Assembly: GCA_963821525.1 (NCBI GenBank)
Contig: CAWGED010000019.1
Coordinates: 1,046,096 to 1,110,095, forward strand
Length of the DNA stretch: 64,000 nt
Direction of reading: 5' to 3'
Source: an uncultured Gemmatimonadales bacterium
Lineage (GTDB): Bacteria > Gemmatimonadota > Gemmatimonadetes > Gemmatimonadales > GWC2-71-9
Each line of letters starts with the position of its first letter. Position 1 is the stretch's first letter. The notes under the pieces are model-generated. The model saw nothing but the letters and a program-made list of their open reading frames with translations, ran no database searches and was not told where the DNA came from. Made by a program: the position numbers and the translations under genes. Shown here piece after piece: positions 1-64,000 of this stretch.

Positions 1-804
1 GGCGCTCCTCCTGGCACGACCTTCGGTAACATCGGCTTTCTTTCCGGAACGGACGTCGCGAACACCAAGCTCGACGGAAACGCAACGGGAGTCGGGTACC
101 ATGCCGGTGTGATTCTTCAGGCCACCGACAAGCTGTCGTTCGGGGTCCGGTATTTGTCCCGGCAGAAGGTTGAGATCGATGCCGGGAACGCGGAGTTCAG
201 CCAGATCAATACCGGTATCCTGCTGCCCAACGCCAACCCACTGGGTCTGCCCGCAGGCACCCCGCTGGATGCGGTCCTGGCCCCGCAGTTCCAGCCGGGC
301 GGCGCTCTGGTGAACCAGGGTGTAAGTACGGCGGTACGTCTCCCGGAGCAGTGGTCGGTTGGCCTGGCCTACCAGGCGACACCTACGCTCGTTCTGCTCT
401 TCGATTACAACCGGCAGAACTGGGAGGTGTTCCAGTCGCTGCCGTTCGACTTCGAGATCGCGCCCGACCAGTCCCTGCCGCAGAATTTCCAATCGACCGA
501 CACCTTCCGGTTCGGTGCCGACTATCGGCTCGGGACTTCCTCGAACATCCGGATCGGCTATCTCAGTCACAATGCGGCCGCACCGGACCAGACCGTGACA
601 CCGAACCTTCCTGAAGCCTCACGTTCGGAATTTACCGCCGGGTTCGGGACCGCGTTCGCCAAGAATTTCCATCTCGACCTGGCTTACCAGTACATCGATC
701 AGGCCGACCGCGCAGGCCGCAGCACGCCGGCCGGCACACCGAACAACGGGCTCTATGAGTTCTACGCCCATCTGTTCGGGGCGTCCCTTTCCTACGCCTT
801 CTAA
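1..804 (+). CDS. Outer-membrane long-chain fatty acid transporter-like beta-barrel (FadL/OmpP1/TodX family), 5' end outside window
   Basis: Frame open from base 1; alternating beta-strand pattern, 'LPEQWSVGLAY', 'TVTPNLPE', C-terminal 'SLSYAF'. Confidence 0.8.
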   Translation, partial: GAPPGTTFGNIGFLSGTDVANTKLDGNATGVGYHAGVILQATDKLSFGVRYLSRQKVEIDAGNAEFSQINTGILLPNANPLGLPAGTPLDAVLAPQFQPGGALVNQGVSTAVRLPEQWSVGLAYQATPTLVLLFDYNRQNWEVFQSLPFDFEIAPDQSLPQNFQSTDTFRFGADYRLGTSSNIRIGYLSHNAAAPDQTVTPNLPEASRSEFTAGFGTAFAKNFHLDLAYQYIDQADRAGRSTPAGTPNNGLYEFYAHLFGASLSYAF

Positions 805-819
805 CCCGGGAGCCGAGCC

Positions 820-2070
820 ATGAGACTGCATCACGTAGCCGCCTCGCTGCTCCTGGCCCTGCCGATAGCGGCGGGGTGCAAGAGCGACGACACCCTGAAC
901 TCGCCGAACGTGATCGACCCGATGTTTCGCCGGTATGCAGCGCTCGGCAACAGCATCACCGCCGGGTTCCAGTCCGCCGGCATCAATGACAGCACCCAGA
1001 GGCGGGCCTACCCCGCCCTGCTCGCTGCGGCGATGGGCACCAGCTACACATATCCCTCGCTCAACATGCCGGGGTGCCCGCCACCGCTCACCAACAACGT
1101 CATCCTGACCCGAGTCGGAGGCGGCACGCCGAGTACCTGCGCTCTCAAGCCGATCAAGTTCGAGCTGCTGAACAACCTGGCGGTACCAGGCAACCAGGTG
1201 ATCACGCTGTTGAACAATTTCAGCGGCTCACCCTCGCAGTTCGACCCACTCAAGACCATCATGCTGGGCGGAAGGACCGAGGTGGAGTTGATGATGCAGC
1301 TGCAGCCCACCTTCGTGACGGTATGGGCAGGCTCCAACGACGTGCTTGGAGCCCTGATCGATGCGACCAACCCCGGCGACCCGGCACAGGTGACGCCGGC
1401 GGCGCTTTTCGTCGCTCAATACGACTCGCTGGTTGACTCGCTCCGCGCCACGGGGGCTAACGTGGTCCTCATAGGAGTTCCCGACGTCACCGCCATCCCG
1501 TTCGCCTCACTCGGCGCGATCTGGTACTGTCTCAAGAATGGCGGGTGCTCAGCACCTCTCCCACCGCAGGATCCGACGTTGGCACAGATCCCGACATTTT
1601 CGGTGGCCGCAACCTGTGCACCACCTGGAGGCGTGCAAACCCTCGTCCCGTGGACCAAGTCAGTGCCCAAGCTGGGCGCGGCCCTCCAAGGGGTTCCCTC
1701 GACCATCGACTGCTCGGTGGACAACGAGACGATTCTTCCTGCCGAATTGCAAGGAATGGTGCAGGCCGTCGCCGGATATAACCAGCACATTCAGCAGGTG
1801 GCGCAGACCGAGGGCTGGGGGTTCTTCGACATCGATACCGCGCTCAAGAACCTCGTTGGCACGGCGGTTCCCCAGTTTCCCGACCTGACCCAGGTGCCGA
1901 CTGGTGGCTCGGTGGGGTTTGGGCCGCTGTTCTCCCTCGACGGCGTTCACCCGAGCTCGGTAGCTCAGCGCGTCTTCGCCGACTCGATCGCGGAGATTAC
2001 CAACCGGACCTACGGCACCACCCTCCCGGTGCCGGTGTGTAGTGCTACGGTCGCCTGCCCGGCTCCCTGA
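820..2070 (+). CDS. SGNH/GDSL hydrolase family lipoprotein
   Basis: Lipobox AAGC; block I 'ALGNSITAG', 'NNLAVPG', 'GSND', block V 'DGVHP'. Confidence 0.85.
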   Translation: MRLHHVAASLLLALPIAAGCKSDDTLNSPNVIDPMFRRYAALGNSITAGFQSAGINDSTQRRAYPALLAAAMGTSYTYPSLNMPGCPPPLTNNVILTRVGGGTPSTCALKPIKFELLNNLAVPGNQVITLLNNFSGSPSQFDPLKTIMLGGRTEVELMMQLQPTFVTVWAGSNDVLGALIDATNPGDPAQVTPAALFVAQYDSLVDSLRATGANVVLIGVPDVTAIPFASLGAIWYCLKNGGCSAPLPPQDPTLAQIPTFSVAATCAPPGGVQTLVPWTKSVPKLGAALQGVPSTIDCSVDNETILPAELQGMVQAVAGYNQHIQQVAQTEGWGFFDIDTALKNLVGTAVPQFPDLTQVPTGGSVGFGPLFSLDGVHPSSVAQRVFADSIAEITNRTYGTTLPVPVCSATVACPAP

Positions 2071-2111
2071 TCGCAGGTCGAGGCCGATAGCGTCCCCGTC
2101 GCAAGTAACAC

Positions 2112-2151
2112 CGACCCTCTGGCGGACTCCGCCGGAGGGTCGTTCGTTATT
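2112..2151 (+). terminator. Probable intrinsic terminator
   Basis: Hairpin CGACCCTCTGGCGG...CCGCCGGAGGGTCG followed by TTCGTTATT, just after the SGNH gene. Confidence 0.7.
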
Positions 2152-2207
2152 GGGGACCCGATGGCCGGGCCAGACTACTTTTCGATTCCTTTAACCCTCA
2201 CCGGAAC

Positions 2208-2786
2208 ATGAACTGGACCCGGGATCGAGCCCTCGCGTTGATGCAGGAGTACACGGCCTCCGAACCGCTCCGCAAACACATGTATGCGGTCGAAGCGGCG
2301 ATGCGGGCCATGGCCGTCAAGTACGGAGGGGACCCGGACGAGTGGGGACTGGTGGGGTTGCTGCACGACTTCGACTACGAGCGATTCCCCAATGCTGCTC
2401 ACTCGGCGAGCGAGGAGCATCCCAGCGAAGGAGTGCGGATTCTGGCGGCCCAGGGATTCCCCGAAGACCTGCAGCGGGCCATTCTCTCCCACGCCAACTA
2501 CACCGGGGTCCCGCGTGATACACCGATTGCGCGGGGCCTGTTCGCCGTGGACGAACTCTGCGGATTCCTGGTGGCTTGCGCGCTGGTTCGCCCATCGAAG
2601 AGCCTCGCGGACCTGGAGGTCTCGAGCGTGAAGAAGAAGCTCAAGGACAAGGCCTTCGCCCGGGGAGTGAACCGGGATGATGTGACTCAGGGAGCAGCCG
2701 AACTCGGCGTGCCGCTGGACGAGCACATTCAGTTCGTGCTGGAGGCGCTGCGGCCGGTGGATGGTTCACTGGGACTCAAAGGGTGA
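2208..2786 (+). CDS. HD/HDIG-domain metal-dependent phosphohydrolase
   Basis: 'LRKH', 'LLHDFDYE', 'ILSHA', 'AVDEL', 'KDKAFA' motifs. Confidence 0.85.
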   Translation: MNWTRDRALALMQEYTASEPLRKHMYAVEAAMRAMAVKYGGDPDEWGLVGLLHDFDYERFPNAAHSASEEHPSEGVRILAAQGFPEDLQRAILSHANYTGVPRDTPIARGLFAVDELCGFLVACALVRPSKSLADLEVSSVKKKLKDKAFARGVNRDDVTQGAAELGVPLDEHIQFVLEALRPVDGSLGLKG

Positions 2787-4192
2787 GCGAAGCCGCTCTG
2801 CGGTCCGAACCCGGATTGGGCCGGCGTCCGGTCGAGCGGGCATTCGATCGATCGTCCGGTGGCCCGCCAATCCCGGGAAACCGGGTTACGCTCCTGCAGG
2901 ACGGTACCGAGGTCTACCCGGCGATGCTGCGGCTCATCGCCGAGGCGCAGCACTGGATTCATTTCGAGAACTACATCATTCGGGCAGATAATATCGGCCA
3001 AAAATTTGCCGCAGCCCTCTCCGCGCGGGCCCGCGAGGGCATCGCGGTTCGGCTGATTTACGATTGGCTCGGCTCGATCGGAACACCGCGACGCTACTGG
3101 AAGCAGCTGCGCGATGCCGGGGTGGAAATTCGCTGCTTCAATCCACCGAACCTGATCCGCCTGCTGAAAAACGTCTCGCGGAACCATCGCAAGATGGTGG
3201 TCATCGACGGCCAGCGCGCGATCGTGGGTGGCCTGTGCATCGGCGACGAGTGGACAGGAGATCCGGAGAATGGACTCCTCCCGTGGCGCGATACCGCGGT
3301 CGAGATCGCAGGTCCGGCGGCCTCGATGATCGACGCGTCCTTCGCGCGAGTCTGGTTGACCATGGGTCCGCCGATTCCCGACGATCAGCGCTCAGCGGAG
3401 GTCCCGGAGTTCGGGGATGCCCGGGTTCGGGTTGTGGCGGGCGAGCCGGGACGCGAACGAGCCTACCGAGTCCTGGAGTATCTCGCCGCAGGATGCGGCA
3501 GCCGGCTTTGGATTACCGACGCCTACCTGGTGCCGCCCCCTCGACTGTTCACCGTCCTGGTCGAGGCCGCGCGAGAAGGCGCCGACATCAGGCTGCTGGT
3601 GCCGGGCACCAGCGACGTGCCGTTTGTGCGCAACCTGACCCGGATTGGTTACCGCGACCTCCTGCGAGCAGGGATCCGGATTGCCGAGTGGGAGGGGCCC
3701 ATGCTTCACGCAAAGACCGCGGTGGTGGATGGGACCTGGTGCCGGGTGGGTTCAAGCAATCTCAATGCGTCGAGCCTGCTGGGTAATTACGAGCTGGATG
3801 TGATCATCAATGATGCGGAGCTTGCCGCTACCATGGAGACGCAGTTCCGGAAGGATCTCGCCTCGAGTGTCGAGGTCGAACGACGCCAGCTTCCCGGTTC
3901 GGCGCGACTAGGCCGGCTGGCACCGTCCCGCCTGACCCGTCAGACAACCGGAGAACGACGGTTGGTCCCCCATAGGACCCGACGGAATCTCCGTGGACGC
4001 ACTGCGATCGCTGCTCGCACCGTGATCAGTGGAGCGTGGCGATCCTTTCTGGGCCCACTCAGCCTCGGTCTCGTGGTGACGGCTCTGTTGTTCTTTGGAC
4101 TGCCTCGTGCGATGGCCTACTTCGTCGGCGGGCTTTGTGTCTGGGTTGGCATCGCGGCGGGCCTCGAGGCTTGGAAGCGTCGCAAGGATTAG
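2783..4192 (+). CDS. Cardiolipin synthase / phospholipase D family (ClsB-like) with C-terminal TM helices
   Basis: Two HKD motifs (HRKMVVID, HAKTAVVD), 'WRDT', 'GSSNL'. Confidence 0.9.
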   Translation: MSEAALRSEPGLGRRPVERAFDRSSGGPPIPGNRVTLLQDGTEVYPAMLRLIAEAQHWIHFENYIIRADNIGQKFAAALSARAREGIAVRLIYDWLGSIGTPRRYWKQLRDAGVEIRCFNPPNLIRLLKNVSRNHRKMVVIDGQRAIVGGLCIGDEWTGDPENGLLPWRDTAVEIAGPAASMIDASFARVWLTMGPPIPDDQRSAEVPEFGDARVRVVAGEPGRERAYRVLEYLAAGCGSRLWITDAYLVPPPRLFTVLVEAAREGADIRLLVPGTSDVPFVRNLTRIGYRDLLRAGIRIAEWEGPMLHAKTAVVDGTWCRVGSSNLNASSLLGNYELDVIINDAELAATMETQFRKDLASSVEVERRQLPGSARLGRLAPSRLTRQTTGERRLVPHRTRRNLRGRTAIAARTVISGAWRSFLGPLSLGLVVTALLFFGLPRAMAYFVGGLCVWVGIAAGLEAWKRRKD

Positions 4193-4452
4193 GCGTTTGC
4201 ACGGTCGGGACCCCGCAGTCGCCTTCCCGCCAGCTCAAGCATCTTCCTCGTATGCCGAGCGTTCGCAGCTTGTCATTCCCTTCCCAATCCCGGATACTCC
4301 GACACCGATCCCGTTGCCCGGCAAGGAGTTTCCCATCCAGCCGACCCGTCCTCGATGCTTCATCAATCAAGTAACCGGGGGGACCGGGGTGCGGAACTCA
4401 ACATCGGAGTCGTCCGCTGCGTAGTCCTGAGATAACCGACGCCGCCCTGGCC

Positions 4453-4974
4453 GTGGCCGCCCAGAAGGGTGACCGTGAGGCGTTCGGTGAGCTGGTCCGG
4501 CGCTACGGGCCGGCGGCACGACGGGTGGCGCGGGCTGTCCTTCACCACCCCGAGGACGCCGACGACGCCGCACAGGATGGCTTTTTCTCGGCGTGGCGGA
4601 ACATCAACCGGTACGATCCGGGGCGGCAATTCGGTCCCTGGGTCCTCAGAATCGTGGTTAATGCGGCCCATGACCTTCGTCGCCGCAGACAGATCAGGGA
4701 AACCGATCCGGTGAGCCCGCAACTTTCCGGAGGCGAAGCATCACCTGCGGCGCTGGTCGAGCAGGGAGAGCTGGGTGAACGCATCGACGGGGCCCTGCAG
4801 GGTTTGCCGGAACGACAACGGCTCGCCGTTGTGCTCTTCGATGCGGAAGGATTTTCCCACGGAGAGATCGCCCAAATGCTGGGAATCCCGGAGGGAACCG
4901 TACGATCGGATGTCTTTCATGCGCGGAGAGCCTTACGCGCACAATTGGGACTAGAGCCTCGAGGTGATTCGTGA
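4453..4974 (+). CDS. ECF RNA polymerase sigma factor (true start may be slightly upstream)
   Basis: 'GDREAFGELVRRY', 'DADDAAQD', region 4 'EIAQMLGIPEGTVRS'. Confidence 0.9.
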   Translation: MAAQKGDREAFGELVRRYGPAARRVARAVLHHPEDADDAAQDGFFSAWRNINRYDPGRQFGPWVLRIVVNAAHDLRRRRQIRETDPVSPQLSGGEASPAALVEQGELGERIDGALQGLPERQRLAVVLFDAEGFSHGEIAQMLGIPEGTVRSDVFHARRALRAQLGLEPRGDS

Positions 4975-5294
4975 CCCAGAAATTCAACCTTTCCGAGCAC
5001 CCGCCGGATCCCGAGATCGGGGGACTGCTTCGCACTCATCTCGAGGGGCTGGCTCCGGAACAGTTCGCCCATCGAGTCATGGCGGGACTCCCGCAGCGCT
5101 TCACGCTGGACAGCTGGGAGGTTCTCGCTCGCTGGGCCCGACCGGGTATCGCGGCAGCGGCGATCATCACGGCTGCCCTTGGGGCGTGGCTCGCGTTTCC
5201 CCGGCAAAGCGACCCGGTCGGCGAGCCCCTGCTCGAGCTGAGCACGGCGGCCGACAGCGAACTCATTCTCTCAGCCTTGATCCCCGAACCATGA
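4971..5294 (+). CDS. Small single-TM protein, putative anti-sigma factor
   Basis: Overlaps sigma stop codon, one TM segment; function inferred from position. Confidence 0.5.
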   Translation: MTQKFNLSEHPPDPEIGGLLRTHLEGLAPEQFAHRVMAGLPQRFTLDSWEVLARWARPGIAAAAIITAALGAWLAFPRQSDPVGEPLLELSTAADSELILSALIPEP

Positions 5295-5307
5295 GAAACA
5301 TCGTCCG

Positions 5308-5703
5308 ATGATTCGCAGCACCTGGAAGGCGGGCATTCTTCTTCTCGCCGCATTCGTTCTCGGCGCTGCCGTTGGCGGAGCCGTGACTGCCCGGGTTTCC
5401 CACCGGAGCTCATGGGAGGGTAAGCCCCGGGACAGGATGGAAGGCTACCTTCGGCTGCTGGGCGAGAATCTGGATCTGAGCAGCACCCAGCGCGATAGCG
5501 TTCGGGCCATCCTTGAACGCCATCGGGGAGACATGGACGCGATCTGGCAGGAAGTTGCCCCGCGCTATGAAACCATGCGCTCACAAATCCGTTCAGAGAT
5601 CCGCACTCAGCTTACTCCGGAACAACAGAAGAAGTACGCGGACCTCACGTCCCGGTTGGACCAGGAGCGGCGCGAGATGAACACCCCCGCTCCCCACCAA
5701 TGA
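5308..5703 (+). CDS. Periplasmic Spy/CpxP/heavy-metal-sensor-like helical protein
   Basis: N-terminal TM anchor; 'LDLSSTQ' and 'LTPEQQ' LTxxQ-type motifs. Confidence 0.7.
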   Translation: MIRSTWKAGILLLAAFVLGAAVGGAVTARVSHRSSWEGKPRDRMEGYLRLLGENLDLSSTQRDSVRAILERHRGDMDAIWQEVAPRYETMRSQIRSEIRTQLTPEQQKKYADLTSRLDQERREMNTPAPHQ

Positions 5704-7028
5704 TGCAGATGACCCGTCTTCTCCGACTGGCCTTTGAATCCGGCTTCCCCGCAGCGGCGCTGATGACCACGGTCTCGGTTGTGGCGGCGCAGCAGCCTAT
5801 CGTGACGCTCCAGGAAGCCAGGAAAATGGCCCAGGCCGTCGAGCCTACCGTGGTCGGTGCGCTGGGCGCGGTACGCAACGCGGACGCCCAGGTTCGGAGC
5901 GCCAAGGGCGCCTGGCTGCCAAGTCTCAGTGCCTCTTCGTTTGGAGGCACGACCTATCAGGAAGGTCCACCTCGAGTCAATTCGAGTACCGGGGAGCTGG
6001 TGGGCGGTAACACGTCATCCCAGAATCTCAATTTCGGGCTCAATGCGAGCTGGGACCTTTTCACGGGCTTCCGTCGAGGCGCTGATTCACGGGCGGCGCA
6101 TGCGGCCCGCGATGCGGCGGACGCCGGGCTGATCGATGCGAACTACCAGGCGAGCCTCGCCGCGACGCAGCAGTTCTTCACCGCCCTGGCGGCCCAGCAG
6201 CTGGTGCGGGTGCGTGAGGCAAGCGTCCGGCGGGCGGAGGAACAGCTCAAGCTGGCAGTCGCGAAGCTCAGCGCGGGAAGCGCCACCCGTTCCGACTCGC
6301 TCAGATCGGTGGTGACACTGGGCAACACGCAGCTGGCGCTGGTGAGCGCGCAGGCCGACGTGGCCGCCGCCCAGGCCGAACTGGCGCGGCTGATCGGCGC
6401 CGAAGGCCGGGTGACGGCAGCCGACGACAGCGCCTTCTACCAGGTCGCAAGCCAGCTTGATACCCTCGCGCTCCTGAAGGAGGCTCTCGCGGAGTCGCCC
6501 AGGGTTCAGGCCGCCGAGGCAAGCGCGCGCGCTGCCGACGCCAACCTCGCGTCCACCAAGTCGGCCTACTGGCCGACTCTCACTCTCGGGGCCTCGACCG
6601 GCTGGTCGGGGACCGAGAACCGCAATTGGGAGCTGTTCAACCAGCGGCAACTGGGCGTGGGCCTGAACTGGAATCTGTTCAACGGATTCAACCGGGAGGA
6701 ATCGATCACCATCCGGTCGAGCACGTTGGATCAGGCGGAGGCCACAGCGAGCGATACCCGCCGCCAGGTGTCTTCCGTTCTGACGGCACAATTTGCCCTG
6801 TTGGATGCCGCCAGGCTCAAGATTGATATCGCCCAGACCAGCGTCGCGGCGGCGCAGGAAGATCTTCGGGTCGTGGAGCAGCGCTACCGCGTGGGGGCCG
6901 CCACGATTCTCGACCTGCTCAACTCGCAGGAAGCGCTCACCCAGGCCGAGGTGGATGCGGTTGCCGCCCGGTTCGACTATCTCCGTGCCAAGGCACAGAT
7001 TGAAGCACTCATCGGACGGGACCTATGA
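5700..7028 (+). CDS. TolC family outer-membrane efflux protein
   Basis: Two OEP repeats ('WLPSLS', 'YWPTLTL', '[13 protein letters not shown]'). Confidence 0.9.
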
Positions 7029-7783
7029 CCTCTGCCCTGAACTCGACCGACGAACGGATGGCTGTTCTGCCCAGCGACGTCCCCCGGGACGCCATTATTG
7101 TCACCCGCAACCTGCAGCGGGAATACGACATGGGCGGTGAGATCGTGCGGGCACTGCGGGGGGTCGATATCACGATCCGCCGCAACGAATTCGTCGCGAT
7201 CATGGGTCCGTCAGGCTCGGGCAAGTCCACCTTGATGAACATGATCGGTTGCCTGGACACTCCGACCCACGGCGAATACTGGCTGAACGGCCACCGGGTG
7301 TCGGAGCTGGAAGACAATGAACTGGCCCGGATCCGGAACAAGGAGATCGGGTTCGTGTTCCAGACCTTCAACCTGCTCCCACGGGCAACCGCGCTGCATA
7401 ACGTGGAGCTGCCGCTGGTCTACGCCGGCGTACCGGGTAAAGAGCGGAAGGCACGAGCCGTGGATGCGCTTACCCAGGTCGGATTGGCCGACCGGATGGA
7501 GCACCGTCCCAATGAGCTGTCGGGCGGTCAGCGGCAGCGGGTGGCGATCGCGCGAGCGTTGGTAAACCAGCCCAGCATCATCCTGGCCGACGAGCCGACC
7601 GGTAATCTGGATTCGACCACCAGCATCGAGATCCTGGCACTGTTCAACCAGCTGCACCAGCAGAACCAGACCATCGTCCTCGTGACCCACGAGCACGACA
7701 TCGCGGCGCACGCGCGGCGGCAGGTGCATCTGAAGGATGGGATGGTGGAGCAGGACTTCGCGACCAAGGCCAAAGCCGAATGA
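7025..7783 (+). CDS. ABC transporter ATP-binding protein (MacB/LolD-like)
   Basis: Walker [14 protein letters not shown] signature, '[11 protein letters not shown]'. Confidence 0.95.
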
Positions 7784-9309
7784 CCGCTGACACGTGGGAT
7801 TCCATGCTGATGCGTAAGACCCTTCTGACTTTTCTGACGCTGGCAGTGGCTTGCAAGGAACCGCCGCCGCCGCCGCCGCCTGCATACCTGGCCGTTCCGG
7901 TGGAGCGCCGTGACATCGTGGTTTCGGCCCGCGCCAATGGGGCCATCCAGCCCGACACGACCGTCGAGGTCAAGTCCAAGGCCTCGGGTGAGATCCTGGA
8001 GATGCTGGTGGAGACCGGAGCACAGGCGAAGCGCGGCCAGCTCATGGTAACGATCGATCCTCGCCAGCCGCGGAACGACCTCGCTCAGGCGGACGCCAAC
8101 CTCGAAGTGGCGAAAGCCAAACTGGCCAACGCCACTGCGCAGAAGCACCGGGCCGACGAGCTATTCAGCTCCCAGGCCCTGACCGAAACCGAGCACGATC
8201 AGGCGATGCTGGACTACGCCAATGCGAAGGCGGAGGTGGTGACCGCCCAGGTACAAGTCGAAAACGCGAAGATCCAGCTCGAGGACACCGACGTTCGGGC
8301 CCCTATTTCCGGCACCATCATCGAGAAGGACGTCGAGCGGGGTCAGGTGATCTCGTCGCCTACGAAGGACGTGGGCGGGGGGACGGTGCTGCTCAAGATG
8401 GCCGATCTCAATCTGGTCCAGGTGAAGACTTTGGTGGACGAGACCGACATCGGAAAAATCCAGTCGGGTCTCCGGGCTTCAATTACGGTTGACGCCTACC
8501 CCAATCATCAGTTCGATGGGACGGTGCTCAAGATCGAGCCGCAGGCGACGATCGTACAGAACGTCACCATGTTCCCGGTGCTGGTGCGAATCGACAATCG
8601 AGAGGGTCTGCTACGGCCCGGAATGAATACCGAGGTGGAGATCCATGTCGGCCGTCGAGACAGCGTGCTCGCGATTCCCAACGCGGCGCTCCGCACTCAG
8701 CGTGACGTCGGCTCTGCCGCCCAGGTACTCGGCCTCTCGATGTCCGACGTGCAGGCCCAGCTTGCCAAAGGGAGTGCGAGCGGCGGAGAACAACCGCAGA
8801 CCACCGCGAGCCAGGGTGGCGGCGGGACCAATCCCAAGGGCGCCAATACCCTGACCCTGCCGGATGGACGTAGCGTCGTGCTGCCCGCCGGTGTCACCGA
8901 GGAGCAGGTCAAGGCCATTTTCCAGAAGCGGATGAGCGGGCAGGAACCGACTGCGGAGGAACGGGCATTGCTTCGGCGGGTGTTTGCCGGGATGGGCGGC
9001 GGTCAGAGCGGGGGAAGCCGGAACCAGCCAGACACCCGGTTCGGGGGACGCTACATCGTGTTCGCTCGTCGGGGCGGAACCATCGTGCCGCTCAATATCA
9101 AAACTGGTCTCACGGACCTGGACTACACCGAGGTGGTCTCCGGCTTGAATCCTGAAGACTCGGTTCTCGTGCTGCCCAGCGCGAGCCTGGTTCAGTCCCA
9201 GCAGGAGTTCAAGGAACGGGTGACCCGGGTGACGGGCAGCGGATTGCCGGGACTGCAGTCGCCGCAACAGGGGACTTCCAAGGCCCCGACGACCACAACA
9301 AGGCCCTGA
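7780..9309 (+). CDS. Efflux periplasmic adaptor (MacA-like)
   Basis: 'VEVKSKASG', 'APISG', 'LRPGM', 'GLTD..EVVSGL'. Confidence 0.9.
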
Positions 9310-9312
9310 CGC

Positions 9313-10527
9313 ATGCTGATCGGAGAGACTGTCGCGGTCGCTCTGCAATCCATCAAGGCCAATGCCCTGCGCTCTATTCTTACGGCGCTCGGCATCATCA
9401 TCGGCGTGGCGGCGGTCATCACGATGGTGGCACTTGGCACCGGAGCCCAGAAGGCGGTGGAGGATCAGATCGCTTCGCTGGGAGCCAATGTCCTGAGCGT
9501 GTATCCCGGCATGTCGTTCAGCGGCGGCGTCGCCTCGACCAACCGGGTCAGTCTCACCATTGACGACGCCGATGCTCTGGAGCGGGACGGCCAGTTTATC
9601 AAGGCCGTGGTGCCCGAAATCGTTTCGCAGCAGCAGATCAAGTACATCAACAAGAACATCAATACCAACGTCACCGGCACGACGGCGAATTTCCCCGAGG
9701 TCCGGAACTACACGATCGCCCAGGGGAGGATGTTCACCAGTGGAGATGACGCCGCTCGTGAGCGGTATGCCGTACTCGGCGCCGACATACCGGAACTGCT
9801 GGAGGCCAATCCGGTCGGGCTGCTCCACCAGACGATCCTGATTCGAGGCATCGCGTTCGAGATCATCGGGATCATGGCTTCCAAGGGCGCCACGGGGTCA
9901 TGGCAGAACCCCGACGAGCAGATCTGGATCCCGCTGGAGACCGCGCGCTACCGGGTCTTCGGCACCGACCGCCTGCGCTCGGTCGGGGTTCAGATTGCAG
10001 ATGGAGTCCCGGTTGAGCAGGGGATGGTGGATATCGAGCGGGTCCTCCGGCGCGAGCATAAGATCCGTCCGGGCGGAGAGAACGATTTCCAGATCCGCGA
10101 TGCGAAGCAGTTCCTCGCTACCCAGCAGTCCGCTTCCCAGATCTTCACGACCCTGCTCGCCAGCATCGCGGCAGTGAGCCTGGTCGTCGGCGGGATCGGC
10201 ATCATGAACATCATGCTGGTGTCGGTCACCGAGCGGACTCGTGAAATCGGTGTGCGCAAGGCGCTGGGGGCGACGCAGTGGAATATCCTGTTCCAGTTCC
10301 TGGTCGAGGCGATGGCCCTGTGCCTGGCCGGGGGAGTTCTCGGCATTCTGCTCGGCGTCTGGGTGACCGACCTGCTTGCCAAGAGCAACGGCTGGAACAC
10401 CCTGATCTCACCTCAAAGCATCATCATGGCGTTCGGGTTCAGCGCGGCGATTGGACTGATCTTCGGCATCCTGCCCGCCCGGCGCGCCGCGAAGCTCGAC
10501 CCGATTGTTGCATTGCGATACGAGTAG
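9313..10527 (+). CDS. ABC transporter permease (MacB/FtsX-like)
   Basis: 'GGIGIMNIMLVSVTERTREIGVRKALGA', 'PARRAAKLDP..ALRYE'. Confidence 0.95.
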   Translation: MLIGETVAVALQSIKANALRSILTALGIIIGVAAVITMVALGTGAQKAVEDQIASLGANVLSVYPGMSFSGGVASTNRVSLTIDDADALERDGQFIKAVVPEIVSQQQIKYINKNINTNVTGTTANFPEVRNYTIAQGRMFTSGDDAARERYAVLGADIPELLEANPVGLLHQTILIRGIAFEIIGIMASKGATGSWQNPDEQIWIPLETARYRVFGTDRLRSVGVQIADGVPVEQGMVDIERVLRREHKIRPGGENDFQIRDAKQFLATQQSASQIFTTLLASIAAVSLVVGGIGIMNIMLVSVTERTREIGVRKALGATQWNILFQFLVEAMALCLAGGVLGILLGVWVTDLLAKSNGWNTLISPQSIIMAFGFSAAIGLIFGILPARRAAKLDPIVALRYE

Positions 10528-10564
10528 AAACGAAAGCTGGAGGCCTACGTACATTTCTAGCTAA

Positions 10565-12828
10565 ATGCTTCTAGCCCTCATCGTTGCCCTTCAGGGCCCG
10601 CCGCCGGATTCGGCGGGCCCCGGCTTTTTTGCCACGGCGCCCCGCCTCGAGGCTACCGTCACCATCGACGGGGAGCTGAACGAGCCGGTTTGGTCCCAAG
10701 CCGCCAGGCTCACCGATTTCCATCAATACCAGCCAGTCGACAGCCGGCCCGCCGAGGAAAAAACGGTCGTGCTGGTGTGGTACGCCCCCAACGCGATTCA
10801 CTTCGGCATCATCGCCTACGAGAGCCAACCCGGCGCCATCAGAGCCACGGTGGCCGATCGGGACAACCTCGACGCGGACGATCGAGTCACCATCTACCTC
10901 GACACATTCGATGACCGCCGGCGGGCCTTCTTCTTCACGGTAAACCCGCTGGGCTCGCAAGAAGATGGAGTCAGGACGGAGGGCGGCTTTGCGGCGGGAA
11001 GCCTGGTGGGTGGTACTACCGACAAGAACCCGGATTACATCTGGGAATCGAAGGGCCGTCTGACCGATTCCGGCTATGTGGTGGAGGTCAGGATTCCCTT
11101 CAAGAGCCTGCGCTACCCGGGAACGGAGCACAACGCTGGGGGATCAACGTGGTCCGGAAGATCCAGCGCACCGGCTACGAAGACACCTGGACCGATACCC
11201 GGCGGGCCAACGCGAGTTTCCTGGTGCAGTCCGGCCTTCTCGACGGCCTGCACGACCTGCAGAGCGGGATCACCACGGAGTTCCAGCCGGTGGTGACCGC
11301 GGCGGCAAACGGCGCACCCACACCCACGGGATACGACCGGGAGAATCTCGATCCGAGCTTCGGGGCCAATCTTCGCCTGGGACTCACCAGCAACCTGTCG
11401 GTAGACGCCACTTACAATCCCGATTTCAGCCAGATCGAATCGGACGTGAGTCTGGTGACGGTAAACGAGCGCTTCGCGCTGTTCTTCCCGGAGAAGCGCC
11501 CCTTCTTCCTCGAAGGGATCGAGCTGTTCTCCACCAACAACCAGCTGGTCTACACCAGGCAAATCGTCGACCCGATCGCGGGCGGCAAAGTCACCTCGAA
11601 GATCGGGGCGAACAACATCGCTCTGCTCACGGCGGTGGACGAGGCAAACTCACCCGACTCCTGGTTCAACATCGCGCGAGTCCGGCGGGACGTCGGCGCC
11701 AACTCGACGGTCGGCGTCACAGGAACCTCGAAGGATGCCAGCGGGACCTACAACCGGGTGGTCGCCGGAGATGCGCGGATCGTTTTCGGGAAGCTGTACT
11801 TCGTGGCCGGCCAGGCGGGCGGCTCCTGGACTCGGGACAGTGCCACTGGAGACTCCCGTTCCAGCCCGATCCTGGAGGCCGAGTTCGACCGTACCGGGAG
11901 GTCCTGGGGATTCAACTACAAGGTCACGGGTATCGGGCCTGACTTCGAGTCTCAGGCGGGCTTCGTCCCCCGCAACGACATCGTTCAAGCCCACGCATTC
12001 AACCGGTTCTCGATCTACGGCTCAAAGGGCGCATTCCTCGAGACGGCAAACTTCTTCGGGGGGCCCTTCTACACCTGGGTCTACGGCGACTTTCTGCAGC
12101 GTGGAGCCCTCGAGGGCCTCTGGCAGGCCGATGCCGACTTCACGCTTCGTGGTGGCTGGAGCTGGGACAACCATGGCGAGGTGGGGTTCACCAATTTCGA
12201 GCCTGGGGCGTATAACGGCTACGAGGTGGACCAAGGTGGGGTCCTCGTCCCCTACGATGCCCCAACTGGCGTGGACAACTGGGTCTTGCAGACCGGCGTG
12301 AGTACGCCGACCTGGCAAAAGCTGGATGCCACGCTCACGATCAGGCGAAGCCAGGTGCCAATTTTTGCGGAAGGAGCGGAGGGGAATGAGACCCGGGTCA
12401 CCGGCAGTCTCGACCTCCGGCCGACCGGCTCGATCAGAATTTCCGGCTCCAACACCTACTCCAGGATCACTCGCCGCCGGAATGATTCCGAATTCGCCCG
12501 GACCATCATTCCCCGGCTCAAGGTCGAGTACCAGCCTATGCGCGCCCTGTTCTTCCGCGCCGTCGGCGAGTACGTCGCCCAGCGCCGCGCCCCGTTGGAG
12601 GACGCCGATAACGGGGATCCTCTGGTGATCAACGGCCAGACGCAGCCTTTCCAGGAAGCGAACGGGTTGCGCATGGACTTCCTGGCGTCCTTGGAGCCCT
12701 CGCCGGGGACCGTCGCCTTCCTGGGCTATGGCAGCTCGCTCGACGACACCTCCGCATTCAACTTTTCGGAGATGAGCCGAGCGAGCGACGGGTTCTTCGT
12801 GAAGCTGGCGTATCAGTTCCGGTGGTAG
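10565..12828 (+). CDS. CBM9-like/DUF5916 outer-membrane protein; one frameshift near 11130, probably a sequencing error
   Basis: 'IDGEL.EPVW', 'EVRIPFKSLRY' in ORF 10565; 'NPDFSQIESD', 'FFPEKRPFFLEG', 'FFVKLAYQFRW' in ORF 11149. Confidence 0.8.
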
Positions 12829-12834
12829 CCAGGG

Positions 12835-13061
12835 TTATCCCGGCTCCAGCTCCACGCTGGCTCGTCCATCCTCTCCGTAGCGCACCGTCACCAGCCAGGG
12901 CCTGCAACACACCTCGCAGTCTTCGACGTACTGCTTGTTCAGGACCCCCGCCCGGATCCAATCCGATCACGACCTGTTCGCCGCAGTGGGGGCATGTGAC
13001 CACCGCGTCCTGATCGGCAGACTCCTCCTCCAGAAACTCATCCTCGTTCGTCGAGGCTCAT
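12835..13061 (-). CDS. CPXCG-motif cysteine-rich small protein (frameshifted in this sequence)
   Basis: 'VTCPHCGE..DPGGG' joins, in another frame, 'QYVEDCEVCCRPWLVTV...LEPG*'. Confidence 0.8.
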
Positions 13062-14987
13062 CAGACAGGACCTCCGAGCAATTCTTCCACCGCGCGCCAG
13101 GCCTGATCAATGGCCGAATTGGTGTAGGCGAACGCGCCGGCATCGGCGTTGGCGATCGTGATGCGGCCGAACTGGCCGGCGTCCCACGACGCACGGCTCC
13201 TCTCCCTCGGCCCATGGCCCGTCCCACAGCGAGTTGTACTCGTAAGTGTAGCCGTGCGGCCAGCGATTGACCGTGATGGCAGTGATGTCTCTGGCCGGAT
13301 CGAAGCCCGCGGGACCAAACATCCGGCCCAACTGGTCTCTTACAGCGCGCTCGAAGGTCTCGAACGGGGTTTGAAGTAGTTCTTCGCGTCCTGCTCGATG
13401 CTGAACTCGCGAGGGCGAACCGGGTTTGCAGGGAGTGCGCACCATTTTCACCACCGCCGGGGCATCCGGAGTTCGCGGCGCCTGATAGGCTCCCAGATCA
13501 ACCGGGAAATCCAGAAAAGTGTTTACCCAGTAGCTGCCCGGGGCGTAGACATGGGAGACACCGGCTTTCTGAAGTGCTCGCCAGTTGTTGAGCGCGACGT
13601 TGGTATACACCAGCGGCACCTTGGCCCCGTATGCGAGCGCCTGCTTCTGTGTGTCGGACAACTCGGGGCAGAGATAGGGTATCACCATGTTCCAGCAGGC
13701 GAGCACACAGGCTCCGGCTCGCACCGACCTGGCCTTTCCGCCCCGAACATACGTCACCTCGACCTCACGGGCCGAAGCGGGATCGCCCCGATGCTTTACC
13801 CGGATCACTGTGCTGTTGAGCCTTATGCGGGTCGAGTTCGAGGGCTGATCGAGCTTGCCGTACGCGAGGCGGGCGGTCACCACGTCGTCCATCGAATCGC
13901 CGGGCAACGCCTGGGGAACCAGGCGGCGGGCGAGGAGGCGCGCTACTGACGCGTTGCCATCGGGGAAGTGAAAGATGTACGGCTCTTCCTCGTTCATTTC
14001 GAGAAGCGGTGTCCGCCCGATGCCCGGACTCGGCTCATCGCCATCCAGTTTCAGGCCCTCGAAGCCCGGCATCTCCAACCCCCAGCAATCGAGCGCAGGG
14101 ATCGCGTCGATTCCTACACCATAGAGATCGTGGGTCATGGCCTGGAAGAGAGGAATCACGCCTGGGGCCACCTTCACGACATTGAGCAGGAAGTCCCGAT
14201 AGCTCATTCGGGCAAGGCGAGCCTTTTTCTCGGATGAAGTAAGTCCGGGAAAGTGGTTGGCCCGGTTCCCGATTACCCGAAGGATGTCGCGCTTGACCGC
14301 CTCGGTGAGGGGTGCCAGGTCGAGAGTCTTCCGGGAAATATCAGACACGCTGCCCTGCACCACGCGATCAACTCCGAACGTCTCCCGGTCGAAGAAGATG
14401 CCTCTGGTCATCCCGAGCTTCTGATATCGTCCTCGATCGAAAGCGGTATAGAAGCGCTGCAGGTCTATGCCGAGGTCCGACAGGAGCCCGCGGGCCACGG
14501 TGCTGTACTGTGCGGGACTCTCGATGGACTCGGTTCCCCCATAGGAGATGAGAAGGCGGTCACCCACGGTGAACTCGTTCCGCTTCGCGTGGCCGCCGAG
14601 GTCATCATGGTTGTCGAGCAATAGGATCCGCGCTTCTGGTCTGGCCTTGCGATAGAAGTAGGCCGCGGCGAGACCGCTGATCCCGGCGCCGACGACGACC
14701 AGGTCGTAACGTTCGCCGGTGTCCCGGGTCCGGCCGATGGTGGGTTCGAGGGTTCCGTCCCGCAGTTGATGCGCGACTTCGTATGAACCAGGGTGACTTC
14801 CGCGGAGTCCGGTCAGTGCCGGTGGGTAGTAGTCAGGCGCCTGCTCGGGAGCGTAAGTGTCTTCTCCTCCTCGAGTACAACCGAATGGCAGGAGCGCCAT
14901 CCCCGTGGCGATCGCCAGCCCATCGAGAAAGTCCCGGCGGCTGATGTTCCGGTCCATTCCGAGTCGGCGATCGCTCGCGTCGGTCAT
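13061..14987 (-). CDS. Tat-exported FAD-dependent oxidoreductase, spermidine dehydrogenase (SpdH)-like; frameshift near 13170
   Basis: 'SRRDFLDG', 'YYPPALTGLRGSHPGS', GAGISG, 'GGHAKRNEF', 'FHFPDGNAS', 'VNRWPHGY'; C-terminus 'GRITIANADA..AIDQAWRAV' in second frame. Confidence 0.85.
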
Positions 14988-15068
14988 GACAGTTCTCTCT
15001 TGCGGGAGGGTTGCGGTTCCGCGAAGATACGGCTTCCTGCAGACAACTGGCCAGCACTACGAGGAGCC

Positions 15069-16064
15069 ATGCCTCGCTCACGCATCACAGGCACCGGGTT
15101 CGCCGTTCCCGACCGCGTGGTCCGCAACGACGACCTCGCTCAGCTGATGGACACTTCGGACGAATGGATTCGAGTCCGGACCGGAATCCAGGAGCGGCGC
15201 TGGGCCGCGGAGGGGGAGACCGGCTTCGCCCTGGCCCATGAGGCCACGCTGAAGGCGCTGGACATGGCGGGCCGGACAGCAAAGGACATTGAAGCGATCG
15301 TCTACGCTACCTCCACTCCCGACCACTTCATCCCGGGAGGCGGAGTCTTCCTGCAGCGCATGCTGGGAATTCCAACGATCCCGGCACTCGATATCCGGGT
15401 CCAGTGCAGCGGTTTCGTGTACGGACTCTCGGTGGGCGACGCCTGGATTCGCGCGGGAGAATACCAGCGGGTTCTCGTGGTAGGCGCGGAGATTCAGTCC
15501 ACCGGCATGGACGTCAGCACCCGCGGACGCAATACCGCGGTGATTTTTGCGGATGGCGCCGGGGCGGCGATCCTGGAGCCTGCCGAGCGGCCCGAGCAAG
15601 GTTTCCTGGCGTTCGATCTCCGGGCGGATGGCAACTTTGCCGAGGTGCTCTGGGTAGACGGCCCCGGTTCGAGGTATCACCCGCGGGTGTCGGTCGAGCA
15701 CCTGCAAGCAGGGAGGTACTTTCTCCAGATGGACGGCAAGGAGGTTTTTCGCCATGCCGTCACCCGGATGCCGGAGTCAGTCCGCACGGTGCTCCAAAAG
15801 GCCGGACTCGGCACGAACGACGTCTCCCTGCTGATCCCGCACCAGGCGAATCTCCGGATCTCCGAGGCCGTACAGAAGGCACTGGGACTCCGGGAGGACC
15901 AGGTGTACAACAACATCATGCGCTATGGCAATACAACGGCTGCCACGATCCCCATCGGCCTGGACGAGTGCGTCAGGGCCGGCCGGCTGGCCCCGGGAGA
16001 CGTCCTGGTCATGACCGCCTTTGGCTCGGGGTTCACCTGGGGGAGCGCGGTCGCGCGCTGGTGA
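15069..16064 (+). CDS. fabH: 3-oxoacyl-ACP synthase III
   Basis: 'DTSDEWI..RTGI.ERR', 'QCSGF', 'PHQAN', 'YGNT', 'FGSGFTWG'; RBS GAGGAG. Confidence 0.9.
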   Translation: MPRSRITGTGFAVPDRVVRNDDLAQLMDTSDEWIRVRTGIQERRWAAEGETGFALAHEATLKALDMAGRTAKDIEAIVYATSTPDHFIPGGGVFLQRMLGIPTIPALDIRVQCSGFVYGLSVGDAWIRAGEYQRVLVVGAEIQSTGMDVSTRGRNTAVIFADGAGAAILEPAERPEQGFLAFDLRADGNFAEVLWVDGPGSRYHPRVSVEHLQAGRYFLQMDGKEVFRHAVTRMPESVRTVLQKAGLGTNDVSLLIPHQANLRISEAVQKALGLREDQVYNNIMRYGNTTAATIPIGLDECVRAGRLAPGDVLVMTAFGSGFTWGSAVARW

Positions 16065-16119
16065 ATCTTCTCAAGCGCCCGTTCCGTAGTGGAACGAGCC
16101 CCAGATAACGAGTCGAACC

Positions 16120-16413
16120 ATGTATCGAATGATTGCCGGACTGCTGATTGTCGCCGCTGGAATCGCCGGGTACTTCGTCGCGCGGAGCTTCGTGCGGCGC
16201 CGGCTCCGGTTCGTGGATGCCATCTATTCCCCGCTCGCCCCTTGGATCGCCGGAACGTTGGCGGCGCTCTCGATGTGGCCGGTCGCGTTGCTACCGCTGG
16301 TAAGCGGCACCACTGCTGTTGTCTTCGGCCTCGGAGCGGGATTTGGGACCCGCTCGGCGGTTAAAACGCTGAAGCAGGGAGAGGGAGGAGTGATCGTCAG
16401 CCGTCGGTATTAG
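16120..16413 (+). CDS. Small hypothetical membrane protein
   Basis: Clean ORF with 2-3 hydrophobic segments, 'FVRRRLRFVDA'. Confidence 0.7.
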   Translation: MYRMIAGLLIVAAGIAGYFVARSFVRRRLRFVDAIYSPLAPWIAGTLAALSMWPVALLPLVSGTTAVVFGLGAGFGTRSAVKTLKQGEGGVIVSRRY

Positions 16414-16434
16414 GGACCTGGTTATCTTTCCTGC

Positions 16435-16686
16435 ATGCCGAACGTACTCTGCACTCGCTGTGGCCAGGAACGCGACCAGCTTGCCTTCCGACCCTTCCAG
16501 AATGACATCGGGCTCCGGGTTTACGAGCAGATCTGCAATGTCTGCTGGCAGGAGTGGCTCAAGACCCAGCAGCAACTGATCAACCACTACGGACTGAACG
16601 TTCGCGAACCCAAGGCGAAAGAGTTCCTGTTCTCGAACATGGAGAAGTTTCTGTTTGGCGAGGACAGCGTGAAAAGTGAGAACTAA
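16435..16686 (+). CDS. Oxidative damage protection / Fe(II)-trafficking protein (YggX-like)
   Basis: 'LG.RVYEQIC..CWQEWL..Q..LINHYGLN' pattern. Confidence 0.8.
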   Translation: MPNVLCTRCGQERDQLAFRPFQNDIGLRVYEQICNVCWQEWLKTQQQLINHYGLNVREPKAKEFLFSNMEKFLFGEDSVKSEN

Positions 16687-16720
16687 AAGCGTGAAGACGT
16701 GAGAAGTAAGAAGTGAGAAG
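16672..16720. repeat. Degenerate heptamer tandem repeat (~AGTGAGA) between convergent genes
   Basis: GAAAAGTGAGAAC...CGTGAAGACGTGAGAAGTAAGAAGTGAGAAG. Confidence 0.7.
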
Positions 16721-16738
16721 GCTGCGTCATGCTTTCCC

Positions 16739-17716
16739 TCACCAGCTCGTCCCTACCCTCATAATCAAATCGATCCCCGGTCCGCTGGGGTAGAGATCTT
16801 CGGTCAATCCGATCCTCCAATCCCGCCCACCCGACGTGCGGTAGATCCAGCCGAAATCCAAGTCGAGTTCCTCCCGCTCAAGCGCGGTGGCCTCGGCGTC
16901 GTCGTACTGGGGAGAGGCCCAGTAAAGGTTGGCGTAGAGTGACTGCTTTCCCCAGAACCGGTAACGCAGGCCGGAGGTAAGGGCGATAAAGCTCTGATTC
17001 TGAATCTGCTTCAGCGGACCATGGCGGGGAGTGTAGCCCAATCCAAGCTCGCCCTCATAGGTAAGCCGAGGGGTAATCTGCGCGCGAACTGTGGTAAGGA
17101 GGCTCGCCGACACGACACCGCGGCCATATCCGTCCGCCGCCGTCGATGTCGGGAGAGTCACCGACAGGACCGATTGGACCTTGGGACTAAAGCGGTGACC
17201 GGCCCCGATTCGGAGGTCGTTCAGGTGGAAGTTCGAGCTGGAGTATTCGACCCGAGTTCCGTCGGGATAGCGGTAGTGATAGTCGAACTCGTTCTCGGGT
17301 CTCCCTTCCCGCTCCGGAAAACTGATTCCGAAGAGATCGTGATACCAATTCAGGAACCCGTCCAGTCCGCCGGCAAAAACCCCACCGACTGACACATCGG
17401 CCAGGAGGAAATCATAGGGCCCGAGATCCTTCGCGATGCCCAGGCTGAACCGGTAGCTCTCGGCATCGAGCAGAAACGAAGTGTCGGTCGAGAAGCCGAA
17501 GGCGAGTTCTGTCATGCTCGCGTAGTCGAGCCCGACCGCGAGGCGCCACCCGGCTCGTGGCTCTACAAAGGGCTGGAAGTAGATCCCCGAACGGGACTCA
17601 ACGACCGGGTTGTTGGGATGGTATTCGGGAAGGCCCTGGGCCGCGGCTGGCTCGAGGACGAATCCGAGCAGAGTTAAGAAGACGCCAAGGCCGGCGAACC
17701 CGGCCTCACGCCTCAT
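16739..17716 (-). CDS. DUF3187-like outer-membrane beta-barrel protein
   Basis: Signal peptide; 'LLDAE', 'GGLDGFLNWYHDLFG..FPER..RP.N', 'EDL', terminal W. Confidence 0.7.
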   Translation of the reverse strand: MRREAGFAGLGVFLTLLGFVLEPAAAQGLPEYHPNNPVVESRSGIYFQPFVEPRAGWRLAVGLDYASMTELAFGFSTDTSFLLDAESYRFSLGIAKDLGPYDFLLADVSVGGVFAGGLDGFLNWYHDLFGISFPEREGRPENEFDYHYRYPDGTRVEYSSSNFHLNDLRIGAGHRFSPKVQSVLSVTLPTSTAADGYGRGVVSASLLTTVRAQITPRLTYEGELGLGYTPRHGPLKQIQNQSFIALTSGLRYRFWGKQSLYANLYWASPQYDDAEATALEREELDLDFGWIYRTSGGRDWRIGLTEDLYPSGPGIDLIMRVGTSW

Positions 17717-18263
17717 CCAGTGATCTCCAGAGGTACCAGGCGGCGTGAGTGCGAACCGGTCGAAAACGCTCACCGAGCTTTTGGAGAGAGCGTGGGCTTC
17801 GAATCCGGTACAGGTTGAGAGCCGCCCGCTGGATCCCGCCGTCTCCGACGGGCCAGACATCCAGGCGGTTCAAGGAGAAGATCAGGAACATTTCCGCGGT
17901 CCAGGCGCCGATTCCTTTCACCGAAGTCAGGCGTTCCACCACCTCGGCATCGGGCAGTGTTTCGATCCCGTCCAGGCCGCCCGCCGCAGTGAAGCGGGCC
18001 AGCTCACGCAAGTAGACTGTCTTGGCGCGAGAAAGACCGGCCGCTCGAAGGGTTCTCACGTTGGCCTTGGCCAGCCGCTCCGGCTCGACCGGAATCCGAT
18101 CGCGGAGGCGATTCATGATCGCCTCGGCCGCACGGCCGGAGATCTGCTGGGAGATGATGGCATCCGCCAGCGATTCAAACGCCGGCTGTTGTGAAAGCCG
18201 TACGGGTCCATGGCGCTGGCAGAGCCCGGCCATAATGGGACAACTCAAGAGAACGTCACTCAT
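17706..18263 (-). CDS. DNA-3-methyladenine glycosylase II (AlkA/HhH-GPD family)
   Basis: 'IISQQIS', 'GLSRAK', HhH 'VKGIGAWTAEMFL', 'PVGD', 'WYLW'. Confidence 0.9.
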   Translation of the reverse strand: MSDVLLSCPIMAGLCQRHGPVRLSQQPAFESLADAIISQQISGRAAEAIMNRLRDRIPVEPERLAKANVRTLRAAGLSRAKTVYLRELARFTAAGGLDGIETLPDAEVVERLTSVKGIGAWTAEMFLIFSLNRLDVWPVGDGGIQRAALNLYRIRSPRSLQKLGERFRPVRTHAAWYLWRSLDEA

Positions 18264-18330
18264 CGTCGCTCAAGGGTAAACCGGCCCGGTAAGCTAAATG
18301 TGCCGGGGCGTGAGGTACACCGGCGCGCTC

Positions 18331-18360
18331 TTGACACCTTCGGCGAGCGGGGAGTAGACT
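18331..18360 (+). promoter_or_regulatory. Sigma70-type promoter
   Basis: TTGACA (18331-36), 18-nt spacer, TAGACT (18355-60). Confidence 0.75.
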
Positions 18361-18365
18361 GGGTC

Positions 18366-18446
18366 ATGATCGGTCACCTTGCGTTCTTCGGCTTTACCGG
18401 CACCGGCGCGGCGCGAGTCGCGTTCGGCGGGGTAAGCGCACGCTAG
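18366..18446 (+). CDS. Phe-rich attenuator leader peptide MIGHLAFFGFTGTGAARVAFGGVSAR (PheL-like)
   Basis: 26-codon ORF with Phe at codons 7, 8, 10, 20, between the promoter and a terminator upstream of prephenate dehydratase. Confidence 0.8.
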   Translation: MIGHLAFFGFTGTGAARVAFGGVSAR

Positions 18447-18470
18447 GCTGACCTGACCGGACCCCTCGAC

Positions 18471-18505
18471 GCCCCGCCGGCAATCCGGCGGGGCTTTTCG
18501 TTTTT
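18471..18505 (+). terminator. Attenuator terminator
   Basis: Perfect 10-bp stem GCCCCGCCGG-caat-CCGGCGGGGC + TTTTCGTTTTT; competing antiterminator CGGCGGGG at 18425-18432. Confidence 0.9.
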
Positions 18506-18518
18506 ACCGGAGAGAACG

Positions 18519-20221
18519 ATGCGCGTTGCGATCCAGGGCACTCGTGGTTCATTCAGCGAAGCTGCAGCCCGCCAGCAATGGGCCGATGCGGAAGTCGTCG
18601 CCTGCCGCGAAGTGGGAGACGTGGTCAAGGCAGTCCGGGAAGGCCGGGCCGACACCGGATGTCTGGCCATCGAGAATTCGCTGGTCGGCTCGATCACTCC
18701 GACGTATGACCTGCTGCAAGAGGCTTTCGGCGACAGCAAGCTCTATCTGAGCCGGGAGATTCTGCTGCCGGTTCACCACGCGATACTCGGGGTCCGCGAT
18801 GGGAGCCTGGCTCAGATCAGGCGCGTGCTGTCTCACCCGGTCGCCCTGGGCCAGTGCAGATCATGGCTCAGCCAGCACCTCCCCGATGCGGAACTGGTGA
18901 GTTCCTGGGACACAGCCGGCAGTGCAGAGATCGTGGGGCGGGAGAACGATCCCGCTCAAGCGGCGATCTGCGCCGCGCATGCGAGCGACGCCTATGGGCT
19001 CAAGGTGTTCGAAGACCGGATCGAAGACGACCCGACCAACCAGACCAGATTTCTCACTTTCGGCAGCGAACGTCCTCCTACCAGCAACACCGTGCCGCAA
19101 AAGACTTCGCTCATCGTGTGGCTCGATCACCGGCCGGGGATGCTGGCCGCGGCACTCCAGGCCTTCGCCGCACGCGGGGTCAACCTGACATCCCTCCAAT
19201 CCCGGCCGGAGCGATCGGCTCCCTGGACCTATCGTTTCTACTTCGATGTGGAAGGCGCGACGGATGATCCGCGACTGGCCGAAGCCCTCGAAGTCTATCG
19301 AGGCGCTGGCGGCGCGCATCGTGATCCTCGGCACCTACCAGGCGTGGCAGCATGAGGGGAAGACTGCCTCACCGGTGGTGATGGCCCCGCCCCAGCAACG
19401 CCCGAAGCCCAACGTGCCTCTCTTCGACCGGGCGCAGCGCTCGGAAGACACCGTGGTGAGGGTCGGCAGCGTGGAGATCGGATCCGGCCGCCCGGTAATC
19501 ATTGCAGGTCCTTGTTCGGTCGAGAGTGCCGAGATGATTCTCGAGACAGCCAAGGCGGTTGCTTCCGCCGGGGCCGATCTTCTGCGCGGCGGCGCGTTCA
19601 AGCCTCGCACCTCACCATACGACTTTCAGGGACTGGGAACCAAGGGACTCAAGTTCCTCGCTGAGGCGCGGGAACAGACCGGCCTCCCGATCGTTACCGA
19701 AGTGATGAGCTGGGAGGAAGTGCCGCTGGTCGCGCGCTACGCGGACATGCTGCAGATCGGCGCCCGGAACATGCAGAACTTCGCGCTGTTGCGAGCGGCG
19801 GGCAGGAGCGGCCGGCCGATTCTGCTCAAACGAAACGGTGGCGCCACGATCGAGGAGTGGCTCCACGCGGCCGAGTACGTGTTGTCTCACGGCAATGACC
19901 AGGTGGTGCTCTGCGAGCGCGGAATCCGAACCTTCGAGCGGGCTACCCGGCATACCCTCGACCTGAACGCGGTGGCTCTGGTGCGGGAGCGGACCCACTT
20001 GCCGGTCATCGCCGATCCGAGCCATGCGGCGGGGATGCGGTCTATCGTACCCATCGCTTGCCCTGGCGGCTTTGGCTGCGGGCGCTCACGGTGTGATCGT
20101 CGAAGTCCACCCCGATCCGGACCACGCGCTGAGCGACGGCGCCCAGAGCCTGGACCTGACCACGTTTGCTCGATTGGCTGAGAAGATTCGCAGCGGAGAG
20201 CCGCGAACGGCGGGGCTCTGA
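18519..20221 (+). CDS. Apparent fusion: prephenate dehydratase(+ACT) - DAHP synthase type I-beta; indels near 19295 and 20060
   Basis: PDT 'ENSLVGS', 'SHPVALGQC', 'NQTRF', ACT 'LTSLQSRP'; PDT end 'ILGTY' in the same frame as DAHPS 'IAGPCSVES', 'FKPRTSPY', 'GARNMQN', 'DPSH'; 'EVHPDP..ALSDG' in third frame. Confidence 0.8.
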
Positions 20222-21136
20222 CTACGGAGCTCCGATCTTGCCGACGACGGTCATGCGCTTCTTGTCACGCATGATGTCGAGCTTGAAGCTCTCGCTCCCC
20301 TCATAACTCCGGAGAATCCTCAGGAGGTGCGAGGCGTTGGCCGGCTCTCGTCCGTCCACGGCAAGAACCACGTCCCCTCCCCTCAGGCCCAGCTTCGAAT
20401 CAGCCGGTACGCTGATGACGAGGATGCCTTCACTGGTCCCGAAATAGCGACCCAGATCGGGATTGAGCGGCGCCAGCTCGAGATCGGCCAGCGGTGAACC
20501 GAAGGCGAAACGCATCGGCGCATCGGGGTGGATCATTCGCATCGGATAGCGAGGCTGGCTGTCTTCAGGATCGAATCCCCGCATCGCGTCCTGGAACTGA
20601 CGGAAGGATTCGTCACCACCCATCGAATAACCGAAGCCTCCGTCCGGAGTCCGCCACATGATGGTCGGCTCGTCTCCGGTGATGAGGCTGACGGTTTTCC
20701 GTTCCTTCCCCCGGCGGAACTCGACCGCAATCGTGTCATTGGGGTCGAGGCGCGCGGCGAGCTCGGTGAGGCGCAAGCCAGGCGCCGAATCATCGTTGTT
20801 CGCCCGGGCCTGACCGTCGAGCAAGGAGGAGCCGGCCAGCTTCGTGATCACGTCACCCGAGCGAAGGCCGGCCTTGGCCGCCGGCCCGTTGGGCGTGACC
20901 GAGCTGACCAGCGCACCAATCGAATCGGTATCGCGAGCTCGCAGGTTGACCGAGATCCCCAAGCGGGCGCGCCGGCTGGTGAGGACCTGAAATACCGGCC
21001 GGACGTCTCCCTCGACCCGGATGACGCCGGGAGGAATCACTTTGGGTTGAGCAGGGGTATCCTGCGCGACGACAGCCGGAGAAATCAGAAGGCAGGTTGC
21101 CAGGGAAATCAGGGTGCTCCGCATTGCTTCAGCCAT
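20222..21136 (-). CDS. Secreted protein with two PDZ domains, no protease domain
   Basis: Signal peptide; 'RLGISV..V.SVTPNGPAAKAGLRSGDVI', 'LGLRGGDVVLAVDG'. Confidence 0.8.
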   Translation of the reverse strand: MAEAMRSTLISLATCLLISPAVVAQDTPAQPKVIPPGVIRVEGDVRPVFQVLTSRRARLGISVNLRARDTDSIGALVSSVTPNGPAAKAGLRSGDVITKLAGSSLLDGQARANNDDSAPGLRLTELAARLDPNDTIAVEFRRGKERKTVSLITGDEPTIMWRTPDGGFGYSMGGDESFRQFQDAMRGFDPEDSQPRYPMRMIHPDAPMRFAFGSPLADLELAPLNPDLGRYFGTSEGILVISVPADSKLGLRGGDVVLAVDGREPANASHLLRILRSYEGSESFKLDIMRDKKRMTVVGKIGAP

Positions 21137-21145
21137 CGCCACCGA

Positions 21146-21742
21146 TCAGAGGCCCACGTTCGAGGCGCGAGTCACGTGGACGTCCATGAGAGCGTCGAGC
21201 AGGCCGATCCGTTCGCGGTAGAGGTTCAGCAGGGCGGTATCCCGCTCCCGGGCGCGAAGCAACTGCGCCATCTCGAGTTGCCGATCGATGCGGGCGATCT
21301 GGTCCTCCAGAGCTCCGGCCATGCCGTCGGTATGGCCGTCCGTGATGCGGCCATCGGAGTTAAACGACTCGAGGAGCTGCTCCAGTTGCCCTGACCGAGC
21401 CATGGCGTCGGAGAGGGCCGGGGAAAGCGTCTTCGAGGAAGCCGAGGCTCCGTGAAGCAGCAGCATCAAGGCGAGTCCTGCCGCAATGGCGAGTCCGCCG
21501 GTCGCCAGACGCCCAGTCCGGACCTGGCGTTCGGCCCGGAGCCGAGCTTCCACCGCCGGCCAGGAATCGCGGGAGGGTTTAAGAGTCGGCAGTGCCTTGA
21601 GGCGCGCTACCCTCTGCTCCAGGCGATCAGCCTCGCGGCGACATGCTTCGCACTCCGAGAGATGCTTCTCGGCCTCGGCCTGGCCGGGTTCGCGACCGGG
21701 CTCCCGCAGCCGAACCAGGGTATCGAGGTCAATGTGCGTCAT
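21146..21742 (-). CDS. Zinc-binding anti-sigma factor (HxxxCxxC) with TM helix
   Basis: 'HLSECEAC' then TM segment; directly downstream of ECF sigma. Confidence 0.8.
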   Translation of the reverse strand: MTHIDLDTLVRLREPGREPGQAEAEKHLSECEACRREADRLEQRVARLKALPTLKPSRDSWPAVEARLRAERQVRTGRLATGGLAIAAGLALMLLLHGASASSKTLSPALSDAMARSGQLEQLLESFNSDGRITDGHTDGMAGALEDQIARIDRQLEMAQLLRARERDTALLNLYRERIGLLDALMDVHVTRASNVGL

Positions 21743-22278
21743 ACCAGCGTCTCCTCCCCGAGCCAGCGGCGGAGGCGAGTATGTGCGCGCGCCAATTGCG
21801 ATTTCGAAAAGCTTACTGTCCTGCCCATCATCCCCGCGATTTCCTCGTGGGTGTATCCCTCGACATCGTGCAGCCACACCACCGCTCGTGAGGTTTCGGG
21901 CAAGCGCTCCAGTGCCGCTTCGAGATCCATGCGCAGCCCGTGGTCGGAGCGGGGGCCCTGATGAGCCTCGTCTTCCAGCTCATCGGTGTCCCGATACTTG
22001 TTCCGCCGGAGCCGCATCAGCGCCTTGCTCGCGGCAACCGTGCGAATCCAGCCCCAGAGACTCCCTTCGCCCCGATACTGCCGCAGGTTCCGGCAGACTT
22101 CGAAGAAGGTCTCCTGCATCACGTCCTCGGCATCTTCCGAGGTGCGGCAGATCCGCCGGGCCAGGTTGTAGACTGGCGTCTCGAAGGCGCGATAGAGCTC
22201 CTCCAGCGCGGCGACATCGCCGGCCCGGGCTTGGGCCAGGACTACTTCTGCGTTGGGGAGGGGGATGGCATCGGCCAT
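21739..22278 (-). CDS. ECF RNA polymerase sigma factor
   Basis: 'DAEDVMQETF', 'LHDVEGYTHEEIA', 'SKSQLARA'. Confidence 0.9.
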   Translation of the reverse strand: MADAIPLPNAEVVLAQARAGDVAALEELYRAFETPVYNLARRICRTSEDAEDVMQETFFEVCRNLRQYRGEGSLWGWIRTVAASKALMRLRRNKYRDTDELEDEAHQGPRSDHGLRMDLEAALERLPETSRAVVWLHDVEGYTHEEIAGMMGRTVSFSKSQLARAHTRLRRWLGEETLV

Positions 22279-22404
22279 GGTGCCGATAAAGATGCGGGAA
22301 TCGGGCCTACAGTTGCAGGGAGGGAGGGCCCGAGGATCGGTCCATTCGGCGCCGCAAAGCAACAGCGGAGGTCAGAGAGTCGGGCTCACCTCTAACCTCC
22401 GCTG

Positions 22405-23824
22405 TTACAATAATTTACCTACTACAAGTGATCGCATGCTGCGGCCTCCAGACACATTCAGTCGACCCGCACCGAATACCTTGGCCGGTCCGATGATGTC
22501 GGCGTTGGCGCGAATGCACTCCTCGATCTGGATCGGCCTGACTCGACCCGGAAGCTGGGATTCGACGACCGCCGCCGCCGCTGCCACATGGGGCGCGGCC
22601 TCGCTGGTGCCTGCCGCGAGGAGGTAGTCGCTGGTGCTGCAATCGAAAGGCAGCGTCAGCTGGAAGTGGCTGCAGGGGCCCAACACGAGATCAACTTGGT
22701 CACCCCCGGGGAGTAAGTCACCGCCAGGGGCGAACAGATCCACGCCAGAGTCGGCCGAAGTTGGAGTAGCTCGCCAGCATGTCGAAATTCTGCTGGTTGA
22801 ACGGCGCTGTCGCTCCCACGCTCATAACGCCCTTAATCTGAGCCGGGATAGGAGATCAGGTTGCCGTCCTCATTGAGATTGGCACCGTCATTCCCCGCCG
22901 AGGCAACGACGACGACGCCCTTGTCGCGGGCGAATGCCACGGCGCGAGTGAGCACCTTAATCAGCCCCTCGACGCCGGGAAGGGTTTTATCGATGTACGA
23001 CCCGAGACTCATGTTGATCACACCAGCGCCGCTCTGGGCCGCCAGCACGATGCCGGTGATGATGTCTCCGAAACTGCCGGAGCCGGTCACCCGCAGCACC
23101 TTGATGGAGCAGAGCCGGGCGTCAGGCGCGACTGACGCGACGCCGATGCCGTTGGTCGCGATGAATCCGGCGGAAAGCGTACCGTGGCCGTTGTGGTCCA
23201 GCGGATCCAGGTCACCCGGGAAGACTGGGGTGCTGATCACGGAGGTCATGAGGTCGACCCGGCCGGCGATGTCGATATGGTCGGGATCGATACCGGTGTC
23301 GAGGACGCAGACCGTCCTGCCCGCCGCCACCGTTAGAGGCGCCCCAGGCCTGATCGGCGTGCGACCTGGCGAATGTTCCACTGGAATGGGAAGAATGCAG
23401 CGTCGCTCTGATCCGTCCCTGAAGCGACCGGATTCGGAAGTGACGACAACTGCAGCTTGGCGTCCTGAGGAGCCGGGATCCATTGCAGGATCAGATCGCG
23501 ATCGACCCGGGAGACACCAGTGGTCTTGCTGAGCGAGACAGCCGCCGCGTCGGTCAGGCCGGTAACCTCCGCCTCACCGATCATCTTCTGACGCCGAACA
23601 ATGGTGCCGCCGAGTGCCTTCACCGACTTCGCGAAGGAGGCTGGCTCGGTGGTCTTGAAGGTGACGACGTGGCGATCGCTGGGAGTAACTGAGGCGGGGA
23701 GCTGCGGTGCAGGAGCACGGGACATCGATTCATTGCTAGGAGTCATGGACTCATCGACGCAGGCGGCGGCAATGAGTACCGTCGCCGCTGCAAGCGCGGG
23801 ACGCACAGAAAGTCGCGAGAACAT
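22405..23824 (-). CDS. S8 subtilisin-like serine peptidase lipoprotein, several frameshifts
   Basis: Lipobox AAAC, I9-like prodomain; triad 'LDTG', 'HGT', 'GTSEAAPHV'; 'SAGND' oxyanion motif. Confidence 0.85.
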
Positions 23825-23929
23825 GGGGCCTTTGTGGTGGGAGATGCGACAACTTGCCGGGCACAGGAAAACCCGTCAAGAGCGGCATTCACGCCACAGC
23901 GAGTATGGTATGGGAGTTATACTGGTTGC

Positions 23930-25073
23930 ATGACTGCGACACGCCCGCCCCAAGCTTCGATGCCCGCACCCCACCTGTGGCTTCATCACCTCCAGGATGA
24001 GGCCGACGCGGCATTTCTGTATCGGGAGCTGGCCAAGGCAGAGCAGGATCCGCGGAGAGCCGCCCTCTACGATGGATTAGCCACCGTCGAGGACCGACAC
24101 GTAGCGGTTTGGCACAAACTGCTGGAAGACCACGGCCACCCAATCCCCTCCATTCGACCCTCGCGCCGGGCCCGGGTGATGAGTTGGGCGGCTCGGCGGT
24201 TTGGACCAGGGTTCCTTCTCCCGATGCTGCTCGAGGAAGAGGGCCGTGAGGTAAAAAGCTATCTCCGACTCTCGCATCAGAGCGCCGAGGAGGATGCCCG
24301 CAGTGCAGCGCTGCGCCTGGCCCGTGAGTCGGCGGAGCATGCAGGATCGCTTGCCGGGCTGAGCGGAGCCGCGGGGGAGCCTTGGCACAAGACCGGGGCG
24401 GGCGGCCTGCTCCGCAATCTGGTCTACGGCTTCAACGATGGCCTGACCGCCAACTTTGGCCTCGTCGCTGGAATGCTGGGCGCGCAGGGGCACCTCAACA
24501 TCTCGGGACATGCGGTGGTGGTTGCGGGGATCGCGGGGATGGTGGCGGATGCGCTCTCGATGGGTTCCTCCGGATACCTCGCCGCCAAGAGCGAGCGGGA
24601 GGTGTTCGAGCACGAGATCGCGATGGAGCGGGAGGAGATCCGCCTGATGCCCGAGCTGGAGCAGGAGGAGCTGACCCTGCTCTATCAGGCGAAGGGGGTC
24701 CCGGAGGAGCAGGCGAAGGAAATGGCCGCCCAGCTCATGCTGGACCCGGAGCGCGCACTCGAGGAGCAGGTCCGGGAAGAGCTGAAGATCGGTGAGGCTA
24801 ATTCACACGCCGTTGCGCGAGGGGTGGATCACCGGAGTCTCGACCGCCTTCGGCGCCTTCATCCCGGTGGCACCGTTTCTCGTGAGCACCGGCCCGGGCG
24901 CGATCTGGACCTCACTCGCGGTATCCATGACGGCTCACTTCGGGGTCGGCGCCGCTCGCAGCTTTTTCACCGGCCGGGGAGTCATCCGCAGCGGCTTGGA
25001 CATGTTCGTGGTGGGGTTGGGTGTGGCCGGAGTGGGATACCTGGTGGGGGAGTGGATCACGAAGCTGCTGTAG
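23930..25073 (+). CDS. VIT1/CCC1 transporter with N-terminal ferritin/rubrerythrin-like domain; frameshift near 24800
   Basis: 'DEADAA..Y', 'E.RH'; 'LRNLVYGFNDGL', 'ALSMG', C-terminal TMs in ORF 24792. Confidence 0.85.
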
Positions 25074-25104
25074 AACTCACCCGCTGGAGCCTCTTCGCTG
25101 ACCA

Positions 25105-25616
25105 TAGCCTCACCCCCTGACCCCCTCTCCGTGAAACGGAGAGGGGGGACGGCGATTCAGGAATGTGCTGATCAACGATCTCAGCCGCGCCCGACTCAGC
25201 TCGGATCCCCTGATCCGAAGCGTTTCAATTCCTTGATCCGCAAGAACTCGATCGCGGAACGCGTCGTACTCCGCCTGCTCCCGCTTCCGGTGTATGGGCC
25301 CATCAAGTTCCACCGCGAGCCGCAGCTCAGCACAGTAGAAGTCCAGGATGAACCCCCGGAAAAGGTGTTGTCGTCGGAACTTTAGGCCGAGACATCGTCG
25401 ATTTCGCAAGATCTCCCAGACATAGCGCTCTCCGAGAGTGGGAGATTTTCGGAGCTCCCGGACTCGCAGCCGCTTCCAACTTCGAAGGATCCATCGACCC
25501 ATGCCCCACTATGCTGGTTTCCGTGGAGATCGCACTCACGAATTTTCCGCGGCTCGAGTCCCTAAAATGCGTTCCCCCTCTCCGCCACGCGGAGAGGGGG
25601 ACAGGGGGTGAGGCTA
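25105..25616. mobile_element. Putative small element: DUF559 nuclease gene between 46-bp inverted REP-like repeats
   Basis: 25105-25150 nearly matches the reverse complement of 25571-25616; each carries hairpin CCCCCTCTCCG-loop-CGGAGAGGGGG; TA at both outer ends. Confidence 0.6.
25110..25502 (-). CDS. DUF559 / Vsr-like endonuclease
   Basis: 'RELRK..T.GE..VW..LR', 'KFRRQH', 'FILDFYC', 'VELDG..H', 'D..RD..L'. Confidence 0.9.
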   Translation of the reverse strand: MGRWILRSWKRLRVRELRKSPTLGERYVWEILRNRRCLGLKFRRQHLFRGFILDFYCAELRLAVELDGPIHRKREQAEYDAFRDRVLADQGIETLRIRGSELSRARLRSLISTFLNRRPPSPFHGEGVRG

Positions 25617-25667
25617 GACGGATCAGGAGAAAGGACGAACCGGGAGGGAGCAGAGCGGAACGAGACC

Positions 25668-26777
25668 TTATGGCTCGAGAAACTTCTGCCCTATCGTAGT
25701 TCCCGCCGAGATGAAAGTCTCGTCGCTATTGATCAGGATGGCGACGACCAGGCGCTCCTTGGGACACAGCAGCAGGTGCGCGGTGCCTCCCATGCTCCCG
25801 CCGGTGTGGCTGATCCATTCCCGCCCGTCCGTGGTTCGCAGCGTCCCCCAGCCCATGCCGTAATCGGTGGCCTTCCCGTCCGAGGTGCGTTGCGGGGTCC
25901 ACAGCATCTTCACGGTCGCGGGCTTGAGGAGGGTACCCTCGAGCATCACCTCTCCAAACTGGGCGAGATCCTCGGTTGTTGAGAGGAAGCCGCCCCCAGC
26001 CCACTTGTAACTGTTATCCACGTATCGCGCGTTGAGCATCCCGCCGTTGGAATCGGGCCGCTCGTAGAACCGGGCTCGGAACGGAATGAGGCTGTCGGGA
26101 AACTCCGCCACGGTGTGGGTCATGCCCGCTGGGCCGAAAACCCGGTTGGACATGAAGGTGAGGAACGGTTGGCCGCTGGCGCCTTCGATGACCGCGGCAA
26201 TGAGATTCCACCCATAGGACGAGTAGGAGTACTTGGTGCCCGGCTGGAAGAGGAGCGTATCGTCCTGAAAAATCTTGAGGCCCTCGAGCACCGTCGCATA
26301 GTGCTTCTGGTTCTCGAACTCGCCCTCCTTGTAGTGCCGGATCCCCGCGAGGTGACCCGCCAGTTGACGGGTGGTAATGGGCCACGGTTTCTGGGGGAAC
26401 GAAGGCACGTATTTCTGGATTGGCGCGTCGAGGTCGAGCTTGTGCTCCTCCACCAGCAGGCCCAGAGCGGCAGAAGTGAGCGGCTTTGAAACACTGCCGA
26501 CCCGGAAGCGGGTAAGCGGCGTCGCCGGAACCTGCTGTTCCAGATCAGCCATGCCGAAGCCTTCGCTCCAGATCACATGGCCATCCTTGACGACGGTGAT
26601 CGAGGCTCCGGGTGCGCCGAGGACGCGCATCGTGTCGCGAATGAACTGCCGGGTCCACTCGATTGCCTTCTCATAGCGGACGGGGGCTCCCATGACGGCG
26701 GGAACCGGCGCCGGCGTTTGAGCCACGGCAGGAGAGGCAACGCAAAGCAGTCCCAACCATAGAATCGGGCGACGCAT
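25668..26777 (-). CDS. Serine hydrolase, beta-lactamase/class C-like family
   Basis: SxxK 'SVSK', 'YSS', 'HTG'; signal peptide. Confidence 0.9.
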   Translation of the reverse strand: MRRPILWLGLLCVASPAVAQTPAPVPAVMGAPVRYEKAIEWTRQFIRDTMRVLGAPGASITVVKDGHVIWSEGFGMADLEQQVPATPLTRFRVGSVSKPLTSAALGLLVEEHKLDLDAPIQKYVPSFPQKPWPITTRQLAGHLAGIRHYKEGEFENQKHYATVLEGLKIFQDDTLLFQPGTKYSYSSYGWNLIAAVIEGASGQPFLTFMSNRVFGPAGMTHTVAEFPDSLIPFRARFYERPDSNGGMLNARYVDNSYKWAGGGFLSTTEDLAQFGEVMLEGTLLKPATVKMLWTPQRTSDGKATDYGMGWGTLRTTDGREWISHTGGSMGGTAHLLLCPKERLVVAILINSDETFISAGTTIGQKFLEP

Positions 26778-26814
26778 CAGGGCTCCCGGATGGACTTGTA
26801 CTCGGAGACTTCCG

Positions 26815-29280
26815 TTAGACCACGAGATTCAGCAGGCGGTTCGGAACGTAGATGACCTTTCGCAGGGGCTTGTTGTCCACGAAGCGCGCGGTAGTCGGAT
26901 CCTTCAGCGCGATTGCCACGACAGCCTTCTCCTCGGCGCCCTGAGGGATGCGGATCTTCGACCGGGTCTTTCCGTTGACCTGAACCGGGATCTCGATCTC
27001 ATCCTCGACGATGAGACGGTCTTCCCAGACGGGCCAGCGAGCCTCGAACACCGACGCACCATGGCCCAGCCGCTCCCATGACTCCTCCGCGAAGTGCGGC
27101 GCGTAGGGGGCGAGCATGATCACCAGGTCTTCGATGATCGCGAGCGAGTGCGACTCTGCCTCCTTCATCGCGTTCACCAGCTCCATGAGAGCGGAAATCG
27201 CGGTGTTGTAGTGCAGCGCCTCGAGATCTTCGGTCACCTTCCGCTTGGTCCGATGCCAGCGGGCGACCAGATCCCTGGGCAGCTCCGTTTCGATCGCGGC
27301 GCTGCCCACCAACCCCCAGACCCGATCGAGGAAGCGACGCGGACCGTTGATGCCGGCGTCGCGGAAGTCGCCTCCCTCCTGGAAGGGCCCCAGGAACATG
27401 AGGTACATCCGGAAGGTGTCGGCTCCCCACTGGGAGATGTACTGGTCGGGCACCACGATGTTGCCTTTGGTCTTCGACATCTTGGCCCCGTCCTTCACGA
27501 TCAGGCCATGAGCCCGGAACCGGGCGAACGGCTCCTCGAACTGAAGGTGGCCAAGGTCGTGCAGCACCATCGTCATGAAGCGGGAGTAGAGCAGGTGCAG
27601 CACCGCGTGCTCGTTGCCGCCGATGTACGTGGTGACCGGGCACCAGGTCCTGGTCCGGGCCGGATCGAAGGGACGATCCTCGAACTCGGTACTGGGGTAA
27701 CGCAGGAAGTACCACGACGAATCGAGGAAGGTGTCCGACACGTCGGTCTCGCGGCGACCCTTCTTCCCGCACTTGGGGCAGGGGACGTAGTACCACTCGT
27801 CATGCCGCGCGAGAGGTGAGATGCCGGAATCGTCGGGACGGAAATCCTCAATCGGCGGCAGCAGTACGGGAAGGTCCTTTTCCGGGACCGGTACCGGGCC
27901 GCAGTCGTCGCAGTAGATGATGGGGATCGGGGGACCCCAGTAGCGCTGCCGGGAGATGCACCAGTCATGCAGGCGATACTGGACTCTCCCGCTGCCCTTA
28001 CCGTTCGCGATCAGCCAGTCGATGATGGCCCGCTTGCCTTGCTCGGCGGGCAGGCCGTCGAACTGGCCGGAGTTCACCAGCCGGTGTCCTTCTTCGCCGG
28101 GCTCAGCCAGCTCCACCGGATTGGCGGCAGATTCGCCTTCCTTGGCCAGCACTCTCACGATCTCGAGTCCATACTTCTTCGCGAACTCGAAGTCCCGCTC
28201 ATCGTGAGCCGGCACCGCCATGATGGCGCCCGTCCCATACTCCATCAGGACGTAGTCGGCGATCCACACAGGCACCGGTTTCCCGGTGGCGGGGTTTATC
28301 GCGGATGAACCGAGGAAGACACCGGTCTTCTCCCGGTCTCCCACCTTGCGACTCACCAGGTCCTTCCCCGCAGCCGCCTTTACGTAGGCCTCGACCTCGG
28401 CCTTCCGATCAGGGGTGGTGAGATGCCTGACCATGGGATGCTCGGGCGCCAGCACCATGAAGGTGGCGCCGAAGAGAGTGTCAGGGCGGGTGGTAAAAAC
28501 CGTGATTGCGAGTGGCGTGGAGGCGACGGGCGACGGGGCGACGGGTCTGCTATCACCTGTCGTTACCGGAAATGCGATCTCCGCCCCTTCCGAGCGGCCG
28601 ATCCAGTTCCGCTGCGCGGTCCGCGTCGTCTCCGACCAGTCGATCGTGTCCAGGTTCTTCAGCAGCCGTTCGGCGTACTCGGTGATCCGGAAAAACCACT
28701 GCTCCAGGAATCGCTGCTCGACCAGCGCCCCGCAGCGTTCGCAGCGCCCGTTCTCGACCTGTTCGTTGGCGAGCACCGTCTTGTCGTTGGGGCACCAGTT
28801 GACGGCCGCGCGCTTCTTGTAGGCCTTGCCCGCCTTGAAGAGCTGCAGGAAGAGCCACTGGGTCCACTTGTAGTAGTCGGGATCGGTGGTGGAGACCTCG
28901 TGACGCCAATCGAACATCCCGCCGATCCGCTCCAGCTGGCGCCGGAAATTCGCGATATTCTGGGGAATCAGCTTGGCCGGATGAATCCCGATCTTGATCG
29001 CGTGATTCTCGCTGTGGATGCCGAAGGCATCGAACCCGATCGGTTCGAATACGTCGTAACCCTGCAGCCGCTTGAACCGCCCGAACACGTCGCTGCCGGT
29101 GAAGGCGAACATGTTCCCCACGTGCAGTCCTTCCGCCGAGGGGTAGGGGAACATCATCAGGTTGAAGAAGGGCGTAGCCGGATGGTCGAGATCGGGCTGG
29201 TTGGTGCCCTTCTCGGCCCACCGGGCACGCCACTTGGCCTCGACGACGTCGGGCTGGTAGGTCGGTGCGTCTACGGTCAT
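26815..29280 (-). CDS. leuS: Leucine--tRNA ligase
   Basis: 'MFPYPS.EGLHVGN', 'FTTRPDT', '[15 protein letters not shown]', 'SRQRYWG', KMSKT, 'VQVNGK'. Confidence 0.98.
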
Positions 29281-29392
29281 AGGGGCGGGAATTTACGCGG
29301 GAGAGGGGAGACGGGAGAAGGGAGACCTTTCCCTTTCCCCCCTCCCTGCCCTAACTTCCCCACCTCTCACCACTTACATCGCACGGAACTCT

Positions 29393-30694
29393 ATGGCCAT
29401 TGCGCGCCAGACGTTTATCCGCAACCTGCATCAGGTCGGGCTGTTGACCGTGGCAGCGCTGGGGATCGCCGACGCGGGGATTCTCTGGGTTCTGCTGCGC
29501 GGCGTGTCTGGCTTCAGTCCGTCCCAGGTCATCATCCTGGCCACCGCGGCGATCGTGATACTGGGAACCCTGGTGATGCTGTTCCTGGTCAGCTGGCTTA
29601 CCCGGGTGATTCTCCGGCCGGTATCCAACGCGGCCGCCGTAGCCGGCCGAGTCGCCGCGGGCGATCTCACCGCCCCTGAGTTCATCGCGCCGGGTGGCGC
29701 CAGTCAGGTGGACGCCCTCACCAACGCCGTCTCTGCGATGGTTACCGAGCTCCGGAGCCTGGTCGGTGCAATCCGGGGGAACGCGCAGGATGCAGCCGCC
29801 ATGGCGCAGGAGATTTCCAGCGCGACTGAAGAGATGAGCGCGTCTACCGAAGAGGTGTCGGGCACCTGCAACGATCTCACCGATCGGGCTACCCGGCAGG
29901 CGACACTGGTTCGGGCAGCGGCGGAAGACGCGGCCAAGATCCTCGCGATCGCGGAGGAGTTGGCCGCCAGCGCACTGGGGTCCGCCGAGCGCAATGCGGC
30001 GCTGGCCGAGCTGGCTCGGTCTCATAGAGAACAGCTGGACGAAAGCTCCGCCGAGCTGCAGCGGCTCGCGGAGGAGGTTGAGCGCGGCGCCGAGGAGGCG
30101 ACGGCGCTCGCGGCAGCCAGCGAAGAGATCGGGAAGTTCGTGACTCAGACGAAGGCCATCGCGCGGCAGACCCACATGCTGGCGCTCAACGCGGGAATCG
30201 AAGCCGCGCGGGCCGGCGAGGAAGGGCGGGGCTTCGCGGTGGTGGCGGAAGAAGTGCGAAAGCTGGCGGGTCAGGCAGCGCAGGCCGCCACTTCGACCAG
30301 CGATACGGTACGCGCCGTACAGACACGGGTCGAGGTGGCGCGGGACCGGCTGCTCCGTCTCGCCAAGGGAGGCCAAGCCGCACGGGAGGCCGCGGACACT
30401 GCGGCGCGGGGCCTATCGCGGGTTGCCAGCGATGCCGAAGCGAACGACAGCTGGACTCGGCAAATCTCCAAATCGGCGGACGAAGTTCGCGGGTTGATCG
30501 GCGGAATCGTCGGCAGAATGTCGGAAGTGTCCGGGGGCACCGAGGACGTGGCCGCGGCCGCCGAGGAGATCGCCGCTTCGTCTCAGGAGCTGAGCGCTTC
30601 GACCACCGAGATCGCCAATTCGGCACAGCAACTGGCGCACGCCGCGCAGGCGCTCTTTGGAGAGGTCAGCCGATTCAAGGTTGAAGCGCACTGA
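29393..30694 (+). CDS. Methyl-accepting chemotaxis protein (2 TM, HAMP, no periplasmic sensor)
   Basis: '[34 protein letters not shown]'. Confidence 0.95.
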
Positions 30695-31322
30695 CGATCC
30701 TGGCCTGAATCGCATCGAAGGATTCGGGCAGCGGATCGAGAGTAGCTCCTGCCGCAGCCGCTTCATGGTGGGTGACCAAGTCCAGAGCCAGCCCCCGCCC
30801 GGGCATGGACTCGGCCCGCTGCAACGCCCCGGCTGAAGCGGCTCCCATCACCAGCCACGAGGGAATCGGACTCCCGCCTTCGCCCCCCGCGAATACCAGA
30901 TCGAGTCCCCACTGGTCGGCCTGAACCGGAGAACGTCCCACCGAGGCGGTGACGTCGGCGATGAACAGCGCGCCGTTACGCCGAACAACCGGGGCGAGAT
31001 CCGCCAGCGGCATCAGTTCGTCCTGTTCATCTTCCTGCTGGACCACGGCGACTGCTTCGAACGCCGGGCTCCGAAGAAACCGATCCAGCCACTCGGGTCG
31101 CATTGCCTGCCCCGGCGATACGCAGGCCCGGGCGACCTCCCTTCCACACGCCTCTCCAATTCTCGCGTAGTGCTCGGCGCGACTTCCTGCGACAACCATG
31201 AGCATGCGCTGACGGACCAGGCTCCGCACCGCCAGCTCCATGAAGCGATCGACCGCACCCGGCAGGAGGATAACGGGCTGGGAGGTGCCGAGTAGCTCTC
31301 CGAACTTCGAGGTGGAGGTCAC
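30675..31322 (-). CDS. Short, degenerate class V (AGT/serine-pyruvate-like) aminotransferase homologue
   Basis: 'FMELAVRS', '[18 protein letters not shown]', 'G..LDL' fit the family; no PLP lysine at expected site. Confidence 0.65.
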
Positions 31323-31981
31323 GCGGGCTCGAGCCAGGTGTCCAGCGTCCCTTCCGATACGATCTCCTCGGCTTTGACCAGCCGCACCCCCGCGTCTCCC
31401 CAATCCCGGAGCGCGTGCTCGCCCAACTCATAGCGTACCGCCTTTACGGCGTCGGTGACCACGAAGAGGCGAGCGTGGGGACGGCGAGCCAGCCAGCCCT
31501 CGACGACGTGGCGGACACAGATCTCGAGCGGAAGCCCGTAAACCACCACAGCCTCGGGATCGAACGCGCGAACCACGGTATCGGTGTTGGGGTTGCTGAA
31601 CACGTCGAAGTGACGCTTCAGAATCAACAAGTCGCCGGAGTGACGGCTCAGCCCGAGCCGCAGGACCTCGGGCTCCTGCCGTTCGAAGCCGATTGCCAGC
31701 GCATCGCGGAGCGTTGTCTCCGGGATCTTCTGCTGTCCCGGCGTTCCCCGGACACAGTGTGGCGGCCAGGTTGTTTCGAAGTCGGGCTGATCGCTGAACT
31801 CGGCATCGCCGGGGAGATGTTCCTCGGCGCTGGCGACGATGCGAATCCCGTTGGCGCGGGCGTAATCGGTGAGCGCGGCCAGGCGGGGCACGATCGCCTC
31901 GGCCCGGGGGACGTGCAGCTTCCCGTCGGGAGAGATGAAGTCGTATTGGGTATCAACATCCCAGAAAAGGAGTCGGTTCAC
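31319..31981 (-). CDS. Isochorismatase/nicotinamidase family cysteine hydrolase
   Basis: 'DVDTQYDF', 'WPPHC', 'K..FDVFSN', 'EICV', 'VTDAV'. Confidence 0.85.
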   Translation of the reverse strand: MNRLLFWDVDTQYDFISPDGKLHVPRAEAIVPRLAALTDYARANGIRIVASAEEHLPGDAEFSDQPDFETTWPPHCVRGTPGQQKIPETTLRDALAIGFERQEPEVLRLGLSRHSGDLLILKRHFDVFSNPNTDTVVRAFDPEAVVVYGLPLEICVRHVVEGWLARRPHARLFVVTDAVKAVRYELGEHALRDWGDAGVRLVKAEEIVSEGTLDTWLEPA

Positions 31982-32667
31982 GGTGGGGTACTGTCCTCCT
32001 CCGATGCGGCGCCAAACTTTTCGCGCCGGAACTGGTTCAGCGTCCGCCGCAGCTGGCGGGCTCCGCCGACGGTTGGATACAAGTCAATCAAGCGGCGCAA
32101 CTCGGTCATGGCCCGACCCGGATCGGCCAGTCTGCGGTCGTAGAGCTCGACAAGGGCGAGGCCGATCTTGATGTCGTCCGCCGGCCGCAGCTGGCGGGTG
32201 TCGCGATAGTTGTGCAGCTCGAGTACCGCCATCCCGGGATTGGAAAGCGGCCCTGCGAGAATCGCGGCGCGCCGCACCAGGGCTTCCGCGTCGCCGTTCT
32301 CCCGTCGTGAACGCTCCAGGTACTCGCCGGCGGCCGCATCGTACAGCCCCCGCGCTGCCAGCGTCTCGATGCTCGCGTAACTCGCCCGGTACCGGACGAG
32401 CCCGGCGTTCTGCAGGATCTCGGCGCACAAATCGGTCATCGGTTCCAGGAAGCCGTCGAGCAGGCCGAACACCAGGCCGTAGATCGCCCAGAAGGCGCCG
32501 AGCAGGAGAACCGCACGAGGGGTGACTCCGGTGACCCACAGCAATAGTGCGACGAGAGTCGCGAAGAGCAGAATCCCGCCGGCAGCGAGCCGGAGAAGAC
32601 GGAAGGGATCCTGATCCTTGCTCGCGACGCGGGCGGAGAGCAGCGGAAGCATGCCGATGGCTGGCAC
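31978..32667 (-). CDS. Hypothetical membrane protein with TPR-like helical C-terminal domain
   Basis: Two TM segments then helical repeats; start uncertain. Confidence 0.6.
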   Translation of the reverse strand: MPAIGMLPLLSARVASKDQDPFRLLRLAAGGILLFATLVALLLWVTGVTPRAVLLLGAFWAIYGLVFGLLDGFLEPMTDLCAEILQNAGLVRYRASYASIETLAARGLYDAAAGEYLERSRRENGDAEALVRRAAILAGPLSNPGMAVLELHNYRDTRQLRPADDIKIGLALVELYDRRLADPGRAMTELRRLIDLYPTVGGARQLRRTLNQFRREKFGAASEEDSTPP

Positions 32668-32792
32668 AACTTAGGAGCGACGGGAGTGGTCGGCAAGCTT
32701 GCATTGAACGTCTCCGGCCCCGCGTTGTCGGCGATGAACAGAGGGCAGTACCTTATAATCCAGCACCGTCTCCCCTGTCCCACGGAGAGTTC

Positions 32793-33827
32793 GTGTCCGA
32801 GAGCGTTTCCCGGCGAGATTTCCTCGCCGCCTCCACCGCTATGCTCGCGCTCGGCCATGCACCGTCCACATTTCCAGGAGACGGGCCTCCCGCGATTCTT
32901 CGGGCTCGCGCCGCGCCGACGGTGGCAGTCTCCTCGTTTAACGGGCTAGCGGCTATTGCCAGGGCGGTCGAGCTGGCCGATTCCGGCGCCGACTCGCTCG
33001 ACGCAGTGGTGGAGGGAATCAAGCTGCAGGAGCTCGATCCGGAGGATGAATCGGCCGGTTACGGTGGGCTGCCCAACGAGGAAGGCGTCGTACAGCTCGA
33101 CGCATCGTGCATCCACGGTCCTACCGGCCGGGCCGGAGCGGTCGCAGCGCTGGAGGGGATCAGGACGCCGAGTGAGGTGGCCAAGCTGGTCCTCAAGTAC
33201 ACGAACCACACCCTGCTGGTCGGCCAGGGAGCGAAGCGGTTCGCGCTGTCCTACGGGTTCAAGGAGGAGGACCTGCTGACCGAGCGGTCGCGGCGAAAGT
33301 GGCTCACGTGGCGGGCGAATCACGACGCACATGACGACTGGACCGAGGATGGGATGCTTGCGTCCGGGTCTCCTGGAGCCGTCTATCTCAGCGTGGTGAA
33401 TACAGCTGGGGACATCGCATCCGCAACCAGCGCCAGTGGTCCGGCATGGAAGGCGCCCGGCTGTGCCGGGACCTCGCCTGTTGCTGGAGCGGTTCAATAC
33501 GTGGACAACGACGTGGGTGCCGCAGGGTCGAGCGGCTTGGGAGAACCCGGCATGATGGAGTGCGGCGGCTTCATCACGGTGGAGCACATGCGACGGGGGA
33601 TGCGGCCCACCGATGCGGCTCTGGAGACGCTGAAACGCATTGTGGCGAAGGCTCCGGCCCGCTTCCTTATGCGCGGCGGTCTGCCCAGATTCTCGCTCAC
33701 GCTTTACGCCGTGAACAAACGCGGTGAATTCGGCGCTGCATCGCTGTATCCGGGCAGGTACGCCGCGCATGATGGGCGGCGAGCGGCGGAACGCGATTCG
33801 GCCTACCTCTACGACAAGGCACTCTGA
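32793..33827 (+). CDS. Tat-exported glycosylasparaginase/Ntn-asparaginase homologue, probably inactive
   Basis: 'SRRDFL', 'GYGGLPNEEGVVQLDASC', 'TNHTLLVGQGA..FA'; catalytic motifs altered; RBS GGAG and TATAAT upstream. Confidence 0.85.
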   Translation: MSESVSRRDFLAASTAMLALGHAPSTFPGDGPPAILRARAAPTVAVSSFNGLAAIARAVELADSGADSLDAVVEGIKLQELDPEDESAGYGGLPNEEGVVQLDASCIHGPTGRAGAVAALEGIRTPSEVAKLVLKYTNHTLLVGQGAKRFALSYGFKEEDLLTERSRRKWLTWRANHDAHDDWTEDGMLASGSPGAVYLSVVNTAGDIASATSASGPAWKAPGCAGTSPVAGAVQYVDNDVGAAGSSGLGEPGMMECGGFITVEHMRRGMRPTDAALETLKRIVAKAPARFLMRGGLPRFSLTLYAVNKRGEFGAASLYPGRYAAHDGRRAAERDSAYLYDKAL

Positions 33828-34975
33828 TGCGGCGTATCTCGCGGGCAACACTCTGGGCGGTGGTTGTTTTCGCCGTCCCTCTGGCGGCCCAGGAGAGCAA
33901 GAACACCGCCCCATGGAAGGACAGTTTCTACCCGCTGTTCATTTCGCAGGCCAACGAGTTCCCTATTGTCGTGGTCCACTTCGAGGAGCGGAAGCAGGCC
34001 GACTACTTCGCCCGGTCGCCATTCGCCGGCCGGTTCCAGGTTGACATCGGCGGGGGAACGAAGGGCAGCCATTTCGCGCTGGTCGGATTCGATGCGCCGC
34101 TCCTGTGGAAGGACTGGCGATTCGCGGCCCGGGCCGGAGCGGCGAAGGCCGCGCGCTTCGGCTATTTCGGGCTGGGTAACAACACCAAATTCATAGAAGA
34201 CTCGGTCGACGACGATACCTCGCCGTTTTTCTATCGCATGAAGCGGAATCGTTACTTCGGCTCGGCCGAAATCAGCCGCCATATCCATGGTCCGTTCTAT
34301 ATCGCCGCCGCCGCGGATGTGGAGCACAGCATTCTGACCGACCTGCCGGAGAACTCCCTCTTCCGCCAGGACTTCGGGACCGGCGATGTGACCGATACGG
34401 ATGTCAGGGGCCGGCTCACCCTCGTGCTCGATACCCGAGACAATGAGTTCGATACCAAGAAGGGCGTCTTCGCGGAGGCGTCGGTGCAGGAAGGAAGCGG
34501 CGGCGATGGATACACCCGCTTTACCGGGGCGGTGCGAGGCTACGTACCGATCCGGGAAGGCACGACCCTCGCCGCGCGAGTCGCCGGGACGGGAATAACC
34601 GGTGATCCGCCGCTCAACGCCTTGTTCGAGATCCCGATCTGGGGCGTCAACGTAATCCAGGCGGTGGGTGGCGTGAACTCAAACCGGGGTTACGATTTCC
34701 AACGACTGACCGGAGAGGACGCTCTCATCTTCAACGCCGAGATTCGGCACGACTTGCTCAACCTTGGCGATTTCGGCGCATTCACGCTGGTCGGGTTCTT
34801 CGATGCCGGCCGCGTGTTCCAGGGCGAGCCGTTCAAATTGACCACCGAGGATATGAAAGTCGGGGGCGGAGGCGGGTTGGCGATTCGGGTGCTCCGGTTC
34901 ACGATCTGGACCTTTAACTTCGCGGGCGGCTCCGACGGCTTCAAGTTTACCGCTGGAACCGGATGGGCCTTCTAG
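33827..34975 (+). CDS. Omp85/BamA-TamA family beta-barrel without POTRA domains
   Basis: 'LVLDTRDNEFD..KG', 'RGY', 'F.DAGRVF', terminal 'GWAF'. Confidence 0.75.
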   Translation: MRRISRATLWAVVVFAVPLAAQESKNTAPWKDSFYPLFISQANEFPIVVVHFEERKQADYFARSPFAGRFQVDIGGGTKGSHFALVGFDAPLLWKDWRFAARAGAAKAARFGYFGLGNNTKFIEDSVDDDTSPFFYRMKRNRYFGSAEISRHIHGPFYIAAAADVEHSILTDLPENSLFRQDFGTGDVTDTDVRGRLTLVLDTRDNEFDTKKGVFAEASVQEGSGGDGYTRFTGAVRGYVPIREGTTLAARVAGTGITGDPPLNALFEIPIWGVNVIQAVGGVNSNRGYDFQRLTGEDALIFNAEIRHDLLNLGDFGAFTLVGFFDAGRVFQGEPFKLTTEDMKVGGGGGLAIRVLRFTIWTFNFAGGSDGFKFTAGTGWAF

Positions 34976-35001
34976 TCCGCGAGTCGCAGGATTGGCAGCT
35001 T

Positions 35002-35637
35002 ATGACCGCACCACGAAGCCCCCGCGACAGTAAGGCGACCCGGGAGCGCCTGCTACGGGCGGCGCTCGATCTCTTCACCACCGACGGGTTCCAGGGGACC
35101 ACCACCCCGACGCTCGCCTCGCGGGCTGGTATCGCTGAAGGAACCATCTACCGGCACTTCGCGAGCAAAGAGATCCTCTACAACGAAGCATACCGGGAGA
35201 GCCAGCGCTGGCTGGCGGGTTTGGTACGCGAAGTGGAGCATGAGCGGGGCTCGAAGACGCCGGAGCGACTGGCCCGGCTGGGCCGACGGCTCGTGGTCGC
35301 CGCGGCAGAAGATCCGGCCAAGGTCCGGATGGCACTCACGCCGCGCGACGCCCGATTCCTTGATGGACACAGCCGAGAGACTGCCCGGGAATTCCGCGAG
35401 TCGCTTCAGCACCTGGTGGCGACCGGCAAGTCGGACGGGCTGGTTCGTGCGGGGCCGGCCGATTTGTGGGGCGCGGTCTGGCTTGCGCTGATCAGCTTCG
35501 CGGCGGAACGGGTGAGCTCGAGAGAATGGGCGCCCGACCATCCTCAGGTCGGGCAGACGATCGAAGCGGCGTGGGAGGCTATTGCGGCCCGAAGTACGTC
35601 AGCTCGCGCGGATGCTCCAGTTGCTTCGACCATCTGA
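35002..35637 (+). CDS. TetR/AcrR family transcriptional regulator
   Basis: 'TRERLLRAALDLF..GF', 'AGIAEGTIYRHFASKE'. Confidence 0.9.
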   Translation: MTAPRSPRDSKATRERLLRAALDLFTTDGFQGTTTPTLASRAGIAEGTIYRHFASKEILYNEAYRESQRWLAGLVREVEHERGSKTPERLARLGRRLVVAAAEDPAKVRMALTPRDARFLDGHSRETAREFRESLQHLVATGKSDGLVRAGPADLWGAVWLALISFAAERVSSREWAPDHPQVGQTIEAAWEAIAARSTSARADAPVASTI

Positions 35638-36385
35638 GCGCGCGCGTCATCCCCCCTCCCAGCGGGCGCACGACGAACTGGTCTCCCACGCGATAAGCGA
35701 CGGAGTCGCTGCCCCAGCGAAGCGGCTCGGTCCCGGCTGAATCGAGCGGCTGTGACTCGCCGCCCAGACGGATACAAAGACCACCGCCACCCTCGCAGCT
35801 GACCACCTCGCCGGCGACGGGGTCACCCACCAGCACCGCGAGCGCCGAGTCCCCTGCTCCTCGCGCCTGCCCTTCCAATGCAGTGACGGACGGACTCCCT
35901 GGAGGAGCAGCGGCGGCCAGGACTCCGGTCGCCATCTTCACGTAGACCGTTCGAGAGTCAGGAGACCACGCGAGTCCCTCAGGCTCGGCACCGCCCGGCT
36001 CGGTCACGCGGCGCTCGGCGCCGTTGATCAGGTTCATGACCCAGACCGCGGCGGCGGCGCCGTCTCCCCGAACGAACGCGAGCATGGACCCGTCAGGATT
36101 GAGCCGCGGCAGGTGCTCGTTGAGCCGGGTAAAGGTCACCTGGAACACCGCACCACCACCAACCGGAGAGGCGAAAAGATCTCCGGTATCACCTTCCCCT
36201 TCGGCCGTGAAGACGACGTAGGGCTCCTGGCCGATCTTGAGCTTGTGGGAGAGGGGTGACAGTGAGCCGGTACAGGCGCGCAATCGGGAAAGAGCGTAAG
36301 AGGTGAGAAGTAGAAGTGAGAAGGTGAAAGCGGCGGAACCCTGCTCAGCGACGTGCGGGATTGGCGTACCCGTCTCACTGCTCAC
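35579..36385 (-). CDS. TolB/PD40-like beta-propeller probable lipoprotein; ends uncertain
   Basis: 'PRLNPDGSMLAF', 'AWSPDS', hydrophobic leader then Cys. Confidence 0.6.
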   Translation of the reverse strand: MSSETGTPIPHVAEQGSAAFTFSLLLLTSYALSRLRACTGSLSPLSHKLKIGQEPYVVFTAEGEGDTGDLFASPVGGGAVFQVTFTRLNEHLPRLNPDGSMLAFVRGDGAAAAVWVMNLINGAERRVTEPGGAEPEGLAWSPDSRTVYVKMATGVLAAAAPPGSPSVTALEGQARGAGDSALAVLVGDPVAGEVVSCEGGGGLCIRLGGESQPLDSAGTEPLRWGSDSVAYRVGDQFVVRPLGGGMTRALRWSKQLEHPRELTYFGPQ

Positions 36386-36401
36386 CGCTCACCGCTTACT
36401 T
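36374..36401. repeat. Heptamer (CTCACCG-type) tandem repeat, inverted copy at 40211-40238
   Basis: CTCACTGCTCACCGCTCACCGCTTACTT vs AAGTAAGCGGTGAGCAGTGAGCGGTGAG, 26/28 match as reverse complement. Confidence 0.8.
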
Positions 36402-36408
36402 GCTCTCG

Positions 36409-37986
36409 CTAGACTCGGACTAGCCACCAGCCATTCGGATCAACCACCACTTGCTTCGGTTGCGACTTCACCGACTGCAGAGTGACTCGAGTCTCCCGAC
36501 CCTCCACTTTCACCGGGTAGATCTTGCCGTCCACGGCGATGTCGAGATTGGGAAGGCGGTAGAGTCCCCAGGAGTCCTTCTGCTTCTGGGTAATCACAAG
36601 ATCCAGCGCTTTCCCGTGGTGCTTCCACTGGAGGTCGAGAATCGGATAGCCCGGTTGGGTGAGAGCCTGGGTGAAATACCAGGTGAGTGAAGTTCCCGCG
36701 GCCGCGTCCATCACCGCGGCAAACTGGCTCGAGAGGGCAGTACTGTCTCGATAGGTCTTGTAGTACTCCCTCATCCCCTTGAAGAACGCCGAGTCGCCGA
36801 TTAGCCCGCGCAGAGAGTGGAGAACCCACGCTCCCTTGGGGTAGTTGTTGGTGTTGAGCAGCCCCATCAGGTCGGTCGCAGCCGGATCGATGATGGGACG
36901 CTCGAGCGTCGCGGTATCCGCGAAGACCGCCTCGGCACCTTCTCGCATAGCGGCGCGAAAGGCGCTGTCGCCATCGGCATGGCCCAGCCAGAGTGCCGCG
37001 AAGTAGGTGGCGAAGCCTTCCGACAGCCAGAGATGATGCCAATCGCTCTCCGTGACCGCGTCACCGAACCATTGGTGGGCGGTCTCATGGGCTACAGTTT
37101 CCTCCCTCAACTTCTTTTCGCTGTACGCCTTGTCGGGGTAGAAGATCGCGGTGGGGTTTTCCATGCCACCGAAGATCGTGGTGGACTCCACATGAGAGAG
37201 ACGGTCGTAGGGAAACGGTCCTACCGTCTCGCTGAAGTAGTCGATCATGTCCCCCACGCGGTGGAACGGCCCCGTAACCGACCAGGCGGAATCCTCCGGA
37301 TAGGTCACCACCGCGAGGGGAACGCAGCGGATCCTGCATCCTCCATCCGGCAACGTCGTAGTTGCGAGCGGACCGGCACCGACGACCATTCCGTACACCG
37401 GTATGGGTTGCTTCATGCTGAAATTCCACACGCTCCGGCCCCGCGGCAGCGAGTCAATCCTTACCAGCACTCCGTTAGCGATGACTTTCATGCCGGGCGG
37501 TACCTCGACATGAAAATCCACCGTCGCCTTATCGCTCGGGTGATCCTGAGACGGCAGCCATTTGTGGGCTCGGTCCGGCCAGTTATCGGCGAAGATGACC
37601 CGCTTGCCATACTGATTGGTGCCGATGATGAGACCGTCTTTCACCGGCCCGTGATAGCGGACCATCGAGATCAGCGAATCTCCGGCCGCCTTGTCGTGCG
37701 GGAGATAGATGCCGTCCGCTTCCCGCGCATAGGTGGTGCGCGAGAGCCGGGTGTTCTCCTTGCCGTCGGCGAGGACACGAACCACTCGCAGGGCGGTATC
37801 GAGCTCGATCTCGAGCGGCTCATTGGAGCCGAGGCGCCAGGTCGTCTGCACCTGGCCCAGGATATGGGTGCTCGTATCGCCCAGTACCAGTGTCACGTCA
37901 TAGTGCAGGGCATCGTGAACCGGCCGAATGGTGTCGGGCCGGACGGCGAGCGGATCCTGCAGGGCCAGCAGGAGTGTCAGCAGCAT
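36409..37986 (-). CDS. M1 family zinc aminopeptidase
   Basis: 'GGMEN', 'HETAHQWFG...WLSEGFATY', 'YPKGAWVLH'. Confidence 0.95.
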   Translation of the reverse strand: MLLTLLLALQDPLAVRPDTIRPVHDALHYDVTLVLGDTSTHILGQVQTTWRLGSNEPLEIELDTALRVVRVLADGKENTRLSRTTYAREADGIYLPHDKAAGDSLISMVRYHGPVKDGLIIGTNQYGKRVIFADNWPDRAHKWLPSQDHPSDKATVDFHVEVPPGMKVIANGVLVRIDSLPRGRSVWNFSMKQPIPVYGMVVGAGPLATTTLPDGGCRIRCVPLAVVTYPEDSAWSVTGPFHRVGDMIDYFSETVGPFPYDRLSHVESTTIFGGMENPTAIFYPDKAYSEKKLREETVAHETAHQWFGDAVTESDWHHLWLSEGFATYFAALWLGHADGDSAFRAAMREGAEAVFADTATLERPIIDPAATDLMGLLNTNNYPKGAWVLHSLRGLIGDSAFFKGMREYYKTYRDSTALSSQFAAVMDAAAGTSLTWYFTQALTQPGYPILDLQWKHHGKALDLVITQKQKDSWGLYRLPNLDIAVDGKIYPVKVEGRETRVTLQSVKSQPKQVVVDPNGWWLVRV

Positions 37987-38002
37987 CGGTGCGGGCTCCG
38001 GG

Positions 38003-38296
38003 CTACGCTTCGATATCGACGGCCAGCTTGGCTTCGCGGATCGCTTCGAGGTGTTCGGCAACAACGCGGCGATGAACCGGATGGACGAGGTAGCGCTCCA
38101 GCGCCTCCAGGTCATCGAACGCAACGCTCAGAACATAGGGGTACTCGGCATTGCTGGGGCCCAGATTGGCGCCCCAGCGGATGTCGCGAATTTCCGGAAT
38201 CGGGCCTTTCATCTCGAGCAACGCCGCGGCAAGCGCCGCGATGGGCTCCGCAGCAGTGCCGGGCTTGAACCGGAGCAGCACCTGATGAAGGATCAT
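38003..38296 (-). CDS. Dabb family stress-responsive alpha/beta barrel protein
   Basis: 'HQVLLRFK', 'IPEI', 'F.D..AL..Y..HP.H'. Confidence 0.9.
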   Translation of the reverse strand: MILHQVLLRFKPGTAAEPIAALAAALLEMKGPIPEIRDIRWGANLGPSNAEYPYVLSVAFDDLEALERYLVHPVHRRVVAEHLEAIREAKLAVDIEA

Positions 38297-38302
38297 GAGG
38301 TG

Positions 38303-39101
38303 CTACTTGCCCAGCACTTCCTGGTAGAACCCCAGGATATCCGCCCACGCCTTGTCCACCGACGGGCTCTCCGAGCCCATCCGTCCCGGCTTGAGGAACC
38401 CGTGGCCGGTACCGGGATATTTCTTGTAACGGAAGGATTTCTTGGCTGCGTTCATCTGGCGCTCGACATCCGGCAATGACGCATCAATGCGCGCGTCGTC
38501 CTCTCCGTAAACGCCCAGCACGTGGGCTCCAATAGCGCGGATGGCGGTCGAATCGGGCGGCGGTCCGTAACAGACTACCGCGGCCTTGAGATTGCGATTC
38601 GCAGTGGCATAGGCGAACGATCGCCCCCCACCCCAGCAGAACCCTATCGTGCCGATGTCATCCGACCGGACCGACGGAAGGGATCCGAGGTATTTGTAGG
38701 CCGCATCGAGATCGCCGTTCACCTGATCGGGAGCCAGAAGGGCCGTCAACTTGCGTCCCGAATCCGGGTCAGCAGGACTGGCTCCGAAGCGGGGAGAGAG
38801 AAGATCCGGGACCACCGCGACATAACCGGCGCCTGCCAGCTTGTCCGCCACGGTGGGTTCCCAATCGGTCAGACCAAAGATTTCATGTATCACGATGATC
38901 GCGGGCGCCTTGTCCTTGCGCTCCGGATACGCCACATAGGCTCGAATCGAATCGCCGGCCGCGTTGGTGAACTTGACCCATTCACCGTGCGTCGTCGGCA
39001 AGCTGCCGTGACACGCCGGTCGCAAGCTTCCAGCCGCCCAGCAGGCCCGCGAGGAGACCTGCGGCAGCGATCGCTCCAGTAGTCGCCCATCTCGAACGCA
39101 T
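38303..39101 (-). CDS. Dienelactone hydrolase family; frameshift near 39000 after signal peptide
   Basis: 'HEIFGL', 'GFCWGG', 'HGF'; leader MRSRWATTGAIAAAGLL in another frame. Confidence 0.85.
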
Positions 39102-39123
39102 ACCTTTCCCCCTTCGGTTGTCG

Positions 39124-40209
39124 TTACTCGGCATATACACCTTCCAAGGCCGACTCGGGAGGAGGCAGCCTGTCCCGGTCGGCCAAGGCCTCTTCCGTCG
39201 CGGCTTCGACCGTTGCCGTAGCCTTCACCTCGATGCTCTCCAGCTCTGTGGATGGCACGCTTTGCTGGAGCAGCCAGCTCTCGTAGAGACCAATCGGATC
39301 CCGTTTACCCCAGTACTCGAACAGCTCGGCCGGGAAGGTGGCGCGAGCCTCCCGTTCATCGTGTGTCGCGTGCCCGCCCATCCGGAAGGTTTCGGCAAGC
39401 AGCATCACGGGACCTTCACCGCGACGGCAAGCCTCCACGGCGAGTTTGGTCGCGGCAAAGGCATCGAGCACGTTGTTGCCATCGAAGGCCCAGCCCGCCA
39501 TCCCGTAAGCGCCGGGCCAGCCCTCGAAGCTCTCGGCCGCATGGTGCTGATCCAGACGAGTTCCCAGCGCCACCTGATTGTTCTGAATGATGAAGACCAC
39601 GGGCGCCCGCTGCACCGCCGCGAAGTTGAGCCCTTCGTGGGCCACACCCGCCTTGGCGGATCCGTCGCCGACCCAGGTGACGGTAACCGCCGACTCTCCC
39701 CGCATCTTCGCCGCGAGCGCGATCCCCACACACACCGGCACCATGACCCCGACCGGAGAGATCGGCGGGATCACGTGATGCGGCATCGAGCCAATGTGCA
39801 GATCGCGGCCGCGTGATGGACCGTTGGCTGCCGCGAGATAGCCTCGGAAGACGTCGCCGATCGGCATGCCCATGTCTCCGCACGCGGATTGGTTGCGGAT
39901 CATCGGAGCGACGTAGTCAATCGCGGGGTCCAGGGCGAAGACGGGACCGACGGTGGAAGCCTCTTCCCCGGTGCCCAACCAGGCCTTCGAGATCACACCC
40001 TGCCGAACCCACCGCGACAGAGCGATGTCCTGCAGCCGAGCCAGCAGCAGGCGCTCGTAGAGCAGGAGAAAAGCGTCCCGAGGGAGGGTCGCGATCAAGT
40101 CCCGACGGTCGGGATCCCGCTCGATCGTCTTGCCGAATTCCTGAAGCAGCGCCGGATCAGCGGACCAGGAGACGTATTCGGGGGGATCGAAGGCGGGATA
40201 GCGTTTCAT
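39124..40209 (-). CDS. TPP-dependent 2-oxoacid dehydrogenase E1 alpha subunit
   Basis: 'GDG...HEGLNFAAV..APVVFIIQNN', 'DGNNV', 'RMGGHATHD', 'DPI'. Confidence 0.9.
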   Translation of the reverse strand: MKRYPAFDPPEYVSWSADPALLQEFGKTIERDPDRRDLIATLPRDAFLLLYERLLLARLQDIALSRWVRQGVISKAWLGTGEEASTVGPVFALDPAIDYVAPMIRNQSACGDMGMPIGDVFRGYLAAANGPSRGRDLHIGSMPHHVIPPISPVGVMVPVCVGIALAAKMRGESAVTVTWVGDGSAKAGVAHEGLNFAAVQRAPVVFIIQNNQVALGTRLDQHHAAESFEGWPGAYGMAGWAFDGNNVLDAFAATKLAVEACRRGEGPVMLLAETFRMGGHATHDEREARATFPAELFEYWGKRDPIGLYESWLLQQSVPSTELESIEVKATATVEAATEEALADRDRLPPPESALEGVYAE

Positions 40210-40261
40210 GAAGTAAGCGGTGAGCAGTGAGCGGTGAGCGGGGCGCTTACCGCTAACCCTC

Positions 40262-41356
40262 TCACTTCTTGAAGAGTCGGGCAAACACCCCACTCTCCTC
40301 GGCTCCTACCAACGCTTCACTCAAGGCCTGCATGGTTGGGAAACGATCGGCCGGTTCCAGCGACATCGCCCTTGTCAGAGCCACATCCAGTTTGGCGGGG
40401 AGTTCAGACCGCACGTCGCGGAGAGCCTTCGGCTTCCCGCGCAGCCGGGCAATCATCATCTCCTGCGCGTTCCGCCCCTGGAAGGGAAGCTGGCCGGTGA
40501 AGAGCTCGAAACCGAGGATGCCGAGGGCGTAGACATCGCTCCGGGCGTCGAGCGCCTTGCCCCTGATCTGCTCCGGGCTCATGAACTCGGGCGTCCCCAG
40601 AACGATCCCGGTTGCCGTCAGCTTCGCAATCTCCGGCTCGGCCCGTCGTTCCTTGGCCAGCCCGAAGTCCATCACCACGGCCCGGATTCCTCCCGGAGAA
40701 TGGGCATCGGGCACCAGCATGACGTTTTCCGGCTTCAGATCCCGGTGGATGATGTGCATGTCGTGGGCATGCTGGAGCCCGTGGCACATCTGGAGCATGA
40801 GTGGAATGCCGAGATCGAGCGGGAGCGGACCGTCGCGCACTTCGCGATCGCTCAGCAGCTCACCGGGGAGATAGGGCATCACCAGGTAGATCAGGCCGTC
40901 CTCGGTCTCTCCCAGCCGGATGATGCGGCACACGTTGAGGTGCTCGAGCCGCATCGCGAGCCCGGCTTCCCGGCGAAGCCGTTCGATCGAGCTGGTGTCT
41001 TCCTGGAGTCTGGGCGAAAGGACCTTGATCGCTACGGTTTCCTTCGATGAGTTATCCATCGCGAGGTACACGTACGACATTCCGCCTTCGCCCAGCTTCT
41101 TACCAACCTCATACCGATTATCGAGGACATGGTTGGTGAGGAGACTGGCCCGATCGTGCCGCGGACTGCGGGCACGGGCCGCCTCCCGGACCTGGGTCCG
41201 GATACCGACGCTGGTCTGCGAGGTCCCTGGACCGGGACCGGGAGGATGGGCGGCGGCGGCCGAACCCACTTCGACCAGCGGGGAACCGTCCTGAGGACAG
41301 AACCGCGCCGGATCGGGGTAGACCCGCTGGCACCGGGGGCAACGGCGGCTGCTCAA
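40262..41356 (-). CDS. Hanks-type Ser/Thr protein kinase with N-terminal zinc ribbon
   Basis: 'CPRC..FCPQDG'; GEGGMS, VAIK, HRDLKPEN, DFG, 'GTPEFMSPEQ'. Confidence 0.95.
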   Translation of the reverse strand: MSSRRCPRCQRVYPDPARFCPQDGSPLVEVGSAAAAHPPGPGPGTSQTSVGIRTQVREAARARSPRHDRASLLTNHVLDNRYEVGKKLGEGGMSYVYLAMDNSSKETVAIKVLSPRLQEDTSSIERLRREAGLAMRLEHLNVCRIIRLGETEDGLIYLVMPYLPGELLSDREVRDGPLPLDLGIPLMLQMCHGLQHAHDMHIIHRDLKPENVMLVPDAHSPGGIRAVVMDFGLAKERRAEPEIAKLTATGIVLGTPEFMSPEQIRGKALDARSDVYALGILGFELFTGQLPFQGRNAQEMMIARLRGKPKALRDVRSELPAKLDVALTRAMSLEPADRFPTMQALSEALVGAEESGVFARLFKK

Positions 41357-42783
41357 TCGCGGTACCGGTTGCGGCCGTCGGCCTTGGCCTTGTAGAGGTT
41401 GGCGTCGGCGAGGCGGAGCAGGGATTCACCCTCGCCGGCTCGCTCATCAGGATAGCAGGCGATGCCGACGCTGATCGTCACCCGCACCGTCCTGCCCGCT
41501 TCACCGAAATCGTGGTTGGCGACGCGACGGAGAATGCGTTCGGCGAAGATGCGCGCGCCGCTTGCCCCGGTCTCGGGAAGCAGGATGACGAACTCCTCGC
41601 CGCCGTATCTCGCGACGATGTCCACCGCGCGCTGTTCCCGCCGCAGGATCATGGCGAGCTGGCGAAGGACGTTGTCGCCGACCAGATGGCCGTACGCGTC
41701 GTTGATCTGCTTGAAATTGTCGATATCCACCATCAGGCAGGCCAGCACCGTGCTGTAGCGGTTGGCCCGCTCGATTTCCTGCGCCAGCTTCTCGTTCAGC
41801 GCGCGCCGATTGAAGGTCTCGGTGAGCGGATCGGTCTCGGCCAACTGCTTCATCTGCTCCCGGCCGAGCACCGCGTTCTCCAGATCGTAGGCCTTCTCGA
41901 GCGCGGCCACGGCGGCGCGCACCACCTGGTCGGCGAAGTCCACGTCCCGATGGTCGAGCGGCGGGTCTTCTTCCGTGGTGCGCAGGAAGAACACCCCGGC
42001 GGGCTGGTCCCGCAGCGTGAAGGGCAACGCGATGGCGGACCGCGTCGGAACCGAACGCCCCTCGGCTTCCCACTCGGCACGGACTTCGTGGTAGAGCGGG
42101 TCGGTAAGAACGTCGTGCACCAGCACTACCTGGCGGGTATCGAGTGCCCGCCGGACCTCGGGATACCGCTTGAGATCGATCCGCAGGTTGCGAAGCATGG
42201 GATTCTCGTACGCCGCGACCACGAGCGCGTAATCATCCGAGTCGGCATTCGACACGATCAGCGAGCACTTGGAGATTCTCAGGCCCCGAGCCACGCGCCG
42301 CACCAGGATGTGATAGATCTCCTCCGGCTTGAGGGACGCCGTGACTTCCTGGAGGATGTCCACCATCTCCGAACGGCTGCGGGCTTCGGCCCGCGCCTGG
42401 TTCAGCTCCCGTCCCACCCGGAGGTGAGCCTTTACCCGGGCGAGCAGCTCCCGCACCCGGAAGGGCTTGGAGATGAAATCGGCTGCGCCGAGACCGAGCG
42501 CACGGACCGTGGCCTCCTCCGGTGGCATGGAGGAGATCATGAGAACCGGAAGGTCCTTGTGGTTGGGATCGTTCTTGACCCGCTCCAGCAGCTGCAGCCC
42601 ATCGACCCGCGGCATCATGATGTCGAGCAGCAGCAGATCGTAGGTATCCGCGTCGAGCCGCTCCAGCAGATGGTCCCCGTTGGGGACGCTCACCACCTCG
42701 TAGCCGTTCTCCTTGAGGATCCAGGCGAGGGTGCGGGACAGGGCCTGGTCATCATCCGCGACGATGATCTTCGGCGCGATCAT
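41353..42783 (-). CDS. REC-GAF-GGDEF diguanylate cyclase
   Basis: 'LLDIMMP', 'KPF'; RxxD I-site 'RAVD' then 'RYGGEEF'. Confidence 0.95.
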   Translation of the reverse strand: MIAPKIIVADDDQALSRTLAWILKENGYEVVSVPNGDHLLERLDADTYDLLLLDIMMPRVDGLQLLERVKNDPNHKDLPVLMISSMPPEEATVRALGLGAADFISKPFRVRELLARVKAHLRVGRELNQARAEARSRSEMVDILQEVTASLKPEEIYHILVRRVARGLRISKCSLIVSNADSDDYALVVAAYENPMLRNLRIDLKRYPEVRRALDTRQVVLVHDVLTDPLYHEVRAEWEAEGRSVPTRSAIALPFTLRDQPAGVFFLRTTEEDPPLDHRDVDFADQVVRAAVAALEKAYDLENAVLGREQMKQLAETDPLTETFNRRALNEKLAQEIERANRYSTVLACLMVDIDNFKQINDAYGHLVGDNVLRQLAMILRREQRAVDIVARYGGEEFVILLPETGASGARIFAERILRRVANHDFGEAGRTVRVTISVGIACYPDERAGEGESLLRLADANLYKAKADGRNRYRD

Positions 42784-43755
42784 TCAGGACACCAGGCGCT
42801 GGAAGAGATCGGGGTCCACGTTGCCGCCGCTCAGAATGGCGACGGTAGGCCCGGTGGGGACGTAATGCCGTGCGAGGAGGGCAGCCACAGAGGCGGCACC
42901 CGACGGCTCCACCCGGAGTCCGGCGTTCTCGAAGAGGAACCGCACCGCCGATTTCAAGTCGGCGTCCTCCACCTGCACCGCTTCCCGGACCCGACCATCA
43001 ATCGCCGCGAAGGGAATGGCACCGATGGACGGGGTAAGCAGCCCGTCGGCCAGGCTCGGCCCCGGATCGATTCGCTCGGAGCGACCCGCGGCCAGCGCGG
43101 CGGAGAGCTTGCGGACGTTCGAGGGCTCGACTCCGACGATGCTGGCGGTCGGGATCAAGTCGGCAATCACTGTAGTAATACCCGCCAGCAGGCCACCTCC
43201 CCCGGTGGGCACGAGCACCGCTCGCAAGTCAGGGCACTGCTCGGCGATTTCCAGTCCGCAGGTGCCCTGCCCTGCTACCACGTCGGCATGCTCGAACGGC
43301 GGAATCGGGACCATGCCCCGCTCGCGCACCAGGCCCTCAAACACCGGTTCGCGCTGCCGGCGGTCACTCACGAAGACGATTTCGGCGCCCTGCTCGCGAA
43401 CTCCGTTGATCTTGACCCGTGGCGCATCCTCCGGCATCACGACGACGGCCGCCACACCGAGCCGCTTGGCGGCGTAGGCCAGCGCCAGCCCGTGATTGCC
43501 GCTGGAGTGCGTTACTACACCCCGAGCGCGGTCGGTTTCCGAGAGACGGGAGATCGCGGTATAGGCCCCGCGCAGCTTGAAGGCGCCTACCGGCTGCAGG
43601 TGCTCGCACTTGAGCCAGACCGGTACACCGATCAGGCGATTCAAGGCGGGCGATTCGACCAGCGGAGTTCGCAGAGCCACACCGGCAAGCGCCACGGCGG
43701 CCTCACGAACAGAGGCGAGAGTGACTCGGGCGGGGTACGTCGACGTCAGGGGCAC
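42784..43755 (-). CDS. Threonine/serine dehydratase (PLP, no ACT domain)
   Basis: 'KCEHLQ..GAFKLRGA', 'SSGNHG', 'GGGGL', 'EPSGA', 'SGGN'. Confidence 0.9.
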   Translation of the reverse strand: MPLTSTYPARVTLASVREAAVALAGVALRTPLVESPALNRLIGVPVWLKCEHLQPVGAFKLRGAYTAISRLSETDRARGVVTHSSGNHGLALAYAAKRLGVAAVVVMPEDAPRVKINGVREQGAEIVFVSDRRQREPVFEGLVRERGMVPIPPFEHADVVAGQGTCGLEIAEQCPDLRAVLVPTGGGGLLAGITTVIADLIPTASIVGVEPSNVRKLSAALAAGRSERIDPGPSLADGLLTPSIGAIPFAAIDGRVREAVQVEDADLKSAVRFLFENAGLRVEPSGAASVAALLARHYVPTGPTVAILSGGNVDPDLFQRLVS

Positions 43756-43806
43756 GGGGCGAAAGTAGGACTCTGCGGGTGGGTGGGCAAGGGAAGGGAA
43801 AAGTAA

Positions 43807-43880
43807 TGAGGACTGAGGACTGAGGACTGAGCGCGAGAGCTGTTACAGGCCCACCGACTCAGTCCTCAGTCCACAGTCCT
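43807..43880. repeat. TGAGGAC heptamer arrays in inverted arrangement downstream of gyrA
   Basis: TGAGGAC x3 + TGAG (43807-31) and CTCAGTCCTCAGTCCACAGTCCT (43858-80). Confidence 0.85.
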
Positions 43881-43890
43881 TTCACTTCAG

Positions 43891-46383
<2,493 letters not shown>

Positions 46384-46884
46384 GAGTATCCGTACTGAGG
46401 GTAAGGCGGGGCCGAGGTACTGCCGGGGACCAGCAAATATACTCGGAATGAAGACCCGAAGGCAACCCGGAGGAGGCCGCCTAACAGCCGAAATGCCAAC
46501 TAGTTACGGAAGGTCTGCGGTGGGAGCTCGGCCGGCCTGCACTCGGGCCCGAGCCGAGCATGAAAAACGGCTTAGTGAGAGCCCCGGACGAGGAGGACAG
46601 TGCCCCGAGGTCCGGCCGATAACCCTGGGGTCCAGCGGCATGATGACCCGGCCGATCGGTTCGCCATGGGAATCGAAGAGTTCGTAGACTTCTGGCTGTC
46701 CGTTCGTTGTCCGCATAACCATTGTTGCACCCTCCAAGCTGACCTGCCTGCAGCGGCCAAGCCGCGATCACAGCGAGTAAGACGCTCGAGCCCCGCAAAG
46801 GGTTGCCTGCCCGCACCGCGCAACCCTTCCGGGGGGCGCATTGTCTAGGGTCCAGCGACCGATAACCAATGCCTCCGGAGCCTG

Positions 46885-47424
46885 GTGGACGACCGTGAAC
46901 TGATCGCCCGAGTCCTGGCCGGAGAGGCCACCGCGGAGCGGGCACTCTATGACCGGCATGTGGACCGCGTGTACCGCCTGGCCTATCGCCTGGCGGGCGA
47001 TCCCGATCTGGCCATGGACTTCACTCAGGACACGTTCATCCGGGCCTTCGACCGGTTGGCCTCGTATCGAGGGGATGCAGCGTTTTCGACCTGGCTTACT
47101 GCAGTGGCGACCTCGGTCGCACTCAACGGGTTGCGGAAGCTCAAGCGATTCCGGGAGCGGGAAACGGACCTCGAGCATGGCGACAAAGTGGCTTCAAAGC
47201 GGTCCTCTGAGCCGGATCTCAAGGAACGGTTGTCCCGGGAAATTGACCGGCTGCCCCTGGGCTACAGGACGGTGTTCGTGATGCACGATGTCGAGGGCTA
47301 CACCCATGAAGAGATCGGCACGGCCCTCGGAGTAGAGACCGGAACCTCGAAGGCGCAGCTGTCCCGGGCCCGGGCGAAGCTGAGAGAAGCGCTGGCCGAC
47401 TTTGCAGGGGAATGGAAACCATGA
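46885..47424 (+). CDS. ECF RNA polymerase sigma factor
   Basis: 'TQDTFIRAF', 'FSTWL', 'HDVEGYTHEEI', 'SKAQLSRAR'. Confidence 0.9.
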   Translation: MDDRELIARVLAGEATAERALYDRHVDRVYRLAYRLAGDPDLAMDFTQDTFIRAFDRLASYRGDAAFSTWLTAVATSVALNGLRKLKRFRERETDLEHGDKVASKRSSEPDLKERLSREIDRLPLGYRTVFVMHDVEGYTHEEIGTALGVETGTSKAQLSRARAKLREALADFAGEWKP

Positions 47425-48041
47425 ACGACGACGAGTGGGACGAGAGGCTGTCGAAGGCTGCTCGAGCCTATCACCAGCCGCCTGAGACTCCGAGAGAAGA
47501 GATCTGGGCGGGGATTCGGGCGCGGCGGAAGCGGCGTTCGGTCCTGCGGCCGCCCCAGGTCATCTGGTGGAGTGTCGGAGTGGCCGCTCTTCTGATTATC
47601 GGCATCGGCATCGGGCGACTCACCGTGAAGCCCCAGCCGGTGAACCCCGCGCCGGAGCTGGCCCGTGCGCCGAGCCGTCAGACGGCGGCCATGGCGGTCG
47701 CCGCGATTCAGCACCTTAGCCGGGCAGAGGCCCTGCTCACCGGCTTCCGCGCCGAGGGCAAGACTGCGGGCGCCGACGCGAACTTCTCGGCTTCAGCGCG
47801 CGACCTGCTTTCAACTACTCGGCTGTTGCTCGACTCGCCGGAGCTCACTGATCCGCAGATGCGCGGCCTGTTGGAGGACCTGGAGCTGGTGCTGGTCCAG
47901 ATCACCCAGTTGAGCGCCGAGCACGGGCATGAGGAAGTGGACCTGATCACCGAAGGTTTGAAACAGCGCGGGTTGATGCCGCGGCTTCGGTCGGCGATTC
48001 CCGCCGGCTCCGCGGCCACCAGCGCACAAGGAGAAATCTGA
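47421..48041 (+). CDS. Single-TM putative anti-sigma factor
   Basis: Overlaps sigma stop; TM; 'LLEDLELVLVQI'. Confidence 0.6.
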   Translation: MNDDEWDERLSKAARAYHQPPETPREEIWAGIRARRKRRSVLRPPQVIWWSVGVAALLIIGIGIGRLTVKPQPVNPAPELARAPSRQTAAMAVAAIQHLSRAEALLTGFRAEGKTAGADANFSASARDLLSTTRLLLDSPELTDPQMRGLLEDLELVLVQITQLSAEHGHEEVDLITEGLKQRGLMPRLRSAIPAGSAATSAQGEI

Positions 48042-49390
48042 TGCGGAACGCGTATCTGTCGGCGGCGTTGCTGTTGGTTCTTGGCGGGGCAGTTGGGGGA
48101 GGGAGCTCCTCTGCCGCGGTTTCGCAGGGTCAGGCCTCCGTGGTGCCTGCTCCCTGGGCCGTGGAGGACCCCGCGGACAGCCTCTATCGCGCGGCTCGCG
48201 ATGCGCTGAACCGCAACGATTACACCCGGGCCGCGGACCTGTTCCGCAAGATCCGGGATACCTATCCCAAGTCGCAGTACACCCCCGATGCCTACTACTG
48301 GGAGGCATTCGCACTCTACCGCCGGGGCGCGACCAGCGATCTCAATACCGCGCTGGCCTCGCTGGAGCAGCAGGAGAAGAAGTATCCCAAGGCCGCCACA
48401 CGGGGAGACGCGCGTTCTCTGACGACGCGGATTCGCAGCGAGCTCGCGAAGCGGGGGGATCCCGACCAGCGATTCCGCGTGGATAGCGAGGCCAAGGCTG
48501 CCGCGCAGGGTTGCCCGGACGACGAAGACGATGTCCGCATCGAGGCACTCAACGGCCTGCTGCAGATGGACGCGGACCGGGCGATGCCGATCCTGAAGAA
48601 GGTGCTCGCCCGTCGTGATGCGTGCTCGGAGGTCTTGCGTCGCAAGGCGGTGTTCCTGGTCTCCCAGAAACGCAGCGCCGAGACCGAATCCATTCTGCTC
48701 GGGGCGGCGCGGACCGATCCGGATGATGAGGTACGCCAGCAGGCGGTGTTCTGGCTGTCCCAGGTAGGAAGCGAAACGGCGGTGAGCGCGCTCGATTCGA
48801 TCCTGCGCACCTCGCGAGACACGGAGCTGCAGAAGAAGGCGATCTTCGCCCTGTCGCAGATGGACAGTCCCCGGGCCAGCGCGATCATCCGCTCCTACGC
48901 CGAGCGGACCGACGCCTCGAGCGAAGTCCAGGAGCAGGCCATCTTCTGGCTGGGCCAGCACGACTCTCCCGAGAACGCGGCGTACCTCAAGTCGCTGTAC
49001 AAGCGCCTCTCCAGCGACGAATTGAAGGAGAAGGTGATTTTCTCGCTCTCCCAGATGGAGGGACAGGGCAGCGGGAAATGGTTGATGGACCTGGCCACCG
49101 ATGAGGCCGAGCCGATCGAAATGCGGAAGAAGGCCCTGTTCTGGGCTGGTCAGACCGGAACCGCTACCGCCGACCTGGTCAATCTCTACGGCAGGACGCG
49201 GAACTCGGAGATCAAGGAGCAGCTGATCTTCGTGTACTCCCAACGGAGTGACAAGGCCTCGGCGGACAAGCTTCTCGACATCGCGAAGAACGAGCCGGAC
49301 AAAGAGTTGAAGAAGAAAGCCATCTTCTGGCTTTCCCAATCGGATGACCCGCGCGCGGCGGATTACCTCCAGTCCATCATCGAGCAATGA
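48041..49390 (+). CDS. Secreted TPR + HEAT-repeat protein
   Basis: Signal peptide; BamD-like TPR 'YP.S...DAYYW'; repeated 'K.AIFWL(G/S)Q' units. Confidence 0.85.
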   Translation: MRNAYLSAALLLVLGGAVGGGSSSAAVSQGQASVVPAPWAVEDPADSLYRAARDALNRNDYTRAADLFRKIRDTYPKSQYTPDAYYWEAFALYRRGATSDLNTALASLEQQEKKYPKAATRGDARSLTTRIRSELAKRGDPDQRFRVDSEAKAAAQGCPDDEDDVRIEALNGLLQMDADRAMPILKKVLARRDACSEVLRRKAVFLVSQKRSAETESILLGAARTDPDDEVRQQAVFWLSQVGSETAVSALDSILRTSRDTELQKKAIFALSQMDSPRASAIIRSYAERTDASSEVQEQAIFWLGQHDSPENAAYLKSLYKRLSSDELKEKVIFSLSQMEGQGSGKWLMDLATDEAEPIEMRKKALFWAGQTGTATADLVNLYGRTRNSEIKEQLIFVYSQRSDKASADKLLDIAKNEPDKELKKKAIFWLSQSDDPRAADYLQSIIEQ

Positions 49391-50220
49391 GAGGAGCGTG
49401 GAGTATGGCCTTGGATATCCGCGCGATCTGCATCCTGGCGCTCGCCCCGATAGAGCCGGTGGTGGCGCAAAGCCTCGCCCAGCGAGTCGCCGCGGCTCCC
49501 GATGGGAAAGTGGAGTTCAGCTTCGCTTCGCGCCCCGGCGTCTGTGGCGACGGCAAAGGCGTCATCGGAGACGGGCGACACTTCATGATGATGCATGGGA
49601 ACGGCTTCTCGATCTCCGATGGTGATGACGATGATGACGACTACATCCGGGGCTGCCCCTGCGAACCGGGGCCGGTCCGGGTCTCACTCCGGGTGCGAAG
49701 CCACGAGGTCGATGACGTGAGCACCTACGTCGGACCGCTCCCCTCGACCGCCCGGACCGGAGTCACCGACCTCGGCAGGGTCGATGTGAAGTCGGCGACG
49801 AATTATCTGCTTGGCGTTGCAAGACAGGGTGACAGCGATCTCGGGCACGACGCCATCTTCCCCGCGACCCTGGCCGACAGCGTCGTCGTCTGGCCGGAGC
49901 TGCTCAAGATTGCCCGGGATGAGTCAGTGGCGAGAGATACGAGACAGAGTGCGGTATTCTGGGTCAGCCAGGCTGCGGGCGATGCGGCGACCCGGGGATT
50001 GGACTCGCTGGTCTCCGACGAGAACGGGGACCGTGATATTCGGGAACATGCGGTGTTTGCTCTCTCGCAGCGGCCGAAGGAAGAGGGCGTGCCGATCCTG
50101 ATTCGGATCGCGAAGACCAACAAGGACCCGGAGATCAGGCGCAGGGCGTTGTTCTGGCTGGGCCAATCGGAGGATCCGCGGGCGCTGGCCTTGTTTGAGG
50201 AGATTCTGACCAAGCGTTGA
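49387..50220 (+). CDS. Secreted HEAT-repeat protein
   Basis: 'RPGVCGDG', 'C.PGPVRV', 'AVFWVSQ', 'AVFALSQ', 'ALFWLGQSEDPRA'. Confidence 0.85.
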   Translation: MRGAWSMALDIRAICILALAPIEPVVAQSLAQRVAAAPDGKVEFSFASRPGVCGDGKGVIGDGRHFMMMHGNGFSISDGDDDDDDYIRGCPCEPGPVRVSLRVRSHEVDDVSTYVGPLPSTARTGVTDLGRVDVKSATNYLLGVARQGDSDLGHDAIFPATLADSVVVWPELLKIARDESVARDTRQSAVFWVSQAAGDAATRGLDSLVSDENGDRDIREHAVFALSQRPKEEGVPILIRIAKTNKDPEIRRRALFWLGQSEDPRALALFEEILTKR

Positions 50221-50236
50221 CGGAAGTAGTAACCAA

Positions 50237-50388
50237 CGTGCTCCGCGGTAAGCTGTTTTAAGCTGGAACGACAAAAGCTTACCACGGAAGACGCGGAAAC
50301 ACGCTGATCACGCGGAAACGTTTCATGATTCACAATCCGCGGCCATCCGCGTATTCCGCGTGCTCCGCGGTAAGCTGTTTTCAGCTGG
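50237..50388. repeat. Composite palindromic intergenic repeat
   Basis: 30-bp direct repeat CGTGCTCCGCGGTAAGCTGTTTT(A/C)AGCTGG at 50237 and 50359; internal ACGCGGA / TCCGCG units in inverted arrangement. Confidence 0.8.
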
Positions 50389-50472
50389 GAGCGACCAAGA
50401 GATTGCCGCAGTTGGGACCGCGCCGAGGAGGCATGAGGTAGCTTCCGGGGCGCCCAGTTACATTTCCGCCCC

Positions 50473-51546
50473 ATGTTTTCGCCGTCACGCCTCCTCGCCA
50501 TAGCGCTGATTACCACCGGCTGCGGCCCATCCAACGCCAAAGCGCCGATCGAAGTCTTGCCGCCAGGCACTGACCCAATCGTCTCTCCCGTCGGAGAGGC
50601 GACCGATGCAGTCTGGCTCGGCGGCGAGCGCTGGGCCATCATCGCGCCACAGGACAAGGCCGTGAGCCTGGTGGATTTCACCAGCCGTACGATCAGCCCG
50701 TTCGGTGGTGCGCGGGGAGCGAAGGAATACCAACAGCCCTTTGACATCTTCCGCACCGGGGATTCAGTCGCGATCGGCGACTGGCAGATGCGTCGCACCA
50801 CGATCTGGTCGCTCGACGGCAAGATGATCGGCATCATTCCGGCAGTGAACAGTCTCCGAGGGGCACTCCCGCGGGCTCGAGATGGCGCCGGACGCTGGTA
50901 CTTCGAGCTGCGGCCTCTGCCCGGCCCCGAAGGAGCAGGCAATCGTGATTCGGCCTTCGTGATACGCACCGAGTCCGATTTCTCCCAACCCGATACCGTA
51001 ATCCGTCTCGCACCGCTGGACGTAGTAGAGATGATCTCGGAGGGTCGCCGCCGTTTTGAACGCCGACTGCTCAGTGGACAGGACCGGTGGGGTGTATTAC
51101 CCGACGGGTCGCTGTGGGTAGCTCGGGTGCAACAAAACCGGGTGGACTGGGTAGGAAATGACCAGGCGGTTCACCGGGGTCCGGAATTGCCGGACCAGGT
51201 ATTTCCGGTGAGCGAGCCCGATCGTGAGCTCTTTTTGCGCCGCTTTCCTCAGGAGCTTCGCGCCACTGCGGAGCAGATTCCCTTCGCCGCTATCAAGCCA
51301 CCCTTCGAAGCCGCTTTTACCACACCGGCCGGGCAGGTTTGGCTGGTTAAGAGCCGGGCAGTCGGCGACTCGCTGCGCAGCAACCAGGTGGTCGGACGAG
51401 ATGGCCATCTGACCCGCGAGGTGCGACATCATGGCCACGGCCACGTCCTCGCAGCGAGTCAGAGTGCGGTGCTCTTGACTGAGCCGTTCGAAGGCGGGGT
51501 TCGACTTTACCAAATTGCGTTGCCTCAGGCGACTCCTGGCCAATGA
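50473..51546 (+). CDS. Beta-propeller (6-bladed-like) lipoprotein
   Basis: Lipobox TTGC; 'DRWGVLPDGSLWVAR', 'KPPF', 'GQVWL'. Confidence 0.65.
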   Translation: MFSPSRLLAIALITTGCGPSNAKAPIEVLPPGTDPIVSPVGEATDAVWLGGERWAIIAPQDKAVSLVDFTSRTISPFGGARGAKEYQQPFDIFRTGDSVAIGDWQMRRTTIWSLDGKMIGIIPAVNSLRGALPRARDGAGRWYFELRPLPGPEGAGNRDSAFVIRTESDFSQPDTVIRLAPLDVVEMISEGRRRFERRLLSGQDRWGVLPDGSLWVARVQQNRVDWVGNDQAVHRGPELPDQVFPVSEPDRELFLRRFPQELRATAEQIPFAAIKPPFEAAFTTPAGQVWLVKSRAVGDSLRSNQVVGRDGHLTREVRHHGHGHVLAASQSAVLLTEPFEGGVRLYQIALPQATPGQ

Positions 51547-52709
51547 GTCACCTCATGTTCAACCGTTCCTTGTGGAGCCACCTCATGACCCGCTGGAGTC
51601 CGATTGCCGTCGTTCTGGGAGTGTTCCTGGTCGCTTCGTGCGGCCGGAAACCAACCAGCACCATCGTGCTGGACAAGCCCGAGGCGACGCTGTCTCACAC
51701 TTTCCAGCAGGTGAGCAACGTGGTCGAGCTTCCCGACGGACGGCTCGCCATGGCCGACGTCAAGGCGCGGAGCTTTCTGTTCCTGAATCCCTCGAACGGA
51801 GAGGTACAGGAGCTCGGAGAACACGCCGACACGATCTGGCCGCCGGATTCCCTCCCAGCCGGCACAAGATTCCAGGGTTCGTGCTGCGGATTTCCGCCGA
51901 TACCCTCGCCCTGGTGGATTTCGGCGCGGAGCGGACCACGCTCTGGACCGTCCAGGGTCAACCACTTGGTGTGATCAACCGGTCCCCGGTCGGTGGCCAC
52001 AACCAGCCGCTCAACTACGATGCCGCGCTGAACGGATACAAGGAGGACGTGCGCTCGGTGATGGGAGGGCTGGAGCCGGGAGACGAGGTCAAGTACGACA
52101 GCCTGAATGTGCTCCGGATTCCGCGGGGAGATACCATCGCGGACACTGTAGCCCGGCTCAAGCTGCCGCCCTGGGGTGATGGCCAGTTCGGAGAACAGAA
52201 GAAGATCGTCTCCACCATCTTCGGGGGGAGAGATCTGTTTCGGTGTACTTCCCGATGGTTCGATGTGGGTTGCCCGGGCATCAAACAACGCCGTGGACTG
52301 GCGGGATCCGTCGGGGAAATGGCAGAAAGGGCCCTCCCGATCCTACACCCGGATCTCGGTCACCGAGGACGACAAAAAGAGCTTTCTGGAGAAAGTCCGC
52401 TCGCAGATGAGCCAGGTCGGGGGGCCGGCCGGAATAGAACTCTCCTACCCCTTTGCCGACTACAAGCCGCCCTTCAGCGCCGGCGTCACGGGTGCAGATG
52501 GCTCAGTATGGTTGCAGCGTTCCCGCGCCCTCGGCGATTCGACTTCGGTGTGGGACGTGGTCGGGCGGGACGGAAATCAGCTGAAGACGGTGCAGTTACC
52601 CCTGGGAACGGCACTCGCCGGTTTTGGAGCTGACGGCACGGTCTATCTGCTACGCCGGCTGGATGGTGGTGTTGGGCAGGTGGTGGAGAAATACGGCGTC
52701 AAGCCATAG
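51543..52709 (+). CDS. Paralogous beta-propeller lipoprotein; frameshifts near 51870 and 52240
   Basis: Lipobox VASC; 'ELPDGRL', 'FGVLPDGSMWVAR', 'KPPF', 'GSVWLQRS'. Confidence 0.65.
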
Positions 52710-52712
52710 TGC

Positions 52713-52782
52713 CCTAAGCCTAGCTAAGCCTTAAGCCAGGCTTAGGCTTAAGCAGTGCAGCTTACGGCCTACGGCTTAAGGC
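52713..52782. repeat. Self-complementary CCTAAG/CTTAGG short-repeat tract between convergent genes
   Basis: CCTAAGCCTAGCTAAGCCTTAAGCCAGGCTTAGGCTTAAG...GGCTTAAGG. Confidence 0.65.
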
Positions 52783-52783
52783 A

Positions 52784-53477
52784 CTAATCCGCCGGAATAC
52801 CCTCGGGTGGATCAGTTCTTCGCCGATTCCGCCGCACACCAGCTTCGTACCACTTCCGCGTGATCTCCCCAGCCAGGTCCCGGTTGCCCAGGCCAAACGC
52901 GAGTCCAGCCGCCAGCGCGACTGAGCCCAGAATGAGCGTGAACGCCGAGGTGACGATCTCCTCCGCCACACCGACCTGCTGCAGCGCCATGAACAGGGCG
53001 ATCAGAACCATGATCCCCTTGGTCAGCTTGGCCAGCGTGGGAACTCCCGAAACACCGCCCGCCGAGGCCAGGATGACGCCCTGGACAAATTCCCCGATGA
53101 TGATGCCGAGGATGATGATGATGATTCCGGATATCAGCGTGGGAATGAAGGCGATCATCCGGCCGAACATGTCGCGGATGTTCTCCAGGCCCAGCGCCGA
53201 ACTGGCGAACAGAATCACCACGAGCATCATCAGCCAGAACACCAGCCGACCGACGGCGTTGACCGGATCCACCCGGCCCCGATTGACCGCCTCGGCGAAA
53301 CCACCGTCCGCGACCATGCGCTTGAACTCGAGGCGTTGCAGGGTCTTGTCGGTCCAGCGCTCGAGCTGCTTCGCCACCAGATAGCCGGTCAGCAGAATAA
53401 CCAGAGCCCCGATCAGGCCCGGTAAGACATCCGCGAGCTCACCCGCTCCCAGCAGCAGCCGATCCCGATTCGCTCAT
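52784..53477 (-). CDS. Small-conductance mechanosensitive channel TM-helix / CmpX-like protein; frameshift near start
   Basis: 'LPGLIGALVILLTGYLVAK', 'FIPTL', 'ALQQVGV', 'GLAFGLGNRDLA'. Confidence 0.75.
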
Positions 53478-54508
53478 CCCATCACCTCGATAACGATTTT
53501 GCCCAGTTGTTCGGCGCGCTCCAGCCGTTCAAAGGCGCGCCGGGCTTCCGCCAGTGGAACCACGGTATCCACCTCAGGCCACAAGCGGCCCCGCGCGGCC
53601 TGTTCGGCTACTGCGCGGTACGCCTCGTGGCTCCCCATTGTCGAACCCAGAATGCTCCACTGATACCAGAACAGCTTCCGCACGTCGGTCACGGACATCG
53701 GACCGGGGGTGGCGCCGCAGGTGACGAGGCGTCCCTTTCGGGCCAGGCAGCGCAGCGACTTTTCCCAGGTCTGCTCCCCGACATTGTCCACCACCACTCG
53801 ACACCCCGCTTCGAGGTCAGGGACCTGATCTCTTTCGGCACATCCGTCTTCGCGTGGTTCAGGACGACGTCCGCGCCGAGCTCCCTAGCGCGCTCGAGCT
53901 TCGCGTCCGAAGAACTGGTGGCGACGACCGAAGCGCCGAGGAGCTTGGCGATCTTCAGCGCGGCGAGTGCGACGCCGCCGCCGATTCCCCAGATCAACAC
54001 CGTCTCCCCGGGCTGGAGTGCCGCCCGGTGGACAAGCATGCGCCACGCGGTGAGCGTCACCAGTGAGAAGCGGCAGCCTGGGTTATCGGCATCTCGGCAG
54101 GAACCGGCGCCAGATTGCGCTCCGGCACCACCACGAACTCGGCTAACGTGCCGTGGCGGTGTTCTCCCAGCACACTGTAGGTCAGGCAGAGCGGCTGTTC
54201 CCCCGCTTCACACCACTCACAGCGGCCACAGGAGATACCCGAGTTGATCATGACCCGGTCTCCGTGACGGAACCTAGTCGCCGCGGGACCGGTGGCCGCT
54301 ACGGTGCCTGCGCCATCGGTTCCCATGATGTGCGGGAAGCTGTATTTGACGCCCGGCAAACCAGCGACGACAAAGAGGTCCAGGCGATTGAGCGCGGCCG
54401 CCTGAATCCGTACTCGCACGTCGTCCGGGGCGACCAAATCAGGATCGGGGACGTTCTGCAGGAGAAGATGTCGAGCCCGCCGGCTGCGGTCAGGGTCAGC
54501 GCTTTCAA
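53474..54508 (-). CDS. Zinc-binding alcohol dehydrogenase/quinone oxidoreductase; frameshifted
   Basis: 'ALNRLD', 'G.DGAG', 'CGRCEWC..G..LC', 'TAWRML', 'GGGVA', 'LVTCGAT', 'LGSTMG'. Confidence 0.85.
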
Positions 54509-55140
54509 AGGACGGACTCGCCACTCTCTCTCCGGGAGAAGCTGCACCGGCGAATCGGGACCAGTGGGCAGCGTACGCCGGATAGCAACGTCTCGGTTCG
54601 ATTCTTGTCCAGGGTGCGGCTGGTGGCCCACGCAATCCGAGAACCATCGGGCGAAATGGCAATGGCGGTGATCGGCGCGTCGCTGGAAACGAGCGGTGCG
54701 GCCGAGGAGCGCCGGAGCACCTCGTCATCTCCTTCTTGTCCTTCCGGTCCACGACGTAGACCAGTTCGCCCGTGGGCAGATAAGCCGGGGTGTGCTCCTG
54801 GCGATCCTTGGCGCCCATGGCCACAACCGGTGCGGCGGTGCCCGCCAGAGAAAGGTGTAGATGTCGCTTTGAAAATTCTTGGCGACGGGGAAGCCGGTGA
54901 AGGCCAGAGTGTTTCCGTTGGGGTAACGACCGGATCCTGGGCGCCTCCCGGAAGGCCAGCCAGCTCACGCAGCCCGGTGCCATTCACCCTGCATCATCAT
55001 GATGCGCTTAACACCGGCGCGAGTTCCGGTGAACACGATGGCCTGTCCGTCCGGGTCCAGACCGGCTGGAGGTCGGGACGGGACCGTTGGTTAGCCGTGT
55101 CGGGTTCTGACCATCGGCATCGCGACATAGATGTCGTAGG
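54505..55140 (-). other. Fragmentary 3' part of a TolB/PD40-repeat gene, error-rich
   Basis: Pieces across frames: 'YDIYVA', 'DGQNPTRLT', 'LQPVW', 'MNGTGLRELA', 'ISPDGSRIAW'. Confidence 0.55.
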
Positions 55141-55780
55141 GCGAGAGATTCTGGGCCCGCATGTTGGCGAAGGTGTAGTCGCCGGTATTGGCCTGCAGCA
55201 CGCCAAAGCACAGCAGGATCGAGATCGCGCCGATGTGCGCCATCGTCAGGTAGAGATAGCCGGCACGGCGAACTTCGGCGACGCGGTGATTTGCCGTCAC
55301 CAGGAAGTACGAGGACAGGGCCATCGTTTCCCACATCACCATGAAGGCATAGGCATCATCGGCCAGCACCACCAGCACCATGCTGGCCAGGAACAGGTGG
55401 TACTCGAGACACAGCAACCCCGGAGGCGTGCCTTCCGCCCTTCGGAAATAGCCCGCGGCGAAAGTCGAAATACCGGCCGACACCGCTCCGATCACCATCA
55501 GGAAGAATGCCGAGAGGCTGTCCAGCCGCAGGTGGAACGGCAAGTTCGGCAAGCCGACTCGCAGCACGGCCACTTCGGCTCCGCCGAACACGGCCGCCAG
55601 CGAGAGCCCGAACAGCATCAGGCCGAGAGCGCCGCCGGCTGGAAACAGGACGCGCGAGACAAACGTGAAGCGGCGCAAAGCAAGCACGCCCGCCACGCCG
55701 ATCAGCAGCCATCCCCCGACCACCCCCACCAGCATCCAGTCCAATCGCAGCCAGTGAGCCACATCCACCGCTTCCGTCAT
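55141..55780 (-). pseudogene. hyfB: N-terminal third of hydrogenase-4 subunit B, truncated at a junction
   Basis: 'GLPNLPFHLRLDSLSAFFL', 'ADDAYAFMVMWETMALSS', 'RRAGYLYL..AH', 'GDYTFANMRAQ'; homology stops abruptly. Confidence 0.8.
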
Positions 55781-56081
55781 CCTCCGTACCCCGGCAACCA
55801 CCCTGCATCGAGAGCAAATCGCGCCGCTCTTGTCCGATCGATCGGTCTTGTGAAACGCGCGGCGGCTGCATTCATCCAGGTCGTATGCTAATACCAATCG
55901 CGAATGGCCCGACGCGCCAGGCGCGGACGCGTCGGCGTCAGCCGCGGTTTTCCGGTGCTTCCGGGTCGGGAGCCGAACTGGTGCGAGGCACCCTGTCGTC
56001 AGGGCTGAACGACACCGTGAACACCATGCTCAAACGGGCGTTCATCGCGAGGGGACGTAAAATCGCGGAAAAGGCGAGTCT

Positions 56082-56300
56082 ATGTCCATCCTGATCAAGA
56101 TATTCCGGCGGCCCGACTACAACTCGGACGCAACTCAACTCATCGAACAACTGAAGGCGGCCAAGCCCGACCTGGACGCGCGGCAGCGGGCGGGCATGGC
56201 GATCTTCTGGGACAAGCACGTGGATCGCGAAGCGCAAAGCGAGTGGCGCGAAGCGCAGGTGCCGCAAAAAGCCTACGTGTACCAGACCGAAGCGAAATGA
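56082..56300 (+). CDS. DUF3460 family protein
   Basis: 'Y.SDATQ.IEQLK...P.L...Q..G....WDK', 'VPQKAYVYQ'; upstream of scpA. Confidence 0.85.
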   Translation: MSILIKIFRRPDYNSDATQLIEQLKAAKPDLDARQRAGMAIFWDKHVDREAQSEWREAQVPQKAYVYQTEAK

Positions 56301-57154
56301 CGCACGCCGGCGAAGCGACGCTGCCGGAATCCCCGGCAAGCGAGCTGTTGGCCGGCATGCCCGATGTGGTGGACCAGGTGGCGCTGGCGCGGCTGTACGG
56401 CGAACCGCTGTTCGCCATGCCGACAGACCTGTACATTCCGCCGGACGCCCTGGAAGTGTTCCTCGAGGCCTTCGAGGGGCCGCTGGACCTGCTGCTGTAC
56501 CTGATCCGCAAGCAGAATTTCAACATCCTCGACATCCCCATGGCCGGTGTCACTCGCCAGTACCTGGTGTACGTGGACGAAATCCGCGGCCGCAACCTCG
56601 AACTCGCGGCGGAATACCTGCTGATGGCGGCGATGCTGATCGAGATCAAGTCGCGCATGCTGCTGCCGCCGCGCAAGACCGCGGAGGGCCAGGAACCGGA
56701 GGACCCGCGCGCGGAACTGGTGCGGCGCCTGATCGAATACGAGCAGATGAAGGCCGCGGCATTCCGTTTGAACGAAGTGCCGCAGCTGGGCCGCGACATG
56801 TTTCGCGCCGAGGTCTACATCGAGCAATCGCTGCAACCGCGCTTTCCCGACGTGAACGTGGTCGACCTGCAGGAGGCCTGGCGTGACATCGTCAGGCGCG
56901 CCAGGCTCGTGCAGCACCACAAGATCACGCGCCAGGAGCTCTCGGTCCGCGAGCACATGAGCATCGTGCTGCGAACGCTGCAAGGACGCAAATTCCTGGA
57001 ATTCGAGCAGCTGTTCGATCCGGCCCAGGGCTTGCCGGTGCTGATCGTCACCTTCATCGCGTTGCTGGAGCTGGCCAAAGAGGCTCTGATCGACGTGACC
57101 CAAGCCGAGGCGTTCGCGCCGATCTACGTGCGGCTGGCCTATCAGCCTGCCTGA
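56297..57154 (+). CDS. scpA: Segregation and condensation protein A
   Basis: 'FEGPLDLLLYLI', 'AEYLLMAAMLIEIKSRMLLP', 'VTFIALLEL'. Confidence 0.95.
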   Translation: MTHAGEATLPESPASELLAGMPDVVDQVALARLYGEPLFAMPTDLYIPPDALEVFLEAFEGPLDLLLYLIRKQNFNILDIPMAGVTRQYLVYVDEIRGRNLELAAEYLLMAAMLIEIKSRMLLPPRKTAEGQEPEDPRAELVRRLIEYEQMKAAAFRLNEVPQLGRDMFRAEVYIEQSLQPRFPDVNVVDLQEAWRDIVRRARLVQHHKITRQELSVREHMSIVLRTLQGRKFLEFEQLFDPAQGLPVLIVTFIALLELAKEALIDVTQAEAFAPIYVRLAYQPA

Positions 57155-57170
57155 ACCATTCCTCAAGATC

Positions 57171-58770
57171 ATGAACCCTGCTTCCCGGGACTTCGACGTG
57201 CTGATCGTCGGCAGCGGCCTCGCCGGCCTGTCGGCGGCCTTGCACCTGGCCCCCACCCATCGTGTGGCGGTGCTGACCAAGCGAACGATGAGCGACGGAT
57301 CCAGCGGCCTGGCGCAGGGGGGCATTGCCGCAGTGCTGCACGAGGCGGACAGCTTCGCAGCGCACGTGGACGACACGCTGGTCGCCGGCGCGGGCCTCTC
57401 GGACCTGGCGGCAACCCGCTTCGTGGTCGAACATGCGCCGGAAAGCATCGAATGGCTGCGGCAGCTGGGCGTACCGTTTTCCCAGGAGGCGGGCCACCTG
57501 CACTTGACGCGCGAAGGCGGGCACAGTGCCCGGCGCATCGCGCACGTCACGGATGCCACCGGCGCGGCCGTGCAGCAGACCCTGATCGAGCATGTGCGGC
57601 GCACGCCCAACATCACGATATTCGAGCAGCACACGCTGGTGGACCTGATCACCAGCCGCAAGCTGGGGGTCTCCACGGTCGGCGACCGCCGCCTGTTCGG
57701 CCTGTACGCGCTGGATGAAGCCACCGACCAGGTCCTGACCTTCCGCGGCCCCGCACACCATCCTCGCCACCGGCGGTGCGGGCAAGGTCTATCTCTACAC
57801 CACCAACCCGGACACCGCCACCGGCGATGGCATCGCCATGGCCTGGCGCGCTGGCTGCCGGGTCGGCGAACATGGAGTTCATCCAGTTCCACCCGACCTG
57901 CCTGTACCACCCGCAGGCGAAGTCGTTCCTGATCACCGAGGCGGTGCGCGGCGAAGGCGGCCTGCTGCATGCTGCCCGACGGCAAACGTTTCATGCCGCA
58001 GCACGATCCGCGCGCCGAACTGGCGCCGCGCGACATCGTGGCCCGCGCGATCGACTTCGAGATGAAGAAGCACGGCCTGGACTGCGTCTATCTGGACATC
58101 TCGCACAAGCCGGCCGAATTCATCCGCGAGCACTTTCCCGACCATCTACGCGCGCTGCCTGGAGCTCGGCATCGACATCACCCGCCAGCCGATCCCGGTG
58201 GTGCCGGCCGCGCATTACACCTGCGGCGGCGTGCGTCGTCGACCTCGCGGGCCGCACGGACCTGCCGGCCTGTACGCCGATCGGCGAAACCACCTACACC
58301 GGCCTGCACGGCGCCAACCGCCTGGCCAGCAATTCGCTGCTCGAATGCATGGTGTTCGCGCGCTCGGCGGCGCAGCGACATCCTCGCCAGCGCCGCTGCC
58401 CACGCCGCCGCGCTGCCCGCCTGGGACGAGAGCCGGGTCACCGATGCCGACGAGGAGGTCGTGATCTCGCACAACTGGGACGAGCTGCGGCGCTTCATGT
58501 GGGACTACGTCGGTATCGTGCGCACCAACAAACGGCTGGAGCGCGCACCGCACCGCATCACGCCTGCTGCAGGAAGAAATCCACGAGTACTACGCCAACT
58601 TCCGCGTCACGCGCGATCTGATGGAGTTGCGCAACCTGGTCGAGGTGCGCCGACCTGATCGTGCAAATCGGCGCTGGCCCGCCACGAAAGCCGCGGCCTG
58701 CATTACAGCCTCGACTATCCACAAATGCTTCCCGTGGCGTTGCCCACGATCCTGACCCAGGAGCAGGTAA
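57171..58770 (+). CDS. nadB: L-aspartate oxidase; multiple frameshifts
   Basis: 'GSGLAGL', 'AQGGIAA', 'REGGHS.RRI.H..DATG', 'MEFIQFHPT', '[11 protein letters not shown]', '[16 protein letters not shown]'. Confidence 0.92.
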
Positions 58771-58805
58771 TTTCCCGCGCCTGAAGCGCGCCCAGGGGCG
58801 CCGGC

Positions 58806-59927
58806 TCAGGCGGCGCCGATGTTGGCGCCCAGCAACCCGCGGGCTGGCCCGACTTCAGCGCGGCGGTGAAAGCCAGCATCCGGTCGATCGGCACGCGCGC
58901 GCGCTGGCCCAGCGCCGGATCGACGTGGATCTCGTTGGCGCCCGTTTCCAGCACATGAGCCGGTTCTGCGAGGCCGTTCATCGCCATCCACGGGCAGTGC
59001 GCGCAGCTCTGGCAGGTGGCGCCCTTGCCGGCGGTCGGCGCCTCGATGAACTTCACGCCGGGCATGAGCTTGCGCATCTGGTGCATCATGCCGCCGTCGG
59101 TGGCGACGATGTATTCCTTCGCGCCCAGGCGCTCGGCGGCCTGGATGATGCCCGTGGTCGAGCCCACGGCGTCCGCCATGGCGATCACGCCCGCGGGCGA
59201 CTCGGGGTGCACCAGCACCTTGGCGTTCGGGTGCTTGATCTTCAGTTCCTCGAGCTCGCTGCGCCTTGAACTCGTCGTGCACGACGCACGCACGCGTTCC
59301 ACATGAGCATGTCGGCGCCGGTCACGCGCTGCACGTAGTCGCCCAGGTGCTTGTCGGGCGCCCAGAGGATCTTCTTCCCCTGGTCGGTGCAGGGCCCGAC
59401 GATCTTCTCGCGCGATCGAGGAGGTGACCATCCAGTCGGCGCGCGCCTTCACCGCGGCGCTGGTATTGGCGTAGACCACGACCACGCGGTCGGGGTGCTG
59501 CGTCGCAGAACGTCGAGAACTCGTCGATGGGGCAGTCGCGAGGTCGAGCGAGCACTCGCGTCGCAGGTCGGGCATGAGCACGCGCTTTTCCGGGCAGGAT
59601 CTTCGCGGTCTCGCCCATGAAGCGCACGCCGGACACGACCACGGTCTTCGCCGGGTGCTCGTGCCCGAAGCGCGCCATCTCGAGCGAGTCGCGCACGATG
59701 CCGCCGGTGTCCTGGGCGAGGTCCTGCAGGTCGGGATGGACGTAGTAGTGCGCGACCAGGACGGCGTCGCGCTCCTTGAGGAGCCGGCGAACCTTGGCCT
59801 TGAGCGCGGCGCGTTCTGCAGCGGAAGGCTCGACGGGCACGCGAGCCCAGGCGTGCTTGGTGTCGCAAGCATTGCCCGGCAGCGGGTGCTCGTACTCGAC
59901 GTCGTAGATGGGAATGACAGCGCTCAT
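58806..59927 (-). CDS. nadA: Quinolinate synthase; multiple frameshifts
   Basis: 'VAHYY', 'DSLEMA', '[10 protein letters not shown]', '[10 protein letters not shown]', 'VHPES', 'CPWMAMN'. Confidence 0.92.
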
Positions 59928-59929
59928 CG

Positions 59930-60794
59930 CTAAAGTTCCTTCAGGCGCATCGAAAAGTCCGTTGCCTTCACGTCTTTCGTCAGGGCTCCGATAGAGATGC
60001 GGTCCACCCCGGTTTCTGCAAGGGCGCGCACGCGTCTCCAGGGTGACGCCGCCGGAAATCTCCAGGATTGCGCGGGAATCGTTGATCCGCACCGCTTCTC
60101 GCAGCGTGGCAAGGTCCATGTTGTCGAGCAGGATCATCCTGGCGTCGGCCGCCAGGGCCTCCGCCAGCTGGGCCAGCGTCTCAACCTCAATCTCGACAAA
60201 GGCGGCCCGCGTGGTTGCCTGCGCCCCGGCGGCTAGCACCTGCGTGACGCCGCCGGCCGCTGCGATGTGGTTCTCCTTGATCAGGACCGCGTCGTACAAA
60301 CCGATTCGATGGTTGGTGCCGCCGCCGACTCGTACCGCATATTTCTGCGCCAACCGCAGCCCCGGCAGCGTCTTGCGGGTGTCCACGATCCTTGCGCGGT
60401 GTTCCGCGCACGGCCTCCACATAGTGGCCGTCTTCGTGGCCACGGCGCTGAGCAGTTGCAGGAAATTGAGCGCGGTGCGTTCCGCCGTCAGGAGGCCCCG
60501 GGCGGAACCCTCCGCCTCCAGTACGACTTGATCGGGCGTGCAGCGCATGCCTTCACTGACCAGCCAATGAATCCGGACGCCGGGCTCGACTTGCCGCAGT
60601 GTTGCCTCCACCCATGGCGCCCCGCAAATCACCGCAGCCTCGCGCGCCAGGACCACGGCGCGGGCGTGGCGAGACAGCTCGACCAGGGCCGCTGTCAAGT
60701 CGCCAGGACCCACGTCCTCCTCCAGTGCGCGCGCCCCGTCCTTGCGGGCCAGTTCAGCCACGGCAGCGGCCGAAAAATCGAAATTGCTCGCCAT
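59930..60794 (-). CDS. nadC: Nicotinate-nucleotide pyrophosphorylase; frameshift near 60030
   Basis: 'EDVG.GDLT', 'ERTALNFLQ', '[10 protein letters not shown]', 'LIKENHI', 'EIEVE', 'ISIGALTK'. Confidence 0.92.
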
Positions 60795-60921
60795 GAGGCA
60801 AGCATAGCGATTCCTGGATAGGGGGTCTTGTGGGCGCCGAAGACAGGTCCCCAGACCCGGACGACGCTCGCCGCAGGCGCAAACCTACGAGTACGCGTTC
60901 CTTTTTGGGGACAATCAAGCC

Positions 60922-61260
60922 ATGAACACCGGTTACGCTGAAACCGAACCATCACGGGAAGAAGTCGACGCCCTGGCCGGCCCGGCTGTCCTGGAGTTCG
61001 GTACTCCGTGGTGCGGCTATTGCCGTGCCGCCCAGCCCCTCATTGGCGGGGCCTTGGCTTCTCATCCACAAGTGCGGCACCGCAAGGTGGAGGACGGCAG
61101 CGGGCTTCCTTTGGGCCGCTCGTTCGGGGTCCGGCTCTGGCCGACACTGATTTTCCTTCGCGACGGCAAGGAGGTCACGCGGCTGGTGCGCCCCACCAGC
61201 CTCGACCAGATTCGCCATGCCTTGGAGCGGATCGACTCCCCGGACGCAGTGCCGCGGTAA
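60922..61260 (+). CDS. Thioredoxin family protein
   Basis: WCGYC, 'WPTLIF'. Confidence 0.85.
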   Translation: MNTGYAETEPSREEVDALAGPAVLEFGTPWCGYCRAAQPLIGGALASHPQVRHRKVEDGSGLPLGRSFGVRLWPTLIFLRDGKEVTRLVRPTSLDQIRHALERIDSPDAVPR

Positions 61261-61306
61261 GGGCTTCAGCCGCGTCGTTCCGAGGCCGCCATCCGTCCAG
61301 GCCAGC

Positions 61307-62308
61307 TCAGCCGGCCTCGGCCACCGGCCCACGGCCCATCAGCTCGGAGACCGCCTGGGTCGGCTGCAGCTTTCCGTCCAGCGGCGCGACAACGGCCCCG
61401 CGAGATTGGCATTTCCACGCCCAGATGCCGGGCGCGCCGCACGACAGTGCGAGCGCAATACACGCCTTCCGCCACGTGCCCGAGCGAGTCCACTGCCTGT
61501 TGCGGTGATTTTCCTTGGGCCAGCAACAGCCCCACCTTGCGATTGCGGCTGAGGTCGCCGGTGGCGGTGAGCACCAGGTCACCCAAGACCGGACAGGCCC
61601 ATGAAGGTTTCCTGCCGCGCGCCCAACGCCAGCCCGAGCCTCGTCATCTCAGCCAGCCCGCGCGTGATGAGAGCGGCGCGCGCGTTGAGTCCGAGCCCAA
61701 GGCCGTCGCACAAACCGGTGGCGATCGCCAGCACGTTCTTCACGGCGCCCCCGACTTCCACACCCGCCAGGTCGTCGTTGGCATAGACCCGCAGGTTGTC
61801 GCCATGGAAAGCCGCTACCAATGCATCCCGAACGGCGGCCTCTTCGCTGGCCGCCACCAGCGCGGTGGGTTGGCCGCGAGCGACTTCCTGCGCGAAACTA
61901 GGCCCGCTCAAGATGCCTGCCTTCAGGCGGGCGCGACCTCGGCCTTGATTTCGTGGCCGAGCAGCCCATCGCTGCCCAAAGGAGCCTCGAAGCCCTTGCA
62001 AAGCCAGGCCAGAGGCCCGGAATGCTCGCGCAGCAACGACAGCATCTGCCGCAAGCCTGCCATCGGAGTGGCCACGATCGCCAGGTCGCTGCGGGCGGCC
62101 AGGGCTGCAACCGCTGTCGCGGGATCGGCGCGCACGTCGAGTCGGCCAGGCAAGAACACTCCGGCAAATAACGCCGGTTCTCGCGTTCAACCTCCAGGGA
62201 GCGGGCCTGCGCCGGGTCGCGGGCCCAAAGAGCCACCTCGTGCCGGGCGGCTGCGGTCACAGCGAGCGCGGTGCCCCAGGCTCCGGCTCCGAATACTGCG
62301 ATTCTCAT
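61307..62308 (-). CDS. gpsA: NAD(P)H-dependent glycerol-3-phosphate dehydrogenase; frameshifted
   Basis: '[10 protein letters not shown]', 'CKG', 'LSGPSFA', '[10 protein letters not shown]', '[14 protein letters not shown]'. Confidence 0.92.
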
Positions 62309-62817
62309 GGAAAGGCCGGACTGGGCATGGCCCGGCTTCGGGCTTCGACCGTGGTGATGATCGGGGACGCCTCGGCGGCCTTGGCCTGCTCAGCCTGCTG
62401 CTGCTGCTCGTACATGGCCTGGAAGTTGATCTCCGCCAGGTGCACCGGCGGAAAGCCCGCCCGGGTGACGATGTCGGCCACGTTGCCGCGCAGATAGGGA
62501 TAAACGATCTGGGGACAGGCGATGCCCATGACCGGGCTCATCTGTTCTTGCGGCAGGTTTCGGATCTCGAAAATCCCTGCCTGTTTCACCTCAACCAGGA
62601 AAACCGTCTTTTCCTTCACCTTCGTCGTCACGGTGGCAGTGACGCACACCTCATAGATCCCGTCCGCCGCCTGGGAGCCTTCCACACCAAGCTGGATGTC
62701 CACAGTGGGCTGCTCCTGCTCCAGCAGGATGGCCGGGGAATTGGGCTGCTCGAGGGACGCCTCCTTGAGGTAGACGCGCTGGATCTGGAAAACGGGGTCT
62801 TTTTGCTGGTCGGCCAT
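62305..62817 (-). CDS. secB: Protein-export chaperone SecB
   Basis: '[17 protein letters not shown]', 'QAGIF', '[10 protein letters not shown]', 'GFPPVHL.EINF'. Confidence 0.95.
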
Positions 62818-62838
62818 GGGTATCTTTCGGGTCAATAC

Positions 62839-62868
62839 AAAAGCCCGCCGGGGTTTCCTGAGCGGGCT
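62839..62868 (-). terminator. Terminator-like hairpin between grxC and secB
   Basis: Minus strand AGCCCGC..GCGGGCT followed by TTT. Confidence 0.45.
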
Positions 62869-63003
62869 GGATTGGGGTCAGGGATGGATTATCTCAGGCC
62901 GCGGAAGGGGAAATCTGATCAGTTGGGGCCAGGGCACAATTTCCTTCAGCACCACAGGCCCGCAGTCGCCAAACCGTCCTGAACCGTGATCTAACCCAAA
63001 GGC

Positions 63004-63270
63004 TCAGGCTGTGCGCTTGAGCAGAGGCATCAGCCCGCCACGGCTGTCCAGGGCCATCAGGTCGTCGCAACCGCCAACATGGGTTTCCCCGATGAAGATC
63101 TGCGGAACCGTGCGCCGGCCGGTGATTTCCATCATCATCCTGCGTTCGTGGGGCTGCATGTCCACCCGGATCTCCTCGATGATCTGAACGCCTTTGGCTT
63201 TGAGGAACTGCTTGGCGCGAATGCAAAAGGGGCAGACGGCCGTCGTGTACATCTTGACTGGATTCATCAT
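63004..63270 (-). CDS. grxC: Glutaredoxin 3
   Basis: CPFC, 'TVPQIFI', 'GGCDDL'. Confidence 0.95.
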   Translation of the reverse strand: MMNPVKMYTTAVCPFCIRAKQFLKAKGVQIIEEIRVDMQPHERRMMMEITGRRTVPQIFIGETHVGGCDDLMALDSRGGLMPLLKRTA

Positions 63271-63328
63271 TTTCTGGTGTCAAGCTCGCAAGATCATCCG
63301 GTGCCGCGGATGAGCAGTGCGACAGGGA

Positions 63329-63742
63329 CTAGCTTTTTTCAAGTGGAAGGTTAGCGTCTTTCCAGGATTTCGAGTCCGCCGGCCAGCACTTCAGCTGGGC
63401 CTTGTCGTAGCCAAGTTTCTTGGCGACCGGCAGCGCGCGTTTCGCGCGCATGCCACTGGCGCACACGAAGATCAGCGGCACGCCCTTGTTCTTCACCACC
63501 TCCGGTAGCCGCTGCTCCAGCTGGGCCAAGGGGACGTTTTTCGCGCCACCCACGTGCCCGGCGGCAAATTCCGCTGCTGCGCAGACGTCCAGCACCACCG
63601 CACGCTCGCGATTGATGAGCTGAACAGCCCCGGCTGCAGTCAAGCCGCCGCCCGATGCGCCCTGCACCGCCGGCCATAAGAGCATGACGCCAGAGGCCAG
63701 GGCCACAGAGATCAGCATCCAGTTGTCAAGTATGAATTTCAC
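63329..63742 (-). CDS. Rhodanese-like domain protein (YibN-like)
   Basis: N-terminal TM, 'AVQLINRE', 'GHVGGAKN', 'CASG.R', 'W..ANLP'; gpmA-rhodanese-grxC-secB-gpsA order. Confidence 0.85.
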   Translation of the reverse strand: MKFILDNWMLISVALASGVMLLWPAVQGASGGGLTAAGAVQLINRERAVVLDVCAAAEFAAGHVGGAKNVPLAQLEQRLPEVVKNKGVPLIFVCASGMRAKRALPVAKKLGYDKAQLKCWPADSKSWKDANLPLEKS

Positions 63743-63844
63743 GTGTTTCCTCGTAGTGCCAGGCAAGTCACTCCTGCTTCGCGGGAGTCAGCCAACCCCC
63801 GATTCTAAAATGCCGGGTTTCGCATCGCTCTTGCAAGGCCTCCC

Positions 63845-64000
63845 ATGTACAAACTCGTGCTGATTCGCCATGGCGAATCAACCTGGAACCTCGAAAACCG
63901 CTTCACCGGCTGGACCGACGTGGATCTCACGCCGACCGGGATCGAGCAGGCGAAGGAGTTGGGCCGCCTGCTCAGGGCGGAAGGCTGGGAATTCGACCTT
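63845..64000 (+). CDS. gpmA: 2,3-BPG-dependent phosphoglycerate mutase, 3' end outside window
   Basis: [29 protein letters not shown]. Confidence 0.95.

Follow-up and report, generated by a model that had tools for sequence, protein, structure and literature searches.

Ribosome-mediated attenuation through leader peptides is a class of mechanism with decades of history, and Corynebacterium provides leaderless examples, including the aroR leader of C. glutamicum; the locus described here is therefore a clean extension of a familiar principle and not a surprise. The pheL-pheA system combines a short ORF carrying a run of Phe codons with alternative hairpins, an intrinsic terminator and a prephenate dehydratase (PDT) gene, as outlined in PMC3082878. 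In C. glutamicum, a leader containing Phe-Tyr-Phe (aroR) precedes a DAHP synthase operon and responds to phenylalanine, according to the accounts of it in PMC11802643 and PMC4046766. The closest layout found to that of our locus was C. glutamicum ilvL-ilvBNC, for which the relevant part of PMC11857589 describes a leaderless leader peptide, anti-antiterminator, antiterminator and terminator hairpins, and an antiterminator that begins a short distance past the control codons. The original prediction of a phenylalanine attenuator at our locus stated that no description of the kind was known to its author in a Gemmatimonadota-like host, and no report of amino-acid attenuation or of a leaderless leader peptide was found for the Gemmatimonadota in the literature searched, although supplementary tables and subscription journals may list one. 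The Gemmatimonadota are an abundant and mostly uncultured soil phylum.

Our study analysed a window of 64 000 nucleotides from an uncultured Gemmatimonadales bacterium. The Phe attenuator at 18331–18505 is conserved and is very probably functional. We consider it highly probable, from sequence comparison and RNA folding models, that this is a ribosome-mediated attenuator that senses a shortage of charged tRNA-Phe via a Phe cluster in a 26-codon leader, probably leaderless, and thereby controls read-through into a gene for a PDT-ACT-DAHP synthase fusion. If true, this would extend to the Gemmatimonadota both classical amino-acid attenuation and the leaderless start of leader peptides. The features of the locus are as follows.

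18331..18360, + strand: putative sigma70-type promoter (−35 TTGACA at 18331–18336, 18-nt spacer, −10 TAGACT at 18355–18360)
18366..18446, + strand: leader ORF of 26 codons, MIGHLAFFGFTGTGAARVAFGGVSAR, predicted to be leaderless; the ATG is invariant (50/50)
18384..18395, + strand: control codons TTC TTC GGC TTT (Phe-Phe-Gly-Phe); the Phe cluster is conserved in relatives
18403..18427, + strand: protector (anti-antiterminator, possible pause) hairpin within the ORF, 18403–18412 with 18417–18427, recovered by RNAalifold
18403..18480, + strand: antiterminator predicted by folding, outer helix 18403–18417/18465–18480 and inner helix 18420–18437/18447–18463
18471..18505, + strand: intrinsic terminator, 10-bp stem 18471–18494 and U tract 18495–18505, from folding and conservation
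18509..18512, + strand: Shine–Dalgarno (SD) sequence GGAG for the structural gene, not part of the terminator stem
18519..20221, + strand: prephenate dehydratase-ACT-DAHP synthase (type I-beta) fusion, assigned by Pfam on a relative; the frame in the window is broken near 19291 and 20050

The Gemmatimonadales leader has the same overall parts as E. coli pheL, and the TTT at 18393 is usually followed by ACC (18393–18398), a pair that also occurs in the second Phe run of pheL. It differs from pheL, which is SD-led in the description given by PMC3082878, in having no conserved SD and in its length, which was 24–30 codons in the 48 distinct ORFs of the aligned set compared with 15 in pheL. The predicted antiterminator starts inside the ORF, ~40 nt before the stop codon, rather than just after the stop, and, unlike that of E. 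coli, is built on the 5′ strand of the protector hairpin. Downstream, a PDT-ACT-DAHP synthase fusion takes the place of chorismate mutase-PDT. With C. glutamicum aroR-aroF it shares a Phe-type leader before DAHP synthase, although in a different phylum, and this likeness is drawn from published descriptions of aroR. In comparison with ilvL, which senses branched-chain amino acids, our leader is predicted to sense phenylalanine, and its terminator would share the whole left arm with the antiterminator, whereas the overlap is a 3-nt boundary in ilvL as described in PMC11857589. The Rfam family RF01859 (Phe_leader) gave no match in seven Gemmatimonadales loci at a threshold of 55 bits, with the E. 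coli control scoring 132.3 bits, and a search of the window against Rfam with E up to 5 yielded five weak matches, all far below gathering scores and none of them RF01859. The leader would constitute an RNA family not in Rfam, for which our study provides a 50-sequence alignment.

Conservation was assessed across 51 loci, including the window, in which the start of the PDT was covered, the PDT was at least 60 % identical to that of the window and the upstream 200 nt were non-duplicate. A promoter–ATG pattern located the leader in 47 of these and the other four were found by eye, and both leader and terminator were present in all 50 distinct relatives (PDT ≥60 % identical, upstream DNA present). 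The relatives were titled Gemmatimonadales or Gemmatimonadota, in line with the host type that had been predicted, with one exception titled Thermoanaerobaculia (L067). This locus has a 68 %-identical PDT, carries a related leader and shares the terminator core, consistent with misbinning or transfer, and was omitted from the alignment of 50 sequences, its leader being different. Because the aligned sequences are related (21 clusters at 85 % identity), the counts given here should not be read as independent events. The promoter–ATG leader pattern was not matched at more distant PDT loci of other phyla.

The predicted 26-aa ORF with Phe codons at 18384, 18387, 18393 and 18423 was confirmed in the sequence, and the expectation that Phe codons would be conserved upstream of orthologues was borne out by all 48 distinct ORFs, each of which contains 2–6. 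Phe accounts for 16.6 % of leader codons in frame, compared to 1.2 and 2.1 % in the other two frames and 3.4 % in the long ORFs of the genome itself. The final codon of the cluster is TTT in 46 of the 48 leaders, and TTT is otherwise little used (it makes up 13 % of the genome's Phe codons and ~10 % of the remaining Phe codons in the leaders). Tyr is present in 7 of the 48 leaders ahead of the PDT-first fusion. As a sensor, the cluster at 18384–18395 stood up to comparison, but the codon at 18423 is limited, by eye, to the genus of the window; it is unlikely to be a control codon, both because of this confinement and because a ribosome there would abolish the predicted antiterminator. Phe enrichment in frame, the terminator and the matching enzyme are all conserved in relatives, and the assignment to the phenylalanine leader-peptide attenuators, made from the sequence at the outset, is very likely correct. 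The attenuator reading is further favoured because the amino acid sensed matches the downstream PDT-ACT enzyme.

Both promoter boxes were present as predicted, with the ATG 5 nt past the −10. This was the lone site of its type in the 2 kb scanned, with 0.3 expected. In the 50 aligned sequences the −35 TTGAC columns are 0.98–1.00 identical and the −10 T/A/T columns 0.96–0.98, and the spacer drifts, with columns mostly 0.3–0.7 identical. The distance from −10 to ATG is 5–7 nt in 48 of the 50 leaders, and SD-like words precede only four leaders, compared to 48 of 50 structural genes. The original prediction, which saw no room for an SD, overlooked a GGGAG inside the promoter spacer of the window itself, 11 nt 5′ of the leader ATG. 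The leader ORF probably starts at or beside the first base of the transcript, as was originally suggested, because the −10/ATG spacing and the lack of an SD fit a leaderless start. Among 226 promoter-like sites in the same genome, an ATG occurs 6–9 times per gap of 5–9 nt and ~3 times at other gaps; the leader is probably not the sole promoter-adjacent start in this organism.

A perfect 10-bp terminator with a U tract had been predicted before the structural gene, and is present at 18471–18505. Its stem comprises 10 G-C pairs followed by TTTTCGTTTT and folds at −23 kcal/mol (z = −4.3), a value equalled by none of 200 shuffles. The eight core pairs are retained in 50/50 sequences almost without change. 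This invariance was counted in favour of an attenuator because invariant segments shared by alternative helices have been reported for other attenuators, in the section of PMC1262725 concerned with them. A translational attenuator that sequesters the SD was rejected, since the SD at 18509–18512 lies outside the stem and the terminator is conserved.

When a ribosome was modelled on the Phe cluster, the long antiterminator hairpin was the minimum-energy fold in 50/50 sequences, and its apical loop (18438–18446) carries the stop codon of the leader. The long hairpin beat all 40 codon shuffles in 45/50, and 46/50 have the apex no more than 6 nt from the stop codon. The leading edge of a ribosome lies near +13 from the P site. 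In all 48 distinct ORFs the antiterminator arm begins exactly 10 nt on, counting from the first base of the cluster's last codon, a distance that was counted for the stalling model because it matches this leading edge. The terminator left arm was captured in 50/50 with the ribosome up to one codon past the cluster, in 12/50 at two codons and in 6/50 at three, so that the control region ends where the last Phe codon lies. The geometry of the model is sharp and testable, with 10 nt from the last Phe codon to the antiterminator and a stop codon in the loop.

The helices differ in how far comparison between species supports them. For the inner helix, the native partner was better than a cross-species swap in 18 of 21 clusters (p = 0.003). 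The outer helix shows no two-sided changes in the alignment and is too invariant to covary; its single C-C mismatch moves by one position between two leader types (26 and 18 rows). The protector hairpin has 94.6 % of cells paired and 29 two-sided changes, as high as in none of 500 shuffles, with a large part of this covariation reflecting a single split between the two leader types; its native pairing was better in 14 of 21 clusters, which is not significant. Its lower stem, including the Phe codons, was predicted in 49 of 50 naked RNAs but did not pass the swap test (8 of 21 clusters). RNAalifold, run on the region without the right arm of the terminator, found the protector hairpin and not the long antiterminator, and the region past the stop codon aligns raggedly. 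The covarying stems that had been anticipated were seen for the protector hairpin, but neither candidate outer helix (18403–18417 or 18425–18432 with the terminator arm) covaried by pair counts, and the terminator is nearly invariant. The classical arrangement in which the Phe codons pair with a downstream segment, and a stalled ribosome frees segment 2, was also rejected, as folding predicts it but it failed the swap test.

In the mechanism that we propose, transcription would start at ~18366 and a ribosome would load at the 5′ AUG without an SD. When phenylalanine is short, the ribosome would stall on the cluster and its leading edge would stop immediately before 18403; the post-stop segment 18447–18463 would pair with 18420–18437 and open the protector hairpin, bringing 18403–18417 beside the left arm of the terminator, which it would capture, so that no terminator forms and the gene is transcribed. 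When phenylalanine is ample, the ribosome would pass the hairpin and reach the stop codon in the loop, covering the inner helix; the protector hairpin would re-form behind it, the terminator would form and transcription would stop at ~18500.

The weakest step of this proposal is the last, in which full translation would restore termination. It needs steric or timing effects, because a ribosome at the stop codon leaves 18403–18417 uncovered, and equilibrium folding with a ribosome footprint placed there retains the outer helix in 45/50. The bulk of the ribosome and its coupling to RNA polymerase would have to prevent outer-helix pairing in the off state. The barrier from protector to antiterminator was estimated at 2.9 kcal/mol when free and ~8.4 kcal/mol with the stop region masked, and was higher in 50/50, an estimate in which the L028 row was mis-parsed and masking can only remove paths. 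For untranslated RNA the barrier was 18.6 kcal/mol, compared to 5.5 kcal/mol in the stalled state, which fits termination without translation, as PMC1183508 describes for the trp leader. Crude co-transcriptional models moved in the expected direction in three of five sequences and clearly in two of 14 with other settings, in which pairing around the ribosome was allowed; both co-transcriptional folding models were noisy, with slipped registers, and did not robustly reproduce the switch.

A more specific description is offered tentatively, and is rather less likely to be right than wrong. The element may be an attenuator of relay type. The terminating ribosome would then never touch the antiterminator arm but would sit in the loop of the long hairpin and block strand displacement, and the invariant UUU 10 nt before the arm would set the switch point to the nucleotide. 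Gemmatimonadota families might then reuse this geometry with unrelated sequences, each operon having a sensor to suit it (Phe-only in most cases ahead of the PDT-first fusion, Tyr-containing before DAHP-synthase-first operons).

Other explanations bear on different parts of this reading. That the leader is a chance ORF before an ordinary terminator is extremely improbable. GC-rich DNA commonly contains short ORFs and GC hairpins, and the long antiterminator hairpin alone (−45.1 kcal/mol) has a z of −1.7. Nevertheless, the upstream gene is divergent, leaving no + strand gene for the terminator at 18471–18505 to end, and the frame-specific Phe enrichment and fixed geometry argue in the same direction; chance was excluded because the arrangement is conserved in relatives, and not by single-site statistics. 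We also think it unlikely that the leader starts further upstream and is initiated via an SD or an upstream in-frame start, which would alter only its description as leaderless. The window does contain a 78-aa in-frame ORF from 18210 as well as the spacer GGGAG, and two of the three RNA contigs that cover the leader extend 5′ of 18366, by 29 and 62 nt. These contigs, from four of six RNA runs (X16, 18337–18492; X20, 18364–18641; X15, 18304–18532; no contig over the leader in X18), are unable to show starts, ends or levels; contig ends fix no start, and the transcript of the divergent neighbour or DNA can account for the contigs beginning at 18304 and 18337. Across the alignment, the rarity of SD-like words, the narrow gap after a conserved −10 and an in-frame stop within 20 codons upstream in 30/50 sequences all speak against an upstream start.

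The choice of antiterminator is where our study departs from the original prediction, which paired CGGCGGGG at 18425–18432 with CCCCGCCG at 18472–18479, a classical 2:3 arrangement covered directly by a ribosome near the stop codon. The two segments are indeed exact complements, giving a perfect 8 bp in the window, and over 44 distinct rows 80.7 % of cells are paired, with a median duplex of −16.4 kcal/mol. Such a helix would account for termination at full translation without steric assumptions, and with the ribosome 6–8 codons past the cluster the terminator arm paired with an ORF segment in 15–21 of 50. In the stalled state, however, an antiterminator excluding the terminator formed in 50/50 as expected, but the arm paired with 18403–18417 in every case and with 18425–18432 in none. 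The exact 8-mer is present in only five of 50 leaders, its central pair is broken in 37 of the 44 rows, its duplex is weaker than that of 18403–18417 in 49/50, and the native pairing was better in just 10 of 21 clusters, which is no advantage. It draws on the segment that also forms the inner helix; the two exclude each other, and the inner helix has a native advantage. This pairing is not supported as the main switch and is probably a minor or secondary helix in these models, and that the attenuator works through it appears improbable. A different doubt concerns the signal, which could be general slowing of ribosomes or a TnaC-like arrest of the nascent peptide with the free amino acid, acting on the same translated leader and switching hairpins. 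There is precedent in a similar-looking Streptomyces ilvB leader that was unresponsive to codon changes, as PMC1262725 reports, and the near-fixed TTT-ACC pair is otherwise without explanation. Against this, the leader peptide outside the cluster varies widely or tracks RNA helices, the Phe count itself ranges from 2 to 6, and other Gemmatimonadota leaders retain just the aromatic cluster and the geometry, making such a signal very unlikely compared with charged tRNA-Phe.

PDT was detected in 127 of the 221 genomes sampled across the phylum. A wider survey took 60 of 131 PDT matches, hand-chosen for diversity, and used a detector requiring an ORF with an aromatic cluster and a terminator within 3 kb upstream, for which the background in the window's own genome was 0.005 per 3 kb. 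The detector flagged 20 of the 60 loci and 19 were kept: 11/20 in the window's family, 7/20 in a second family of the order and 1/20 elsewhere. The flagged locus that was dropped (L135) has neither a promoter nor a Phe cluster, and in the remaining loci (41/60 without a kept leader) none was found within 3 kb upstream by this detector. One kept leader (L108) is of the aligned type and the other 18 differ in sequence. All 19 have a promoter-like site just 5′ of the start, by eye, and in models with a ribosome on the cluster, 18 of them show the terminator arm paired to part of the leader ORF. The first gene after the kept leaders encodes DAHP synthase, PDT or a chorismate mutase fusion (15 of the 19 scanned), and the presence of these leaders before aromatic-pathway genes was counted in favour of the attenuator reading. 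Leaders of DAHP-synthase-first operons contained Tyr in 10 of 11 cases by eye (L102–L106, L113, L114, L117, L124, L129 and L138; the gene downstream of L103 was outside the domain scan). Three loci of the second family (L015, L016 and L126) have a GTG-start, Tyr/Phe-rich leader of unrelated sequence with a terminator, ahead of a fusion between PDT and a type I (AroH-like) chorismate mutase.

The regulated gene was characterized in a same-genus relative, in which Pfam placed PDT, ACT and DAHP_synth_1 within one 566-aa ORF. The fusion is a single ORF of 560–597 aa in 42 of 51 distinct loci; five are cut by contig ends and four, the window included, are interrupted. The two frameshifts in the window are likely to be assembly errors, because contigs from DNA runs lack both extra bases: that near 19291 is absent in four of four runs and that near 20050 in the three of three covering it. 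This check used 4 of 18 DNA runs, which hold close relatives that are not provably the same strain. Two few-contig assemblies (G003, locus L004; G004, locus L012) show frameshifts of the fusion at other places, consistent with indel-prone assembly. The fusion joins the first and last committed steps of phenylalanine synthesis, and the single ACT domain between PDT and DAHP synthase could regulate both activities. No chain among solved structures matched both halves of the fusion, and a literature search returned no paper on it. The divergent neighbour is an AlkA-like DNA glycosylase gene (17706–18263, − strand), a homologue of which was present at 51 of the first 88 loci when duplicates are counted.

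A strict scan of the window's own genome for a leaderless ORF followed by a terminator and a gene returned five rows, of which two were the Phe leader and the other three lacked a clear amino-acid cluster. Elsewhere in this genome, outside the window (G000 C19:197646, + strand), a second promoter-adjacent ORF of 24 codons has a middle rich in Ala, Val and Ile. It is accompanied by alternative hairpins and a terminator-like stem and is a candidate second leaderless attenuator; the N-terminus of the ORF downstream resembles what we take to be the glutamate synthase large subunit.
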